From contig OX597819.1 of assembly GCA_951406725.2 (NCBI GenBank), forward strand, positions 115,072,001-115,136,000: a stretch of 64,000 nt of DNA, given 5' to 3'. Of the stretch, positions 1-64,000 are shown piece by piece. Each line of letters begins with the position of its first letter. Position 1 is the first letter of the stretch. This stretch comes from Octopus vulgaris. Lineage: Eukaryota. The translations under genes were made by a program, and so were the position numbers. Under the pieces are notes generated by a model that was not told where the DNA came from, did no database searches, and was given only the letters and a program-made list of their open reading frames with translations.

Positions 1-270
1 CACCTTAAGCAAGTGTCTTCTACTATAGCCTCGGGCTGACCAAAGCCTTGTGAGTGGATTTGGTAGACGGAAACTGAAAGAAGCCCATCGTATATATATA
101 TATGTTTCGGTCCCCCCAACATCGCTTGACAACCGTTCCCATCACTTAGCGGTTTGGCATGAGCGACCGATAGAATAAGTACTAGGCTTACAAAGAATAA
201 GTCCTGGGGTCGATTTGCTCGACTAAAGACGGTGCTCCAGCATGGCCACAGTCAAATGACAGAAAAGAAT
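1..270 (+). mobile_element. SINE family A, cut by the window edge
   Basis: CCTTGTGAGTGGATTTGGTAGACGGAAACTG core and CCAGCATGGCCACAGTCAAATGAC tail. Confidence 0.9.
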
Positions 271-479
271 AAATGCAAAGTAATATGTGGTATTAAGTAC
301 ATCAGTAACCAAGCAGGCTTTTTTTCTATAAACATCACAGTAAGTGTTCTTTCCTTAATAAATTTATTAAAAAAATAAGGAACAATTTTGAGAAAATATA
401 TCACAAATTTTAGTGTTATATCTTTGCACATTTCATCTATATTTAAATGGAAGGCACTTTCACAAATTTGGTGATTTTA

Positions 480-2093
480 TTATTTTCTTGTATGAATTTG
501 TTTATGACGTATTAAATTTCTATTCCTAGAAAATGCTTCACCGCAAATTTCACACTGGTACGGTTTTTCGCCAGTGTGAATGCGTATATGGTATGATAAG
601 TGACTACTACTAGAAAAAGCTTTGTCACAAATTTCACATTGGTATGGCTTTTCTCCTGTGTGAATACGTGTATGCTCCGCTAAGTGATCCTTTCTATAAA
701 ACGTTTTGTCACAAATTTCACATTGGTATGGTTTTTCTCCTGTGTGAATACGCGTATGTTCCGATAAGTGACATTTTCTATGAAATGCTTTTTCACAAAA
801 CTCACACTGATATGGCTTTTCACCAGTATGAGTGCGTTTATGACGAGACAGATTTGACTTTCGAGAAAATGACTTCTCACATATTTCACAATGGTATGGC
901 TTCTCCCCTGTGTGACTCCATTTATGATCTGTTAATTTACTGTTACAGGAAAATTTTTTCCCACATATTTCACAATGGTAAAGATTTTCTCCTGTATGAA
1001 GACGTCTGTGGGCCGCCAAGTTACTGCTGTGAGAAAATACTTTTTCACATATTTCACAACGGTAAACTTTCTCACTGCGATTAAGCCCCTGATCTTTCAA
1101 CTGAACCTTTTGTAAAAACTCTTTTCCACAAATTTCACTATCACCTTGCCTTTCTACTGTATGAACAACTTTATGGAAAGTTAATCTACTCTTCAAAGAA
1201 AATGTTTTTCCACAAATTTCGCATGAATATGGCTCACTCCCTGTGTGAATAATTTTATGAAGTGATAATTGGCTCTGCAGAGAAAAGGTTTTCCCACAAA
1301 ATCCACAGTGGTACGGTGTTCTTCCACTGTGCCTATGCTTATGACTAGATAACTGTGTACTACTTGAAAATGCTTTTCCACAAATGTCACAATCGTATGG
1401 TTTTTCTCCTGTATGTATACGTTTATGATCTTTTAAATAACTTCCACACGAAAATGCCTTTCCACAAATTTTGCATTGGTATGGTTTTTCCCCAGTGTGA
1501 GTTCGTTTATGATAAGCTAAATGATTATTAAAAACAAATGTTTTTCCACAAATTCCACAGTGGTAGGGTTTTTCCCCTGTGTGAATACGTTTGTGATATG
1601 TTAATTTGTTATTACAAGAAAAAGCTTTACCACAAATTTCACAATTATAAGGTTTTTCCCCAGTGTGAATACGCACATGAATAGCTAATTTACTAACAAA
1701 AGAAAATCCTTTTCCACAGATTTGGCAGTGGTGTGGTAGTTCTCCCGTGTGAATGCGTTTGTGATATGATAACGCACTGTTACAAGAAAATGCCTTTCCG
1801 CAGATATCACAGTTGTGTGGTTTTTCCCCTGTGTGAATGCGTATATGACGTGACAAATTACTACTAAAAGAGAATGTTTTCCCACAGATTTCACAGCCAT
1901 AGGGTTTTTCTCCTGTATGAATACGTGTGTGATCGGTTAATGTACACTTTCGATAAAAGACTTTCCCACAGTATTCACAATGGTACACTTTTTTACCTTT
2001 CTGAGCGCACTTATGAGCATCAAAGTTACTCTTTATAGCAAACAGCTCCCCACAAACATCACATCTATATGGTTTCTCTTCCGGTTCAAACAT
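480..2093 (-). CDS. C2H2 zinc-finger protein, gene 1 (537 aa, about 19 fingers, no effector domain)
   Basis: Tandem CxxC-x12-HxxxH repeats with TGEKPY linkers. Splice acceptor TTTCAG at 2374-2369. Minus-strand AATAAA at 363-368. Confidence 0.95.
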   Translation of the reverse strand: MFEPEEKPYRCDVCGELFAIKSNFDAHKCAQKGKKVYHCEYCGKVFYRKCTLTDHTRIHTGEKPYGCEICGKTFSFSSNLSRHIRIHTGEKPHNCDICGKAFSCNSALSYHKRIHTGELPHHCQICGKGFSFVSKLAIHVRIHTGEKPYNCEICGKAFSCNNKLTYHKRIHTGEKPYHCGICGKTFVFNNHLAYHKRTHTGEKPYQCKICGKAFSCGSYLKDHKRIHTGEKPYDCDICGKAFSSSTQLSSHKHRHSGRTPYHCGFCGKTFSLQSQLSLHKIIHTGSEPYSCEICGKTFSLKSRLTFHKVVHTVERQGDSEICGKEFLQKVQLKDQGLNRSEKVYRCEICEKVFSHSSNLAAHRRLHTGENLYHCEICGKKFSCNSKLTDHKWSHTGEKPYHCEICEKSFSRKSNLSRHKRTHTGEKPYQCEFCEKAFHRKCHLSEHTRIHTGEKPYQCEICDKTFYRKDHLAEHTRIHTGEKPYQCEICDKAFSSSSHLSYHIRIHTGEKPYQCEICGEAFSRNRNLIRHKQIHTRK

Positions 2094-2682
2094 TGTCAGA
2101 TTAATAGAACTTTATAACAATGATGTCTCTATTCAGGTGATGTAGAACATTCAAAAAAATGTTTCACTGGTCAACTGTTCATTTCCATTAACGTAACATA
2201 AACTTCACGCTAATATCAGATATATTATAACTGTCCACAGTAGATATGTTTGTCTTACATTGCACTATCCTCAGACAACTTTAATAAACACCACACACTG
2301 GTTATTTCAGCAAACACAACTGAATGATGGCATTATCAGGTAGAGTTCCACAGTCTGACACAAATGTTCTGAAATTAAAGAAAACCATTATTAGCATGTA
2401 ACTTCATATGATGCAACATTGAAAGTGGCATTATATTTATGTATCTGTGAGGTATGATGATGTATTAGATTTGCAATGCTCACTTAAAAAGTAGATTTCA
2501 CTTAGGAAGAAATTTTAAAATACTGACTTGGCAGTTAAAAGACTATAAAAGAACAATGCCAGTTCTATTAACGAATTAGTGAAACAGAAGTTTAGGATAG
2601 ATATATCTGTTTTAGATATTCAATTTAAATATAATTTATTATGCCTTACTTTTAAATATAGTGGCATAAAAAAGACACATTA

Positions 2683-3908
2683 CAGGGTGTTCAAGCTAAA
2701 TTTGGCAATTTTTTGTGTTTCCTTTTTTCAAGAACAGCTTGAAACTAAAGTTGTGGTTGAGAAAAAAGTTAGCTGACATGAAAGGTTGGGAGCTATCTGA
2801 ATATCGGAAAAGGGATACTCGTATCCTGATGATTCACACTGTCAACATGATGACTGATGCTCAATGCTCTGTGAGCACTGTAAAGACTGCAGATATGACA
2901 CGAACAACTGCAATGGAGACTACAAAGCCATGGCCAGCAGAATAGGACACAGCAGGCGTTCTGACTGTGTCAAAATATTGGAATTCATACAACAGCAGGA
3001 GGACAAGGTGATGGAAGATCTGAACAAGGGAATCCAGGCTTTAGTGAGAGAGATGGGTGTTGGAATTGTCACCATGAAGTTGGTACTGAATAAGGATCTT
3101 TGCTGCCACACATATAAGGGGTGCAAGGGGCAAATTCTGATAACCAATGCCAAGAAACTCTTGAATAAGCTGTGGAATCCTGCTGAGCTGGGGATGATCT
3201 GGTTCTTCTCAGATAAAAAAAACTTCAACCAGGACCAGTTGCAAAACATCCAGAACAACAGGTACCTTGCTTACAATTCAAGTGATGTCACACATATGAA
3301 AGCCAAGTTTCCCCAAAACTGTGATGGTTTTTGGGTGTGTCTCCAGTGAGGGTGACATCATACTACCCCACATCTTTGAACAGGGCCTTAGGCTTAATTC
3401 AGACAGCTATATGAAGTTGATGGAGACTGTGATCAAAATCTGGCTGCAGAAGGCCATATGTGTGGCAATAGGATTTGGCTCCACGGCATGCTTTCAGAAA
3501 GAGTCTGAAGTGGTTGAGAGAGAATTTCTATAATTTCACCAGCCCCAATTCCTGACCTCCTAATTCCCCTGATTATAATCCTAGGGATTACTATCTATGG
3601 AGCATGGTTCATAAAAACACTAACTGCTCTGCCTGAAACACCAAGGCTGAGCTGGTAGCTAAAAATCAAGGTATACTAAAAATCAAGGTAATCAAAGATT
3701 ATCTCAGAGACAGAGGAATGCATGCACTAGGTTCCAGAGCCATCATGAGGCAGTGGTGGAAGCTGAGGATGGCTACTTTGAGTAAAATGTTATCCCCCAG
3801 TCATGATCGAGTTGATATTTTTTTATATTTCTTAAATACTTTTATTTTTGGATAGGATATAGTGTTTTCTTTACATTTTATGCGAACAAATTTAGCCAAA
3901 ACACCCTG
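2683..3908 (+). mobile_element. Decayed Tc1/mariner-superfamily transposon (maT/DD37D-like)
   Basis: TA-flanked TIRs CAGGGTGTTcaaGCTAAATTTG / CAAATTTAGCcaaAACACCCTG. Broken ORF with motifs IWFFSDKKNF, VMVFGCVSSEG, WQ*DLAP.H and PNSPDYNP.DY. Confidence 0.85.
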
Positions 3909-3941
3909 TACATAATGTATATATATGCATGCATGTGTGTC

Positions 3942-5240
3942 AGTTAGTGATTCTGCAAAGGAGGCTAGGAAGTGCTACTATGAAAGGCTGCTGAATGTAG
4001 AGAATGCAAGGGAGAAGGAGAGCCTTCCTAATGTGGACCCAACAGAGGGGCTGGCTATTCAAATCGACAGTAGCTTAGTAGATAAAGCAATTAAGCATAT
4101 GAAGACAGGGAAAGCATCCAGCACATCAGGAATCAACACTGGGATGCTTGAAATATCTGGCAAGCGGCATATAACCTGGTCACCCGTATAGTTAATCAGG
4201 TTGTCCACAAGGGAGTCATACCCAATGACTGGTGTAGCAGCATTATAGTCAACTGCTACAAAAGCAAAAATAATGCCCTAGACAAAAAAATAATTACAGA
4301 GGCATTAAATTGTTGCACCAGGTAATGGAAAATGGAGAAAGGGTCATAGCTCAATTAATTATAGAGTTAGCATAGATGAGATGCAGTTTGGATTTGCGCC
4401 AGGGAGAAGCACCACTGATGCTATCTTTGTGCTGAGACAACTGCAAGAGAAGTACTTGGCCAAAAATAAACCTCTGTATCTGGCTTTTGTTGACATGGAG
4501 AAAATCTTTGACAGGATCCCTTTCTCCCTTATCTGGTGGGCAATATGGAAGCTAGGGATAGATGAATGGTTAGTGAGAGAAGACAAAACCATGTACAAGG
4601 ATGCTGTTAGTAAGGTGAGAGTCACCAATAAGTATAGCAAGTGTACAAGTAGGAGTCCACTTGAGTTCGGTTCTTAGCCCCCTCTTATTTATGATGGTCC
4701 TCCAAGCTATAATTGAGGAATTTAAGACCTCCTGCTCTTGGGAGCTCCTCTATGCTGATGACCTTGCTCCTATTGCTGAATCACTACCACAATTAGAGAA
4801 GAAATTTCACATATGGAAACACGGACTAGAGTTAATTTAGCAAAAACCAAAATATTGATAAGTAGATCCCTTCAGAGAAATGGCTCTGCTCAATATGTAA
4901 AAAAGGTGTCTGGAGACACTCCATAAGGTGTATCCAGTGCAAGCCATGGATAGATAAGAGGTGCAGCAGTAACAGTGGAAGACTAACAGAGAAAGTAGTC
5001 TTTATATGTGGTAGATGTACAGGTATGGTAAATATCAGGAATGTACAAGAAATAGACTCCCCCAAATATTAGGGGAGATCCTTAGAAGTAGTAGACAGTG
5101 TCGGTTACTAAGGTGATCAAGTTAGTAGTGGGAGAGGTTGTTCAGAAAGCATAGCTGCTAGAATAAGAATAGGCTGGGCGAAATTCAGAGAATTACTCCC
5201 TCGTAGTAACAAAGAGCCTCTCTTTCAGAGTGAAAGGCAA
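3942..5240 (+). mobile_element. RTE-clade LINE ORF2 fragment (reverse transcriptase), frameshifted
   Basis: QFGFAPGRSTTDAIF..RQLQEKY...LAFVD and LLYADDL motifs. Its 3' part is homologous to 34944-35270. Confidence 0.9.
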
Positions 5241-5831
5241 GTGAATTGACCCCAGTACATACTGTTTTTAAAGCCTGGTATTTATTTTATTGGAATCTTT
5301 TGCTGAACTGCCAAGTTGTGGGGGTGTAAACAAGCCAACACCAGTTGCCAAGCAGTGGTGGGGGAATGAAAACAAAGACACATACACATATATATGACAA
5401 GCTTTTTTTCAATTTCTGTGTACCAAATCCACTCAAAAGGATTTGGTCAGCCCAGGGTTACAGTAGCCTTCTCCACAGTGGGCAGAACCTAGAGCCATCT
5501 GGTTACAAAACAAAATTCTTACCACAAATCCACTTATATACACACACATGAAGCTGGTGCCATGTCAAAAGCAACTACACTCAGTACATTCTGTAAGGTG
5601 GTTCATGTTAGGAAGGGCATCCAGCTGTAGAAACTGCACCAAACCAGACAGTAGAGCTTGGCACTGTCTTCTGGCCTACCAGCACCTGTCAGTCCATGTG
5701 AGCACAAAAAACTGACATTAAATGAGGATAATGATATGTGTGTGCCTGTGTGTATATCACTAATCACCTTCCCATTCATGCCTTCAGTTTTCTCTCACTC
5801 CTTTGCCACACTTCATCATAACACCTATCAT

Positions 5832-6250
5832 CTCAAGCATTTGTCTTATGAAGAAAGGCTGAAGACGCTCAACCTTTATTCTCTAGAAAAACAATGACGC
5901 CGTGATGATCTCATTCTTGCTCACAACATCATAAGCGGAAAGTGTAACCTCTTGAAAGAGCTGTTCTTCACTCCTGCTCCAGAGCGTCGGCTGCGGGGTA
6001 ACTCCGAAAAGCTCTATCTGCGACGATTTCATCTCAATCGAAGGAGAGGGGCTTTCTCCGTCCGGGTTGCAGATCCGTGGAATAAGCTACCAGACGAGAT
6101 GGTGAAGATGCCGACGACCGCTCGGTTCAAAGTCTCTCTTGACCAGAAATGGCCTGAACTCTTTGCATGAACACCCTCCCTGTACATAACTCCATGTCCC
6201 CCTACATGGCCTTGCTTTTTGCTTTTTGAGCCAAAAAATTAACTTAACAT
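5832..6250 (+). mobile_element. CR1-type LINE 3' end
   Basis: LKHLSYEERLKTLNLYSLEK, FSVRVADPWNKLP and FKVSLD, typical of a CR1-group ORF2 C-terminus. Confidence 0.8.
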
Positions 6251-7331
6251 ATCTGCCATCATTCTCAGCACCCTCTCATGTGCCATCACGCCCCACTCAC
6301 AATAGCCACCATCTCCTTCATCTTGTATATCATTCCCCAATATTCTGACCGACTCCTATCTTTCTCATCTTAACCCCTCTCTATACTGGTTTTTCCCAAT
6401 CAAATACACACCCACGGATACACTTCTGTTTACTCACTCACTCTACCCCATTTCTAACCATCTATCAGTGTCTCCTCACTTACCAAACTACCCGAGCCTT
6501 CTTCCTGATCTACTGTCCATGTCCTCTCTTATGTTTACCTTCTAGTATCGTGAGAGTTTGTTCTGACACCCCATCACAACCATCTTATCTTCTACCCAGC
6601 TATTTTCATCTACCCTTATATAATGCAAAGTAGCTAAGTATTTTCTCTGTTGCAAGACAATTTGCGCTTGTTTATCAAACTTCAGCCTTTCAACACCTGA
6701 CAAAGCCATCTCCCCAACTCAAATACTTCCCTTCCATTAAGTGGAAGGGACATATTTTTTTTCATTTTCCTCTTATTAGCGACCTCACTATGCCAGTGGC
6801 ACACACACTAAAAAAAAACGCACCTCGTACACCCTGCAAAGTGGCTGGCATCCAACCATAGCTGACACTGGGGCTCAATGTACCCTGCAGTTCGCAGGGT
6901 CCTATCAAACCGTGCAACCTATGAAAAACATATGTTAAACTATTACACACGTGTTTTATCATGCAAAAGCTTAGGTGCATCACTATCTTAAAAGTTTGAG
7001 CGAAACACTGGCAGCTTCACCTACTAGAAACAACAGCCAAAATTTCAACAAATTACTCTTTACAATCTCATAAAAAAGAATATCATTCGACAATGTCGAC
7101 CTACAACAGAAGACAGGGTGGGCACGGATGGAACATATTTGATCATAAGTTTGCTGGATCAATTTGATCTGTGGGTCGACAGGGATGACACAACAACTAG
7201 CTCAACAGTAAATATTATCTTTCATTTTCTCCATTCAATACACAAGGATGACCGAAATAATTGTTAACAGATGAAAACTACCAACATTAACTTGCAATAT
7301 AAACTTCCATGTCAAACGAAAGCTATCTTAC

Positions 7332-7491
7332 CTCTTCATATTGTTTACTTTCTCTTCAATCCCGCGAATGCAGTCTTCCTTTGTACATGCCCTCTCTAAA
7401 TATACAAAAGGCATAGTAATCGCTATAGACTCATTTAAATCAACAAATACAACAAAGAAACAGCGAAATATGGCTGACCGGATGTAGAGAC
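7332..7491 (-). promoter_or_regulatory. Putative promoter and first exon of ZNF gene 1
   Basis: Donor GAAGAG|GTAAGA at 7331. ETS-like ACCGGATGT at 7477-7485 lies in a block (ATGGCTGAnCGGAnGT..AGAC) shared with 52071-52092. Confidence 0.6.
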
Positions 7492-7819
7492 AAAACTAAT
7501 CCTAAGTTGAGAAACATTGTCAAACATGTTTCATATATTAATATCCTCTCTACTATTGCTTTCTGCTAATGCCAACAATAATTATATAGCGTTAATTCAG
7601 ATTTTCACATTCTGCTAATTTAGGAGCATTTTCGATAATATTTTCTTTTATTTCGTTTCAGTATATCTAAGATACCAAGCTGTGTTTTTTAGTTAACTAT
7701 TTACTCGTCTCGCTTGAATAGATTAACTTATTTCGAATATTAATTAATGATTAACAAAACTTTTTTGGAGAAGGAATTTATAATACGGAATATTTTAATA
7801 AATAAACCGAGTGAAAGTG

Positions 7820-10160
7820 ATTACGGTTATTACTTTAAATTGGGCCACAAAAGAAAAAAAAGTGTAATAGGTATAGAACAGCGTGTATTAAAGTAATAGG
7901 AAAACAAAAATTTGCGCCAACGAACGGAGGTGTGGGTAGAGGACTTTCGGGAAATTCACACGATCCGACTTTTTCTCTCATAATTTTTAGAAAAATGGAT
8001 ATCTTTCGATGAAATTTTACATAAATACCTTTAAAATCGCATAGATTACGATTATAAAGAAATTTGTGGGGAAAAATCTTTCCGAGTGGGTGGGAAGGAC
8101 TTTCAAAGAGAAAGAAATTATATTTTAGTTTGAGTGTTATAATAATAATAAAACATTGTGTACAGTGCTCAGGTGCACAACAACTCATCTAAAGTGTATG
8201 TATAGTACATAGGGTAATGCACAAGCGTCAGGAAAAGAACAGTGCATGGGGAAAAGTTTTGAAAAACATTTTAAGATTAATCATTTTTGACTTGAGCAGT
8301 AGCTAAACGTTTTAAAAAAGATCCCATGAATTAAGGTGAGAGAAACAAATTCATAAATACAGTGTTGAATATGGTTTTACTATGGGAAGAAAGTTAAGGG
8401 CGATTTAGCTGTAGTTTTTAGTACATCTCACGACCTTTTGATACCTTCCGTGTGTTTAATATTTTCTCCAAATAAAACATATTTGAGTAATGGAAACAAG
8501 ATGTGGCAAAACTGCAGATGAGTACCCCACGACTTTGTTGCCTCATAACTTCCAACAAAAAAAAAAAAAAACATTTACACCCTTGAGTTAGTTTGAGTGC
8601 GCTCAAATTGCGATGAATAGCCAATAGCTAGCTAGTCGTAAGTAGTCGATCCTACAACAACTACCTAGCAAAGTAAATAAAACACAAAATAAATAATTTT
8701 TTTTTCACAAAGTAAATAATTTTTTTTAAACAAAGTAAATAAAACAGTAAATCATTTTTTTTTAAACAAAGTAAATAAAACAAAAACACAAAGTAAGGAT
8801 CGACTAGTCATGACTAGCTAGCGCGGAGCACCGGGGTCACACGTGTTCATTTTCGAAGACTTACTCCTAAAGCATGGCGCGTTGCGACTCTTGCGAAGTC
8901 GCTTTAAATGGCGGTATTTGGAGTTTCTACAAGAATGACGAAGCATCTATTGCGTTTTTAACTGAACACGGCGTCCTGCCACTTACTCGGAATTGTCCGA
9001 CCTGCAATACCCCATGTACTTTGCGCAAAGGGACAAACATGTGGCGCTGTCGTAAGATGGTGCGACGACGTCGGCAGGCTAAAAGAGAATGCGGATACTC
9101 CATATCTACATTTAAGAACACTTTTCTGGAACAGCTCCGTCTACCGCCTTCGCAGTTTTTGGCTTTTGTGAACCACTTCCTCCAACCATCCTGGTCAATC
9201 AATTCGGTAATGGAAAACCTTGAACTCACCCGTAAAACCTCCAGAGATTGGTTATCTCTGTGTGCAGAGGTCTGCCAGTATTGGGCAGAAAACCAACAAA
9301 ATGTGATAGGAGGACCGGGACTTGAAGTTGAGGTTGACGAAACGGTTCTGGTCCGTCGGAAATACCAACGCGGCAGGATTGTGAAAACGGTTTGGCTTTT
9401 TGGCGGACTGGAACGGTTGACCAAAAAAGCATTTGTGGTTCCACTGTCAACTGAATGTGACGAGGGCGACAAACGGGATGTTAAGACTCTCATTCAACTC
9501 ATAACCCGCTACATCAGACAGGGATCAATAATCTATAGCGACTGTCGGCGTACCTACAGTAACCTAGACAACCTGGGCTATACGCACTATCAGATTAACC
9601 ACAGTGATCCCCTTAACACATCAAATGACACGCACAATATTGAGCAGTTATGGAAAAGCCTCAAGAAGTGCATTATTCGACCCGGAATGAGGCTTGCCAA
9701 TCTGAAGCAGTACGCCGCTCGGATGCTTTTCCTGAGAGCCGTCTCACCGCCAACCCACTCACTTCATAATTTTCTTTTGGAGGCTGCAAGATTATACAAA
9801 GTTTCTGATGACCCGGAAGACTGTATACCTGTTCCTGATGTCGGTCACCAATAACTCCTTAACGGCGCATTTTTTTTTATACTGTAAAACATTCCAACGG
9901 TGGAGATATGCTAAAAACAACAGCTAAATTACCCTTAGTGAAACCATATCCAACACCGTATTTATGAATTTGTTTCTCTCACCATGATACATGGGATCTT
10001 ATTTTAAAAACTTTTTTCTATTACTCAAAATAAATGAATCAAAATTTTTTCCAAACTTTTTTTCCATTACACTCAAGTAAAAAAAAATAATGAATTTTTT
10101 TTCTCCTCGAAAGTCCTCTCTCCACCCGCTCGGAAAAAAATTTTCCCTACATATTTCTTT
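7820..10160 (+). mobile_element. Merlin (IS1595-like) DNA transposon with long decayed inverted repeats
   Basis: About 8057-8430 is the diverged reverse complement of about 9893-10160. The left arm is interrupted by a retroposon tail (about 8139-8248) and the right arm is truncated. Both arms match the foldback at 38358-39262. Confidence 0.8.
8874..9854 (+). CDS. Merlin/ISXO2-like (IS1595-family) DDE transposase, intact 326-aa ORF
   Basis: N-terminal Zn-ribbon CPTC..WRC. Motifs VEVDET..RRKYQRGR..WLFGGLER, IYSDC and NHS..HNIEQLWKSLK give an intact D-D-E. Start context aagcATGG. Confidence 0.9.
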   Translation: MARCDSCEVALNGGIWSFYKNDEASIAFLTEHGVLPLTRNCPTCNTPCTLRKGTNMWRCRKMVRRRRQAKRECGYSISTFKNTFLEQLRLPPSQFLAFVNHFLQPSWSINSVMENLELTRKTSRDWLSLCAEVCQYWAENQQNVIGGPGLEVEVDETVLVRRKYQRGRIVKTVWLFGGLERLTKKAFVVPLSTECDEGDKRDVKTLIQLITRYIRQGSIIYSDCRRTYSNLDNLGYTHYQINHSDPLNTSNDTHNIEQLWKSLKKCIIRPGMRLANLKQYAARMLFLRAVSPPTHSLHNFLLEAARLYKVSDDPEDCIPVPDVGHQ

Positions 10161-10387
10161 AGGGTTTAATTTTATTTAATTTTTGATTATTTTTACGCTT
10201 TTTTAACTCTTCTTCGTTATTCTCATTCACTCGTTATTGCTTTCTCTCTCTCTCTGTCCGTGCTTGTTCTTGAATGTGTGCCTGTGTGTTGTTTTTATGT
10301 GTTGTGGAACATAGATATAACGAAATTATGCCAGCAAAAAGCCTTGCATATTTGTTCTTGCCTGCTTTGTGTGTATGTAGAATCTAC

Positions 10388-10707
10388 GGATCTTTTCCTT
10401 TTGAACGGCACTGATTTGGCCAATCCAGTCAATTCTATTGTTGATGATATTGGTATGTTGTTACTCCATGAATATATTATATGTAATTTTATTTTACTCT
10501 TTTCTAGGTAGGATTTCTTCCTAATAGATACTTTTCACCTTTGTGTGTTGGGCACCGAAATATTTTTTCTTCTTTGTGTTTTATAAGAGTCATTTCTCTC
10601 TGGCATTGCACACAATGCGGAGAAACGTCATTCAAAGTTTTCTTTTCCTTCAGGAAGGAATATACGGTATCGAAGTCTTTGACGATACTTTCTATATCAT
10701 ACAACAT
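10388..10707 (-). pseudogene. Internally deleted Merlin element: transposase N-terminus fused to a GGATCTTTTC-type TIR
   Basis: MLYDIES..FLKEKK..CVQC..FRCPTH, then a frameshift. GGATCTTTTCCTTTTGAACGGCA at 10388-10410 matches the MITE TIR at 12700 and 24059. Confidence 0.7.
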
Positions 10708-10929
10708 ATTTAATAATATATTTTAAACTTAAATAATTTTTTTTTTAACAGACGTAATTAATTTCTTCAATATCTCACAGTTCAACTGGAATTGTAAAGT
10801 GAAAATAAAATCTACAAGACCACGTGGTAAGAATTCAATTAGCTTTGAATGCTCTGATTGGTTAGATTTTAGAACTCTCTCCTTCTCCAGCTTCATGCCA
10901 TCGTTTTAAGAAAAAAAAGGAAAACAAAA

Positions 10930-11234
10930 GTTTTCCGCTTCCAAACTAATTTTTGTTGTGGGGGGGGGGGGAGAAAGATAAACTATTTAAAATAAATATA
11001 TCTTAATTGTAGTGTGAGAAAGTATATATATTCTGATGATAAAATATATTATCTTTCAAAAACATTCCAGTTTTATAGACTATATCGTGTATGTTTAAGA
11101 AATGGTTCATTATATATAGTAGAGAATGAGACATCGTTCATCTGTCTCCCCACCACACCTCCACCTACACAAAAATTAGTTTGAGAAAGAGAGGGGGGGC
11201 AGAGAGAGATCAGAAACAAAAATTAGAACGTGAC
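10930..11234. mobile_element. MITE-like element (second copy at about 16914-17273)
   Basis: Near-identical to about 17010-17273. The 17-kb copy shows inverted ends (TTCTAATTTTTGCTTCTGATCTCTCT). Confidence 0.7.
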
Positions 11235-12094
11235 ATTTCTGCTTATTTGTCGTAATTGCTTAATTAAGACTTTGTTTAAATTGAAAGGTGCAAATATGTG
11301 ACTATGTGACGATTACAGAGAGACATCTATATGAGCTGCTGTAATAACATCTTTCACTGGGTTCAAGCAAACATCACTCAATGAGATGGCCTTGGGTTTC
11401 AGATCTCCCTAGATAAAGAAAATATAAAACAGAATTTATCATTAAAATAAATCATTATGCTGACACATGTTGATACATGAAACAAAACATTTGCGACAAA
11501 AGCAGTGAAGTGAAAATGGAAACTGGTCGGGCAAACACTGAAACAGCCTGAGTTATGTACCTTGCTACGTTAAAGTGGAGCGTTGCCCAAGTTGGACTAG
11601 AAGACACTATTAATATATTTTTATCTAATTAAACAAATGTAAACCTTTTTGCGTATACTTGTGAATGGGCAGTCATGGATAATTTATCCAGTCAGATAGA
11701 ATAATTTCCCCCATTAGCCATTCATTTGCCTATATCTACCACCGAACATTTATATAAAAGGTGGTTCTAGCAACTGATACAAATGGTATGTTTGTATTAA
11801 ATTTGGAAATAAAATATAATCCTTAATTCTGATCAAAGTTTTTATCTCCAGATGAGAAGACAAATCTCCCACAATTTAAGTAGCTAAGAAGTTTAGAATG
11901 ACTAAACTACTGGGGTTTTATAACTAAGGCACAATAATAAATAATAGTTTTTTTTTTAAATGTCTAATTTTTTTTACACAAATTAAATAATATTTTTCGA
12001 ACAAAGTAAATAAAAAGCAAATAGCAAATAAAAAATTGTTCTTGCAATTCGTTCGAAAATGCCACCAAACAATAAAATAAATTGTCGAAGTTCA

Positions 12095-12530
12095 TTTGAT
12101 TTACTTGAATGTGAAACCATTCTAAAAGGTATTTCAGAATGTTTTCAAAATATTCCTTCCCACTTTTTCCGTATTCTTCTCTCCAAAAGAAATTCATCCA
12201 GGTACGATTCCACCATGTTCGTGTGTACCCCCATCATAGTCTTGAAACGTCTTTTTGCATTCTTCCAATAACATTCCACAGAAATTTTCCGAATGGTTCA
12301 CTTTGAAATGGGTGTATTTTGGTGTCATCCATTTCATTAATACCATTATACGCACCCCAACAATCGGAATATATAGTCGTACCTGGTTTTTATGAATTTT
12401 TTGATAAGGGGTAAAAGAGTTTCAGAGGAACGGTCAGGTACGAAGACTAGAAACCCTTTCTTGTCTTCTCGATTCCATTCTCCCAAAGCCCACCTCTCCT
12501 GTGGCATTCTACCTCTGTTGTATTTATTTT
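12095..12530 (-). pseudogene. Merlin transposase C-terminal half, frameshifted, flanked by inverted repeats (about 11964-12030 / 12551-12610)
   Basis: KYNRGR..W..GFLVFVPDRSSETLL..KPGTTIYSDCWGAY..VNHSENF..YWKNAKRRFK..YLDEF.WR. Confidence 0.85.
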
Positions 12531-12699
12531 CGTGAGATATTCAATTTTTTCTTTGCTTTTTATTTACTTTGTTCGAAAAATATTTAATTTGTGTAAAAAA
12601 ATCATATACGTTTAAAAAAAAAAAAAAAAGTTTGTTTATAAAAAATTATTTATTCACTTAGTTTAAAAAATTATTTACTTTGTTCGAAAAATATTATAT

Positions 12700-13112
12700 G
12701 GATCTTTTCGGTTTGAACGGCAGTTTTTTCTAGCGGCGTCATATGAAATTGTCACCCATAATTATGACCCTAGTATCGATCTATTGCATTTCAATCTGTT
12801 TTAGGGTTAGGGGTGGGGGGAAGGGTATCTTTTTTCTTCACAAATGTAAGTAAACCCAATCTGTTTCTTAAACGAGGGACATATTCATACTGCACAGAAT
12901 GTTTTTTTTTTACCTCAATAGACGTCAGTGATTGGTTGAAATTACAGAAATTGAAGAAAAAAGTAACAAATATCTTACAAACTATAGATTTTTCTCGATA
13001 AAGCCAAGTAAAAATGATGTTTTATAAACACATTCTACCAGTATACGAAGTTTAAAATTTTTTAGTTACCTAGAAATTATGTTAAAAACTGCCGTTCAAA
13101 CCGAAAAGATCC
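12700..13112. mobile_element. Merlin-type MITE (GGATCTTTTCGGTTTGAACGGCAG TIRs)
   Basis: About 28-bp TIRs at both ends. Opposite-orientation copy at 24059-24464. Confidence 0.9.
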
Positions 13113-13695
13113 CATATTTCGACTTTAATTTCGAGCATTTCGGCAATTTTAACCAATCGCTGACCTCCATTTGGGGTGAAAACAGATTGGGTTTATTTAC
13201 ATTTGCGAAGAAAAAAAGATACCCTTCCCTCACCCCTAACCCTAAAATAGATTGAAATGCAATAGATCGATACTAGGGTTATAATTATGGGTGACAATTT
13301 CATTTGACACCGCTAGAAAATAAATCCCATTTTCCGTAGCGGTGTCGTATGAAATTGTCACCCATAATTATAACCCTAGTTTCGATCTATTGCATTTCAA
13401 TCTATTTTAGGGGTGGGGGAAGGTATCTTTTTTTCTTCGCAAATGTAAATAAACCCAATCTGTTTCTTAAACGAGGGACATATTCATACAGCACGGAATG
13501 TTTTCACCCCAAATGGAGGTCAGCGATTGGTTGAAATTGCCGAAATGCTCGAAATTAAAGTCGAAATATGTTACAACATATAGAATTTTCTCAATAAAGC
13601 CATGAAAAAGTGGTGTTTTATAAACACATTCTACCAGTATACGAAGTTTAAAAGTGTTTAGTTAACTAGAAATTGTGTTCAAAAGGAAAATATCC
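13113..13695. mobile_element. Related MITE plus inverted partial copy forming a hairpin
   Basis: 13114-13316 is the reverse complement of 13337-13568 (one deletion) around a loop of about 20 bp. Terminal GTTCAAAAGGAAAATATCC ends at 13695. Confidence 0.8.
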
Positions 13696-14084
13696 TAATA
13701 TATATATGTAGCCAGACTTTATTTACTTAGTTTAAAAAATTATTTACTTTGCGTTTTAATCGCGCGTGCGCGAATCTATTCATTTGCATACGCGCAAGTC
13801 GATGTTGATGTACTTGACTCAATCAGTCTCCTCAAGTACCGCATGTTGCCCTATGATCTAAAGGTAGTTTTTGAGTGGGATGGTCATGCGACACTGGCGT
13901 AAGCCACAGCTGTGATCTCACTTTATTTGCCGGGTCTTCTCAGTTAGAGTGTATCTCCCGAGGGAAATCCTGGAACGAATCCCAACTGCTCAGTAGAGCT
14001 ATCTATTAGAAAATTGAAGAAATACCATGACATTAAAGGGAAATAACTTCTACAAGGATTCGCTGAAGCCGTCGGGAGTTAGAG

Positions 14085-14194
14085 CGCATTCTCTCCTGAT
14101 TACGTCATACACTTACTGGCTTCCGGTTTGCGGAGTTCTGGATTGATAACTCAATGGTTATCGATCTGTGATCCACAGTTTTTGTCTTAATACG
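14085..14194 (+). promoter_or_regulatory. Putative promoter and first exon of ZNF gene 2
   Basis: CRE-like TTACGTCA 14100-14107, ETS GCTTCCGGT 14119-14127 and donor ACG|GTAAGT at 14195. Paralogous to about 23083-23245. Confidence 0.7.
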
Positions 14195-14339
14195 GTAAGT
14201 TGACAATGATGATAATGATACTACTAACAACAATGTAAATAAGAGAATTATGTGAACTTTTCGGCGTCACAGTAATTATTTCGAAGCGAAAGCAAATATA
14301 TTAGAAAATATATTTCGTCGTCTTAAATACTCTCTCTCT

Positions 14340-14541
14340 CTTTTACCCTTTTATTGGTTTCAGTCGTTTGATTGCGGCCATGCTGGAGCACCGCCTTTAG
14401 TCGAGCAAATCGACCCCGGGACTTATTCTTTGTAAGCCCAGTACTTATTCTATCGGTCGCTTTTGCCGAACCGCTAATTGACAGGGACGTAAACACACCA
14501 GCATCGGTTGTCAGGCAATGCTAGGGGGACAAACACATACG

Positions 14542-14583
<42 letters not shown>

Positions 14584-14745
14584 TACGACAGGCTTCTTTC
14601 AGTTTCCGTCTACCAAATCCACTCACAAGGCATTGGTCAGCCCGGGGCTATAGCAGAATACACTTGCCCAAGATGCCACGCAATGGGACTGAACCCAGAA
14701 CCATGTGGTTGGTTAGCAAGCTACTTACCACACAGCCACTCCTGA
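14340..14745 (-). mobile_element. tRNA-derived SINE family A (full length)
   Basis: A/B-box head, CCTTGTGAGTGGATTTGGTAGACGGAAACTG core, (TA)n and GGCGGTGCTCCAGCATGGCC tail. Absent from the paralogous block near 23740. Confidence 0.9.
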
Positions 14746-14883
14746 GCCTATACCTTCCAAACTGAAATGTTGATTTGTTGCTTCTGAAAACCTATTATCG
14801 GCTGTTACATGTGATATAGGGGAAATTTATTTGTAAAATGAGAGTAAAGCGTTGTGATTAACGACTAAAACGAACGGAGAACC

Positions 14884-16412
14884 GGCATAACTACAGATTC
14901 CTGCCCCCCGACTTTGGATGATCATAACTTTAATTAAATTTTCTACGAATACTTGTTATAGTATGTAGATTCCGAATATACAAAACTTTTGGAGGAAAGT
15001 GTTTTAGGTGGGGAGTTTCGGAAAATTCAGCGGCGTCCACTTCAATTCTTCTTAACATTCAAAAAAATAGATGTTATATTTTTAAAAGAAATTTTCTACA
15101 AATATCCCTCGGACGATATAGATTCCGAGAACGTACGAATCTAGGGGGGAAACAATTCGGGGGTTTACTTTTGAGGACCGTTTCCCACTCAGGGGTGTTT
15201 CGTCAATGTTTGTTTCATTTTCTCCGCTTTGTGCATCCGTAGATTTCTACTGAAACAGCAGACAATAAAGCTGTTACCAGAAAACTCGTTATGCTAAAAA
15301 TACTAGCTAAAGGTCTAAACGTTTCTAACAGAAAGACATTGAATAAAATAATTCCCCCTTTGAGCTTTTTAAATTACGTATATGTGTGTGAGAGAGAGAG
15401 AGGACTAGAAATCTACAGATGCACAAACGCGCAAAACGTTTACCCTTCATGGTAAAATTACAGATTAACACCCGCACGATTTTCACTAAGAAAAAAAAAA
15501 ACTCGGATTTTTTGCGTGGGATCAAGTACCCTGACCTCCTAATATGCTGCAAATCCCATATTTTGGTCCGGAATTGCTCCGGAAAGGGGGGGGTGACACA
15601 CCCACCCACCCCGGAATTTTCACAAGGAAGAAGAAAAAAACCTCAGATTTATTGCCTGGAATCAAGTACCCTGACCTCCTAATATGCTGCAAATCCCATA
15701 TTTTGGTCCGGAAAGGGGGGGTAACCCCCCCCCGGAATTTTCACAAGGAAAAAAACAATCAGATTTTTGCGTGGAATCAAGTAACTTGACCTCCTAATAT
15801 GCTGCAAATCCCATATTTTGGTCCGGAATTGCTCCGGAAAGGGGGTAACACCCCCCCCCGAATTTTCACAAGGAAGAAGAAAAAACCTCAGATTTCTTGC
15901 GTGGAATCAAGTACCTGACCTCCTAATATGGTGCCCCATATTTTGGTCCGTTGCTCGGAAAGGGGGTAACCCCCCCCCGGAATTTTCACAAGGAAAAAAA
16001 AATAACATATCAATAATTTAGAAAAGAAACATTTCTAGAAAATAGTAAATTGAAGTGTGAACAAATCATTGGGCAAAAGAAGATTTGGCATACTGTCATG
16101 CTTTTAGCTGTCAGAAGTGAAAGTCGTCAACTTCGTGTATTTGCGTCAGGTTCGCTGTTAGGCTTATAAAACAATTGAAGTTCAGTTTAAAGTTTATAAA
16201 TAAATACATTTCATTCCATGTTCTGTTTAAACTTTATAAATAAATATATTCTTGCAGTGTGTGTATATGTGGCTATATGTCTGACTAATGTGTGTGTCTG
16301 TATTTATTGTATGTGTGTATAAGTAGTTATATGCTTATATTATCCATTATAGTAATATTTGTCTGTTGAAACCTGTATTAAGGCGGTCAATAGTTTAATT
16401 AAAGATGTATCT

Positions 16413-16454
<42 letters not shown>

Positions 16455-16472
16455 GTGTATATATACATGTGT

Positions 16473-16518
<46 letters not shown>

Positions 16519-17717
16519 GTCTATATATATACACATGTATATATAGATATATATATATAAATATATATATATACACATGTATATATATATACATGTATAG
16601 ACACATCTTTAATTAAACTATTGACCGCCTTAAAACGGGTTTCAACAGACAAATATTACTATAATGGATAATGTAATGGATAAAATTCAGACAAACTTAC
16701 CTCTTGCTGTCAAAAAAAGTGGATTAATTCTCAGCAAAACATACTGTTATGCTAGACCAGTGGTTTTCAATCAGGGTTCCGCAAGAAGTTGCAAAACTGC
16801 TAAAATCGGCAGTAATTTTTAATTCTCCTGTGCAGATATGTGTGCATAAGACTATTAAATTATTGCACAGGGGTTCCTCGAGCCAGTGGAATGTTTGAAT
16901 TACGCTGTATGGTTTCAGTTTCTAATTTTTGCTTCTGATCTCTCTGTGCCCCCCCCTCTCTATCTCAGTTGTTCATTCTGCTGATATTTAGAAAAGTTTT
17001 CGCGCCAAGTTTTGTTGTGGGCGGGAAAAGATGAACGATTTAAAATAAATATACCTTAATTGTAGTGTGAGAAAGTATATATATTCTGATGATAAAATAT
17101 ATTATCTTTCAAAAACATCCCAAATTTATAGACTATATCGTGTATGTTTAAGAAATGGTTCATGAGACATTGTTCATCTGTCTCCCCACCACACCTCCAC
17201 CTACACAAAAATTAGTTTGAGATAGAGAGGGCGGCACAGAGAGAGATCAGAAGCAAAAATTAGAACCTGACACTATCACAGAGCGTAATTCAAACATTCC
17301 ACTGGCTCGAGGAACCCCTGTACAATAATTTAATAGTCTTATGCACACATATCTGCACAGGAGAATTAAAAATTACTGCCGATTTTAGCAGTTTTGCAAC
17401 TTCTTGCGGAACCCTGATTGAAAACCACTGGTCTAGCATAACAGTATGTTTTGCTGAGAATTAATCCACTTTTTTTGACAGCAAGAGGTAAGTTTGTCTG
17501 AATTTTATCCATTACATTATCCATGATAGTAATATTTGTCTGTTGAAACCCGTTTTAAGGCGGTCAATAGTTTAATTAAAGATGTGTCTATACATGTATA
17601 TATATATACATGTGTATATATATATATTTATATATATATACATGTGTATATATATAGACATGTGTATATATATATTTATATATATATATATATATGTATA
17701 CACATGTATATATACAC

Positions 17718-17770
<53 letters not shown>

Positions 17771-19021
17771 GTATAGATACATCTTTAATTAAACTATTGA
17801 CCGCCTTAAAACAGGTTTCAACAGACAAATATTACTATAATGGATAATATAAGCATATAACTACTTATCCACACATACAATAAATACAGACACACACATT
17901 AGTCAGACATATAGCCACATATACACACACTGCAAGAATATATTTATTTATAAAGTTTAAACAGAACATGGAATGAAATGTATTTATTTATAAACTTTAA
18001 ACTGAACTTCAATTGTTTTATAAGCCTAACAGCGAACCTGACGCAAATACACGAAGTTGACGACTTTCACTTCTGACAGCTAAAAGCATGACAGTATGCC
18101 AAATCTTCTTTTGCCCAATGATTTGTTCACACTTCAATTTTGCCCAATAATTTGTTGACACTTCAATTTACTATTTTCTAGAAATGTTTCTTTTCTAAAT
18201 TATTGATATGTTATTTTTTTTTCCTTGTGAAAATTCCGGGGAGGGGTTACCCCCTTTTCGGAGCAATTCCGGACCAAAATATGGGATTTGCAGCATATTA
18301 GGAGGTCAAGTTACTTGATTCCACGCAAAAAATCTGATTTTTTTTTCCTTCTGAAAATTCCGGGGGGGGGTTTACCCCCCCCTTTCCGGACCAAAATATG
18401 GGATTTGCAGCATATTAGGAGGTCAGGGTACTTGATTCCACGCAAGAAATCTGAGGTTTTTTTCTTCTTCCTTGTGAAAATTCCGGGGGGGGGGTGTTAC
18501 CCCCCCCCCCTTTCCGGAGCAATTCCGGACCAAAATATGGGATTTGCAGCATATTAGGAGGTCAGGGTACTTGATCCCACGCAAAAAATCCGAGTTTTTT
18601 TTTTTCTTAGTGAAAATCGTGCGGGTGTTAATCTGTAATTTTACCAAAATGAAAATAATATGGGCGACTTGTTCCGAAACACCCCCGAGTAGGGAACGGT
18701 CCTCAAAAGTAACCTTCAATTGTTTTCCCCCCAAATTCCTATGTTCTCGGAATCTATATTGTCCGAGGTATATTTGTAGAAAATTTTATTTAAAAATATC
18801 TATTTTCTTGAAAGTTAAGACGAATTGAAGTGGACGCTGGTGAATTTTCCGACATACCCCATCCTACCTCCTAAAACATTTTCCGCAAAAAGTTTTGTAT
18901 ATTCAGAATCTACATGATATAACACATATTCGTACAAACTTTAATTACAAAATATCCATTTTTCTGAAAGTTATAATCATCCACAATAGGAGGCGGGGGT
19001 GCAGAAATCTGTAGTTATACC
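14884..19021. mobile_element. Old GGCATAACTAC-type foldback element hosting a younger foldback
   Basis: 14884-15201 is inverted relative to 18673-19021. Flanks GGAGAACC / GGGAAACC resemble a decayed 8-bp TSD. Confidence 0.75.
15451..18645. mobile_element. 3.2-kb near-perfect foldback (arms about 15451-16968 and 17218-18645)
   Basis: GGTAAAATTACAG...CTGTAATTTTACC ends. Arms contain tandem subrepeats of about 125 bp and nested (TA)n-centred palindromes (16341-16670, 17518-17847). Confidence 0.9.
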
Positions 19022-20108
19022 GGGAAACCTATTATAGAACACTACATTAATATGAAATTTTCTACAAATATACCTCGGACGATATAGATTCCATATTTGT
19101 ATTTGGTTTGCAAGAATCTTTATATGAATTGGTGTGTTGAAGCATATCTTGTTACATCTGGAAAGAGTAATTCTGTTTTAATACTTTGTTAATTAACACT
19201 CACCTGTTCGATTTCCGCTTATTTACTCATTTATTAATTTACCTTCTAAAATATTCGTTGCTTCTTGCAACCTCTTCAGTACTTGTTGACTGTGTCCATT
19301 ATTGGAGCCGTTTCTTTTTGTTTCTTAGTTGGCATGTATGTGTATGCGTCAGCTTGCATGAGTATACACGAATGTATATATGTATTTATGTTTATACACT
19401 CTTCTTGAATAGTACCGTAGGTAGAGTATGGAGGTCTGGCATTCTGCAGCCCACCAGGGTTGGGCACGTATGAATCCTAGAGGGCAGTTCAGTACCCATG
19501 AAGAGAAATGGGTGTTTTAATCTGTTAGCGGAAAGACTGCAGATGAGCAACAATGCTTCTTCATCATTAACTCTGATCACTTCATAAACAGCCTATTTCA
19601 TTTTTGGCAACTTTGCTCTGCGAAATTCTGGATGGCACCAGCTCACTACTCTGGTCATGTTATGACCACTATATTTTTGTTTTGGCTAGCTCCATTCCTA
19701 TTAGGTTCTAACGACTTCCAACTCAATCTACTTGGACAGTAAATGTATGACAGTGGTAGTGATATAAAATCTGCAATGTTGAATTACTATATTGTTCAAT
19801 TACCGGTTTTATCTTACTGCTTCTTTTCCTATTTCAGAATATCACAACATGTTGATGTGAAAGAAATCTCTCCATTCAGAAGTGTCTTTGATATTCTCAT
19901 CACCTAAATGAAGACTGTATATTTGTAAGGAGCATTCATGAATAAGTCAACCTCTGTATATAAATACAGTCTATAACAAAGAACAGCGAAATATTTTTTC
20001 TTTCTCTGGAATGTATGGAAGAAACATTGCATTAAATTATTCTCTGAATATAGAGACACAAGTGAACAGAAATGTATTCATAGAAATGAAAAACACATTA
20101 TCAATGTG

Positions 20109-21104
20109 ATGTGTATGATAAATAATTCTCTCATAATGAATAATTTAATTAAACCAGAAAACCCCGATACAGAGAAAAAGGCATATCACTGTAATATCTG
20201 TGGTAAATCATTCCTTCAGTATTGTTGCTTTACTTATCACCAATGGATTCACGCAGGAGGGAACGGACAGCAGTGTGATATCTGTGATAAATCATTTTCT
20301 AACAGTAGTGACGTTGCTAGACACACACATACACATACAGGAGAGAAGCCATATCATTGTGATATCTGTGGTAAATCATTTCTTCAGTATTGTTGCTTTA
20401 CTTATCACCAATGGATTCACACAGGTGGGGACGGACAGCAGTGCGATATCTGTGATAAATCATTTTCTAACAGTAGTGACGTTGCTAGACGTACACATAC
20501 AGGAGAGAAGCCATATCATTGTGATATCTGTGGTAAATCATTTTCTTACAGTAGTGAAGTTGCTAGACACACACGTACACATACTAGAGAGACGCCATAT
20601 CATTGTGATGTCTGTGGTAAATCATTTCCTTACAGTAGTAGCGTTGCTAGACACAAACGTACACATACAGGGGAGAAGCCATATCATTGTGATGTCTGTG
20701 GTAAATCATTCTCTCAAAGCAGTATCTTGACTAATCACAAAGCTACACACACAGGAGAGAAACCTCATCATTGTGGTATCTGTGGTAAATCATTCTCTCG
20801 TAATAGTGAATTGGTTACTCACAGTCGCATTCATACAGGAGAGAAACCTTATCATTGTCGCGACTGTGGTAAATCATTCTCTTGTAATAGTCATTTGGTT
20901 GCTCACAATCGCATTCATACTGGTGAGAGACCATATCATTGTGATATTTGTGGTAAATCATTCTATCAAAAAAGTCACTTGACTAGTCACAAACCTATCC
21001 ATACAGGAGTGAAACCTTATCATTGTGAGATCTGTGGTAAAACATTTTCTCAAAAGCGTCAGTTGAATAGACACACAAATATACATACAAGAGAGGAACC
21101 ATAA
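20109..21104 (+). CDS. C2H2 zinc-finger protein, gene 2 (about 11 fingers)
   Basis: Tandem fingers with TGEKPY linkers. First ATG at 20109 (the ORF track starts at GTG 20106). Acceptor TTTCAG ends at 19837; AATAAA at 21463. Confidence 0.92.
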   Translation: MCMINNSLIMNNLIKPENPDTEKKAYHCNICGKSFLQYCCFTYHQWIHAGGNGQQCDICDKSFSNSSDVARHTHTHTGEKPYHCDICGKSFLQYCCFTYHQWIHTGGDGQQCDICDKSFSNSSDVARRTHTGEKPYHCDICGKSFSYSSEVARHTRTHTRETPYHCDVCGKSFPYSSSVARHKRTHTGEKPYHCDVCGKSFSQSSILTNHKATHTGEKPHHCGICGKSFSRNSELVTHSRIHTGEKPYHCRDCGKSFSCNSHLVAHNRIHTGERPYHCDICGKSFYQKSHLTSHKPIHTGVKPYHCEICGKTFSQKRQLNRHTNIHTREEP

Positions 21105-21340
21105 TCTTGCATTAGTTGTTGTAATCCATTTTTTGCAAATGGTGTTGTAACTATACACGAAAATGTTCATACCAGACACAACCTATGTAATGGTCGTGTC
21201 TGTGGTAAATCATTCTCTCATAGACTTGACTTAACTGTACATGAACGAATCCCTACAAGAGAGTAGCTATGTCATTGTGACGTGTGGCAAATCATTCTCT
21301 CGAAAAAGCCACATGCATAAACATGTAGGTATTCACAGAG
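21105..21340 (+). pseudogene. Decayed zinc-finger repeats downstream of the gene 2 stop
   Basis: TGTGGTAAATCATTCTCT and CATTGTGACGTGTGGCAAATCATTCTCT finger remnants with stops and frameshifts. Confidence 0.8.
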
Positions 21341-22604
21341 ATGTGTTAATGTCTCAATGTCAAAATTTATTAAGTCATAACAATAATTAACACTATTTGG
21401 TCTGCGAAAACACGGGCTTTTTCCTTTCATCAATTACAGGAATTTATTAAAAAAGAATAATGAATAAAATATTTATTTTGTGTTTGTTTTTTTACTCTAT
21501 ATCTAGACCCTGTTCCCTTTCTACCATAAACCTGTCAACTGGCACAATGTGACATTCCTTCAATACTACCTTCCTCCCTCCCAGTTGTGAGCTAGTTTGT
21601 CTTGCAAGGTTCTTGGTGACCCTGTCGGTTTTGTTGTCACATAAAAAAGAAAAAAAAACACCCAGTGCACTCTGTAAAATGGTTGATATTAAGAAATGCA
21701 TTGTGCAGTTGAAAACAAGCCACATCAAACAAGGGAAACTTGTGCAGGTGAAGGCCATGTCAGCTCCAGTTGAACTATCCAACATATGCCTGAATGGAAA
21801 ACAAACGTCAAATAATGATGAATCAAGTATTTATAGCAAGATGAAATTTTTTTTCCTTTGACATGCAACTAACATATATTGCCTGTCATCTTCCTCCAAC
21901 GTATTGTGAATAAATATGCAAATATTTCTGGCGTCTGTTATTTTAGAACCAATACTTTGAAAGTGTCAAGCAGTTAGCTGGCAGCAACCTAAGCACATTG
22001 GGTAAAATGCTTAATGGTATTTCGTCTGCCGTTACATTCTGAGTTTATATTCTGCCATGGTCGACTTTGCCTTTCATCCTTTCAGGATCGCTTAAATAAG
22101 TACCATTTACACACTGGGGTCGATGTAATCGACTTAATCCGTTTGTCTGTCCTTGTTTGTCCCTTCTGTGTTTAGCCCCTTGTGGGTAGTAAAAAAATAG
22201 GTATTTCATCTGTCTTTATATTCTGAGTTCAAATTACGTCGCGGTTGACTTTGCCTTTCATTCTCTTGAGAATGAGAAATTAAGTACCAATTGCATACTG
22301 GGGTTCAATGTAAGCAAATGGCCACCTCCACAAAAATTTCAATCCTTTTGCCTAGAATAGAAAAGAATACATTGAATGTGTGTCATTTACCAAATCCACT
22401 CACAAGTTTTCACCAACCTAATCTCCTCAGAAGGCTTTGGATAAACCAAGGCTATTGTAGAAGGCACACATTTAAGGTGCCATGCAGTGGGATTGAATCC
22501 AGAAGCATGTGCTTGGGAAGGTTTCTTATGACACAGTCTGTATACATTGCCCTCTGGTTTTGTTACGAGTAATTCCAGATCTCAATGTATGTTCATAAAA
22601 AATG

Positions 22605-22745
22605 GCACACTAGTAAGAAGCCATATCATTGTGATATCTGTGGTAAATAATTCTGCCAGTGCAGTGAATTTTCTATACACAGACATTGATAGAGGTGAGA
22701 AAACATATCACTGCAAGATCTGTGGTAAATTATTTCAAGTGAGCA
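22605..22745 (+). pseudogene. Isolated two-finger ZNF remnant
   Basis: AAGCCATATCATTGTGATATCTGTGGTAAA and GEKTYHCKICGKLF. Confidence 0.75.
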
Positions 22746-23292
22746 CCTTGACACAGAGTAAAGATCTTCACAGAATGAAACAGAAATGCTGGACCTACAT
22801 CACAAGCACTGGTAAGAGTGCTATATAAATGGCACAGGTGCTGGTCCCAGGAAAAAAGAATTGGCGATGGGGCCACATGAAATGCTAAACTGGAGGTGTC
22901 ACATAAAAAGCACCGATGATGGAACCACAGAAAAGGAAGCACTGATGATGGTGTCACATTAGTAGTACTGGTGTTGGTGATCTGTAAAATGCACGGATAA
23001 GGGGCTTACAGTATAAGTACACATACTATTGCCATCTCAGCACCAACCAAAGCGACTCAGAACACTGGATAAAACAAGGCTTTAGCATTCTCTCCTGATG
23101 ACATCGTGCACTTGTTGACTTCTGGTATGGGAAGTTCTAGGCTTGTAGCACTTACATGTTAAAGATGTTTGAAAACCATCATCATTATTAATTAGACCGA
23201 CCAGTTATAGGTCGCAGATTCGCAGTTTTTAATGGAATACGGTTAGTTAACAATGACTCTCATAATACTACTAATAACAATGTAAATAGGAT

Positions 23293-23431
23293 GGGGCTAA
23301 TGCAGTTTCGCTCCTCTCCTTACAAGATGCATTTGTTTGAAAAAATTTTTTTCAGATCCCTGTGTTTTAGATGTTGGAGATTTTCCAAAAAATGCATTTT
23401 TCAAGGAGAGGTACAAAACTGCATTAGCCCC
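23293..23431. mobile_element. 139-bp Merlin-type MITE
   Basis: GGGGCTAATGCAGTTT TIRs. TSD AATAGGAT/AATAGAAT (7/8). Empty site in the paralog near 14240. Confidence 0.85.
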
Positions 23432-23460
23432 AATAGAATTATGTGAACTTCTTGATGTTG

Positions 23461-23680
23461 CGAGCTGGCAGAACCGTTAGCACGCTGGGCGAAATGCGTA
23501 GCCATATTTCATCTGCCGTTATGTTCTAAGTTCAAATTCCGCCGAGGTCAACTTTGCCTTTCATCCTTTCGGGGTCGATAAATTAAGTACCAGTTATGCA
23601 CTGGAGTCGATGTAATCGACTTAATACCTATGTCTGTCCTCTCTATGTTTAGCCCCTTGTGGGTAATAAAGAAATAGGTA
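23461..23680 (+). mobile_element. tRNA-derived SINE family B (MetaSINE-like core)
   Basis: TTTGCCTTTCATCCTTTCGGGGTCGATAAATTAAGTACCAG core. Other copies at about 21975-22360, 30135-30280, 30940-31150, 44670-44875, 46166-46400, 47090-47290, 53825-53995 and 62305-62500. Confidence 0.85.
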
Positions 23681-24058
23681 TTTATTTTGAAAGGAAAACA
23701 TAAAAAAACATTAAGAAAATATATTTGCTCGTCTTAAATAAAAACTTCTAAGCTGAAATGTTGGTTTGTTGTTTATGAAAACTTATAATCGGATGTTACG
23801 TGATATCCAGGAAATTGATTTGTAAAATGAGAGTAAAACATAATTGATTAGTAAAATGAGGAAGAAGCGATTAAAGAATACCAAATTAATTAATTTCGTT
23901 TTTTTATTTGTTTTGCATGATTCTTTGGTGCTTCTTTCGAAGCGCACCTCTCCAAGGATATGACGCTCACTTGTCAAACAAGTTACGAAACGGGAAATAT
24001 AGTCAAATAAATGAAGTGTGCAAGAAAATTAGGAAGATTCATTTATTTAAAAATATTT

Positions 24059-24464
24059 GGATCTTTTCGGTTTGAACGGCAGTTTTTAACATAATTTCTA
24101 GGTAACTAAAAAATTTTAAACTTCGTATACTGGTAGAATATGTTTATAAAACATCATTTTCTCTTGGCTTTATTGAGAAAAATCTATAGTTTGTAAGATA
24201 TTTGTTGTTTTTTTCTTCAATTTCTGCAATTTCAACCAATCACTGATGTCTATTGAGGTAAACAACATTCTGTGCCGTATGAATATGTCCCTCGTTTAAG
24301 AAACAGATTGGGTTTATTTACATTTCTGAAGAAAAACAAAGATACCCTTCCCCCTAACCCTAACCCAGATTGAAATGCAATAGATCGATACTAGGGTCAT
24401 AATTATGGGTGACAATTTCATATGACACCGCTAGAAAAAACTGCCGTTCAGACCAAAAAGATCC
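24059..24464. mobile_element. Merlin-type MITE with perfect 8-bp TSD
   Basis: GGATCTTTTCGGTTTGAACGGCAG TIRs. AAATATTT duplicated at 24051-24058 and 24465-24472. Confidence 0.93.
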
Positions 24465-27311
24465 AAATATTTTGTACTAAAAAATAAAATTCGGAAAACG
24501 GGCACTCGCGAATGTAAACAAACATGTTGGACGATAAGTTACTTTTATCAGTCAGATATTAATGATACAAGGGGACCTGACAATATCATTTGCGAATTGT
24601 AAGAAGACCGTTTCACAATCTTTTTTTCATTCTTTGCCCCTTTGGCAAAGAAAAAAGTGGGTAGGTGAAATTTCACTTTCTGTCATAGGGTGGAGGGGAG
24701 GGTTTTTTTTTTTGAAAAATTAAAATTTTACAATTTTTTTTAGAATCATAATCTCCGTATTTTTCAACGTATTTTGCCAAAAAGAATTTCTAAAATAGGT
24801 GCAAAATGAAGAAATTTGCAGGGAAGGGTTTTAAGTTTTGAAATTTTTTCTTCGGTAATTTGTATTAGAATTTTGAAAGCGTGTTTCTATCTTGTCGGTT
24901 TTTCTGTTTAGATACTTTTCACGTCTGCTATTTTACAATTCTATGCATACATGAAACAGTAGAGAAAACACTTTAATTTCACTTCTTGACATTGGGGGAA
25001 GGGTTGTTTATTTTTTTTGAAAAATTGAAATTTTACAATTTCTTCTTTTTTTTTTTGGAATCCATAATCTTCGTATTTTTCTAGGTATTTTGCCCCACCA
25101 AATTTTTTTAAAAAGTGAACATTTAAGAAATTGATGGGGGAGAATTAAAGTTTTGAAATGCTTTTTTTTTTTTTTTCAGATTCGGAAAGTAGTAATTAAC
25201 CAAAATTATATTAAAAAGGGAAATTTAAGAAATTGATGGGGAAGGGGTGGGGAAGAATTAAAATTTTGAAATGCTTTTTTTTCCCCTTTTTCAGATTCGG
25301 AAAGTAGTAATTAACCAAAATTTTTTGTGTAAACTGAAGAAATATTAAGAGAACATAACTCTAGAGAAACGTGGGAGTGTAAGTTATCACTGTTAATAAT
25401 TTTGGACTCCCTAATTTCGAAGCTATAAGAAGCTACAAAGTTTCTTTAGAAACAATTGTTAGGCAACAATGGGCAAAGATAAAATCATTAGTCCTGTCTT
25501 TTCCTGTTTGAAAAGCATTTAAATCACTCTTATTTATGATTGGCTCATTGATATAAATAGTTTTAAAATATGGGAGCAGGATAAATGCTTTAACCTTATC
25601 CACTGTTATCTTACAATATTTTTGAGACATATTGTAACTTCTTTACATACATATACTTTATCTCAGGACTTCTCTCTCTGATTGACCAAACATTATGATC
25701 AAAAACATTTCAGTTGTAATCGTCTCATCCTAGAATAGCTGTCTCTTGAAGTCCCATATTTCATATGAAATGTCAGAAATACTAAAATAAGAAGGAAAAA
25801 CGGCAATGTTTTGGTATAAGTATATGGCGTCAGTCATAAGTGAGCATATGTGCAAGTATGTGTTTGACTGTTCAGTTCTATCGAACAGATGAAACACCAT
25901 GTCACACACTTGTTCATGACGTCATAGACTTTTACCGAAAGACTGCTAGAAAAAACTGTCTTTCGTTTCCAATGAAATATGAGATTTCTAGTGAGAGTTA
26001 ATCCAGAACTTTGACTGCTATTTCTAACAGATCATGCTCACATAGGCTGAGGCTTCTCTCTAGTTATCGTAGGTAGTTGTGAAGATAAAGGACAAAAGGC
26101 ATAATTAGGTAAATGCAAAAACTCAACTAGGAGTGACTTTTTATAGTATGTTGCTTGCCAAGAAAGCGTTGGATGAATTGTCTGGTGGTATTTAGTTACA
26201 AGCCTTTATATTCTGACTTGGAATTCTCAAAACTTATGTAAGTTCAATAAAATACAATACAAAAGTCGATTTTATCAACTATATATCATGCTAATGTTAG
26301 AAAACATTACCATATCAACAGAAAAAGTATTTACAATCTGTAGGATTCTCATCATTTATAAGTTGCATGCTGGCGTGTCTCAATAGCTATTGGAGAGGTT
26401 TCTCAGCGCCCCTAACTTTTCAATCCAAGGTGGTGATTTGGGGGGGGGGGTCCTCATTTTCTTTTTAACTTTTTCACTTGTGTTCTCTGTTTTTTCTATT
26501 TTTCTAGTTTGATTTTGTAAAATGGTAAACACTATGAAGGCAATAAAGCTTTAACTATTTGCCTAAAAAAAAAAATTGTTTTAAATACTTTGAAATCAAA
26601 ATTGTTTTATGTTTGTGTGGGGGAAAATCATTTACTAGTAGGAGACTAATACAAGATATATAACATTACTGTTGTTTAGGTTGACTCAGATCCTACAAGA
26701 CTATAATCAAAGATGTTCCAGGTGTGACCCTGTAAGTTTTTTTTTGATATGGTAGATACAGGCATAGCCATGTAGTTTAGTAGTTTGTCTTGCAATCATG
26801 TTGTTCTGGGTTTGTTCTCACCATACAGCACTTTGAGCAAGTGTCTCTTACAATAATTTCTGGTTGACCAATGCTGTGAGTAAAATTTCAGAGAGAAAAA
26901 TTGCACAGAAGCCCATCAGTCAGATCATTCTTGCTCTTGTTGGAAGACTTAATCTGTTACCTAGTTTAGCGGCACCACAAGATACTTGAGTGTCTAGCAG
27001 TTATGTTCTGTAGTAAACATTCAGGCTTCAGACCTTATCTCTGGTCTAAGAATAACCAGTCCTGAAAATCTTGTAAAAGATAATGGGATTGCCCTTCCTC
27101 TTCTGATTAAGTCATTAAAAAAATATGTAATTCTGACTAGAGCAAGTCTGATTTGTAAGATATTTTTGAGATAACGAGTGGGTGCATAGTGATGTTGATA
27201 AGTGAATAATGTATGGGTTCTATGGCAAGAAAAAATACAAGAAAAGTTACACAAATTAGAAATGAAATACATATCACTTTTTACATTTGTATATATCTAT
27301 ATACAACATTG

Positions 27312-27580
27312 TGGAGGCGCAATGGCCTAGTAGTTAGGGCAGCGAACTCGCGGTTTCGATTCCCAGACTGGGCGTTGTGAGTGTTTATTGAGCGAAAACA
27401 CCTAAAAGTTCCACGAGGCTCCGGCAGGGGGTGGTGATCCCTGCTGTACTCTTTCTTCTGTTGGCCTGCTCGCTTAGCCAGCGGGGTGGCGTCATTCGAA
27501 GGCTAAAACAATGCGAACGCATTGTGACCAGCGATGTGTAACAATATCTGATGGTCTGGTCGGTCACGTGATCACGTGAT
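27312..27580 (+). mobile_element. tRNA-derived SINE family C
   Basis: GGAGGCGCAATGGCCTAGTAGTTAGGG head with B box. Homologous copies at 60618-60912 and about 44917-45160. Confidence 0.8.
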
Positions 27581-27869
27581 ATACATTATATAAATATTTC
27601 TGAGCTTAAGGAACCCACAACCAATAATATAAAATTAAATTTTAATAATGGAACCCTAGTGTCACAGTACTCATTGTACCTGTGTTAAGATAGTAAAATG
27701 TTGTTGTCATACTGCATGTCTTGGGGATCTAAACCTGACACGGCTCCTTTATAAATACTTCTGAACCCAGATAGTGTGCTGAAAAAGTAGGCACCAATGG
27801 CCAACAATATAATATTAGATTTTATAAATGGACTTCCTATGCAGTAACCTTTATAGCACTTATTTTTAA

Positions 27870-28260
27870 GAAACCACAAACACTCTGTCACACTTGTACA
27901 TTGATACTGGACATCCAGTGGAGCTAGCTTCATTCCTCTAGCCTTCACATGTCCTCTGCATTCAAGCCCATCTCACTACCATGTAACACTGCTGTTTGTA
28001 TGCATGCATTATACAATCTTCCTTTCACTTAAAGAGAGAGACCTTTGGTTGCCAATAGAGGTAAAAGCTCTTTGAATTTTCTCCATCTTATTATTCTAGT
28101 AATCACACTTCCCATACATCCTCCCCACTGCTAGGTTGTGGAAATTATCCACTATTTCTAAAGAGCTTCTTGGGCATTTGAGAAAATCAGTTTCCCAGGA
28201 AGACATGGGATGAAGTGCTAATGGCTGGTCTAAAGACACAGGAGCCTTATAAAGATTACA
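27870..28260 (-). mobile_element. Decayed RTE LINE fragment
   Basis: Reverse-complement similarity to 35090-35380 (GAAGCTAG, CATGGTAGTGA, CTCTCTTTAAGTGAAAGG). Confidence 0.65.
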
Positions 28261-28666
28261 GAAAACTGAGATATCTGGAACCTTGCTGTACTCAAGAAGA
28301 CCTATCCACCACAGCAGAGTTGATACCCTAAACAATCTCCTAGCTGAAGGGGTTTTTGTTTTACAAGCCACTTGTTAGTACTACATAGAAAAGCACTCAT
28401 GCTGGTGCCATGTAAAAAAAACCATCTAATACACTCTGTAAAATGGTTAGCGTTAGAAAAGACATCCAGCTGTAGAAACTGAGTCAAAACACATGACTGG
28501 AATCTGGTGCAGCCCACTAGCTCTAGCTAAACTTTCTAACCCATGCCAGCATGGAAAATGGACGTTAAATGATGATGATATATATGCACACACACACACA
28601 CACAGAATACCATACTGGCAGACAGAATGCTAAGGAGAGTGAAATCAACTATTTAATTACAAATTA

Positions 28667-29040
28667 TAGGTGCAAGTGTGGCTATGTGGCAAGAAGTTTG
28701 CTTTCCAACCACAGGGTTCCATGTTCAGTCTCACTTTATGGTACCTTGGACAAGTAGCTTGTACTATAACCTCAGGCTAACCAAAACCTTGTCGCTGGAT
28801 TTGATGGATGGAAACTGAAAGAAACCTGTTGTAAATGTGTGTTTGTCCCACTACCACTTGATGATTGGCACCGGTGTGTTTACATTCCTGTAACTTAGGT
28901 TTTCAACAAAATAAACTGATAGAATAAATACCAGGCTTTAAAAAGAAATGTACTGGGATCAATTAATTTGATTAAAATTTCTTCAGTGTGGTACCCCAGC
29001 ATAGCCAGTCTTATGACTGAAACAAGTAAAGGGTAAAAGG
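28667..29040 (+). mobile_element. SINE family A copy (diverged)
   Basis: Head, GGAAACTGAAAGAA core and CCCCAGCATAGCC..GACTGAAACAAGTAAA tail. Confidence 0.8.
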
Positions 29041-30452
29041 CAAAAAAAAAAAAGTAATGAGTATGCTTGTGTGAGTGGATACGTATGTCAGACTCTTAAA
29101 TCCAGTTGTTATTATTATAAATTTTGGAGGTATTGTCCCTTTGCATTGAGCAGATGTGCTTAACATTCATCATTGACATTATATTTACCTCTCATTACAA
29201 CAGTAATTCTAATGAATTAAAATTTATTCTTTATTACTCAAGTATTGTTTCATACAGCTGGCACTACTGGGTGTTTGTATTCAATTATTATGTATTGATG
29301 TTAGTTTTGGCAAATATACTATCGACATCGCAACCATTTTTTATTTCAGCCTTTCATGTTGGTTTGAGCTGGTTAGGCCATTATGCACCAAGTCAATTTT
29401 TATTCTGAGTTACTGCTCTCTGAGACTGAACGGAGGAGTATTATACATTTCACACATACATTGATATATTAATGAAGCTCACACAGTTACAGTTACTATA
29501 CTTCCGGATTATAGGGTCATATAACTTCAATACATTGAAAAAAACGGAGCTGATATTAGACATTATAAGCATCGACTTTCAACAGAAAAGGGTAACAGGC
29601 TGCACTGATGGAACCAGGACCATCCTTTATCACAAAGGAGTACCACTATTAAATGTCTCTTCTCAAATTTGTAATCAAATGGGGTTTTTTTTACTACTAT
29701 TCTATCTCTAAAAGTATTTTGTCTCTTACATAATGAAGTACATGACCATGTCATGTACTTTATTACCATAGATTAGGTAATTCTACTAATGTCTCACATA
29801 GTAAATATGTAACTAGCTTACATCAATGTTGCCAGCCACTCAGACTTCAAAGATTAAGTAATTCTACTGATGTTCCATTTTGTCAGGTATTTCTATTTTT
29901 GGTTCAATGCTTGCAATGAGAAGTAACTCAGTAAATATGAACAAATTATATATTAAAGGCTAAGACTTTAATATGAGTAATATCAAACCTTATAATCAGC
30001 AGTTTGAGACAGAAACATACGAAGCAGTTAGGGACCTGTAACACTTCATAAAAAGTAATTTTTCTTATGACCATGTTTGTAAGCACCAACATCTTCCTTG
30101 ATCTCTAATACAAAGCAGTAGGACAACAAAACAATCTTATTTCTTTATTGCCCGCAAGGGGCTAAACATAGAGGGGACAAACAAAGGGATTAAGTCGATT
30201 AGATCGACCCCAGTGTGTAACTGGTACTTAATTTATCGACCTCAAAAGGATGAAAGGCAAAGTCGACCTCAGCGGAATTTGATCTTGTTCAAGTTAGAGA
30301 ACCATACCCAGTAAAATAATTAGGTAGTTCTAGAGGCTGATGAAATTTCATTAAAACATTTACTTCCACAATTGCTCATCATCTGTAGAAATATCTCACT
30401 CTTTATGTGATTAAGCTTTTTACTAAGAAAATTCAAGAATTGTCTGTTCTAT

Positions 30453-30848
30453 TCTTTTACTTGTTTCAGTCATTTGACTGCGGCCATGCTGGAGCACTGC
30501 CTTTAGTCGAGCAAATCGACCTCAGGACTTATTCTTTGTAAGCCTAGTACTTATTCTATCGGGCTCTTTAGCCGAACCACTTAGTTATGGGGATATAAAC
30601 ACACCAGCATCGGTTGTCAAGCAATGTTGGGGGGGACAAACACAGACACACGAATATATACACACACATACATATATATATATATACAACGGGCTTCTTT
30701 CAGTTTCCGTCTACCAAATCCACTCACAAGGTTTTGGTCGGCCCGAGGCTATAGTAGAAGACACTTGCCCAAGGTGCCACGCAGTGGGACTGAACCCAGA
30801 ACCATGTGGTTGGTAAGCAAGCTACTTACCACACAGCCACTCCTGCGC
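30453..30848 (-). mobile_element. SINE family A copy
   Basis: Near-identical to 14340-14745 and 49445-49827. Confidence 0.9.
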
Positions 30849-31709
30849 CTGTTGTTGAAGAAATTATTGATAGTCTAACCTTAGTCCTATAACCTAGTGA
30901 CAGCTTGTTAAATTACTAATATTATGTCAAGATGAGAAGTGGTGAGCTGGCAGAACAGCATGCTGTGCAAAATGCTTAGCAGCCTTTCATCCATCTTTAT
31001 GTACCAAGTTCAAATGCTGCTAAGGTTGACTTTGCTTTTCAGCCTTTTGGGGTTGATAAAATAAGTACCAGCTGAGCACTGGGGTTGATCTATTCAACTT
31101 ACCCCTCTCCCACAAAATTGTTGGTCTTGTGCCAAAAATTGAAGCCAACATTATACCAAGATGAAATAAAATATTAGTCACCGACTGGCAGTATTTTTCT
31201 TCCTAATTAACTTCTTGGATTTCTGTGATTTAAAAATGTTTTCCACCACTTTACTAATTATCACAAAATGCAGTGTTTCATTATTATTTGAAATTTTTAA
31301 GAATTCCCTTTTTCTGAAAAAAAAAAAAAGTTTTAAAGCAATTTTTTGACATTCACTTAATGAGGAAACCAAATAAGATTAAAACACGGCAGAAGCTGTG
31401 TCTTGTACTTACTGAGAAAATGACAAAACAAATGTTAGTCATCAATTAATATTATTTTACCTTCACAGCATATTTAAACATAAATGATTTTAATGTTCTG
31501 AGCATTGAATATACATTTAAACAATTAGAGATGGTGAAATGTTATATACTAGTCAAGGTTTTACAACAAACATCACAGTAATAAAGGCTCTTCTGTCTCA
31601 ATATATTTAATTAAAAGTTTGTAAAAGTTAATTTTCAAAAAATATTCCATAATTTTCTAAGTTACATTTTATTTGTGAACTAATGTTGCATGACTACTTA
31701 ACAATTTAA

Positions 31710-31926
31710 CCCTTTAGTGTTTAAACCGGCTGTATCTGGCCCAAATATTCTACACATTTTATGCTCAAACTGGCCAGAACATGCATCTCACACCTACCTT
31801 GCAATGTCACTCCAAAAATAAGCAATTACATCTTTCCTATCTTGAAGGTACAAAATATCAGATAAATTTTTTTAAATGTGAATAAATAAGGATTACTTTT
31901 GACAAATTAATCTGAACGCTAAAGGG
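31710..31926. mobile_element. piggyBac-type MITE in the 3' UTR of ZNF gene 3
   Basis: TTAA|CCCTTTAG ... CTAAAGGG|TTAA. Decayed relative at about 43158-43358. Confidence 0.8.
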
Positions 31927-31967
31927 TTAAACAAGATCACATTTTGACAAATGTCATAATATTATGG

Positions 31968-33506
31968 TCATTGTCCTTTGTGAATAAGATAATGATTTGA
32001 CAAGCTTCTGTTTCTGGAAAATGCTTTTCCACAAATTACGCACTGGAATGGTTTTTCTCCTGTGTGAGTACGTCTATGTTCTGTTAAATTCTCCTTTTTA
32101 TAATATAATTTCTCACAAAATTCACATTGGTATATTTTTTCTCCTGTATGAATACTTTTATGACGAGTTAGATTACTATTCCGAGAAAATGCTTTTCCAC
32201 AAGTTTCACAGCGGTACAGTTTTTCCCCAGTGTGAGTCCATTTATGGTCAGTTAATCTCCTTTTAGAACAAAATGTTTTCCCACAAGTTTCACACTGGAA
32301 TGGTGTTTCTGTTGTATGAGTCCACTTATGATTCGATAAGTTACTGCTACGAGAAAAAGCTTTCCCACATGTTAAGCATTGGTATGGTCTTTCTCCAGTG
32401 TGAGACCGCTTATGATCAGACAAAAGTGTACTATAAGTAAATACCTTACCACAAATGTCACAACGGTAGGGGTTATCTCCTGTATGAGTACGTACATGCC
32501 GGGATACATAACGACTTTGAGAAAATGCTTTCCCACAAAATTCACATTTGTACGGCTTTTCATCAGAGTGAGTGTGTTTATGGTTTAATAAATGTACTTT
32601 ACGTGAAAACACTCTCAGACAAATTTCACAGTGGAATGTTCTTTCAGTATGAGTGAGTTTGTGATCTTTTAAGTGAGACTTTTGTGAAAAGGCTTTCCCA
32701 CAAATTTCACACTCAAATGGTTTATTCCCCGTGTGAATAATTTTATGAAAATTTAATCTACCTTTTAACAAGAAGGATTTCCCACAAATTTCACAGGAGT
32801 ATGATCCGCTTCCTGAGTGGCTCCTTTCATGAAGTGATAACTGGCTTTTCAAAGAAAATGTCTTTCCACAGAATTCACAAGGATATGGTGTTCCAGTGTG
32901 ACTAAATCTGTGATTTTTTAAATGTCTATTGAATGAAAACTCTTTCCCACAGATCTCACACTGGTATGGTTTCTCTCCTGTATGCACACGTTTATGATCC
33001 CCTAAACTACTGCTACTAGTAAAAGCTTTCCCACATATTTCACAATCATATGGCTTTTCTCCCGTATGAGTTCTTTGATGAATTAATAGATGACCACTGT
33101 GGGAAAAGGCTTTCCCACAGGTTTTACATTGATAAGGTTTTTCTCCTGTATGAATACGTTTGTGACATGATAATTTATTATTACATGAAAAGGATTTCCC
33201 ACAAGTTTCACAATGGAATGGTCTTTCACCAGTGTGACTACGTATATGAAGCAGTAACTTGCTGTTAAAAGAAAATCCTTTGCCACATATTTCACAGTGG
33301 TATGGTTGTTCTCCAGTGTGAATACGTTTATGATAAGTTGCTGCACTATTACGGGAAAAAGATTTACCACAGAATTCACAATGGTATGGCTTCTCTCCTG
33401 TATGAGTACGTTTATGAGCAGTTAGATTAGAATTTTTAGAAAAAGATCTTCCACAAATATGACAACTGTAAGGTTTTGCTTCTGTTTCCAACATTGTCTG
33501 ACCCAT
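31968..33506 (-). CDS. C2H2 zinc-finger protein, gene 3 (512 aa, about 18 fingers), paralog of gene 1
   Basis: Tandem fingers; acceptor TTTCAG at 33867-33862. Shares SCNNKL, FSL.SQLSLH and LK.RL.FHK finger signatures with gene 1. Confidence 0.95.
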   Translation of the reverse strand: MGQTMLETEAKPYSCHICGRSFSKNSNLTAHKRTHTGEKPYHCEFCGKSFSRNSAATYHKRIHTGEQPYHCEICGKGFSFNSKLLLHIRSHTGERPFHCETCGKSFSCNNKLSCHKRIHTGEKPYQCKTCGKAFSHSGHLLIHQRTHTGEKPYDCEICGKAFTSSSSLGDHKRVHTGEKPYQCEICGKEFSFNRHLKNHRFSHTGTPYPCEFCGKTFSLKSQLSLHERSHSGSGSYSCEICGKSFLLKGRLNFHKIIHTGNKPFECEICGKAFSQKSHLKDHKLTHTERTFHCEICLRVFSRKVHLLNHKHTHSDEKPYKCEFCGKAFSQSRYVSRHVRTHTGDNPYRCDICGKVFTYSTLLSDHKRSHTGERPYQCLTCGKAFSRSSNLSNHKWTHTTETPFQCETCGKTFCSKRRLTDHKWTHTGEKLYRCETCGKAFSRNSNLTRHKSIHTGEKIYQCEFCEKLYYKKENLTEHRRTHTGEKPFQCVICGKAFSRNRSLSNHYLIHKGQ

Positions 33507-34943
33507 AATGCCTTAATAGACAATATATTCTACTATTTTCCATAAAAACATCTACAATAAAATGAAAACCTGTTTTCAACCATCACAAAGAAATGCATTT
33601 TCTTTCACTGAATCAGTTGAAATCAAATTTAAAATATTATCACAGTAATATATTCTACTGATCTGATATGTTGTCATGAAGTGGTCTGTTTCAATTGCGA
33701 TATATTTGTGAGAAAATGACTTTTTACTAACGTCAGTCTAGTCACAACTTATTAAAGAAAACATATCTCATATTACATTGTTACCATTAGATTAGCTGAT
33801 AAATGTCACGTTATGAATTATGATATCATCAGGAAGAAATCCATTCTTCAACATGGTTAGTCTGAAATGAAAGAAAACAAATCATAGTTTATGACTCATG
33901 ATACATTGTTGATGTTTTTCAACACAAGATCAACCCTCTGTCCCTTTAGCTGAAACTACCCAGTCTTACTGTGTTTTTTTTCTTCTTAAATCCAGAATTG
34001 CATTATCTGTGTCTTTCCTGAAATTTGTGGTTTGAGAGAGATTTATCTGCTATTTCTAGCAAGGTAAATAATTACATAGAGGATCCTTTGTTAGCTCATC
34101 ATAAGCTATATAATTAGAAATGGTAATATACATAAAATATGAAAACAACCATCTCTTTTATTATATTTAGTTTTGCTTCAATGATGATCAACAAAACTCT
34201 TTTTCCAATCCTTCTTCTTTAGAACTTCGACTCTCTGGGATTCCCACCCTGTACATATCTTCCCTCAAGTTGTTGACTTGCAACAGTTAAACAGTACATT
34301 AATCACATGAATCTTAGTGGTCTCGAAAAAGGCCTTTGACAAAACCCCTTCCTCCAAACGTTAACAGAAAAATTTAATTCAATGCAGACAAAACATTAGC
34401 AAAAGGAACCACTTCAATGAAGATTCTTTCACAAGAATTCAATATCTTCTCTCTTTGGCACATAACTATTCCAATAATTTTGGGCTATAATTTCCACATA
34501 TGACCCTATTGTTCAATGTGACAGTTGCACTTATGAAACTATCAACAGGATGTTTATACAGTGGAATAACAGTATTTTAAAATAAAATTTTCTGCAAATA
34601 GGTTTCCAATGCAGTAGATTACGATTATGTAGGAATTTACTGTGGAAAAAGCTACGAAGGCAGATATTTCACGCATCCCCACCTCAATTACAATCGGATT
34701 GGGGGAAAGTTTCTTGGAAAAAACCCCAAAAAACTTACCTGTCAGCTACATTTCAAACAACTATGATGGCCAAATTTTATTCCCCCAAAATGATGGAATA
34801 CTTGTAATGTAACGGTTTCAAACAGATGAGGAGAGAATCAGAAGTTATTCATTTTGCTCCAGTTACCAATTTTACAGCACCCACCACTTATCAGAGATGA
34901 ATTAGCATTGGCCAGAAAAAATGTCAATTTTTAAAAAGAATAT

Positions 34944-36547
34944 TCACTCTATAAGATGCACCAAATGTAAGCTATGGACACATAAGAGATGTAGTAATGT
35001 CAAAGGAAGACTAACTAGGAAAATAGTTTTTATCTGTGGCAGATGCTCAGGAGCAATAAACTCTGAAAATATGCAGAGACCAACTTCTATTACGTTTCAG
35101 GGAGAAAAACTAGAAGTAGTTGATAGCTTCCGCTACCTAGGTGACCAAGTCAGTAGTGGGGGCGGGTGTGCTGAAAGTATAACTGCTAGAGTAAGAATAG
35201 CCTGGGCAAAGTTTAGAGAGCTCTTACCCCTACTGGTGACAAAAGGCCTCTCGCTCAAAGTAAAAGGCAGACTGTATGATGCATGTGTACGTACAGCCAT
35301 GCTACATGGTAGTGAAACTTGGGCTGTGACTGCTGAGGATTTACGTAAGCTCGCAAGAAATGAAGCTAGTATGCTCTGTTGGATGTGTAATGTCAGTGTT
35401 CATAGTCGACAGAGTGTAAGTACTTTGAGAGAAAAGTTGGACCTAAGAGGCATCAGATGTGTGCAAGAGAGACGATTGCGCTGGTATGGTCATGTGGCGA
35501 GAATGGACGAAGATAGGTGTGTGAAAAAGTGCCACACCCTGGCAGTTGAGGGGACCTGTGGAAGAGGTAGACCCAGGAAAACCTGGGTCGAGGTGGTGAA
35601 GCACGACCTTCGAACTCTAGGTCTCACCAAGGAAATGACCAGAGACCAAGACCTCTGGAAGTATGCTGTGCGTGAGAAGACCCGGCAAGACCAGTGAGAA
35701 CAATCAAAATCAAATCATATATCCGTGTCCGCTGCCAGCCTCGTCTGGTACCCGTGTCGGTGATACGTAAAAGCACCATTCGCTCGTGGCCGTTTGCCAG
35801 CTCTGTCTGGCCCCCGTGTCGGTGGCACGTAAAAGCGCCATCCGTACGTGTTTGTTGCCAGCCTCGGCTGGCCCCCGTGCCGGTGACACGTAAAAGCACC
35901 GTCCGTTCATGGCTGTTTGCCAGCTCTGTCTGGCCCCGTGTCGGTGGCACGTAAAAGCACCATCCGCTCGTGTTCGCTGCCAGCCTCGGCTGGCCCCCGT
36001 GCCGGTGACACGTAAAAGCACCATCCGTTCGTGGCCGTTTGCCAGCTCTGTCTGGCCCCGTGTCGGTGGCAATAAAAGCACCATCCGTTCGTGTCCGTTG
36101 CCAGCCTCGGCTGGCCCCCGTGCCGGTGACACGTAAAAGCACCGTCCGTTCGTGGCCGTTTGCCAGCTCTCTCTGGCCCCGTGTCGGTGGCACGTAAAAG
36201 CTCCATCCGTTCGTGTTCGTTGCCAGCCTCGGCTGGCCCCCGTGCCGGTGACACGTAAAAGCACCATCCGTTCGTGACCGTTTGCCAGCTCTGTCTGGCC
36301 CCGTGCCGGTGACACGTAAAAGCACCATCCGTTCGTGGCCGTTGTGCCAGCTCTGTCTGGCACCTGTGCAGGTGGCACGTAAAAAACACCCACTACACTC
36401 GCGGAGTGGTTGGCGTTAGGAAGGGCATCCAGCTGTAGAAACACTGACAAATCTGACTGGGCCTGATGAAGCCTTCCGGCTTCACAGACCCCAGTTAAAC
36501 CGTCCAACCCATGCTAGCATGGAAAACGGACGCTAAATGATGATGAT
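34944..36547 (+). mobile_element. 5'-truncated RTE LINE with open ORF2 C-terminus and 3' UTR
   Basis: CTKC..WTHKRC..CGRC, FRYLG, MLHGSETW, RLRWYGHV and RGRPRKTW motifs. Tail CCCATGCTAGCATGGAAAACGGACGCTAAA(TGA)n. Confidence 0.92.
35720..36385 (+). repeat. GC-rich minisatellite, 11 x about 60-61 bp in alternating A/B variants, within the RTE 3' UTR
   Basis: Units end CACGTAAAAGCACC. GCCAGCCTCGGCTGGC and GCCAGCTCTGTCTGGC variants alternate. Confidence 0.95.
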
Positions 36548-36689
36548 TTTACAAATGCCAGGGTGGAATAGTCCCCGAAAGTAAACATTTTTTTCAACAT
36601 AACTGTAATCTACACCATGAAAACGAATAAGGAAACAGCCGAGACGTGTGAATTATGCGAAACTCCTCTCATCTGTCTCCGGAAAAAAA

Positions 36690-37085
36690 TCTTTATATAT
36701 AAAAGAGAGGTTGTGTGTCTGTCTCCTACGATTTAGATTCCTAACTACTCCCACATTTTGCGGTGCAGTTTAACCAAAACGGGGTATCTTATAGTCGTGA
36801 TTCATATCGAGCCCTTCTGGGTATTAGCGCGCGTCTACGATGAGTCTACGATTAAAAAAAAAATTTACCATAATTTTTTTTCCATTTTAATGCATTTTTT
36901 CGCTATTATATAAGGGAAGTAACTCTCTAAAAATGTCTACGATGAGTCAACGATTTAAAAAAAATTTACCATAATTTTTTTCCCATTTTTAATGCATTTT
37001 TGCTATATTTTGGCTATAACTCTCTAAAAATGCTTATATAGTTATTTCCCTTACAAACCCGAGCAACGCCGGGCGATACTGCTAG
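36690..37085 (+). mobile_element. Non-autonomous Helitron-like element
   Basis: 5' TC, 3' hairpin CCCGAGCAACGCCGGG then CTAG, inserted between A and T, no TSD. Second copy at 61505 to about 61900 (-). Confidence 0.8.
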
Positions 37086-37959
37086 TAATAAATAAAACAT
37101 TTTCACAACGACGTAATTGTAATCTACACCCCTGAAACGTTTTTGTGGAAAATTTCATTAAAATATATATCCATTTTTCATTAAAATATATATCCATTTT
37201 ACAAGGAAACAAAGTCAGGAGTGAGGCACGCTTGTGTAGTTATGCCCAATAAAATCAAGAGCAATTCAAGTACTGAAGTCCATGTAAGCAACTGTACCCT
37301 CCCCTAAAATGTGCGATCTTGTTGGTAAACATCAACAATAAACAAAACTGCAATCTATTTTTGCACAGTTGAATATCCCTTCAACCTTTTAATTAATACA
37401 TTACACAACTAAAACCAAAATTCAAAGGCGGCGTGTTGTGGTAGTAACTGGATGTAAAGATCAAATTCACAGATAATGTTAGAATTGAACCAATTTTCAA
37501 ACTTTACTAATTTTACAGAAACATTTTTGGGGACTTCTGACAGTTTATGTTTCTTGGAAATGACAGAGAGTCGTCATCGCTGTCATGTTTTACCAATGGG
37601 ATAATGAGGAAACCTCAAAGGGTCGGTCAACCTACTAGAAATCTCCCTTGAATCACGCCTTACCTTTTTCATAAAGATATTAAATAATTTAGTTCCACAC
37701 TTTTAAAATAGAGATGGTCCTGGTTGGAACGCTTTTGATCATATGACAACTCGATCGTGTTGGCTTGGATGTAATCAGCCGAGTAAAACTGTACTGAGAG
37801 AAATGATTTGACGAAGTAGCCACTAGCCGGTTGCTCAACCTAACACCTTAATTCCTTCAGTTCACTCCCTATTTTCAGTAAAGAAAGGCATATTGGATAA
37901 TGTGATTCTACATACCTCTAAAAAAAAAAAAAGACGTGATGGTCACGGTCGAATCGGAT

Positions 37960-38040
37960 TTACTTATCTGTCTATTCAATTAGAATTATTCAGCTTCGAT
38001 GAGGAAAATCTAGTTGTAATTATCGAACCGGAAGTGCTTA
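37960..38040 (-). promoter_or_regulatory. Putative promoter of ZNF gene 3
   Basis: Consensus ETS site ACCGGAAGTG at 38027-38036 in a CpG-containing patch. Possible donor AA|GTAAAT at 37963. Confidence 0.5.
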
Positions 38041-38357
38041 TAACGCAGACGAAAAATCGTCGCTGGATCACTTTCGTTTTTCGTTCAACACTTTCACTTT
38101 TAACGCACGGCGTGTTTATGTTCTGTAAACAAACACAAAGAAAAACATTTCGGGGAAATGATTGCAAAGGAACAAAGCACAATGATCAAGGCACTTGTAG
38201 TGTCGATTTGTTTGATCATGATTGTTTGTTTTTAAAATATTATGAGATTGTAAGATACATATAATCACTTGTTACTTCGCTATTGTTTTTACAAAAACAT
38301 ATAACTTCGTTACGCTTTGTTGTTCAGTTCTGGATCAGCCCTGATCGAATAGTTACA

Positions 38358-39262
38358 AGTACTCGGTTAATGTTTACTTTAACTCCCGGTCACGAAAACA
38401 AAACAAAACAAAAAAAAGTGTGATGGGTGTAAAAAAATGTGTTAAATGAATACTAAAACAAAAATTTGCGCTTACGAACCGGGATGAGGGTGGGGTGGGT
38501 ACTTTCGGAAAATTCACAAGATCTTATTTTTTCCCTCATAACTTTGAGGAAAATGGGTATCTTTTAATGAAATTTTATACAAATACCTTCCAAACGGCAT
38601 AGATTACGATTATAAAGAAATTTGTAGGGAAATTTTTTTCCGAGGGGGTGGGGAGAAGACTTTCGAAGAGAAAAATAATTTTTTTGCTTGAGTGTTATGG
38701 AAAAAGTTTGAAAAAAATTTTTTAGATTCATTTAGTAATAGAGAAGAGTTTTAAAAGACCCCATGCATCATAGTGAGAGAAACGGCGTTGAATATGATCT
38801 TACAACGGAAAAAAAAGTTAAGGGCGATTTAGCTGTTGTTTTTAGCACACTTCCACCGTTGGGATCTTTTTAAAAACCTTTTTCTATTAAATGAAAAATA
38901 AATGAATCTAAGAAATTTTTTTCGAACTTATTTCCATTACACTCAAGCAAAAAAGTAATTTATGAATTTCTTCCTTTCGAAGGTCGTCTCCCCACTCCCT
39001 CGGAAAAACATTTTCCCCACACATTTCTTTATAATCGTAATCTATGCCGTTTGAAAGGTATTCATTAAAAGATACCCGTTTTCCTTAAAAGTTATGAGGG
39101 TAAAAATCGAATCGTGTGAATTTTCCGAAATTCCTCTCCCTACGCCCCGGTTCATTAGCGCAAATTTTTTGTCTTCATATTCGTTTAATACGCATTTTTT
39201 TTTACACCTATTACACATTTTTTTTCGTAACCGAGAGTTAATGTAAACATTAACAAAGTACC
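38358..39262. mobile_element. Non-autonomous foldback derivative of the Merlin element at 7.8-10.2 kb
   Basis: Long inverted arms (GTACTcgGTTAATGTTTAC / GTAAACATTAACaaAGTACC). 38410-38860 is colinear with 7854-8430. Confidence 0.88.
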
Positions 39263-40439
39263 CTGCTTTTTGACCACCTCGTCTTTTATTTTTGAATAAA
39301 AGGTACTTACAATGTGTTCTTTTTTTTAAAGAACTGGAGAGCATAATTTCAGAAAAATTAATCATTCCTCTTCGTAAGTCGAGAGACCATGCAGAGAAAA
39401 AGTTCAGGAGTGAAAAGTGAAATCATTAAATGAAAGGCAAAAGGTGGAAACTGGATTAGCGCCGAAATGTTTTATTCGGAATGTTTTACAGTCGAACTTC
39501 TTTTTCTTTAAACATGTATTTACATTGTTATATTGTTTAAAGAATTTTGCATGAAAGACATAAGCTGGTGTGGTGGGGAATGATTCCAGAGAACCGATTT
39601 ATAGTGCAGGTCCTGGGGAGCTAGTCATAACAGTGACGCGAAGAACAAATATATCATCATCATTTAACGTCCTTTTTCCGGGCTGGCATGAGCTGGACAA
39701 TTTGACAGGAGCTGGTAAGGTAGGAGACTACACTGGCTCCATTATCTGTTTCGGCATGGTGTCTACAGCAAGATGCTCTTCCTAACGCTGAACACTTTAT
39801 ACAGTGACCTGGGTACTTTTACGTGCACCAGCACTGACAGTGCCACCTCAGCTGGGAGGAGTAGTGAGGGGTGTGTGGCTTTGTGTCAGTTGAGAGATAA
39901 GAGGTATGGAGGGACAGGGGTAGGTGTCCTGCTGTAGAGCTGATACATGAATACTCCAGTCGAAAAAAAAGGACGGTGGGTTGGAGAATGAGATAAAGAG
40001 AGCAATAGTGAGAGAGATAGTGGCAGAAATGAGGGGCATCAAGGATGGTGAGAATAAGTAGGGTGATACAGAAGTTTGAACTGGTTGGGTGGGCAGGGTA
40101 AAGGTAACTGGCAAATGAGGGCGTGAAATATAGGGGAGGGTCAGAGATGGGGTTTGCAGTAGGTCTCTGAGATGATAGCAGATAAGCAAGGTGTTAATGA
40201 TGAAGAACAGAGGGGAGTGAAGGCATTGAAAGAAGGTTATTGGTGGATACAGTAAGCAGGTGAAGATAATGGGAAACAGAAGTGGTTTCAGGTGAGGAAG
40301 AAGGTAACTGAGAAAACAGGGATATGTAGTATGTGCCTATTCTGTTCTCTGGTGATGGGTGCTAAAGGATGAAAGGTGGAGGGAAATAGTTCAGAGGGCA
40401 GAGAGGATGCAGTTTAGCATAGGGTAGAGCTCCTCACAC

Positions 40440-40926
40440 AGGTATTTACCAAGATGGTTTAAGATATCAATTCTACTGTGGTGGATGGGTCTCTTGAGTA
40501 CAGCAAGGTACCAGATATCTTGGTCTTTTGTCATCTCCTTCATAAGGCTCAGTGTCTTGAGATCAACCCTCAGTATTTTGTCCCATGTCTTCCTGGGTCT
40601 CTCTCTTTCATGATTTCCATCCACTTTTAGTGATCAGTACTTCTTTATGCAACTGTCCACATACATATGCATCACATGGCCAAATCAGAACAACAGTCTT
40701 CTCTCTTGCACAATACATCTAATTCCTGTTATGCCTAATTTTTCTTTCAGTACATAAGGGCTCTTGCACACGTACACTGACATTGCACTTTCAGTAAAGC
40801 ATACTAGCTTCATTCCTCCATTCAGGGCCCATGTCCCACTACCATGTAACATTGCTGTTCTTACACAGACAAAACACAATCTTTCTTTCACTCAGAGAGA
40901 GATATCTTTGGTTGCCAACAGAGGTA
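40440..40926 (-). mobile_element. RTE LINE fragment, split by a mariner (continues at about 42120-42260 and 42680-42800)
   Basis: CVRTAMLHGSGTW, VQERRL, RPRKTW and KCKLWTHKRC motifs. Confidence 0.8.
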
Positions 40927-42120
40927 TTGGGTCATCCCATAAATAATGCGTTTTTTATACTTCTATTATTTTACAAAATTAAGATAAACTAAGTTCTTTT
41001 TTAATCTAAAACAAGGTTTCCCAACTAGGGGGTGCGAGCAGGGCAGGATTTATAGGGGGTCAAAGAGGGCAATTGCCCTGGGCACTTTTATTCTTATATA
41101 AATTATTACTTTAAGGAGAGCAAGAACATTAAAAGTTTTTAGGGGTGCAGGGCATAAAAAAGGTTGGGAACTACTGATCTAAAATATATTCATTCATTTT
41201 CTACAATGCTCTTTCATCTATCTGGTAGACTTGCATGGAACCCTCTCCGAAAATTCACTTGTTCGCCATGAAAAATACTCCTCCAGTACTGTTCTGACCT
41301 CATATATTTTTTCTGTCCAAGTGATTTTGAAAACTGGAATAAATGATAATCAGATGGGGCAGTGTCCAGCGAATATGGTGGGTGGGGCATCATTTCCTAT
41401 TCAAACTGCTCCAGCCTTTGGAATGTCATCCTCGCTGTACGTTGCTGAGCATTATCCTGATGGAAGAGCACCTTTCATCTTGAAACCAAAGACGGTTGTT
41501 TTTCTTCTAGCCCTGACTTAAGCCGCTCTCCTTTGTTATCATTTGGTTTGGGTTTAAAAGTTCAAAGTGGACTAAGCCTTTCATATCCCACCAGATAACA
41601 ACACCTTACATGGCTGAAGACCTTCTTTAGCCTGGGGTACTGGTGTTTCTCCTTCTCCTACCCAGTCTTCAGTGCTTGACATTTTTACAGAGAACCTATT
41701 TCTCACCACCAGTCACTATTTGGTCCAAAAAAAGGGTTCATTTGTAAAATGTGACAGCAAAGAAGAGCACACATTCACTCTCTGCACGCAATTAGACTTG
41801 AAAAGTTTGTGGGGAACCCATTTACCCAATTTGCTGACTTTTCCGATGGCATGCAGGAGTCAATGAATGGTTGAATGACCAAATCCAAGCTTCTCTGCTA
41901 GTTCTTCAACAGTTACGATGCGATTTCGTTCCACCAGGATTTGCAGGATGTCCTTGTCGAGCCCTACAGATCTTCCGGGACGAGGCTCATCTTTTAGGCT
42001 GTAGTTTCTGGTTCGGAATTTCTGGAACCACCATTGACATTGGCTTATGCTTATTGTCCAATCTCCATATACTGCATGAATATTCTTTGCACTTTCCATT
42101 GCATTGTTGCCTTTATTGAA
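40927..42120 (-). mobile_element. Decayed mariner (DD34D) transposon
   Basis: AKNIHAVYG..QWWFQKFR..LKDEPRPGR helix-turn-helix region and HPPYSLDTAPSDYHLF. One terminus TTGGGTCATCCCATAAATAATGCG. Confidence 0.85.
41012..41176. mobile_element. hAT-type MITE nested in the mariner
   Basis: CAaGgTTTCCCAAC / GTTGGGAACTACTG ends. Perfect 8-bp TSD ATCTAAAA (41004-41011 and 41177-41184). Confidence 0.85.
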
Positions 42121-42289
42121 CTCTCCTCCATCCTATTCTTATTCTGGCAATTACACTTTTGGTACATCCTTCACCATTGCTAATTAGGTCCCCTTGGTAG
42201 CAGAAATTATCTACTACTTCTAAAGAGCTTCTGGAGCATTTGAGAAAATCAATTTCCTAAGTATCTATAGTTTTTATGGCTTCTTTTTT

Positions 42290-42665
42290 ACTCTTTTACT
42301 TGCTTCAGTAATTTGACTGTGGCCATGCTGGAGCTCCACCTTAAAGGGTTTTAGTTGAAGAAATTGACTCCTGGACTTATTCTTTGTAAACCCCATACTT
42401 ATTCCATTGGTCTCTTTTGCCAAACTGCTAAATTACAGAGACATAAACACACCAGCATCGGTTGTCAAGTGATAGTGGGGGTACAAAGACACACATAGAT
42501 ATATATACAACAGGCTTCTTTCAGTTTCTGTCTACCAAATCCACTTACAAGGCTTTGGTTGGCCTGGGGCTATAGTACAAAACACTTGCCCAAGGTGCCA
42601 CACAGTGGGACTGAACCCAGAATTATATGGTTGGGAAGCAAGCTTCTTGCCACAGAGCCATGCCT
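42290..42665 (-). mobile_element. SINE family A copy
   Basis: Same head, core and tail as 30453-30848. Confidence 0.85.
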
Positions 42666-43999
42666 GTACCTGTGCCTCTTCCACATACAAACACAACTTT
42701 CTCTGAAAATCTTCCTGTTATTCCACTGCATCTCTTGTGTGTCCATAGCTTACACTTGGTACCTTGTATGGAATGCCTGGGTGTTTTTATGTTCCACAAG
42801 TACAGGCACTTTATATGTAACAGCAGCACCCACAAGCCCTCAAGACAAATATGGTCGATCAATGAGAGAGAGACATAGCAGATATGACTGGATATATTTG
42901 CAGAGATGAGTGAAAATAAAGTACACCACTTGAATAGCTGACACAACTATCACACATCAGGCTTCTTTCAGTTTCTGTCAACCAAATCACTCACAAGAAG
43001 ACACATGTCCAAGGTGCCATAGAGTGAGACTGAACCCAAAACCATGTGGTTGGAAAGTCATGTATAACTGTTTTGGAATGAGGCAATAAGCTAGAGATAG
43101 CAATTAAATTTCTCTCAAACAAATCCACCAGCTTTAAAAAGAAATGGAAGGATACACTAACTCTAGCATTCTATTTCTTTGTCAAATGTATTGCTTATTT
43201 CTTCACATTGTTTTGACTTTATCAGGTATAATCCCATAGCTTCAATATTATAATCACTTGATTATATATATTTTAATGACAGTGTAGAGTAGGTATGAGA
43301 GCTGGGATCTGGTCAGTTTTTTGGCCAGATATGGCTAATTTAAATAGTAAAAGGTTAAATAACATAGTCGAAAATAAACTATGCCTGAGAAAAAAAAAAA
43401 GAAAAAAAAAGAAGGCTGATTTCAACTAGGATGCTTTTGAATTATAGGTCTGCTGAATTAGGGTCCAACGACAACACTGTCAAAGAAGTGGCACTTAACT
43501 AGCTTCCCTTCCTTGTTCCTTGAAAGGATGAAGGGCAAAGTTTCTGAACTCAGAAAATAAAGCCAGAAAAAAAATGTAACTAAGCATTTTGTCTGGAATG
43601 CTAACAATTCTACCATCGTATACATAAAACAATAGCATGTGGAATGCTCTGTTCATTTCAGTAATCTGTAACATCAACCTTTTTTGTGTCCTTATCCAAT
43701 ATCAAATGTAAGCTTTTATTATGTGTATTATTTTATTGAGGCGAAGGAAGCTTACCATAGCTAAATTGGTTTATTGGCCAGCAGAGAATATATTTTTCCA
43801 TTCTGAGATTGTAATAAAATGGAAAAAAAAGTTATCTGCTGTTGTACATAAGTGTTGCTTTGGTAGAATCTATGATCTTCAAATAACATCTATTGATATT
43901 ACACAGCATTTACACATGTCAATACTGGGTCCAGACACCAAATCATGAGAAAAAGAATACAGTATGTGATAACTAATCAAAACAGACCAAACTAACTAA

Positions 44000-44580
44000 T
44001 CATCATCAACATCGTTTAACGCCTGTTTTCCATGCAGGCATAGGTTGGACAGTTTGACTGAGGTCTGGAAACCCAGTGGCTGCACCAGGCTCCAATCTGA
44101 TCTGGCAATGTTTCTACAGCTAGATGCCCTTCGTAATGTCAACCTGCACAAGACCTAGTCAGGCAGGCCAGGCATTGATCACGTTCAGATGGGGCTTTTT
44201 ATGTGCCACTGGCATGGGAGCCAGTCAAGCAGACCTGGCATCGACCATATTTGGATGGTGCTGTTTACATGTCACCGGCATGGGAGCCAGTCAGGGGACA
44301 CTAGCATCAACTAAGTTCGGATGATGCATTTTACTTGCCACTGGAACAGGAGCCAGTTAGGGGACACTTGCTACAGCTATGATTTGGGTTTTACTTGACT
44401 CAACAGATCTTCTCAAGCATATCATATTGCCCAATGCATCAAGGGTACTTTTAAATGGGCCACACATGCAACAATGTCATCGGCCATGGTTGTGATCTCT
44501 CTTTAGTTGCTGGGTCTTCTCAATCACAGCATATCTCCAAAGGTCTCAGTCTCCTGTCATTGCTTCTGTGAGGCCCCTCG
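44000..44580 (-). mobile_element. RTE 3' end with 3-4 diverged units of about 62 bp
   Basis: (TGA)n tail and TTTCTACAGCTAGATGCCCTT core. Repeated GGCATGGGAGCCAGTCA units at 44200-44370. Confidence 0.8.
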
Positions 44581-47500
44581 TCTGAATGATATCTTGCTTC
44601 CATGAAGAAACACATTTAAAGACTGATCGTCACTGTTTTTTTACTTTTTAATTCATAATACTGATTTCAAACCCTGGCACAAAGCCAGCAACTCGGTGGG
44701 TGGGGTGGTCTAAATCAAATACATCACCTCCAGTGCTCAAATGATACTTATTTTATCGATCCTGAAAGGATGAAAGGAGGCCAAGTCAACATCAGTAGAT
44801 TTGAACTCAGAACATAAAGACAAATGAAATACTGTTAAACACTTTGCCTGGCATGCTAATGATTCTGCGAGCTCATATATAATTTGTTGAATATTTTAAA
44901 GAAGCTTATTAGTTTTAGGCGAAGGCTTAGTGGTTAGGATGTCAGCATCATAATCATAAGATTGTGGTTTCGATTCCTGGACCAGGCGACGCATTGTGTT
45001 CTTGAGCAAAACACTTCATTTAACGTTGCTCCAGTCCACTCAGCTGGCAAAAATGAGTAATGCTGCGATGGACTGGCGTTCCATTCAGCTGGGGAACACA
45101 TACACCATTGAAACTGGGAAACTGAGCCCATGAGCCTGGCTCAGCTTTAAAAGAGCACATTTATTTATTTTATTAAAGTTAGGTGCACACTATGTAAGAA
45201 TGCTATGGTAGCACTGTATTACCACAAAACTTAAATGAATTTAATATTGAGTTTCTAATAGAACAAAACTGAAAGCAAAATAAAAAAATTAAAATTAAAG
45301 CTTTTTTCCATAGAAGTAATCAGTTTTGCTTACCATACAACACTATATAAATATATATCAAGAACAACATGTCAATGTTTATTAGTCAAGGTGAGCTTGA
45401 TCAGTGTATATTGAATTCATGCTGAATGTAGGTAGCTAACTCAATAGACTAAGGATTTTACTGCCAACAAATAAACATATTCATCATCATGTAACATCTG
45501 TTGTCTATGCTGGCATGGGTTGAACAGTGTGACCAGAGCTGGCAAGCTGAGTGTGTGTGTGTGTGTGGGGGGGGGCACCAGACAAGTCTGATTTTGCATG
45601 GTTTCTACAGCTGGATGCCCTTCCTAATGCCAACCACTTTACAGATTGTGCTGCGTGCTTTTGTGATGCTGCATGGATGCTTTCACGCATTGCCGCACTG
45701 GCACTTTCACGCGTTGCTAACAGGCACTTTTCCATGTTGTCGCATTATCTCTGCCCTTTGTCATCTTGCCTGAAAGGTTCAGCTTCTTCAGTTCTTCATC
45801 CCATGACTTCCATCCACTTTGAGAGATCAGCACTTCTTTATGGAGCTGTCAGCATCACATTACCAAACCAGCACAGTCTCCTCTCACATGACCATGTATC
45901 AAGCAATCAATAATGTGCCATATCCATGGAGAAAAGACCTACCTAGCAAATGACCCAATGTACCAAGTTATAAGCAGATATGGCAGAGAAGGGGCAGTTA
46001 GTCTCCTTAAGCAGTACTGCAAATCAGACAAGTGTTTGAAGCTTGAAGTACAGATTTCAATTCCCCTCATTAGGGTACAACTATTATGCAGTGCCACATA
46101 AAAACATGCAGCACATTGGTGCTTATAACAAGCAACATGTGATGGTATTCAATGGTCTATAATAAAGGCGGCAAGCTGGCAGAAACGTTAGCACGCCGGG
46201 CGAAATGCTTAGCGGTATTTTGTCTGCGTTACGTTGTGAGTTCAAATTCCGTCAAGGTCGACTTTGCCTTTCATCCTTTCGGGGTCGATAAATTAAGTAC
46301 CAGTTACGCACTGGGGTCGATGTAATCGACTTAATACCTATGTCTGTCCTTGTTTGTCCCCTCTGTGTTTATCCCCTTGTGGGTAATAAAGAAATAGGTA
46401 TTCAATGGTATTCCACATTATAAATAATATGAAAAGATACCCACCAAGTGACAATATTTTCTCTAGTCATGAGGGATTACAACCACTAGAAAATAATGAT
46501 CAATTTCAATTGGCAACCTTTTATTTCTGTATTTATATACCAATTAGACAAGAGAAGAAGTGCAACGCTTTTGTTGTTCTTATGACCTCCAAGAAAAATG
46601 GGATTGATGTCCAGTTTGAATTTTTATAGGCGGACATCTGTAGGAGAATCAAGGTTTAGAGTTCAAGTGCAAAGTGCTTAGTGTAAGATCTGGTTGATAA
46701 AACACAAAAAGAATGATGAAAGTTGTTGCTTAGCCCCAGGTCTGCACTGATAGAGCAAACCTATGATCGGAAACATTCAAGCAATGACCATCTGTTTTTA
46801 ATATTCTTCCCTTTTTAAGACAGTAGGAAGATTTGACTGATATTTCTAACAGGTTGAGTGACTGCAGAGAAGCCCCGTCATTACAGAGAGGCAGATAAAT
46901 AAATTGGGTAGACATGCTGAGGTATGCAGTAGAAGTCAGTGGGGTAGAAGAAGCATGATGTGAGTGAATTTTTGTCAATGAAATGAGAACTCATGTCCTC
47001 TACATAGTCCTGTCAGAAGTAACAAGAATTTATACAGAACGTAAAATGTGTGCTTGACACATCATCAAACCTTGGGATACATCAACATTAGTAAAATATT
47101 GGAATTTTTAGGGAGAGGGCTAGATGATGCCATCGACCCCAGTGCTCAACTGGTACTTTTTTCATCGACCCCAAAAGGATGAAAGGCAAAGTCAACCACA
47201 GGAGAATTTGAACTCAAAATGCAAAGATATATGAAATGCTGCTGAGTATTTTGTCCAGAAAGTTAATGATTCTGCCAGCTCAGCTCACCTTTAAGAGTTT
47301 AAAACATAATAACCAAGAAACAGATGAAATCATTAGTTTTAAAATAACTTATTATGTCACAACTGGGCTAAATTCAGAACAATCTCATACTGAAATATAT
47401 ATTTGCAACAGGAAAATGTCATAGAAATTTTCAAAGCTAATTAATTAAAAACTTTTATTATGAAATTTGTTTTAGTTGTAAAAAAGAAATGTAAAAAAAC

Positions 47501-47797
47501 AAATACATAAAAAAGAAATCGCACAGTAAATATTATTAATGTTATTGGATTAAAAATTAAAAAAGTACATTGCTATTATATTCCCACACTCAGAAATATA
47601 TTCCTGATCTCAGCTATGGGATAATTATCACAGAGGAATGAATCTTTTTTAGAACAAATTCTCATTAAGGTACAGTTTATAAAGAAGGACTTTTCACTTT
47701 AAGTTAAGCAGGAATAAAATACTGGTTTCACAGTTCCAAAACATAACAGTCTCTCTCTAGTATAAACCAATCTGTGACGTTTTTTATCAATCAAAAA

Positions 47798-48934
47798 TCA
47801 CAAAATTTGCGATTCTTTTTTAATCTGAATACACTTATGATGCAATAAATAACATTTTTTAGAAAATCCTTTATCACAAGTATCACATTGGTAGGGCTTC
47901 ACTCCTGTATGAATGCGTTTATGAATAATTAAGGTACGACCCTGAGAAAATGTTTTGCCACATACTTCACAGTGGTATGATTTTCTCCTGGAGTGAAAAT
48001 GTAGATGATCTGAAAGACTACTCTTTCCAGAGAATAATTTGCCACACAAGTCACAATGGTATGGCTTTTCACCAGTGTGAATGCGTACATGAACTGCAAG
48101 GCTCCCACTTCGAGAAAACGTTTTCTCACAAAGTGCACATTTGTATGGCTTCTCACCTGTGTGACTACGTTTATGAACTGAAAGGGCACTCTTTCGATGA
48201 AAGGCTTTCCCGCAGATTTCACATTGGTATCGTTTAACTTCTGTGTGGGTACGTGCATGATTTGATAACAAACGATTATGAGAAAAGGCTTTCCCACAAA
48301 TATCACAGTTGTATGGTTTTTCTTCAAGGTGAGTATATTTATGAACAGATAAGCTACTATTTTGCGTAAAGGATTTACCACAAATTTCACAGTGGAATGA
48401 TTTTTCTCCTGTGTGAGTACGTTTATGACCGGTCAAGTGAGCGTTCTGAGCAAATGACCTCCCACAAACATCACAATGGTAAGGTCTGTCACCCGTATGA
48501 ATTCGCTTATGAACTTTTAGCTGGTTTTTCAGAGTAAATGTTTTTCCACAAAATTCACATTGGTAAGGCTTTTCCCCTGTGTGAATACGTTTATGATCTG
48601 AAAAACGAGTAACATCGGGGAATGTTTTCCCACAAACCGTACAAACGTATGGACGTTCTCCAGTATGGCTCCGTTTATGTCTTGTCAAGTGACCAATGTA
48701 AGAAAATGTTTTACCACAAATTTCACAGTGGTATGGTCTTTCTCCTGTGTGAACACGTTTATGTACTACAAAGGAGCCATAATGTGAAAATGCTTTCCCA
48801 CAGGTTTCACAACTGTATGGTTTCTCACCCGTATGAGTACGGTTGTGAGCCAATAATTTAAAATTGTTAGATAATATTTTCCCACAAACTTCACATCTGT
48901 GACATTTTGCCTGTGTGTGTAACATTTTTTCCAT
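47798..48934 (-). CDS. C2H2 zinc-finger protein, gene 4 (about 13 fingers)
   Basis: Tandem fingers. ATG at 48934 (the ORF track starts at TTG 48937). Acceptor TTTCAG at 49183-49178. Confidence 0.95.
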   Translation of the reverse strand: MEKMLHTQAKCHRCEVCGKILSNNFKLLAHNRTHTGEKPYSCETCGKAFSHYGSFVVHKRVHTGERPYHCEICGKTFSYIGHLTRHKRSHTGERPYVCTVCGKTFPDVTRFSDHKRIHTGEKPYQCEFCGKTFTLKNQLKVHKRIHTGDRPYHCDVCGRSFAQNAHLTGHKRTHTGEKSFHCEICGKSFTQNSSLSVHKYTHLEEKPYNCDICGKAFSHNRLLSNHARTHTEVKRYQCEICGKAFHRKSALSVHKRSHTGEKPYKCALCEKTFSRSGSLAVHVRIHTGEKPYHCDLCGKLFSGKSSLSDHLHFHSRRKSYHCEVCGKTFSQGRTLIIHKRIHTGVKPYQCDTCDKGFSKKCYLLHHKCIQIKKESQIL

Positions 48935-49444
48935 CAACAGATGTTCATAAGAGGAAACACAAGCAGTAAATGCCTAGATCTTTCTTTTCTAGGAACACAT
49001 TTATACAAAACTATTTAATCCTCTTAATTTGGATCTTTTTACTAAATTTCATAATGGAATTGACTAAAGCATATTTTAAAAAATGTCCTCTAAATAACAT
49101 AACTTAAGAACCTGATAAATGCCACATGCTTGAATTAAACATCTTTTAGTAAAAGTCCACTTTTCAAGATACCAGGCCTGAAATAAAAGAAAAGAAAATT
49201 TAAGTGTGTGCTTGAAAATACATGTAATAAATAATGTGTTTGGTGCTTACTTCAAAATAAAGCAAAAGAATGGACTAAAATAGTGCATAACTATAAGTTC
49301 TGCTCAATAATTAACTAGCTTTGTTATAGAAATTAACTGCTTAATTTATTAGGAACATTTTCTATTCATATAACCGGTAAAGACTTTGATAATAGTTTTA
49401 GAGACAGCTAAGATTTTGGTGCTAATTCATTTAGAGTACTCTTT

Positions 49445-49827
49445 ACTCTTTTACTTGTTTCAGTCATTTGACTGTGGCCATGCTGGAGCACCATTTTTAG
49501 TCGAGCAAATCGACCCCGGGACTTATTCTTTGTAAGCCTAGTACATATTCTATCGATCTCTTTTGTCGAACCGCTAAGTTACAGGGACGTAAACACACTG
49601 GCATCGGTTGTCAAGCGATGTTGGGGGGACAAACACAGACACACACACATGTATACATATATACGACGGGCTTCTTTCAGTTTCCGTCTACTAAATCCAC
49701 TCACAAGACTTTGGTCAGCCCGAGGCTATAGTAGAAGATACTTGCCCAAGGTGCCACGCAGTGCGACTGAACCAGGAACCATGTGGTTTGTATGCAAACT
49801 ACTTACCATACAGCCACTCCTACGCCT
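49445..49827 (-). mobile_element. SINE family A copy
   Basis: Full-length match to 30453-30848. Confidence 0.9.
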
Positions 49828-50519
49828 GAAAAGTACTGAAATATTTATATAAATCCTCAGATAATTTTTTTTATCAATGACTGAGAATAATACAAGGGTA
49901 GCTAATAGAGAATAGTCACCTTAATGTGGTGCACTCTACAGGTTAGTTACCATAATGTGTTTGAAGCTGAGTTAGTTTGTATAAGGCCACTAGAAATAGC
50001 AGCCAAATCAACCACAAATGTTACTTAAATGCATCTAGGATCACACTGAACTAATCATCATTTTACATCTGTTTTCCTTGTTGGCATGAGTTGGTACAGG
50101 ATGTCAGAAAGTTCTTATAAAGATTTACTGCCCTCCTAGATGGGTTGGTGAACATGTCTTGCCTCATCATGGTTTCTGTAGGTGAATTCCCTTTGAAGAG
50201 ATAGGTAAGGGATTGACACAGCTGAAATGCCTAATTGGTCATAGGTGACTTAGAGCTAAACACTGCCAACATTCCTCAAACACAAATTAAAATCAATAAA
50301 CTGATACAATATCAAATAACGAAAACAGCCTTCCTAATGCACTCTACAGAGTGCAATGGGCACTTTCTTTGTGACACCAGCACTAGTGATAGAGTCATGT
50401 AATTTGAATTTACAAATGATTGTGTTTCAGTCTTTAATGAAGGTGTGACTAAGAGTAACTATGGCAATAATATTGTGGTTGGTACAATCTGCAATATGGC
50501 TGATGACTAAAGGTAGAAA

Positions 50520-51308
50520 GACATGCCTTAAAGTAAGTGTGCCCTCCTCTCCCACCAACTTTGTTTCCTCATAACTTCCAGAATGATGGAGATTTTTTAA
50601 AATGAAATTTACTACAAATACGCTTCAGATGGTGTAGATTCTGATTATATCGGAATTTGTAGTAAAAAATAAATAAATAAATAAATAATAAAAAAATTCG
50701 CACGTAGGGAGAGGAGTTTCCAAAAATTCATACAAGTCAGGAAAAATGGATACATTTTATGAAAATTTTCGACAAATCCCTTCCAGAGTGTGTAGATTAA
50801 GATTATATCAGAATGTAATTTGTAAGAAAGAAAGAAAGAAAGAATGAAAGAAAAAAAAAAACAACAACAAAAAAAACACACAAAAAAAAACGAACGCACC
50901 ATGCATACATGCACATACTGAGGCATAATTCTTTTCTAAGTGTCAAGTTTCATTTTGCAAATGTATGTGATGTATGTCGGTATGTAGGTGTGCAAGTCCA
51001 ACAGTTTTTTGTTTTTTTTTTCATATTAAATTCCGATATAATTATAATCTATACATTCTGAAAGGTAACTGCTGAATATTTCATTAAAAGATACCCAATT
51101 TTTCTTAAAGTTATGAGGAAACAAAGCTGACACGTGTGAATTTTCCGAAATCCCCCTCCCTACTCACAGAAAAAAAAAATTTCACATCACATCCCGATAT
51201 AATCGGAAAATTCAGCAACTGAAGCGTATTTGCAGAAAATTTCATCCAGAAATATCCATTGAGGAAACAAAGTCGATGGGTGGGAGGGCACACTTGTGTA
51301 GACATACC
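50520..51308. mobile_element. GGCATA/GGTATG-type foldback upstream of the gene 4 coding exon
   Basis: 50535-50840 is inverted relative to 51030-51308 (CTCATAACTT/AAGTTATGAG and GTAGATT/AATCTA modules). Confidence 0.7.
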
Positions 51309-52069
51309 GATAAAATAAAGTAAGCACAACGGGTCTTTGTAGTTCAGGTGAAAATTTAGCTGTTCACTTTGTGCTTGTACCTTACGAGATGTCGTCAAAG
51401 CGATAAGACTGAAGAAAACTTCTGCCTTGTTGCTATTATTTTATTTCACAGAGAAAAGACGTGTCCCAGAGTTCAACAACGAAGTACTGTGTTACACATC
51501 TTTAGGCAAGCAAACACAATAAGAGCAATAACAAGGGAATCTTTTATTTACTAGAACGATAATTATTTCTAACATGAGTTTTAAGGCTTGAAATCTGAGT
51601 GAGGGGTTAGTCTTTAACATTGACCCTGTACGCGATTCGTACTTATTTTATCGCCCCAGAAAGAACGAAAGCAAAGTTGACTTCAACTGGATTTGAAGCC
51701 AGAAGAAATATCAAGACATGTCCAAAGGTCAAACGATTCTGTCTTTACACCATCCCCGAAATAATAATAATAATGGTTTCGTATCACATACACCTTCATC
51801 GCAATTTCTACCAACAGTTACAACATAAACATCTGATATCGTCGCTAGTATTTACACATATTATACTACTATTTCCATCAATATTCACTTATATCCACCT
51901 CCATTTCTGTTAATATTTACATATATTTTGTGATCTGTGTATATTATCTGTTGCTACCAATACATACATACATCCACTTTTATTAAAAAATCCATTATCT
52001 CCATCGATATTTACACATATCTTCTTCTATTTCTCCCCAAACAAACCGAAATCAGAAAATAAAGCACGT

Positions 52070-52092
52070 TATGGCTGAGCGGAAGTGCAGAC
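52070..52092 (-). promoter_or_regulatory. Putative core promoter of ZNF gene 4
   Basis: TATGGCTGAGCGGAAGTGCAGAC, homologous to TATGGCTGACCGGATGTAGAGAC of gene 1. First-exon donor not resolved. Confidence 0.55.
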
Positions 52093-52799
52093 CAAACCAA
52101 TCGAAACAAGCACCCATTAATGTCCCAACTGAACTATTCATTACAGTTAAAAGTGCTTACTTTGAAATGTATCAGTTGTTACGACAAACAGTTACTATTT
52201 CATATGTTGGTAGTTTCAGCATACGGTACAAGCTTCTTTAGTGCAGCAATAATTTTCGTTATTAGGGATATCCGTCTGCTTATAAACTGTTTATTGTTGG
52301 TGTCGACTGATCATTCCTGCAGCTAATGACTACTGCACCCAGTCAGTCACTTATATACAGAGATGGGAATGGAGTTGGAGGGTGGTGGTACTGACAGCTT
52401 TATTGCCAGTTAATTAACTTACTGACAGATTTCAATTGCGACTAAGACAACTGATACATTTACGATCTTCAAAAAAAGATAAATAAATGCAAATTATAAT
52501 TTACATTTTCCAGCCCAGCATCTATGTTTGTTCAACTTGTTAAAAAAACAGTAGCCAGAATGTCTCACACAAATCATATCGCACCGCTGGTAAAGGTACG
52601 AAGGTAGACTGCATTGGATAATGAAACTGTTGATATAGTATTCGTACAATGGATAGAAGATCAAAATGATCACAAATGACTTTGATCATGGGTCCGCTCA
52701 ATTGAGGCCGATCAGAAAAAAAAAAAAAGAAAAGAAAAGAAAAAGGCACATAGAAATAAAATTTGCGAAAATAATTAAAAAAAAAATTTTTTTTTTTTA

Positions 52800-53230
52800 T
52801 TTATCTAGTTTCAGCTCACAAGCTGTGGCCATGCTGGGGCACCGCCATTTGGTGTTGCTACATGATTCTACTTCACGATTGCTTTTTAGCAATTGCCATT
52901 TGGTGCATGAGAGAGTTCGATGCAGCTGCCCTCATCTGCACCTCCTGCCGTGAAGTTGGTTCATCTGGGATACCTGACAAGAAGAGATCCAGTTTCATTT
53001 TAAAGACATCTGCATCCACCCCATGCAGGTCTCTTAGGTTCTTCGGAAGGATATTGAAGAGCTGTGGGCCTCGGAAGCCCAGGCTATCACAGTATCTTGT
53101 CCTACATCTTCATGGCAAATTTGGAGTCCTTGGCACTATGCAGTGGCGCCCAGTTCTGGCATTTGTGTAACTCTCGATGCCAAAGTTTGGGACAAGTCCT
53201 TCTAGGATCTTCCAGATGTATATTATGGCA
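52800..53230 (-). mobile_element. CR1-group LINE 3' end sharing its tail with SINE family A
   Basis: YIWKILEGLVPN..GPQLFNILP..FKMKLDLFLSGIPDEP, followed by GGCGGTGCCCCAGCATGGCCACAG..CTGAAAC. Confidence 0.8.
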
Positions 53231-53504
53231 TATCTTTCTCGCCTAATTAGTAATTATTGTTTCTTATTTAGGCGCAAGGCCAGCAATTTTGGAAGAGGTG
53301 GTGGGGAGCCAGTACTTGACTGGTACTCATTTTATCGACTCCGAAAGGCTGTAAGACAAAATTCATCTCGGTGAGATTTGAACTCAGAAAGAAATTCTAT
53401 CAATCTACCACCCTTAATAATAATTGCTTCAAACATAGGCATAGGACAAGAAAGTTGAGGAGAACCGATGCTAATAATGTTTTCTAAATAATCATTGTAA
53501 TGTG

Positions 53505-53770
53505 TTCGCAGAGTTGCTGAAGCATGGAACAAACTACCTGCATCAATTGTTACCTGCCGAGACATTTCTTCCTTTAAAACCTCCATGCTTCCTGAAATTC
53601 GCTAACACTACACCTGATATCTCCCCTTCCATACTCATGCACACGTGTATATCATGACTCATACACTGTTCCCTTTCCTGACATTTGTACATAATTCTAT
53701 GTACTATACATGCACCTTTGATGAGTTGTAGTGCACCTGAGCACTATACACAATAATTTCATTATTATTA
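53505..53770 (+). mobile_element. LINE-derived 3' tail (copies at 62990-63300 and 8139-8248 -)
   Basis: GAGTTGCTGAAGCATGGAACAAACT..GTGCACCTGAGCACT..(ATT)n. Confidence 0.75.
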
Positions 53771-54662
53771 TAGAAGTAACCGAAATCACTACGTTCCCCT
53801 TGAATGGGATGCTGCTCCGTTCAAAGCCAGTAAATTTTAGGGAAAGGGTGAAGTGGATTATATCGATTCCAGTGTTCGAATGGTACTTTATTTTAACGAC
53901 CCCAAGGGGATGAAAGGCAAAGCTGACCTTGGTTGGATTTGAACTCAGGACATAAAAAACTGAAAGAAGTGCTAACGATTCTGCTAGTTTACCGACTAAG
54001 AAAAAAAAAAAAAAAGCATCCTTAATTAGTTTTATTTATTTATTTATATCAGGTTCTGTGTTCAAGAGAATATAATACCGGGTCCTAACAAACATTCTAT
54101 TTTTAGATCACGTAATTGCAATTATAAAAATAGAATGTTTAACTAGCTAGATTTTCATTCGTAGATTATTAAAAAAAAAGAAAGATGGACTACGTTGATG
54201 TCCATCTGCTGTGTAAATATTTCCAGTAGCTTTGTTGTTTAAATTCTTTAGACCAAAATTGAAATTTACTAAATTCGTCTCCATCGAGTGCGTGTATATT
54301 ATTTAATACAACCAATAATTTGATCAGCAGGTTTCCAGCCTGTCTAACATTGTATATTCACACACATGACACACTAAAGAAGAATGTGAAACTGGCAAGA
54401 TAACCCTAAAGCTGTTTTCTATAAGGTTCGGGGGAGGTGGCTGACAAATGAAAGAACAAGTTGCCATGGCTTTAAACTTCTTCAACACCATAGAATAGTA
54501 ATAAGAATTGACATTAAAACTCATTTAAAAAAGGGGATGTGTAAACATTTCAGTCATATGGGTGGCTGCTAGTATTTGTCAGTTAGAGATCCACTGAGCT
54601 AAATTACTTGGAGCTAAAAGTCTTGCTTAAGATTCAATTCTTAAAAGGTTCCCTTAAAAATG

Positions 54663-54896
54663 AAGGGAAGTCACTCTTCATTCATATTTTCCTAAGTGTA
54701 ACCACTAGAGGCGCCACTTTATATTTATCATTGCTCATGCATGCACATGTTGTATACAGACACACGAATCAGTAGGTTGTATGGAATATCCTAAATGTCT
54801 TAATTCAACTTTACGGTGTGGTGACGAATATATTGATTTGGTTGTTTGACTTTTTACAGTGTTGAATGAAGAGTAAGAAAACGTTGTTCTGATAAG
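54663..54896 (+). promoter_or_regulatory. Putative promoter and first exon of ZNF gene 5
   Basis: AAGGGAAGTCACTCTTCATT..ACTAGAGGCGCCAC block duplicated at 63524-63582. Candidate donors at 54873 (A|GTAAGA) and 54897 (AAG|GTAATT). Confidence 0.65.
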
Positions 54897-55706
54897 GTAA
54901 TTACTGTCATATTGTCACTAGTTTCGTTTGATTACAGTCGCTATTTTACTGTTAGTGATATTTTGGGGCGGAACCCTTCGTTATTGGTACACGACGTCAT
55001 TCACCCACACAACCTTCTTTCATGATATAAAGAGGCTAGGCTGACAAAGAGGGTGGATGATGCCGTCTCCTCGTACCGACACAGTAGACCAATTTCGAAG
55101 GAGCGCCTAGTTTTCAGAAAGTTATGAGGAAACAAATCGAAGGGTATAAAATATCCGAAACTCCTGTCCACCCGTTCGAAAAACCTTTTTCATAACAAAT
55201 TCTGGTATAACCCGAATCTATACCTCTTAAAATGCATCTCTGGAAAATATTTAAAAATATGCATTTTCCAGATAGTTATCAGAAAACATTATGCCGAAGA
55301 GGGGATGGTTCACATTCTACCAGCACGAAACACTTATGGAGGGCGGAGTTCAGTTATTATGAAAGTGTTCACGAATCGTATTCGTCTATTTGAAATCAAT
55401 ATATTTATTTAAATATATGCATTTTTCATGCGACTTAATAATATTCAATGTCCTACTTTCGATTGCTTTCATTTCCTTCTTGATCCATTGTTGAACTTCC
55501 TGGTTTCACTTTTATTTCGATTTTACTTTCATTTTTTGTTATTGCGATCTAAAATGATATCAACTGATTAAAATGATATTAAATGATTTAATTGGTGTTT
55601 TGATGGTGTAATTAAACGTTGTTGTTAATGTTATTAGCTTACCAACTAAATGTACTTGAGTGAAGTAAATCTCAACAGATAATATCACATTGAAGTAATA
55701 TGGATG

Positions 55707-56660
55707 TGCATACCTACACAAGTGTGTGTACCCCACCCCGATTTCGTTTCTTCATAACTTTCAGGAAAATAAATTCGTTTAAACGAAATTTTGTACAATT
55801 TCCTTTCAAACACTGTAGATTCTGATTGTATGGGAGTTTGTTATGGAGAAAAAAACAACAACAAAAAAAACAAAGACAAAACAAAAATAAAAGGTGGGTG
55901 CAGCACATACATACTGACACACATCACAATTTTTTCAGAATTTCAAATTTCCTTTTGTAGCTATAATTGTAAACTGTCAGTTTGTAGGTGTGCACGCCCA
56001 CCATTTCTTTCTTTCTTTTTTTTTTTTTTGCCACATTGAATTCCGATATAATCATAATCTACATCATCTGAAAAGTTGAAAATTTGTAAATAGTTTCATT
56101 AAAAATACCCATTTTGTGAAAGTTATGAGAAAACAAACTCGGACAGTGGTGGTGGGTGTAATTGTGTAGATATGCCTAACTTTGAAATAATAGCTTATCG
56201 GCTGAATGATTCATCTGGAAACTTAACAAAATGGCTATTCTTTTTATGATATTTTCTACAGATCCCTTTCAGACAGTGTTTATTATGATATATATATATA
56301 TATATCAGTTGAATAAAATGTACATACCATTTTGATACCTCACATATACCTACGAAATGAAACTTGAAATTTCGAAAAAATTGGGATATGTGTCTGTTTA
56401 TTTTTTGCTCATTATATTCAAATATAGTCCTAATCTACACCATCTGAAAAGCTTTGTAGAAATTTCATTAAAAAAATACTCATTTTTCTGAAAGTTATGA
56501 GGAAACAAAGCCAACTCGTATGAATTTTCTGAAACTCTTTTCCCCCAACGTCAGAAAAAAAATTTCCAACAAATTCTGACATAACCGGAATCTACACTAA
56601 CTGAAGTATATTTGTTGAAAATTTCATTCAAAAGTATTCATTTTTCTGAAAATTATGAGT
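55707..56660. mobile_element. GGCATA-type foldback and related fragments in the first intron of gene 5
   Basis: 55707-55850 is inverted relative to 56035-56176. Further AAGTTATGAGGAAACAAA modules at 55110-55300 and 56430-56660. Confidence 0.7.
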
Positions 56661-57195
56661 TCAGCTTCTAAGCCCTATGAAACAATGCATCACCATCATC
56701 ATTATAAATTTCCCTAGTAGTATAACTTAGACTGGAGTGTATTACATCATACTGTTGTGTTGCTTGATCACATAATATCTCAGCTGTGTAGTCCTAATTC
56801 CTGTGATGTGTTTACATTGGTCTTCTTCCAGAACATCACTTGTACAAGTAAATTATCACTTTTAGAGCTTTTTGTTGGGCAGGAACTAATATTTGTTTTC
56901 TTCCATTTCAGGTTATACTTTAATGTTGGACAGTTTTGCGCCAGAGGACTTTGTAATTTTACAATGCTGGTGAAAATAATCAGAATGTGATATTTATCAG
57001 TGTAAATGACAACAACATAACAATGTTGTTTACCAATCAAATTATTAAAATAAGAGTAACCACGATTACACCTTGAAAGAACACAACATATTACAATTAA
57101 GTCATCGAAGACGTTTTTTGCTTTCTGTTGAAAATATGTTCATATTTCGACGATAATACACTGTAATTTTCTGAAAGTGTGTCAGATTTCTCAAA

Positions 57196-58662
57196 ATGGT
57201 TCAAACACCAGAGAAACTATACAAATGTGAAGTTTATGTGAAAACAGTTTCTCAAAAGAATCTTTTGCCAGCAGATGAATGCGTTAAGATCAAGGGAACG
57301 TATTATTACTGTGAGTTTTGTAGAAAAGTTCTTTCTACTGGTGAAGAATTAAATGCTCATAAACTCATTCATTCAGGAGAAAGACCATACCCATGTGAGG
57401 ATTGTGGAGAAGCATTTGCTCAAAGTAGTGAGTTATCGTCTCATAAGCAGGATGTTCATGTGAAAAACAAACGCAAGCACTGTGAAATATGTGGAAAATC
57501 CTTTTCCAAAAACAGTCATCTCTCGAGTCATATACGTACTGTTCATCTGGGAGAAAAGCCCTACCACTGTGAAATTTGTGGGAAATCATTTACAACAGCA
57601 TTTGGCTTATCAAGCCATCAGATTCTGCATACAGGAAATAAACCTTATATTTGTGAAATTTGTGGGTTGGCATTTTCATTTTACAGTAACTTGGCCGGAC
57701 ATAAACGTATTCATACTGGTGAGAAACGACATCGCTGTGAAATTTGTGGGAAAAAATTTCCTAGGAACTGTGACCTTTCAGTGCACAAATGTATTCATAC
57801 AGATGAAAAACCGTTTTGCTGTAATATCTGTGGGAAAGCCTTTTCTAGAAATAGTTCATTAAAAGTTCACAAATACACTCATACTGGTGAAAAACCATAT
57901 AAATGTGATATTTGTGGAAAAGCATTTCCTAGAAACCAAGACCTTTCAGTTCATAAATATGCACATACTGGTAAAAAACCACATCATTGTAATATTTGTG
58001 GAGAGGCATTTTCTAGAAAGAGTTCATTAAAAGTTCACACATATACTCATACGGGTGAAAAACCATACAAATGTGATATTTGTGAAAAAGCATTTCCAAG
58101 AAACCATGATCTTTCAGTTCATAAATATAGCCATACTAATGAAAAACCATATCATTGTAGTATTTGTAGAAAAGGATTTTGTAGAAGTGATTCTTTAAAA
58201 CGTCATAGATACACTCACACTGGTGAAAAACCATATAAATGTGATACTTGTGGGAAAGCCTTTTCTAGGAATTGTGATCTTTCAGTTCATAAATATTTGC
58301 ATACTGGTGAAAATCCATATCATTGTAGCATTTGTGGAGAAGTATTTGCTAGTAATAGTTCGTTAAAAGTTCATAAATATACTCATTCTGAAGAGAAACC
58401 ATACAAATGTGAGACTTGTGGAAAAGCATTTCCCAGAAATTATGACCTTTCAGTTCATAAATATAGCCATACCGGTGAAAAGCCATACAATTGTGACATT
58501 TGTGGGAAATCATTTTCAAGAAATGATTCTTTAAAACGTCATAAATTTTCACATACTGGAGAAAAACCATACAAATGTGACATTTGTGACAGAACATTTT
58601 CTAGAAACTGTGACCTTTCAGTTCATAAATACAGTCATATTGGTGGAAACCTACAAACATGA
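57196..58662 (+). CDS. C2H2 zinc-finger protein, gene 5 (488 aa, about 16 fingers)
   Basis: Tandem fingers. Branch-like ACTAAT at 56885, acceptor TTTCAG ending 56911, AATAAA at 58832. Confidence 0.95.
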
Positions 58663-60617
58663 CACTTGTAGAATAACATATTTAATAATATTTCATTAAC
58701 AAGACATTGGATTCACACTGAGAAAACAATTGAATCTCCGAGTCATTTGTAGAGGAATTTTTACTTAATGGAAACTTATTCCAGTATAATTGCGGTGGAA
58801 TATTTATATATTAAACTTTTATTTTTATGAAAATAAACTTTCTTATGTACTTACTATGTAAAATATAGTTTGTTTTTTTCTTTTATTTTACCCTCTGCTG
58901 AACTCAACAATTTTTCATTTTATCAGATCAGTATATCTGAGAAACCACTTCTGTAATACACCTAACATATTTGAACTTACTTTCTCATTGTTAGTATTTT
59001 TACTTTAAAATATATTGTATAACAGACCTGTTTCTTTTACTCTATTTCAATTAAAAGATAATTTTACTTAAGTAAAAGCTGTCTTACTGCCCTTGTCTTT
59101 GATCATATCTAAATTGACAAAGTAGTTTTGCAACATGTTTCCTGTTAAAATGATCCATTGCAACACATGTTGACAGGCCTCTCTTTGCCCCATATCCAAT
59201 AAACTCTACTGTGTTCTTATTTGACTGAACAGAACAGAAATACAAACACAGTTACAACACAGTATTGTGTCTAATCACTCATAGTGAGCTGCAGAAATAG
59301 CTGTATCATTCCCATCTGGTTTTGACTCACTCAAGAAGTTTGCTTGACAACTATGAGGTGTCAGTTTCAGTCTCACTGCATTGCACTCTGGGTTAGTGTC
59401 TCCTATCATAACCTTGGATCGACTGAAACATTGTCAATGAAATTTGAGGGAGAAACTGTGAAAGTCCAGTAAAATGACATTAACTACCCTTGGATGATAA
59501 TGAATTTATTGCTCAGTTTAGTATTATCACCTGGCCTTTGTGCACCTGCAGTAGAGTACACTCTTTTGCAAGCACTTGGGCCTAGAGTCCACTTGGAGGA
59601 AGTTGTTCTCTAACTAGTCATGATGACCCTGAGAAAGATCATGGGTATTGTTCTACAGGTTTTGAGTAAGTTATTTTAAAACAATTCACAGTTCAAACCT
59701 TCAACAATACTGACATTCACTCCTTGATAACCATATTTTTACACATCTGTCATCCACTTAAATCCTAGATACATCATACAGTATCTGCTCTACTTCTATG
59801 AACAAGGATTTCAAAAATAACTTTAAATGATAACGTCACAACATAGTTTTGTTCATTCTCATGGAAACATACTTGCAACAATAATAAACACCTTACAATT
59901 CAATCCTTAATTATTTATAAATGCTAGGCCTCACAGTCTTCTAAATGTCTTTTGGTGTCCACATATCTAATTCATAGTTAACTTTAATTCAAAAAGCTGA
60001 GCCTTCATTTTAGAATAGTGTTTCATTATTAATACTAAACAACGGCTGACCCTTATGATAAATCTTTCATTGAAGTAAAACTGATCAAGTCTTCTCCTGC
60101 AGAAGCCTTATTCAGTGGATCAACCAAATTAATTCTACATTGAACTAATAGCCATGTTAGACACTGTTGTCTGTGTGACCATTTGTCGAGTCCCATAGAA
60201 TTTAATCATATTACATGCTACTATGATATGAATGCTATAATTTTCACAATTTTTTGTAATGCATCCACATCCAAGGATTACATGTGGTTGCTAATTATCC
60301 ATTCCAGACCCATGCAAGTTATACTGTAGTTCAGATAAAACCCTGTCTAGGTTTGTTCTTTTGAGTCCTATCATTAGTATTTACACTTCTGTTTAACATG
60401 TCTGCTGTACCAATGAATTTTTGTTGATGTGTTCTATAAACTTTTCTGGCTTAATTTCCTTTCAAGCTTTTGTTGAGGATTTATAAGGATTTCTTGCATT
60501 TCTTTCAGCTACAAGGTTGGCATTAGATACAGTCTAAATACCATGTTTTCAATCCCTGTTGAATTGACCGTAATTAATCTACATTACTGCTATTAACTGC
60601 AAAGTAAAATTGTTTCT

Positions 60618-60912
60618 GTGGAGGCGCATTGGCCCAGTGGTTAGGGTGGCGGACTTGCAGTCGGAGGATCGAGGTTTCAATTCCTAGACTGAGCGTTGTG
60701 TGTTTATTGAACGAAAACACTTAAAGCTCCATGAGGCTCTGGCAGGGGGTGGTGGCAACTCCTGTTGTACTCTTTCGCCCCAACTTTCTCTCACTCCGTC
60801 TTTCTGTTTCTTGAGCAACTCTGCGATGAACTGGTGCCCCGTCCAGCTGGGGGGAACATATACACCACAGAAACCGGAAAACCGGGCCCATGAGCCTGGC
60901 TAGGCTTGAAAA
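60618..60912 (+). mobile_element. SINE family C copy
   Basis: Matches 27312-27460 and ends GGGCCCATGAGCCTGGCTAGGCTT. Confidence 0.8.
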
Positions 60913-61504
60913 GGACACACACACAAAAAAAATGTTTCTAATTTAGATACAAGGCCATGAAAATTGGTACTTTATTTTATTAACCCTGGAGGGGTTAATA
61001 AATGTATATTGTGTTTAATAATAGACTGGTGAGCAAAAGAGTTATGTTGAAAGCGTAGCTGACAGGACCCCATCTGGGATATCGAAGTAAGTATTGTTCA
61101 AAATCAGGTTTATAGAAATATCTTAAAGTAGCCATATCTGACTGTGACACATTTTCTGAAAGGGGTCAAAAGGGTTCATATGAGTGCACAATTATAGACA
61201 TTGCTTTCTATTACTTTTTGCAAGATATTTCTCTAAGTATCTTTCTTAGAAGCAGCTTGTTATTTTCCACACACTCTGTATCTAGAATTATATTGAATGT
61301 ATATGTTTAAAAATTATGTTGGGTGTGATTTGAAGAAAATTTGGATGCTCTTTCTAGCAAGTTGAATGAACATTAAATTGAATCAATACTGCAATATGAA
61401 TTTTATAACTTTCTTAAAAGCCTAAGCAAGATCTACATTAGAATACTGTGCATAAATGACTGACAGATTAACTGTTACATGCTACTTTTATATATATATA
61501 TGTA

Positions 61505-61900
61505 CTAGCAGTATCGCCCGGCGTTGCTCGGGTTTGTAAGGGAAATAACTATATAAGCATTTTTAGAGATGTAAAGTATAATAGCCATCTCAATATGGCT
61601 AACCACAAGGGGGGGGGGGTTACTGTAGCTTTTTACGTTCTGAGATTTAATAATAAATTTTTAGAGAGTTACTTCCCTTATATAATAGCAAAAAAATGCA
61701 TTAAAAATGGGAAAAAAAATTATGGTAAATTTTTTTTAAAATCGTAGACTCATCGTAGATGCGCGCTAATACCCAGAAGGGCTCGATATGAATCACGACT
61801 ATAAGATACCCGCTTTTGGTTAAACTGCACTGCAAAATGTGGGAGTAGTTAGGAATCTAAATCATAGGAGACAGACACCACACAACCTCACTTTTATATA
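61505..61900 (-). mobile_element. Non-autonomous Helitron-like element, second copy
   Basis: Reverse complement of 36690-37085, with the CTAG end and hairpin, inside (TA)n. Confidence 0.8.
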
Positions 61901-63523
61901 CATATATATCGATATATATATATATATCGATATATATATATATATATAAAAGTAATTTTACTGATGATAGGAAATTAGTGTGTACCATCCTAATCTTACC
62001 ATTATTAGTGTATCTCATTCTTGAAACCCAAGTTAATTATAGTGACAACTGTAACCTATTAGAATCTACTCTCCTTTTCATTACAGACAACAATATGCAG
62101 AAGTTCAGTTTAAGAATTAACAGTGTTGATCTTACCAGACTGAAAGCTTGTAAAAGCCAGGATGCAGATCCTTGTTTTCAGGCTGACATGCATAAAGTTA
62201 AAATAATTTCGTTTTATATTTATTTTATACAACCAGTTGTTAATTCTACTTCTCAGGTGGCATAGTTATTCCCTTTTCGTTACTTTTTATTTATCAATGA
62301 AAATATTGGTTTCAAACTTTGGCTCAAGGCCAGCAAGTTCTGGGGAGGGGAAAGTTGGTTACATTGACTTCAGTGTTCAACTCGTACTCTATTTTATCAA
62401 CCTCAAAGGATAAAAGGCAGAATTTGAACTCAGAACCTAAAAATTGATGAAATGTTATTAAGCATTTAACGATTAACGATTCTGCCAGCTCACCACCTTT
62501 ATCATCATCATCATTGTTTAGCGTCCGCTTTCCATGCTAGCATGGGTTGGACGGTTCAACCGGGGTCTGGGAAGCCAGAAGGCTGCACCAGGCCCAGTTT
62601 GATCTGGCAATGTTTCTACGGCTGGATGCCCTATGGAAATATTCCCAAATTGTATGATAGTGTTCTGAGGTGATCAGATGTTCCTTTATGTTTAATTTTT
62701 TACATATAATTGCAAGGACCTAGTTGTAGCTTGTTGTAGGAACAAACTAAGCTTCTCTCATGTAAAGGTCATCTTCCTTTTATATTAGGTTGTTTCATTG
62801 TATGGGTGCAGTGTGGTCTATGTGTGCCCAATGATCATATTCTTTATATTTTGTTATAGAGCCAGGCCAAAATGAGGAAAATCCGTGTAATCTCTTTTTC
62901 TTTTAATTCTTCGTTTGTGTTAGCCGTGAGTGCTGTAAGTGCTTGAAGCTTTAAGCCTGTGTGATTTTTTTATGTTGTACACAAAGTCAGAAAACAGCAC
63001 AGCTTCCATGACGTTCGGAAACAGTTTTTCATGCTAAGAGTTGATGAAGCATGGAACAAACTGCCAGCATCAGTTGTTAGTTGTCGGAGCGCTTCATCCT
63101 TCAAAACTTCCATGCTTTCTGAGATTTGCCAACACTACACCTGATTTTCTCTCCTCCATACACACGCAAGAATGTATCTAACTGATACACTGTTCGCTTC
63201 CCAGACATTTGTACAGTACTGCATATACTTTATACGCACTTTTGACAAGTTGTGGTGCACCTGAGCACTGTATACAATAATTTCATTATTACTATTATAA
63301 CGATGTCCAAGTTACACTTGATGTTGCTGTTAAAGAAGGGAGATGGTGGATTTGGTAAGTGCTGCAAGTAGTTGATCAGCATGTTTTCAATATAACTGTA
63401 TTTTTCAGACATTTTCGTATATAGTATATGCTTACATAAATAAAAGATATTGTGAAGAATGCAGAGAAACTTGGCCATAAATTCAACAATTTTAATAAAA
63501 AAAAAACGAAAAGTCGAAACACA

Positions 63524-63759
63524 AAGGGAAGTCACTCTTCATTGATATTTTATCAGATGTGACTACTGGGGGCGCCACCTTATCCGTGACTCTTACACTG
63601 CAGCACAAATGGATGCGTAGACATGTTGTCGATATAAATTCGCATCTCATGGGGAAGCTGAATTAAATATGCTAAGTATATATCGCATAACTGGTGAAAC
63701 GATGTGTGTTTATCAACTTGAAAGTTTCTCTGTACAGCTGAAAGTAAGAGAGAAGTAAG
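63524..63759 (+). promoter_or_regulatory. Putative promoter and first exon of a sixth (ZNF?) gene running off the window
   Basis: Homologous to 54663-54896, including donor TAAG|GTAATT at 63760 and a similar intron start. Confidence 0.6.
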
Positions 63760-64000
63760 GTAATTTCTCTGTAATACTGTAATTAGTGGTTGTTTAGGTT
63801 ACGGTTATATCTCACTCTTAGCAATTTATTAATTGATTTACTTGGCAACAGAATATTGTCAATATCTGAAATGTCAACAGACGAGACTGTTAAAATTACA
63901 ATAATTAAAAAAAAATGACATCCAGTTTGCAAGTTTTGTCTTCTGCTTTAATTTCCTGCATATATATAATCATAATTCCTAATATATATAGGGAAAATAT

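What the first reader, a model, noticed from the sequence alone, without database searches (positions are those of the whole stretch)
2302..7339. Candidate conserved spliced uORF/micropeptide in the leader of the ZNF paralogs
Seen: joining the gene 1 donor (7332) to its acceptor (2368) gives ATG AAG AG|A ACA... = MKRTFVSDCGTLPDNAIIQLCLLK*, which stops about 210 nt before the ZNF ATG. The same phase-2 frame at the start of exon 2 reads LTMLKNGFLPDDIIIHNVTFIS* in gene 3 (33860-33792). It aligns ungapped as G-x-L-P-D-x-x-I-I with synonymous CTA/CTT and ATC/ATA changes. Gene 4 reads PGILKSGLLLKDV*FKHVAFIR, and gene 2 has a 22-codon frame ending ATC ACC TAA (gene 3 ends ATC AGC TAA), although its peptide is dissimilar. 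Gene 5 reads MLDSFAPEDFVILQCW* (56923-56973), extendable to MKSYTL.. through the phase-1 donor at 54873. The rest of the leaders is less obviously alignable by eye. Inference: the cluster may carry a family-wide uORF for translational control, a second cistron, or a vestige of a lost N-terminal domain; an exon-start RNA element is an alternative.
Basis: partly seen in the sequence, partly recalled or inferred. Interest (0 to 1): 0.75.

Follow-up and report, generated by a model that had tools for sequence, protein, structure and literature searches.

The report
Shared, uORF-littered zinc-finger gene leader
The short reading frame spliced into the front of this octopus zinc-finger mRNA is there, but it is most likely one of about ten unconstrained upstream frames in an untranslated leader that the whole gene family inherited by duplication, not a conserved micropeptide.

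Summary
The gene 1 junction (7332→2368) is real: assembled contigs of 4 of 4 runs join it, and the 24-codon frame reads as stated (49 codons from an earlier in-frame ATG). The family-wide claim fails. Transcript-supported junctions show that gene 3's first exon has no ATG and a stop just before the junction (its 20-codon uORF is unspliced), and that gene 4's frame has no start. Gene 5's proposed donor is not the one its paralogs conserve, and gene 2 belongs to another subfamily. In 146 paralog leaders the whole 5' leader is homologous and diverges like four-fold degenerate finger sites (0.39-0.42 vs 0.39). Only 7 of 39 indels keep the frame, synonymous excess is not significant (z 1.4; fingers 5.6), and 4 of 47 predicted first exons give an in-frame ATG. 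ATGs sit at neutral density, with 10-12 per leader. A related 'dead leader' note on shark ZNFs exists in this scan; decayed fingers were tested here and not found. Ordinary; low interest.

The parts
   Evidence: contig pieces; ATG list
2369..7331 (-). gene 1 intron 1 (GT..AG, 4963 nt)
   Evidence: joint 2368/7332 in 4 of 4 runs
2302..2368 (-). exon-2 part of the gene 1 spliced uORF (24 codons from 7339, 49 from 7414); also the C-terminus of public hypothetical protein P0001
2094..2368 (-). gene 1 exon-2 leader, homologous to paralog leaders over its length; 6 further uATGs
480..2093 (-). gene 1 C2H2 zinc-finger ORF (17 fingers, no effector domain in Pfam)
   Evidence: contig X9 record 24
33792..33854 (-). 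gene 3 unspliced 20-codon uORF, first ATG of the mRNA; exon 2 starts at 33861
   Evidence: contigs X2 record 22 and X9 record 28
49135..49177 (-). gene 4 exon-2 start: homologous frame, no start codon, stop after 13 codons
54720..54896 (+). gene 5 predicted exon 1, ending at the paralog-conserved donor (inferred, not RNA-tested)
56923..56973 (+). gene 5 unspliced 16-codon uORF; exon 2 starts at 56912 (predicted)
19838..19907 (+). gene 2 predicted exon-2 start; C29-type leader, the frame homologous to gene 3's stops after 3 codons

Best explanation
This is the ordinary 5' leader of a two-exon octopus C2H2 zinc-finger gene, copied with each gene duplication and most likely drifting neutrally, in which the spliced 24/49-codon frame of gene 1 is one of about ten upstream frames that likely dampen translation without a conserved peptide. 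Shown: short first exon, GT-AG intron, and a second exon with 240-900 nt of leader plus the finger array (RNA-supported for genes 1, 3, 4; predicted for the rest); leader homology across chromosomes; neutral-rate divergence; 10, 12 and 10 uATGs in genes 1, 3, 4. Inferred: scanning ribosomes initiate at some uATGs (7414, 7339 and gene 3's 33854 have A at -3), and the ZNF is made by leaky scanning or re-initiation, so output is low; peptide similarity between paralogs follows from DNA similarity in a frame that happened to lack stops.
For: Leader p-distance 0.386/0.42/0.407 vs 0.391 at four-fold finger sites, 56 representatives; C6-type core 0.514 vs 0.491; intron 0.046 vs exon start 0.043 in 29 pairs, p 0.54. 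48 independent pairs: 7 of 39 indels are multiples of 3 in +1..+61 (downstream 14 of 54, 17 of 65); dN/dS 0.71/0.65/0.79 in the three frames, downstream 0.71-0.97, fingers 0.41-0.49. Synonymous excess z 1.40 (48 pairs), 1.31 (25 deep pairs), 0.12 (6 C6-type pairs) vs finger controls 5.59, 4.07, 2.00. In-frame ATG in 4 of 47 predicted C28-type first exons; 35 of 47 open another frame. 9 of 22 distinct acceptor-to-motif lengths keep the frame. 23 of 25 C27-type copies on C27 listed stop within 7 codons. ATG count 404 vs 403.6 expected. uORF coding regions are generally neutral and uORFs are enriched in transcription-factor genes (PMC7889888, passages).
Against: 8 of 12 alignable C6-type genes have an ATG opening the core frame. 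The frame is open for 15 or more codons in 35 of 56 set-B representatives vs 19 and 8 in the other frames. The C6-type test has low power (finger control only z 2.0). Four-fold finger sites may be homogenised between repeats and so understate the neutral rate. No ribosome data were available.
Confidence: 0.68

Rival explanations
1. The frame is the decayed remnant of an ancestral coding segment (an acidic/hydrophobic N-terminal domain or uORF) that was under selection early in the expansion and is now leader.
For: Weak signal in deep comparisons in both subfamilies and in the same frame, continuing past the usual stop (block after the AAGACTAAAG motif p 0.029 and 0.042), and absent between recent duplicates; several copies read Q in place of the stop and stay open 44-52 codons.
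Against: An off-frame control block scores p 0.015 and the in-frame block before the motif p 0.78 (4 of 12 tests under 0.05); windows, anchors and 10 of 16 C6-type rows were chosen by eye; no longer protein carries the segment (weak negatives); the frame runs into the fingers in only 10 of 56; not a decayed finger.
Confidence: 0.17
2. In the older chromosome-6 subfamily the frame is a living, translated uORF or micropeptide (pattern M-L-K-x-G-F-L-P-D/E-D-I) under weak selection, regulating its ZNF in cis or acting in trans.
For: 8 of 12 genes have an ATG in the core frame, from two different sources (exon 1 at -8, exon 2 at +4..+11); second codon positions are most conserved (0.45/0.58/0.43), as in the finger control (0.52/0.59/0.42); gene 3's is the first ATG of the mRNA; precedent MZF1-uPEP (PMC6993229, abstract).
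Against: Lengths 11-49 codons with non-homologous stops; frameshift in L002; no start in gene 4, g7, g8, L003; 26% amino-acid identity; no synonymous excess (0.252 vs 0.239 expected); the -8 ATG lies in a donor-like GTATGT motif in paralogs; one database protein only, from this species' own annotation.
Confidence: 0.1
3. The exon start is a conserved RNA element (splicing enhancer or structure).
For: Spacing downstream of the AAGACTAAAG motif is 25 nt in most set-B leaders while the upstream part varies from 27 to 79 nt.
Against: No consensus pairs on 11 C6-type leaders; divergence equals neutral sites and the adjacent intron.
Confidence: 0.05

Closest known systems
Canonical non-conserved uORFs in transcription-factor 5' UTRs (Zhang et al. 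2021, PMC7889888; passages read)
   Same: ATG-initiated upstream frames whose coding part evolves near neutrally; enriched in transcription-factor genes
   Different: Here the leader is shared by well over a hundred paralogs, and uATGs show no depletion at all (404 vs 404)
Cephalopod C2H2 zinc-finger expansion (Holzinger et al. 2025, PMC12513265; first seventh of the text and passages read)
   Same: The genes are members of this clustered, finger-only expansion
   Different: That paper's main text holds no 'UTR', 'uORF' or 'N-terminal'; the shared two-exon leader is not described there; its supplements were not opened
KRAB-ZNF and FiNZ-ZNF genes (Wells et al. 2023, PMC10547256; passages read)
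   Same: Tandem ZNF family with an upstream exon and one finger exon
   Different: There the upstream exon encodes a conserved domain fused in frame to the fingers; here stops separate the frame from the fingers and it is not conserved
MZF1-uPEP (PMC6993229; abstract read)
   Same: About 20-residue peptide from the uORF of a C2H2 ZNF mRNA
   Different: Single human gene with reported translation and function; no sequence relation tested or implied; translation here is unshown

Membership tests
Conserved-peptide uORF / micropeptide | Lies in the mature mRNA upstream of the main ORF | tested here: met
   genes 1, 3, 4 junctions in contigs
Conserved-peptide uORF / micropeptide | Start codon conserved across homologs | tested here: not met
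   4 of 47 C28-type; 8 of 12 C6-type but from different positions
Conserved-peptide uORF / micropeptide | Frame and stop preserved (indels in threes) | tested here: not met
   7 of 39 indels; 9 of 22 lengths; non-homologous stops
Conserved-peptide uORF / micropeptide | Synonymous excess / dN/dS below background | tested here: inconclusive
   not significant in pair tests; weak residue in deep comparisons
Conserved-peptide uORF / micropeptide | Conserved in orthologs of other species | not testable with these tools
   no relative genomes held; organism B contig keeps the junction but its letters in the frame were not listed
Conserved-peptide uORF / micropeptide | Translated (ribosome footprints or peptide) | not testable with these tools
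   no Ribo-seq or proteomics
Effector-domain ZNF (KRAB/FiNZ/ZAD type) | Upstream domain fused in frame to the finger array | tested here: not met
   stop 209 nt before the ZNF ATG on a continuous exon; no longer protein with the segment; no Pfam match
Decayed zinc fingers turned into leader | Leader matches the finger repeat at DNA or protein level | tested here: not met
   68 leaders score like shuffles against finger profiles
Structured cis-regulatory RNA | Consensus structure with covariation | tested here: not met
   0 pairs on 11 C6-type leaders; set B was not folded

The most novel reading that the evidence does not exclude
The start of exon 2 is the remnant of the missing effector module of cephalopod zinc-finger proteins, an acidic/hydrophobic peptide once fused to the fingers like KRAB or FiNZ, which was uncoupled into a uORF, is still translated and selected in the old chromosome-6 subfamily, and has decayed in the young clusters.
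Probability: 0.12. Interest if true: 0.65.

Novelty: new member of a known kind. Interest (0 to 1): 0.22.

Why it matters
As best explained it matters little: it documents a shared two-exon architecture and a uATG-rich leader in the octopus ZNF expansion, which predicts low translational output and warns that peptide-like motifs in paralog leaders arise from DNA homology alone. If the weak coding residue is real, it would point to how finger-only cephalopod ZNFs lost or uncoupled an effector domain, an open question for their proposed role in transposon silencing and brain gene regulation.

Tried and rejected
Whole-genome DNA and pattern searches for more C6-type leaders found none beyond those held (these searches skip common words, so absence is not shown). 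Pfam on four candidate peptide pieces: no family. Protein database: one hit at 22-72 aa, this species' own hypothetical protein; none among longer proteins for P0001 29-70 or for the set-B peptide alignment; all weak negatives. Atlas look-alikes were at chance level. Decayed-finger origin rejected. RNA structure rejected for the C6-type set. My own guesses of donors at 37663 (gene 3) and 51791 (gene 4), each with a nearby ATG, were overturned by contigs. No listed run is on record as RNA: their type is a guess, supported by GT-AG joints. The full profile search of protein representatives was not obtained, so distant fused homologs remain less well excluded. Literature: 7 searches listed no paper on uORFs or leaders of cephalopod ZNF genes; subscription papers and supplements were not seen.
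Full report
Setting. The window is G000:C6:115072001-115136000 of a 2.8-Gb genome; a protein encoded by it is labelled Octopus vulgaris by its source. It holds five finger-only C2H2 genes, part of a nine-gene group within the 464 kb examined. Other clusters lie mainly on C27-C29.

Checking the observation. Contigs of 4 of 4 runs (4 studies, 2 organisms; RNA status is the tool's guess) join 7332 to 2368 across a GT-AG intron, and exon 2 is continuous into the fingers. The 24-codon frame and its stop at 2302 are as written; an in-frame ATG at 7414 extends it to 49 codons, and the mRNA has 10 uATGs before the ZNF start at 2093. A public 70-aa hypothetical protein ends in the same peptide, but its first exon lies antisense in an ISXO2-like transposon. 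For gene 3 one contig joins 37916 to 33861 and a second covers exon 2 and continues; for gene 4 two contigs join 52161 to 49177 (tables were cut, so other runs are unknown). Gene 3's exon 1 has no ATG and a stop just before the junction; its uORF starts inside exon 2 and is the first of 12 uATGs. Gene 4's frame has no start, stops after 13 codons, and the mRNA has 10 uATGs. Gene 2 is a C29-type copy. The gene 1/gene 3 motif has 7 differences in 27 nt, 2 synonymous, against a neutral share near 24%, and the two stops are not homologous.

The family. From about 1.6 Mb of fetched DNA I found 169 finger ORFs. A DNA profile placed acceptors for 131; 36 had no hit, many cut by locus ends. I added 12 C6-type and six C7/C8 leaders by hand and dropped four C6 genes that would not align, leaving 146. 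Nearly all share an acceptor 240-900 nt upstream of the first finger, and the leader aligns over at least 130 nt across C7, C8, C10, C20, C21, C24 and C27-C30. Only three acceptors are RNA-supported; the rest are predictions.

Is the leader constrained? Among 56 representatives the p-distance is 0.386 (+1..22), 0.42 (+23..60) and 0.407 (+61..100), against 0.391 at four-fold finger sites and 0.653 for shuffles. In 29 pairs chosen on intron sequence, intron and exon start diverge alike (0.046 vs 0.043, p 0.54). No consensus structure forms on 11 C6-type leaders. The similarity is therefore what descent predicts.

Is the frame constrained? In 48 independent pairs 7 of 39 indels in +1..+61 are multiples of three (downstream 14 of 54 and 17 of 65), and dN/dS is 0.71, 0.65 and 0.79 in the three frames, like downstream windows (0.71-0.97) and unlike fingers (0.41-0.49). 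With base-matched permutation the synonymous excess is z 1.40, 1.31 and 0.12 for all, deep and C6-type pairs; finger controls give 5.59, 4.07 and 2.00. Nine of 22 distinct acceptor-to-motif lengths keep the frame (26 of 47 sequences, clade-driven). 23 of 25 C27-type copies on C27 listed stop within 7 codons. ATG occurs 404 times in 68 exon-2 leaders against 403.6 expected.

Results against this reading. In 10 C6-type genes a 12-codon core is more protein-like than neutral simulations at equal DNA identity: p 0.003 for the window, 0.012-0.020 for best of three frames, 0.064-0.094 for best of all windows, and 0.039 with a null that resamples real columns. The set-B exon start gives p 0.018, 0.006 and 0.015 in the same frame, and the block beyond the usual stop 0.029 and 0.042. 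But an off-frame block gives 0.015 and the in-frame block before the stop 0.78 (4 of 12 tests under 0.05), anchors and rows were chosen by eye, and all-pairs synonymous share is at expectation. Eight of 12 C6-type genes have an ATG in the core frame, giving 11-49 codons, with a frameshift in L002; gene 4, g7, g8 and L003 have none (first exons outside the window are predicted). I read this as chance or an old, decayed coding segment, and cannot exclude weak present selection in the C6 subfamily, where power is low.

Origin tests. The leaders do not match finger profiles better than shuffles, so they are not dead fingers as noted for a shark family (e1-9226234, unchecked AI note). No longer database protein carries the segment (weak negatives), and Pfam finds nothing.

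How it works. Shown: exon-intron layout, multiple uATGs, neutral-like divergence. Inferred from general knowledge of scanning: ribosomes start at some uATGs and reach the ZNF by leaky scanning or re-initiation, keeping protein output low; the peptides are by-products. This fits the finding that uORF coding regions are overall neutral and that uORFs are enriched in transcription-factor genes (PMC7889888, passages).

Comparison and novelty. The genes belong to the known cephalopod C2H2 expansion (PMC12513265, first part and passages), whose main text does not treat UTRs or uORFs. KRAB- and FiNZ-ZNFs have the same two-exon plan but a conserved domain fused in frame (PMC10547256, passages); that test is not met here. 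MZF1-uPEP is a precedent for a functional ZNF uORF peptide (PMC6993229, abstract). Seven searches listed no paper on cephalopod ZNF leaders; supplements were not opened. Verdict: a real but ordinary uORF-rich leader; family-wide micropeptide not supported; interest 0.22.

Noticed in passing
window 8335-9983: ISXO2-like (IS1595 family) DNA transposon with a 327-aa open frame (8871-9851, PF12762 E 3e-9) and inverted repeats at about 8335-8360 and 9958-9983; the public model P0001 splices an antisense exon of it (8946-8864) into gene 1 exon 1 near 7395. That joint was not among those listed.
   Followed up: partly
window 7485, 52086, 38033; C6 paralogs L002, L003 and C6:108.02-108.07 Mb: An ACTTCCGG(T)CAGCCAT-type motif sits at the start of exon 1 in C6-type genes (ETS/YY1-like, recalled); in gene 4 it lies 75 nt inside the RNA-supported intron, hinting at a second start site.
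   Followed up: partly
window 54702, 63563 and paralog at +82403: CCACTAGAGGCGCC motif upstream of gene 5-type first exons (CTCF-like, recalled).
   Followed up: no
C28/C29 loci L074-L105: CGCATGCGC palindrome about 150 nt upstream of the predicted donor (NRF1-like, recalled), and an 11-codon phase-1 spliced uORF in 35 of 47 genes; probably shared by recent duplication.
   Followed up: partly
set-B leaders, +27..+105 of exon 2: Spacing after the AAGACTAAAG motif is 25 nt in most leaders while the stretch before it varies from 27 to 79 nt.
   Followed up: partly
window 7339; L002, L116 exon-1 ends: The ATG 8 nt before the donor lies in a GTATGT donor-like motif in paralogs, so it may be a by-product of tandem donors.
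   Followed up: partly
window 19838-21101: Gene 2 is a C29-type ZNF set among older C6-type genes, suggesting a recent move between chromosomes.
   Followed up: no
window 35724-36384: GC-rich tandem array of a 61-nt unit, about 10.6 copies, in gene 3's intron.
   Followed up: no

What the first reader, a model, noticed from the sequence alone, without database searches (positions are those of the whole stretch)
8874..9854. Intact Merlin transposase inside decayed ends: domestication candidate between divergent ZNF genes
Seen: an uninterrupted 326-aa ORF with Zn-ribbon, D-D-E triad and good start context, visibly more GC/CpG-rich than the flanks. Its inverted arms have diverged from each other by many substitutions and indels; the left arm carries a retroposon insertion and the right arm is truncated. 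Every other DNA transposase in the window is broken. Known: Merlin elements are eukaryotic IS1595 relatives. Inference: the ORF is under selection, either as a co-opted gene or as an immobile helper that mobilises the MITEs in trans.
Basis: partly seen in the sequence, partly recalled or inferred. Interest (0 to 1): 0.72.

Follow-up and report, generated by a model that had tools for sequence, protein, structure and literature searches.

The report
Disarmed Merlin transposase kept open, octopus
An old, immobile jumping gene in an octopus genome has kept an open reading frame that is likely transcribed, while its sampled sister copies are broken; its cutting site is predicted to be crippled, so it is likely a young, weakly maintained host gene that would hold back related jumping genes, though chance survival is not excluded.

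Summary
Observation confirmed, with corrections. The 326-aa Merlin ORF lies in an old insertion (left end 83% like its relatives, right end lost). It has one intact 97% paralog 300 kb away, made by a duplication not bounded by the element's ends; 22 of 22 other aligned copies are broken. It is not a pristine transposase: D-D-E survive, but W225R, A227T, H252D, Q254H, R258Q and a 4-residue deletion cluster beside D2 and E, and a 1-bp deletion near the end gives a new tail. Contigs of six small RNA-like runs cover it. Open-frame survival is unlikely by chance (about 1e-3 per copy), but amino-acid constraint is weak: branch dN/dS about 0.7, like dead copies, and one second-organism contig carries a stop (R64*). 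The helper idea is not supported: no young matching MITEs were seen and young canonical transposases exist elsewhere. A second, independent disarmed-but-open Merlin pair sits in another zinc-finger cluster on contig C21. Best reading: a young co-opted, likely non-cutting transposase, probably a Merlin repressor (co-option about 0.6). The scan noted tamed Merlin genes before on other DNA of this genome. Interest 0.45.

The parts
7826..8140 (+). Left terminal inverted repeat, outer part, starting 5'-GG
   Evidence: high-copy family (1951 first-look candidates, 40 scored), window copy 83% like 19 others; relatives show GG...CC ends and 8-bp TSDs
8138..8248 (.). Interspersed repeat with (TAA)n end inserted in the left arm; also the left breakpoint of the duplicated block
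8249..8466 (+). Left terminal inverted repeat, inner part
8621..8625 (+). CCAAT motif shared with the upstream region of family copies L007 and L011 (possible native promoter element; inferred)
8627..8840 (.). MITE-like insertion (27-bp inverted ends at 8627-8653/8796-8822, 23-bp internal repeats) between the CCAAT motif and the ATG; no TSD found
8874..9854 (+). Merlin transposase-derived ORF, 326 aa: Cys/His N-terminus, helical region, RNase H-like core with D155, D223, E257
9534..9659 (+). Degenerate catalytic segment, codons 221-262: W225R, A227T, 4-residue deletion after codon 244, H252D, Q254H, R258Q
9798..9854 (+). New 18-residue tail from a 1-bp deletion three codons before the family's stop
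9903..10161 (-). Right terminal inverted repeat, truncated (outer ~230 bp, terminus and TSD missing)
8138..10353 (.). Block duplicated, inverted, about 300 kb away (G000:C6:114779033-114781323); paralog ORF intact
7332..7479 (-). Exon ending at a GTAAGA donor, head-to-head with the ORF, likely the first exon of the ZNF gene at 480-2111 (the join itself not seen)

Best explanation
An old Merlin insertion that has lost its right end keeps an open, likely transcribed reading frame whose protein is predicted to fold and bind DNA but likely not to cut, and which would act as a weakly maintained dominant-negative repressor of related Merlin transposons. Shown: open frame, lost end, old age of the ends, intact paralog, altered catalytic segment, contig cover in RNA-like runs, similar subterminal end sequence in younger Merlin families. 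Inferred: selection on the frame (statistical), loss of cutting, translation. Untested: binding to Merlin ends or to active transposase, and repression. Constraint is weak and may now be lapsing.
For: Frame: 0 internal stops and only two harmless indels on a branch of about 0.165, against 2-11 disablements (mean 7.2) in 13 near-full-length dead copies on tips of 0.04-0.12; Poisson P(0) about 1e-3 to 2e-4 at the age given by the ends; stops alone P=0.04 at d=0.09, 0.005 at 0.165. Structure: dN at conserved columns is 0.43 [0.18-0.76] of that at variable columns; 1 of 23 conserved C/G/W/P changed against 73 of 425 in dead copies; private departures 5 of 16 in codons 221-262 against 4 of 71 elsewhere, Fisher p=0.009, segment chosen after looking; AlphaFold2 mean pLDDT 89.7, integrase-like fold. 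Expression: contigs cover the ORF in 6 of 6 small runs laid (6 studies, 2 organism labels; one contig spans it without gaps), unique flanks mostly near zero; X1 and X4 hold a contig that leaves the DNA at a splice donor. Motive: younger families (96-98% alike, canonical transposases) have ends similar to this family's (score 127 against shuffled max 87.5). Parallel case: an unrelated Merlin on C21, also open, duplicated, with W225G, a shortened same loop and D1 lost. Precedent: the inactive 66-kDa P protein represses P transposition (PMC5443660, passages).
Against: Branch dN/dS about 0.71 is within the range of 15 dead tips (0.28-1.35), and three dead copies give conserved/variable ratios as low (0.39-0.46). 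Departures at conserved columns overall, 13 of 87, are within the dead range of 9-27%; outside the segment 4/71 against 164/1311 is p=0.09. In codons 146-308 dN is about equal to dS. Paralog 16 N: 10 S is not significantly below neutral (p=0.06); no disablement since the duplication has P about 0.08 at the dead-copy rate. Variants in run contigs not shared with the paralog: 6 missense (one at conserved R201), 1 nonsense (R64*, run X8, depth 23.5), 1 synonymous. R127L and F129L alter the likely DNA-reading helix. D-D-E are intact, so loss of cutting is inferred only. No ortholog outside the two near-identical organisms was found.
Confidence: 0.38

Rival explanations
1. A dead transposon whose frame survived by chance and is transcribed passively next to a ZNF promoter; both paralogs are ordinary pseudogenes-to-be.
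For: dN/dS like dead copies; conserved-site dN 0.084 equals the neutral age from the ends (0.07-0.09); nonsense allele and excess of missense variants; many old copies exist (129 protein matches), so the best of many could be lucky; the long branch is mostly in the N-terminal half and may reflect a mosaic ancestor.
Against: P(open frame) about 1e-3 per copy, a few per cent over tens of copies; a second independent open, disarmed, duplicated Merlin with about five in-frame indels; paralog-type sequence is also in RNA-like contigs although the paralog has no ZNF ORF within 40 kb.
Confidence: 0.28
2. A co-opted DNA-binding host regulator (transcription or chromatin), unrelated to transposon defence, with paralogs diversifying their N-terminal DNA-binding part.
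For: Same frame and fold evidence; changes in the likely recognition helix; 24 of 26 paralog differences in codons 1-128, and 14 of 18 differing codons in the first 126 of the C21 pair; head-to-head with a ZNF exon, as in a young Drosophila case with dN/dS 0.7 (PMC13548663 section 9).
Against: Weak constraint and a nonsense allele; synonymous differences cluster in the N-terminus too (9 of 10, p=0.001), which points to gene conversion of the 3' part rather than to adaptive change.
Confidence: 0.22
3. An immobile but catalytically active helper that mobilises Merlin MITEs in trans.
For: D155, D223, E257 and K264 are intact; thousands of end-sharing copies exist.
Against: W225 (97% conserved), H252, Q254, R258 and the F-V loop are lost; best end or MITE matches are 76-86% over long stretches and sampled copies are at most 89% alike apart from one duplicate pair (40 candidates scored per search); canonical transposases exist in young families.
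Confidence: 0.05
4. A member of a young active Merlin family with naturally imperfect ends.
For: Highly imperfect Merlin TIRs are reported (PMC8101967, passages).
Against: Only one near-identical copy among 44 matches, next best 81% or less; the duplicate's breakpoints are not element ends; right terminus missing.
Confidence: 0.02

Closest known systems
Merlin superfamily DNA transposons (IS1595 / ISXO2-like, PF12762; PMC8101967, passages read)
   Same: DDE_Tnp_IS1595 domain, D-D-E, 5'-GG end, relatives with 8-bp TSD, 54% identity to intact homologs.
   Different: Right end and TSD gone, insertions in the left arm, catalytic segment altered, new tail, copied by non-transposon duplication.
Putative domesticated Merlin genes of Stentor, Symbiodinium and Perkinsus (PMC8101967, passages read)
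   Same: Preserved ORF without mobile ends, spread by segment duplication, DDE region partly degenerate.
   Different: An animal; ends still recognisable, so it can be dated and compared with its dead sisters; synteny across species not shown here.
LOC26532114 of the Drosophila obscura group (PMC13548663, sections 9 and 10 read)
   Same: Young, lineage-restricted, full-length transposase likeness, dN/dS 0.7, modest expression, head-to-head with a host gene.
   Different: That gene is Tc1/mariner, has lost its DDE domain, gained an intron and has orthologs in four species with a significant test; here D-D-E remain, no intron was seen and the test is not significant.
P-element 66-kDa repressor (PMC5443660, passages read)
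   Same: Inactive transposase-derived protein that could repress its own kind (proposed here).
   Different: Made by splicing or truncation, repression shown by experiment; here full-length with point changes and repression untested.
C. elegans MAB-31 (PMC2921377, passages read)
   Same: Databases label some homologs 'mab-31-like'; MAB-31 is a nuclear host protein.
   Different: The paper never mentions transposons; its Merlin origin is recalled and was not tested here.

Membership tests
Merlin superfamily (origin) | DDE_Tnp_IS1595 domain with D-D-E | tested here: met
Merlin superfamily (origin) | Terminal 5'-GG inverted repeats | tested here: met
   left end GG at 7826, arms 87% alike; family copies have both ends
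Merlin superfamily (origin) | 8-9 bp TSD | tested here: inconclusive
   seen in relatives L042 and L050; none here because the right end is lost
Active autonomous Merlin element | Two complete ends | tested here: not met
Active autonomous Merlin element | Young dispersed copies bounded by the ends | tested here: not met
Active autonomous Merlin element | Canonical residues around D2 and E | tested here: not met
   15 of 89 departures against 5 of 89 in young copy L069 and a median of 4.6% in homologs
Domesticated transposase gene | Immobile, low copy, intact ORF | tested here: met
Domesticated transposase gene | Transcribed | tested here: met
   contigs of 6 small runs; RNA nature is a tool guess, backed by a splice-donor break in X1 and X4 only
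Domesticated transposase gene | Purifying selection (dN/dS clearly below neutral copies) | tested here: inconclusive
   0.71, like dead tips; frame retention and site pattern favour selection; nonsense allele against
Domesticated transposase gene | Syntenic orthologs in other species | not testable with these tools
   organism B holds a 99%-alike ORF but no flanking genes were seen; no relatives offered for G000
Domesticated transposase gene | Protein made, host function shown | not testable with these tools
   needs experiment
Transposase-derived repressor | Binds element ends or active transposase and lowers transposition | not testable with these tools
   only end-sequence similarity shown

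The most novel reading that the evidence does not exclude
Octopus repeatedly captures Merlin transposases from successive invasions and disarms them at the same places (the tryptophan after the second aspartate, the loop before the catalytic glutamate, R258), keeps them as duplicated pairs in zinc-finger clusters with fast-changing DNA-reading ends, and uses them as a renewable, protein-based defence against later Merlin families, alongside or in place of KRAB-like control.
Probability: 0.15. Interest if true: 0.75.

Novelty: new member of a known kind. Interest (0 to 1): 0.45.

Why it matters
Domestication is usually seen long after the fact. Here the ends, the dead sisters, a paralog and a convergent second case are all in one genome, so the first 20-27 million years of a possible co-option can be measured. 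Merlin domestication in print rests on protist candidates (PMC8101967); five paper searches showed no report of this gene or of a Merlin-derived repressor. If the repressor reading holds, it would show how an animal with continuing Merlin invasions controls them. If it fails, the locus is a useful warning that an open, transcribed transposase frame is not enough to call a gene domesticated.

Tried and rejected
GC/CpG richness as a sign of selection: rejected, dead copies share it. Indels in flanks but not in the ORF after duplication (19 against 0, naive P=1e-5): set aside, because the flanks are homopolymer-rich; at the dead-ORF rate P is about 0.08. Positive selection on the N-terminus between paralogs: not supported, synonymous changes cluster there too. 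Retrocopy or transposition as the origin of the paralog: no poly(A), TSD or element end seen at its breakpoints. Ortholog search: 3 hits at near length, 2 at shorter length; the O. bimaculoides protein P0122 has the family's normal loop and is not the ortholog; such searches see annotated proteins only. Upstream exon: a 30-nt loose end before 8894 in run X8 has no match in the window, left unexplained; no splice joint into the ORF was listed. No listed run is on record as RNA. The conserved/variable test on the C21 pair (0.31) is not clean, since two dead copies scored lower through cross-subfamily branches. The profile search of representatives never ran. Fold search gave only distant integrase folds, no solved Merlin structure. 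No complex was predicted. Supplements of the papers were not read; the repeat library of PMC13282606 and the sequence lists of PMC8101967 could hold this locus.

Full report
Observation. The ORF is real: 8874-9854 (+), 326 aa, Pfam DDE_Tnp_IS1595. The genome is most likely Octopus vulgaris: the ORF of sister copy L012 is protein P0003, so named by NCBI on a contig of the same length as C9. The left end starts GG at 7826; relatives show GG...CC ends and 8-bp target duplications, the Merlin signature (PMC8101967, passages). The left arm has a repeat inserted at 8138-8248 and a MITE-like insert at 8627-8840; the right arm ends at about 10161 with no terminus. The element cannot move as a unit.

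Age and copies. The end belongs to a large old family: 19 sampled copies are 84% alike on average, the window copy 83% like them, and its two arms 87% alike. That is 0.07-0.10 substitutions per site, about 20-27 million years at the rate of 0.0036 per million years quoted in PMC13282606 (passages). A DNA search gave 44 matches; 30 loci were fetched and 24 aligned (6 short 3' fragments dropped). One is a 97% paralog 300 kb away with an intact ORF; the other 22 are 69-81% alike and each has a stop or frameshift of its own. The duplicated block, 8138-10353, is not bounded by element ends. Of 26 differing codons (16 N, 10 S), 24 lie in codons 1-128, synonymous ones included, which suggests conversion of the 3' part.

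The protein. Against 119 homologs all seven Cys/His positions and D155, D223, E257, K264 are kept, and AlphaFold2 gives a confident model (pLDDT 89.7) with an integrase-like core. But W225R, A227T, H252D, Q254H, R258Q and a 4-residue deletion sit beside D2 and E; R127L and F129L sit in the likely DNA-reading helix; a 1-bp deletion three codons before the family's stop adds a new tail. Private departures are 5 of 16 in codons 221-262 and 4 of 71 elsewhere (p=0.009, segment picked after looking). Loss of cutting is inferred from conservation, not shown.

Selection, for. Thirteen near-full-length dead copies (13 of 22; two are near-duplicates) average 7.2 disablements, minimum 2; the window copy has none that matters on a longer branch (about 0.165). 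Poisson P is about 1e-3 to 2e-4 at the age of the ends, a few per cent over tens of copies. dN at conserved columns is 0.43 [0.18-0.76] of dN at variable ones; 1 of 23 conserved C/G/W/P changed against 73 of 425.

Selection, against. Branch dN/dS is 0.71, inside the dead range of 0.28-1.35; three of 15 dead tips have equally low conserved/variable ratios; in codons 146-308 dN is about dS, and the excess length of the branch lies in the N-terminal half, which may reflect a mosaic ancestor. Outside the catalytic segment the deficit is p=0.09. Variants in run contigs that are not in the paralog are 6 missense, 1 nonsense (R64*, run X8, organism B) and 1 synonymous; the stop is absent from the X13 and X16 contigs of the same organism label. 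One missense (A>G, T38A) could be RNA editing. So the frame looks protected over the long run, the sequence only loosely, and the protection may be lapsing or buffered by the paralog.

Expression. 19 of 24 listed runs hold the stretch; none is on record as RNA. Seven were laid. The six small ones (six studies, two organism labels) cover the ORF, one in a single gap-free contig; unique flank bins such as 7670-7886 are near zero. X1 and X4 contigs leave the DNA exactly at a GTAAGA donor at 7332 on the minus strand, which shows spliced RNA in those runs and places a likely ZNF first exon head-to-head 1.4 kb away. Contigs give no strand, start or level. An X8 contig matches the paralog's alleles at 13 places, and the paralog has no ZNF ORF in the 40 kb fetched, so the promoter may travel with the block.

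Helper idea. End and MITE searches found no young matches (40 candidates scored each). A protein search (129 matches) led to younger families, 96-98% alike, with canonical transposases such as L069; PMC13282606 lists 2 recently active Merlin families. Their ends resemble this family's ends. The genome needs no helper here but has had continuing reason for a repressor.

A parallel case. At C21:40760058 and 40766299 lies a 4.3-kb tandem pair from another old Merlin family (41-42% protein identity): 314 aa, open, D1 changed to G, W225G, the same loop shortened, R258H, about five in-frame indels against relatives, paralog differences mostly N-terminal, within a ZNF cluster; 13 of 14 other aligned loci show stops or frameshifts and one partial locus (L104) shows neither. 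Its expression was not tested.

Mechanism and verdict. Most likely: a stranded Merlin copy stayed transcribed, lost catalytic competence, and was kept because a folded, non-cutting transposase can occupy ends or poison active complexes, as the 66-kDa P protein does (PMC5443660, passages); 0.38. General DNA-binding regulator 0.22; chance survivor 0.28; helper 0.05. It works like a young domesticated transposase such as Drosophila LOC26532114 (PMC13548663, two sections) but does not yet pass the membership tests of significant purifying selection and synteny. Papers seen as listings only; passages of PMC2921377 and PMC10027918 (the latter never names Merlin). Earlier scan notes describe tamed Merlin and hAT genes on other DNA of this genome; they were not checked and carry no weight in the scores. 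New member of a known kind; interest 0.45.

Noticed in passing
L077/L078 = G000:C21:40760058-40760981 and 40766299-40767222: Independent open but disarmed Merlin ORF pair (D1 to G, W225G, shortened loop, in-frame indels only) in a ZNF cluster; a stronger domestication candidate than this locus.
   Followed up: partly
L069, L072, L083; L074, L076, L081; L070, L084: Young Merlin families, 96-98% alike, ends 93-98% alike; L069 (C22:40462696) encodes a canonical full-length transposase.
   Followed up: partly
window 8874-9854 against L002: Paralogs differ by 6.2% in codons 1-128, 0.3% in the rest and 2.4% in both flanks: likely gene conversion between inverted copies 300 kb apart.
   Followed up: partly
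window 8894, run X8 record 17: A contig has 30 foreign bases before 8894, not found in the window: an insertion, a chimera or a distant upstream exon.
   Followed up: partly
window 10552-10713 (-) and 11925-12700 (-): Two other broken Merlin fragments; the second has 23-bp subterminal repeats like those of the MITE at 8627-8840.
   Followed up: partly
window 38403-39224: Non-autonomous copy sharing this element's ends; best genome matches 76-78%.
   Followed up: yes
L113, G000:C21:40748778 (+): A 444-aa open frame that looks pogo/tigger-like (by eye) in the same C21 ZNF cluster.
   Followed up: no
G000 C7:45207936, C8:23128859, C3:2802379, C1:224802551, C4:176429790: A more distant Merlin family (34-36% protein identity) with many open frames; L087 and L088 are 95% alike.
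   Followed up: no
window 12700-13750: Nested, 88-100% complementary inverted repeats and a 600-bp direct duplication.
   Followed up: no
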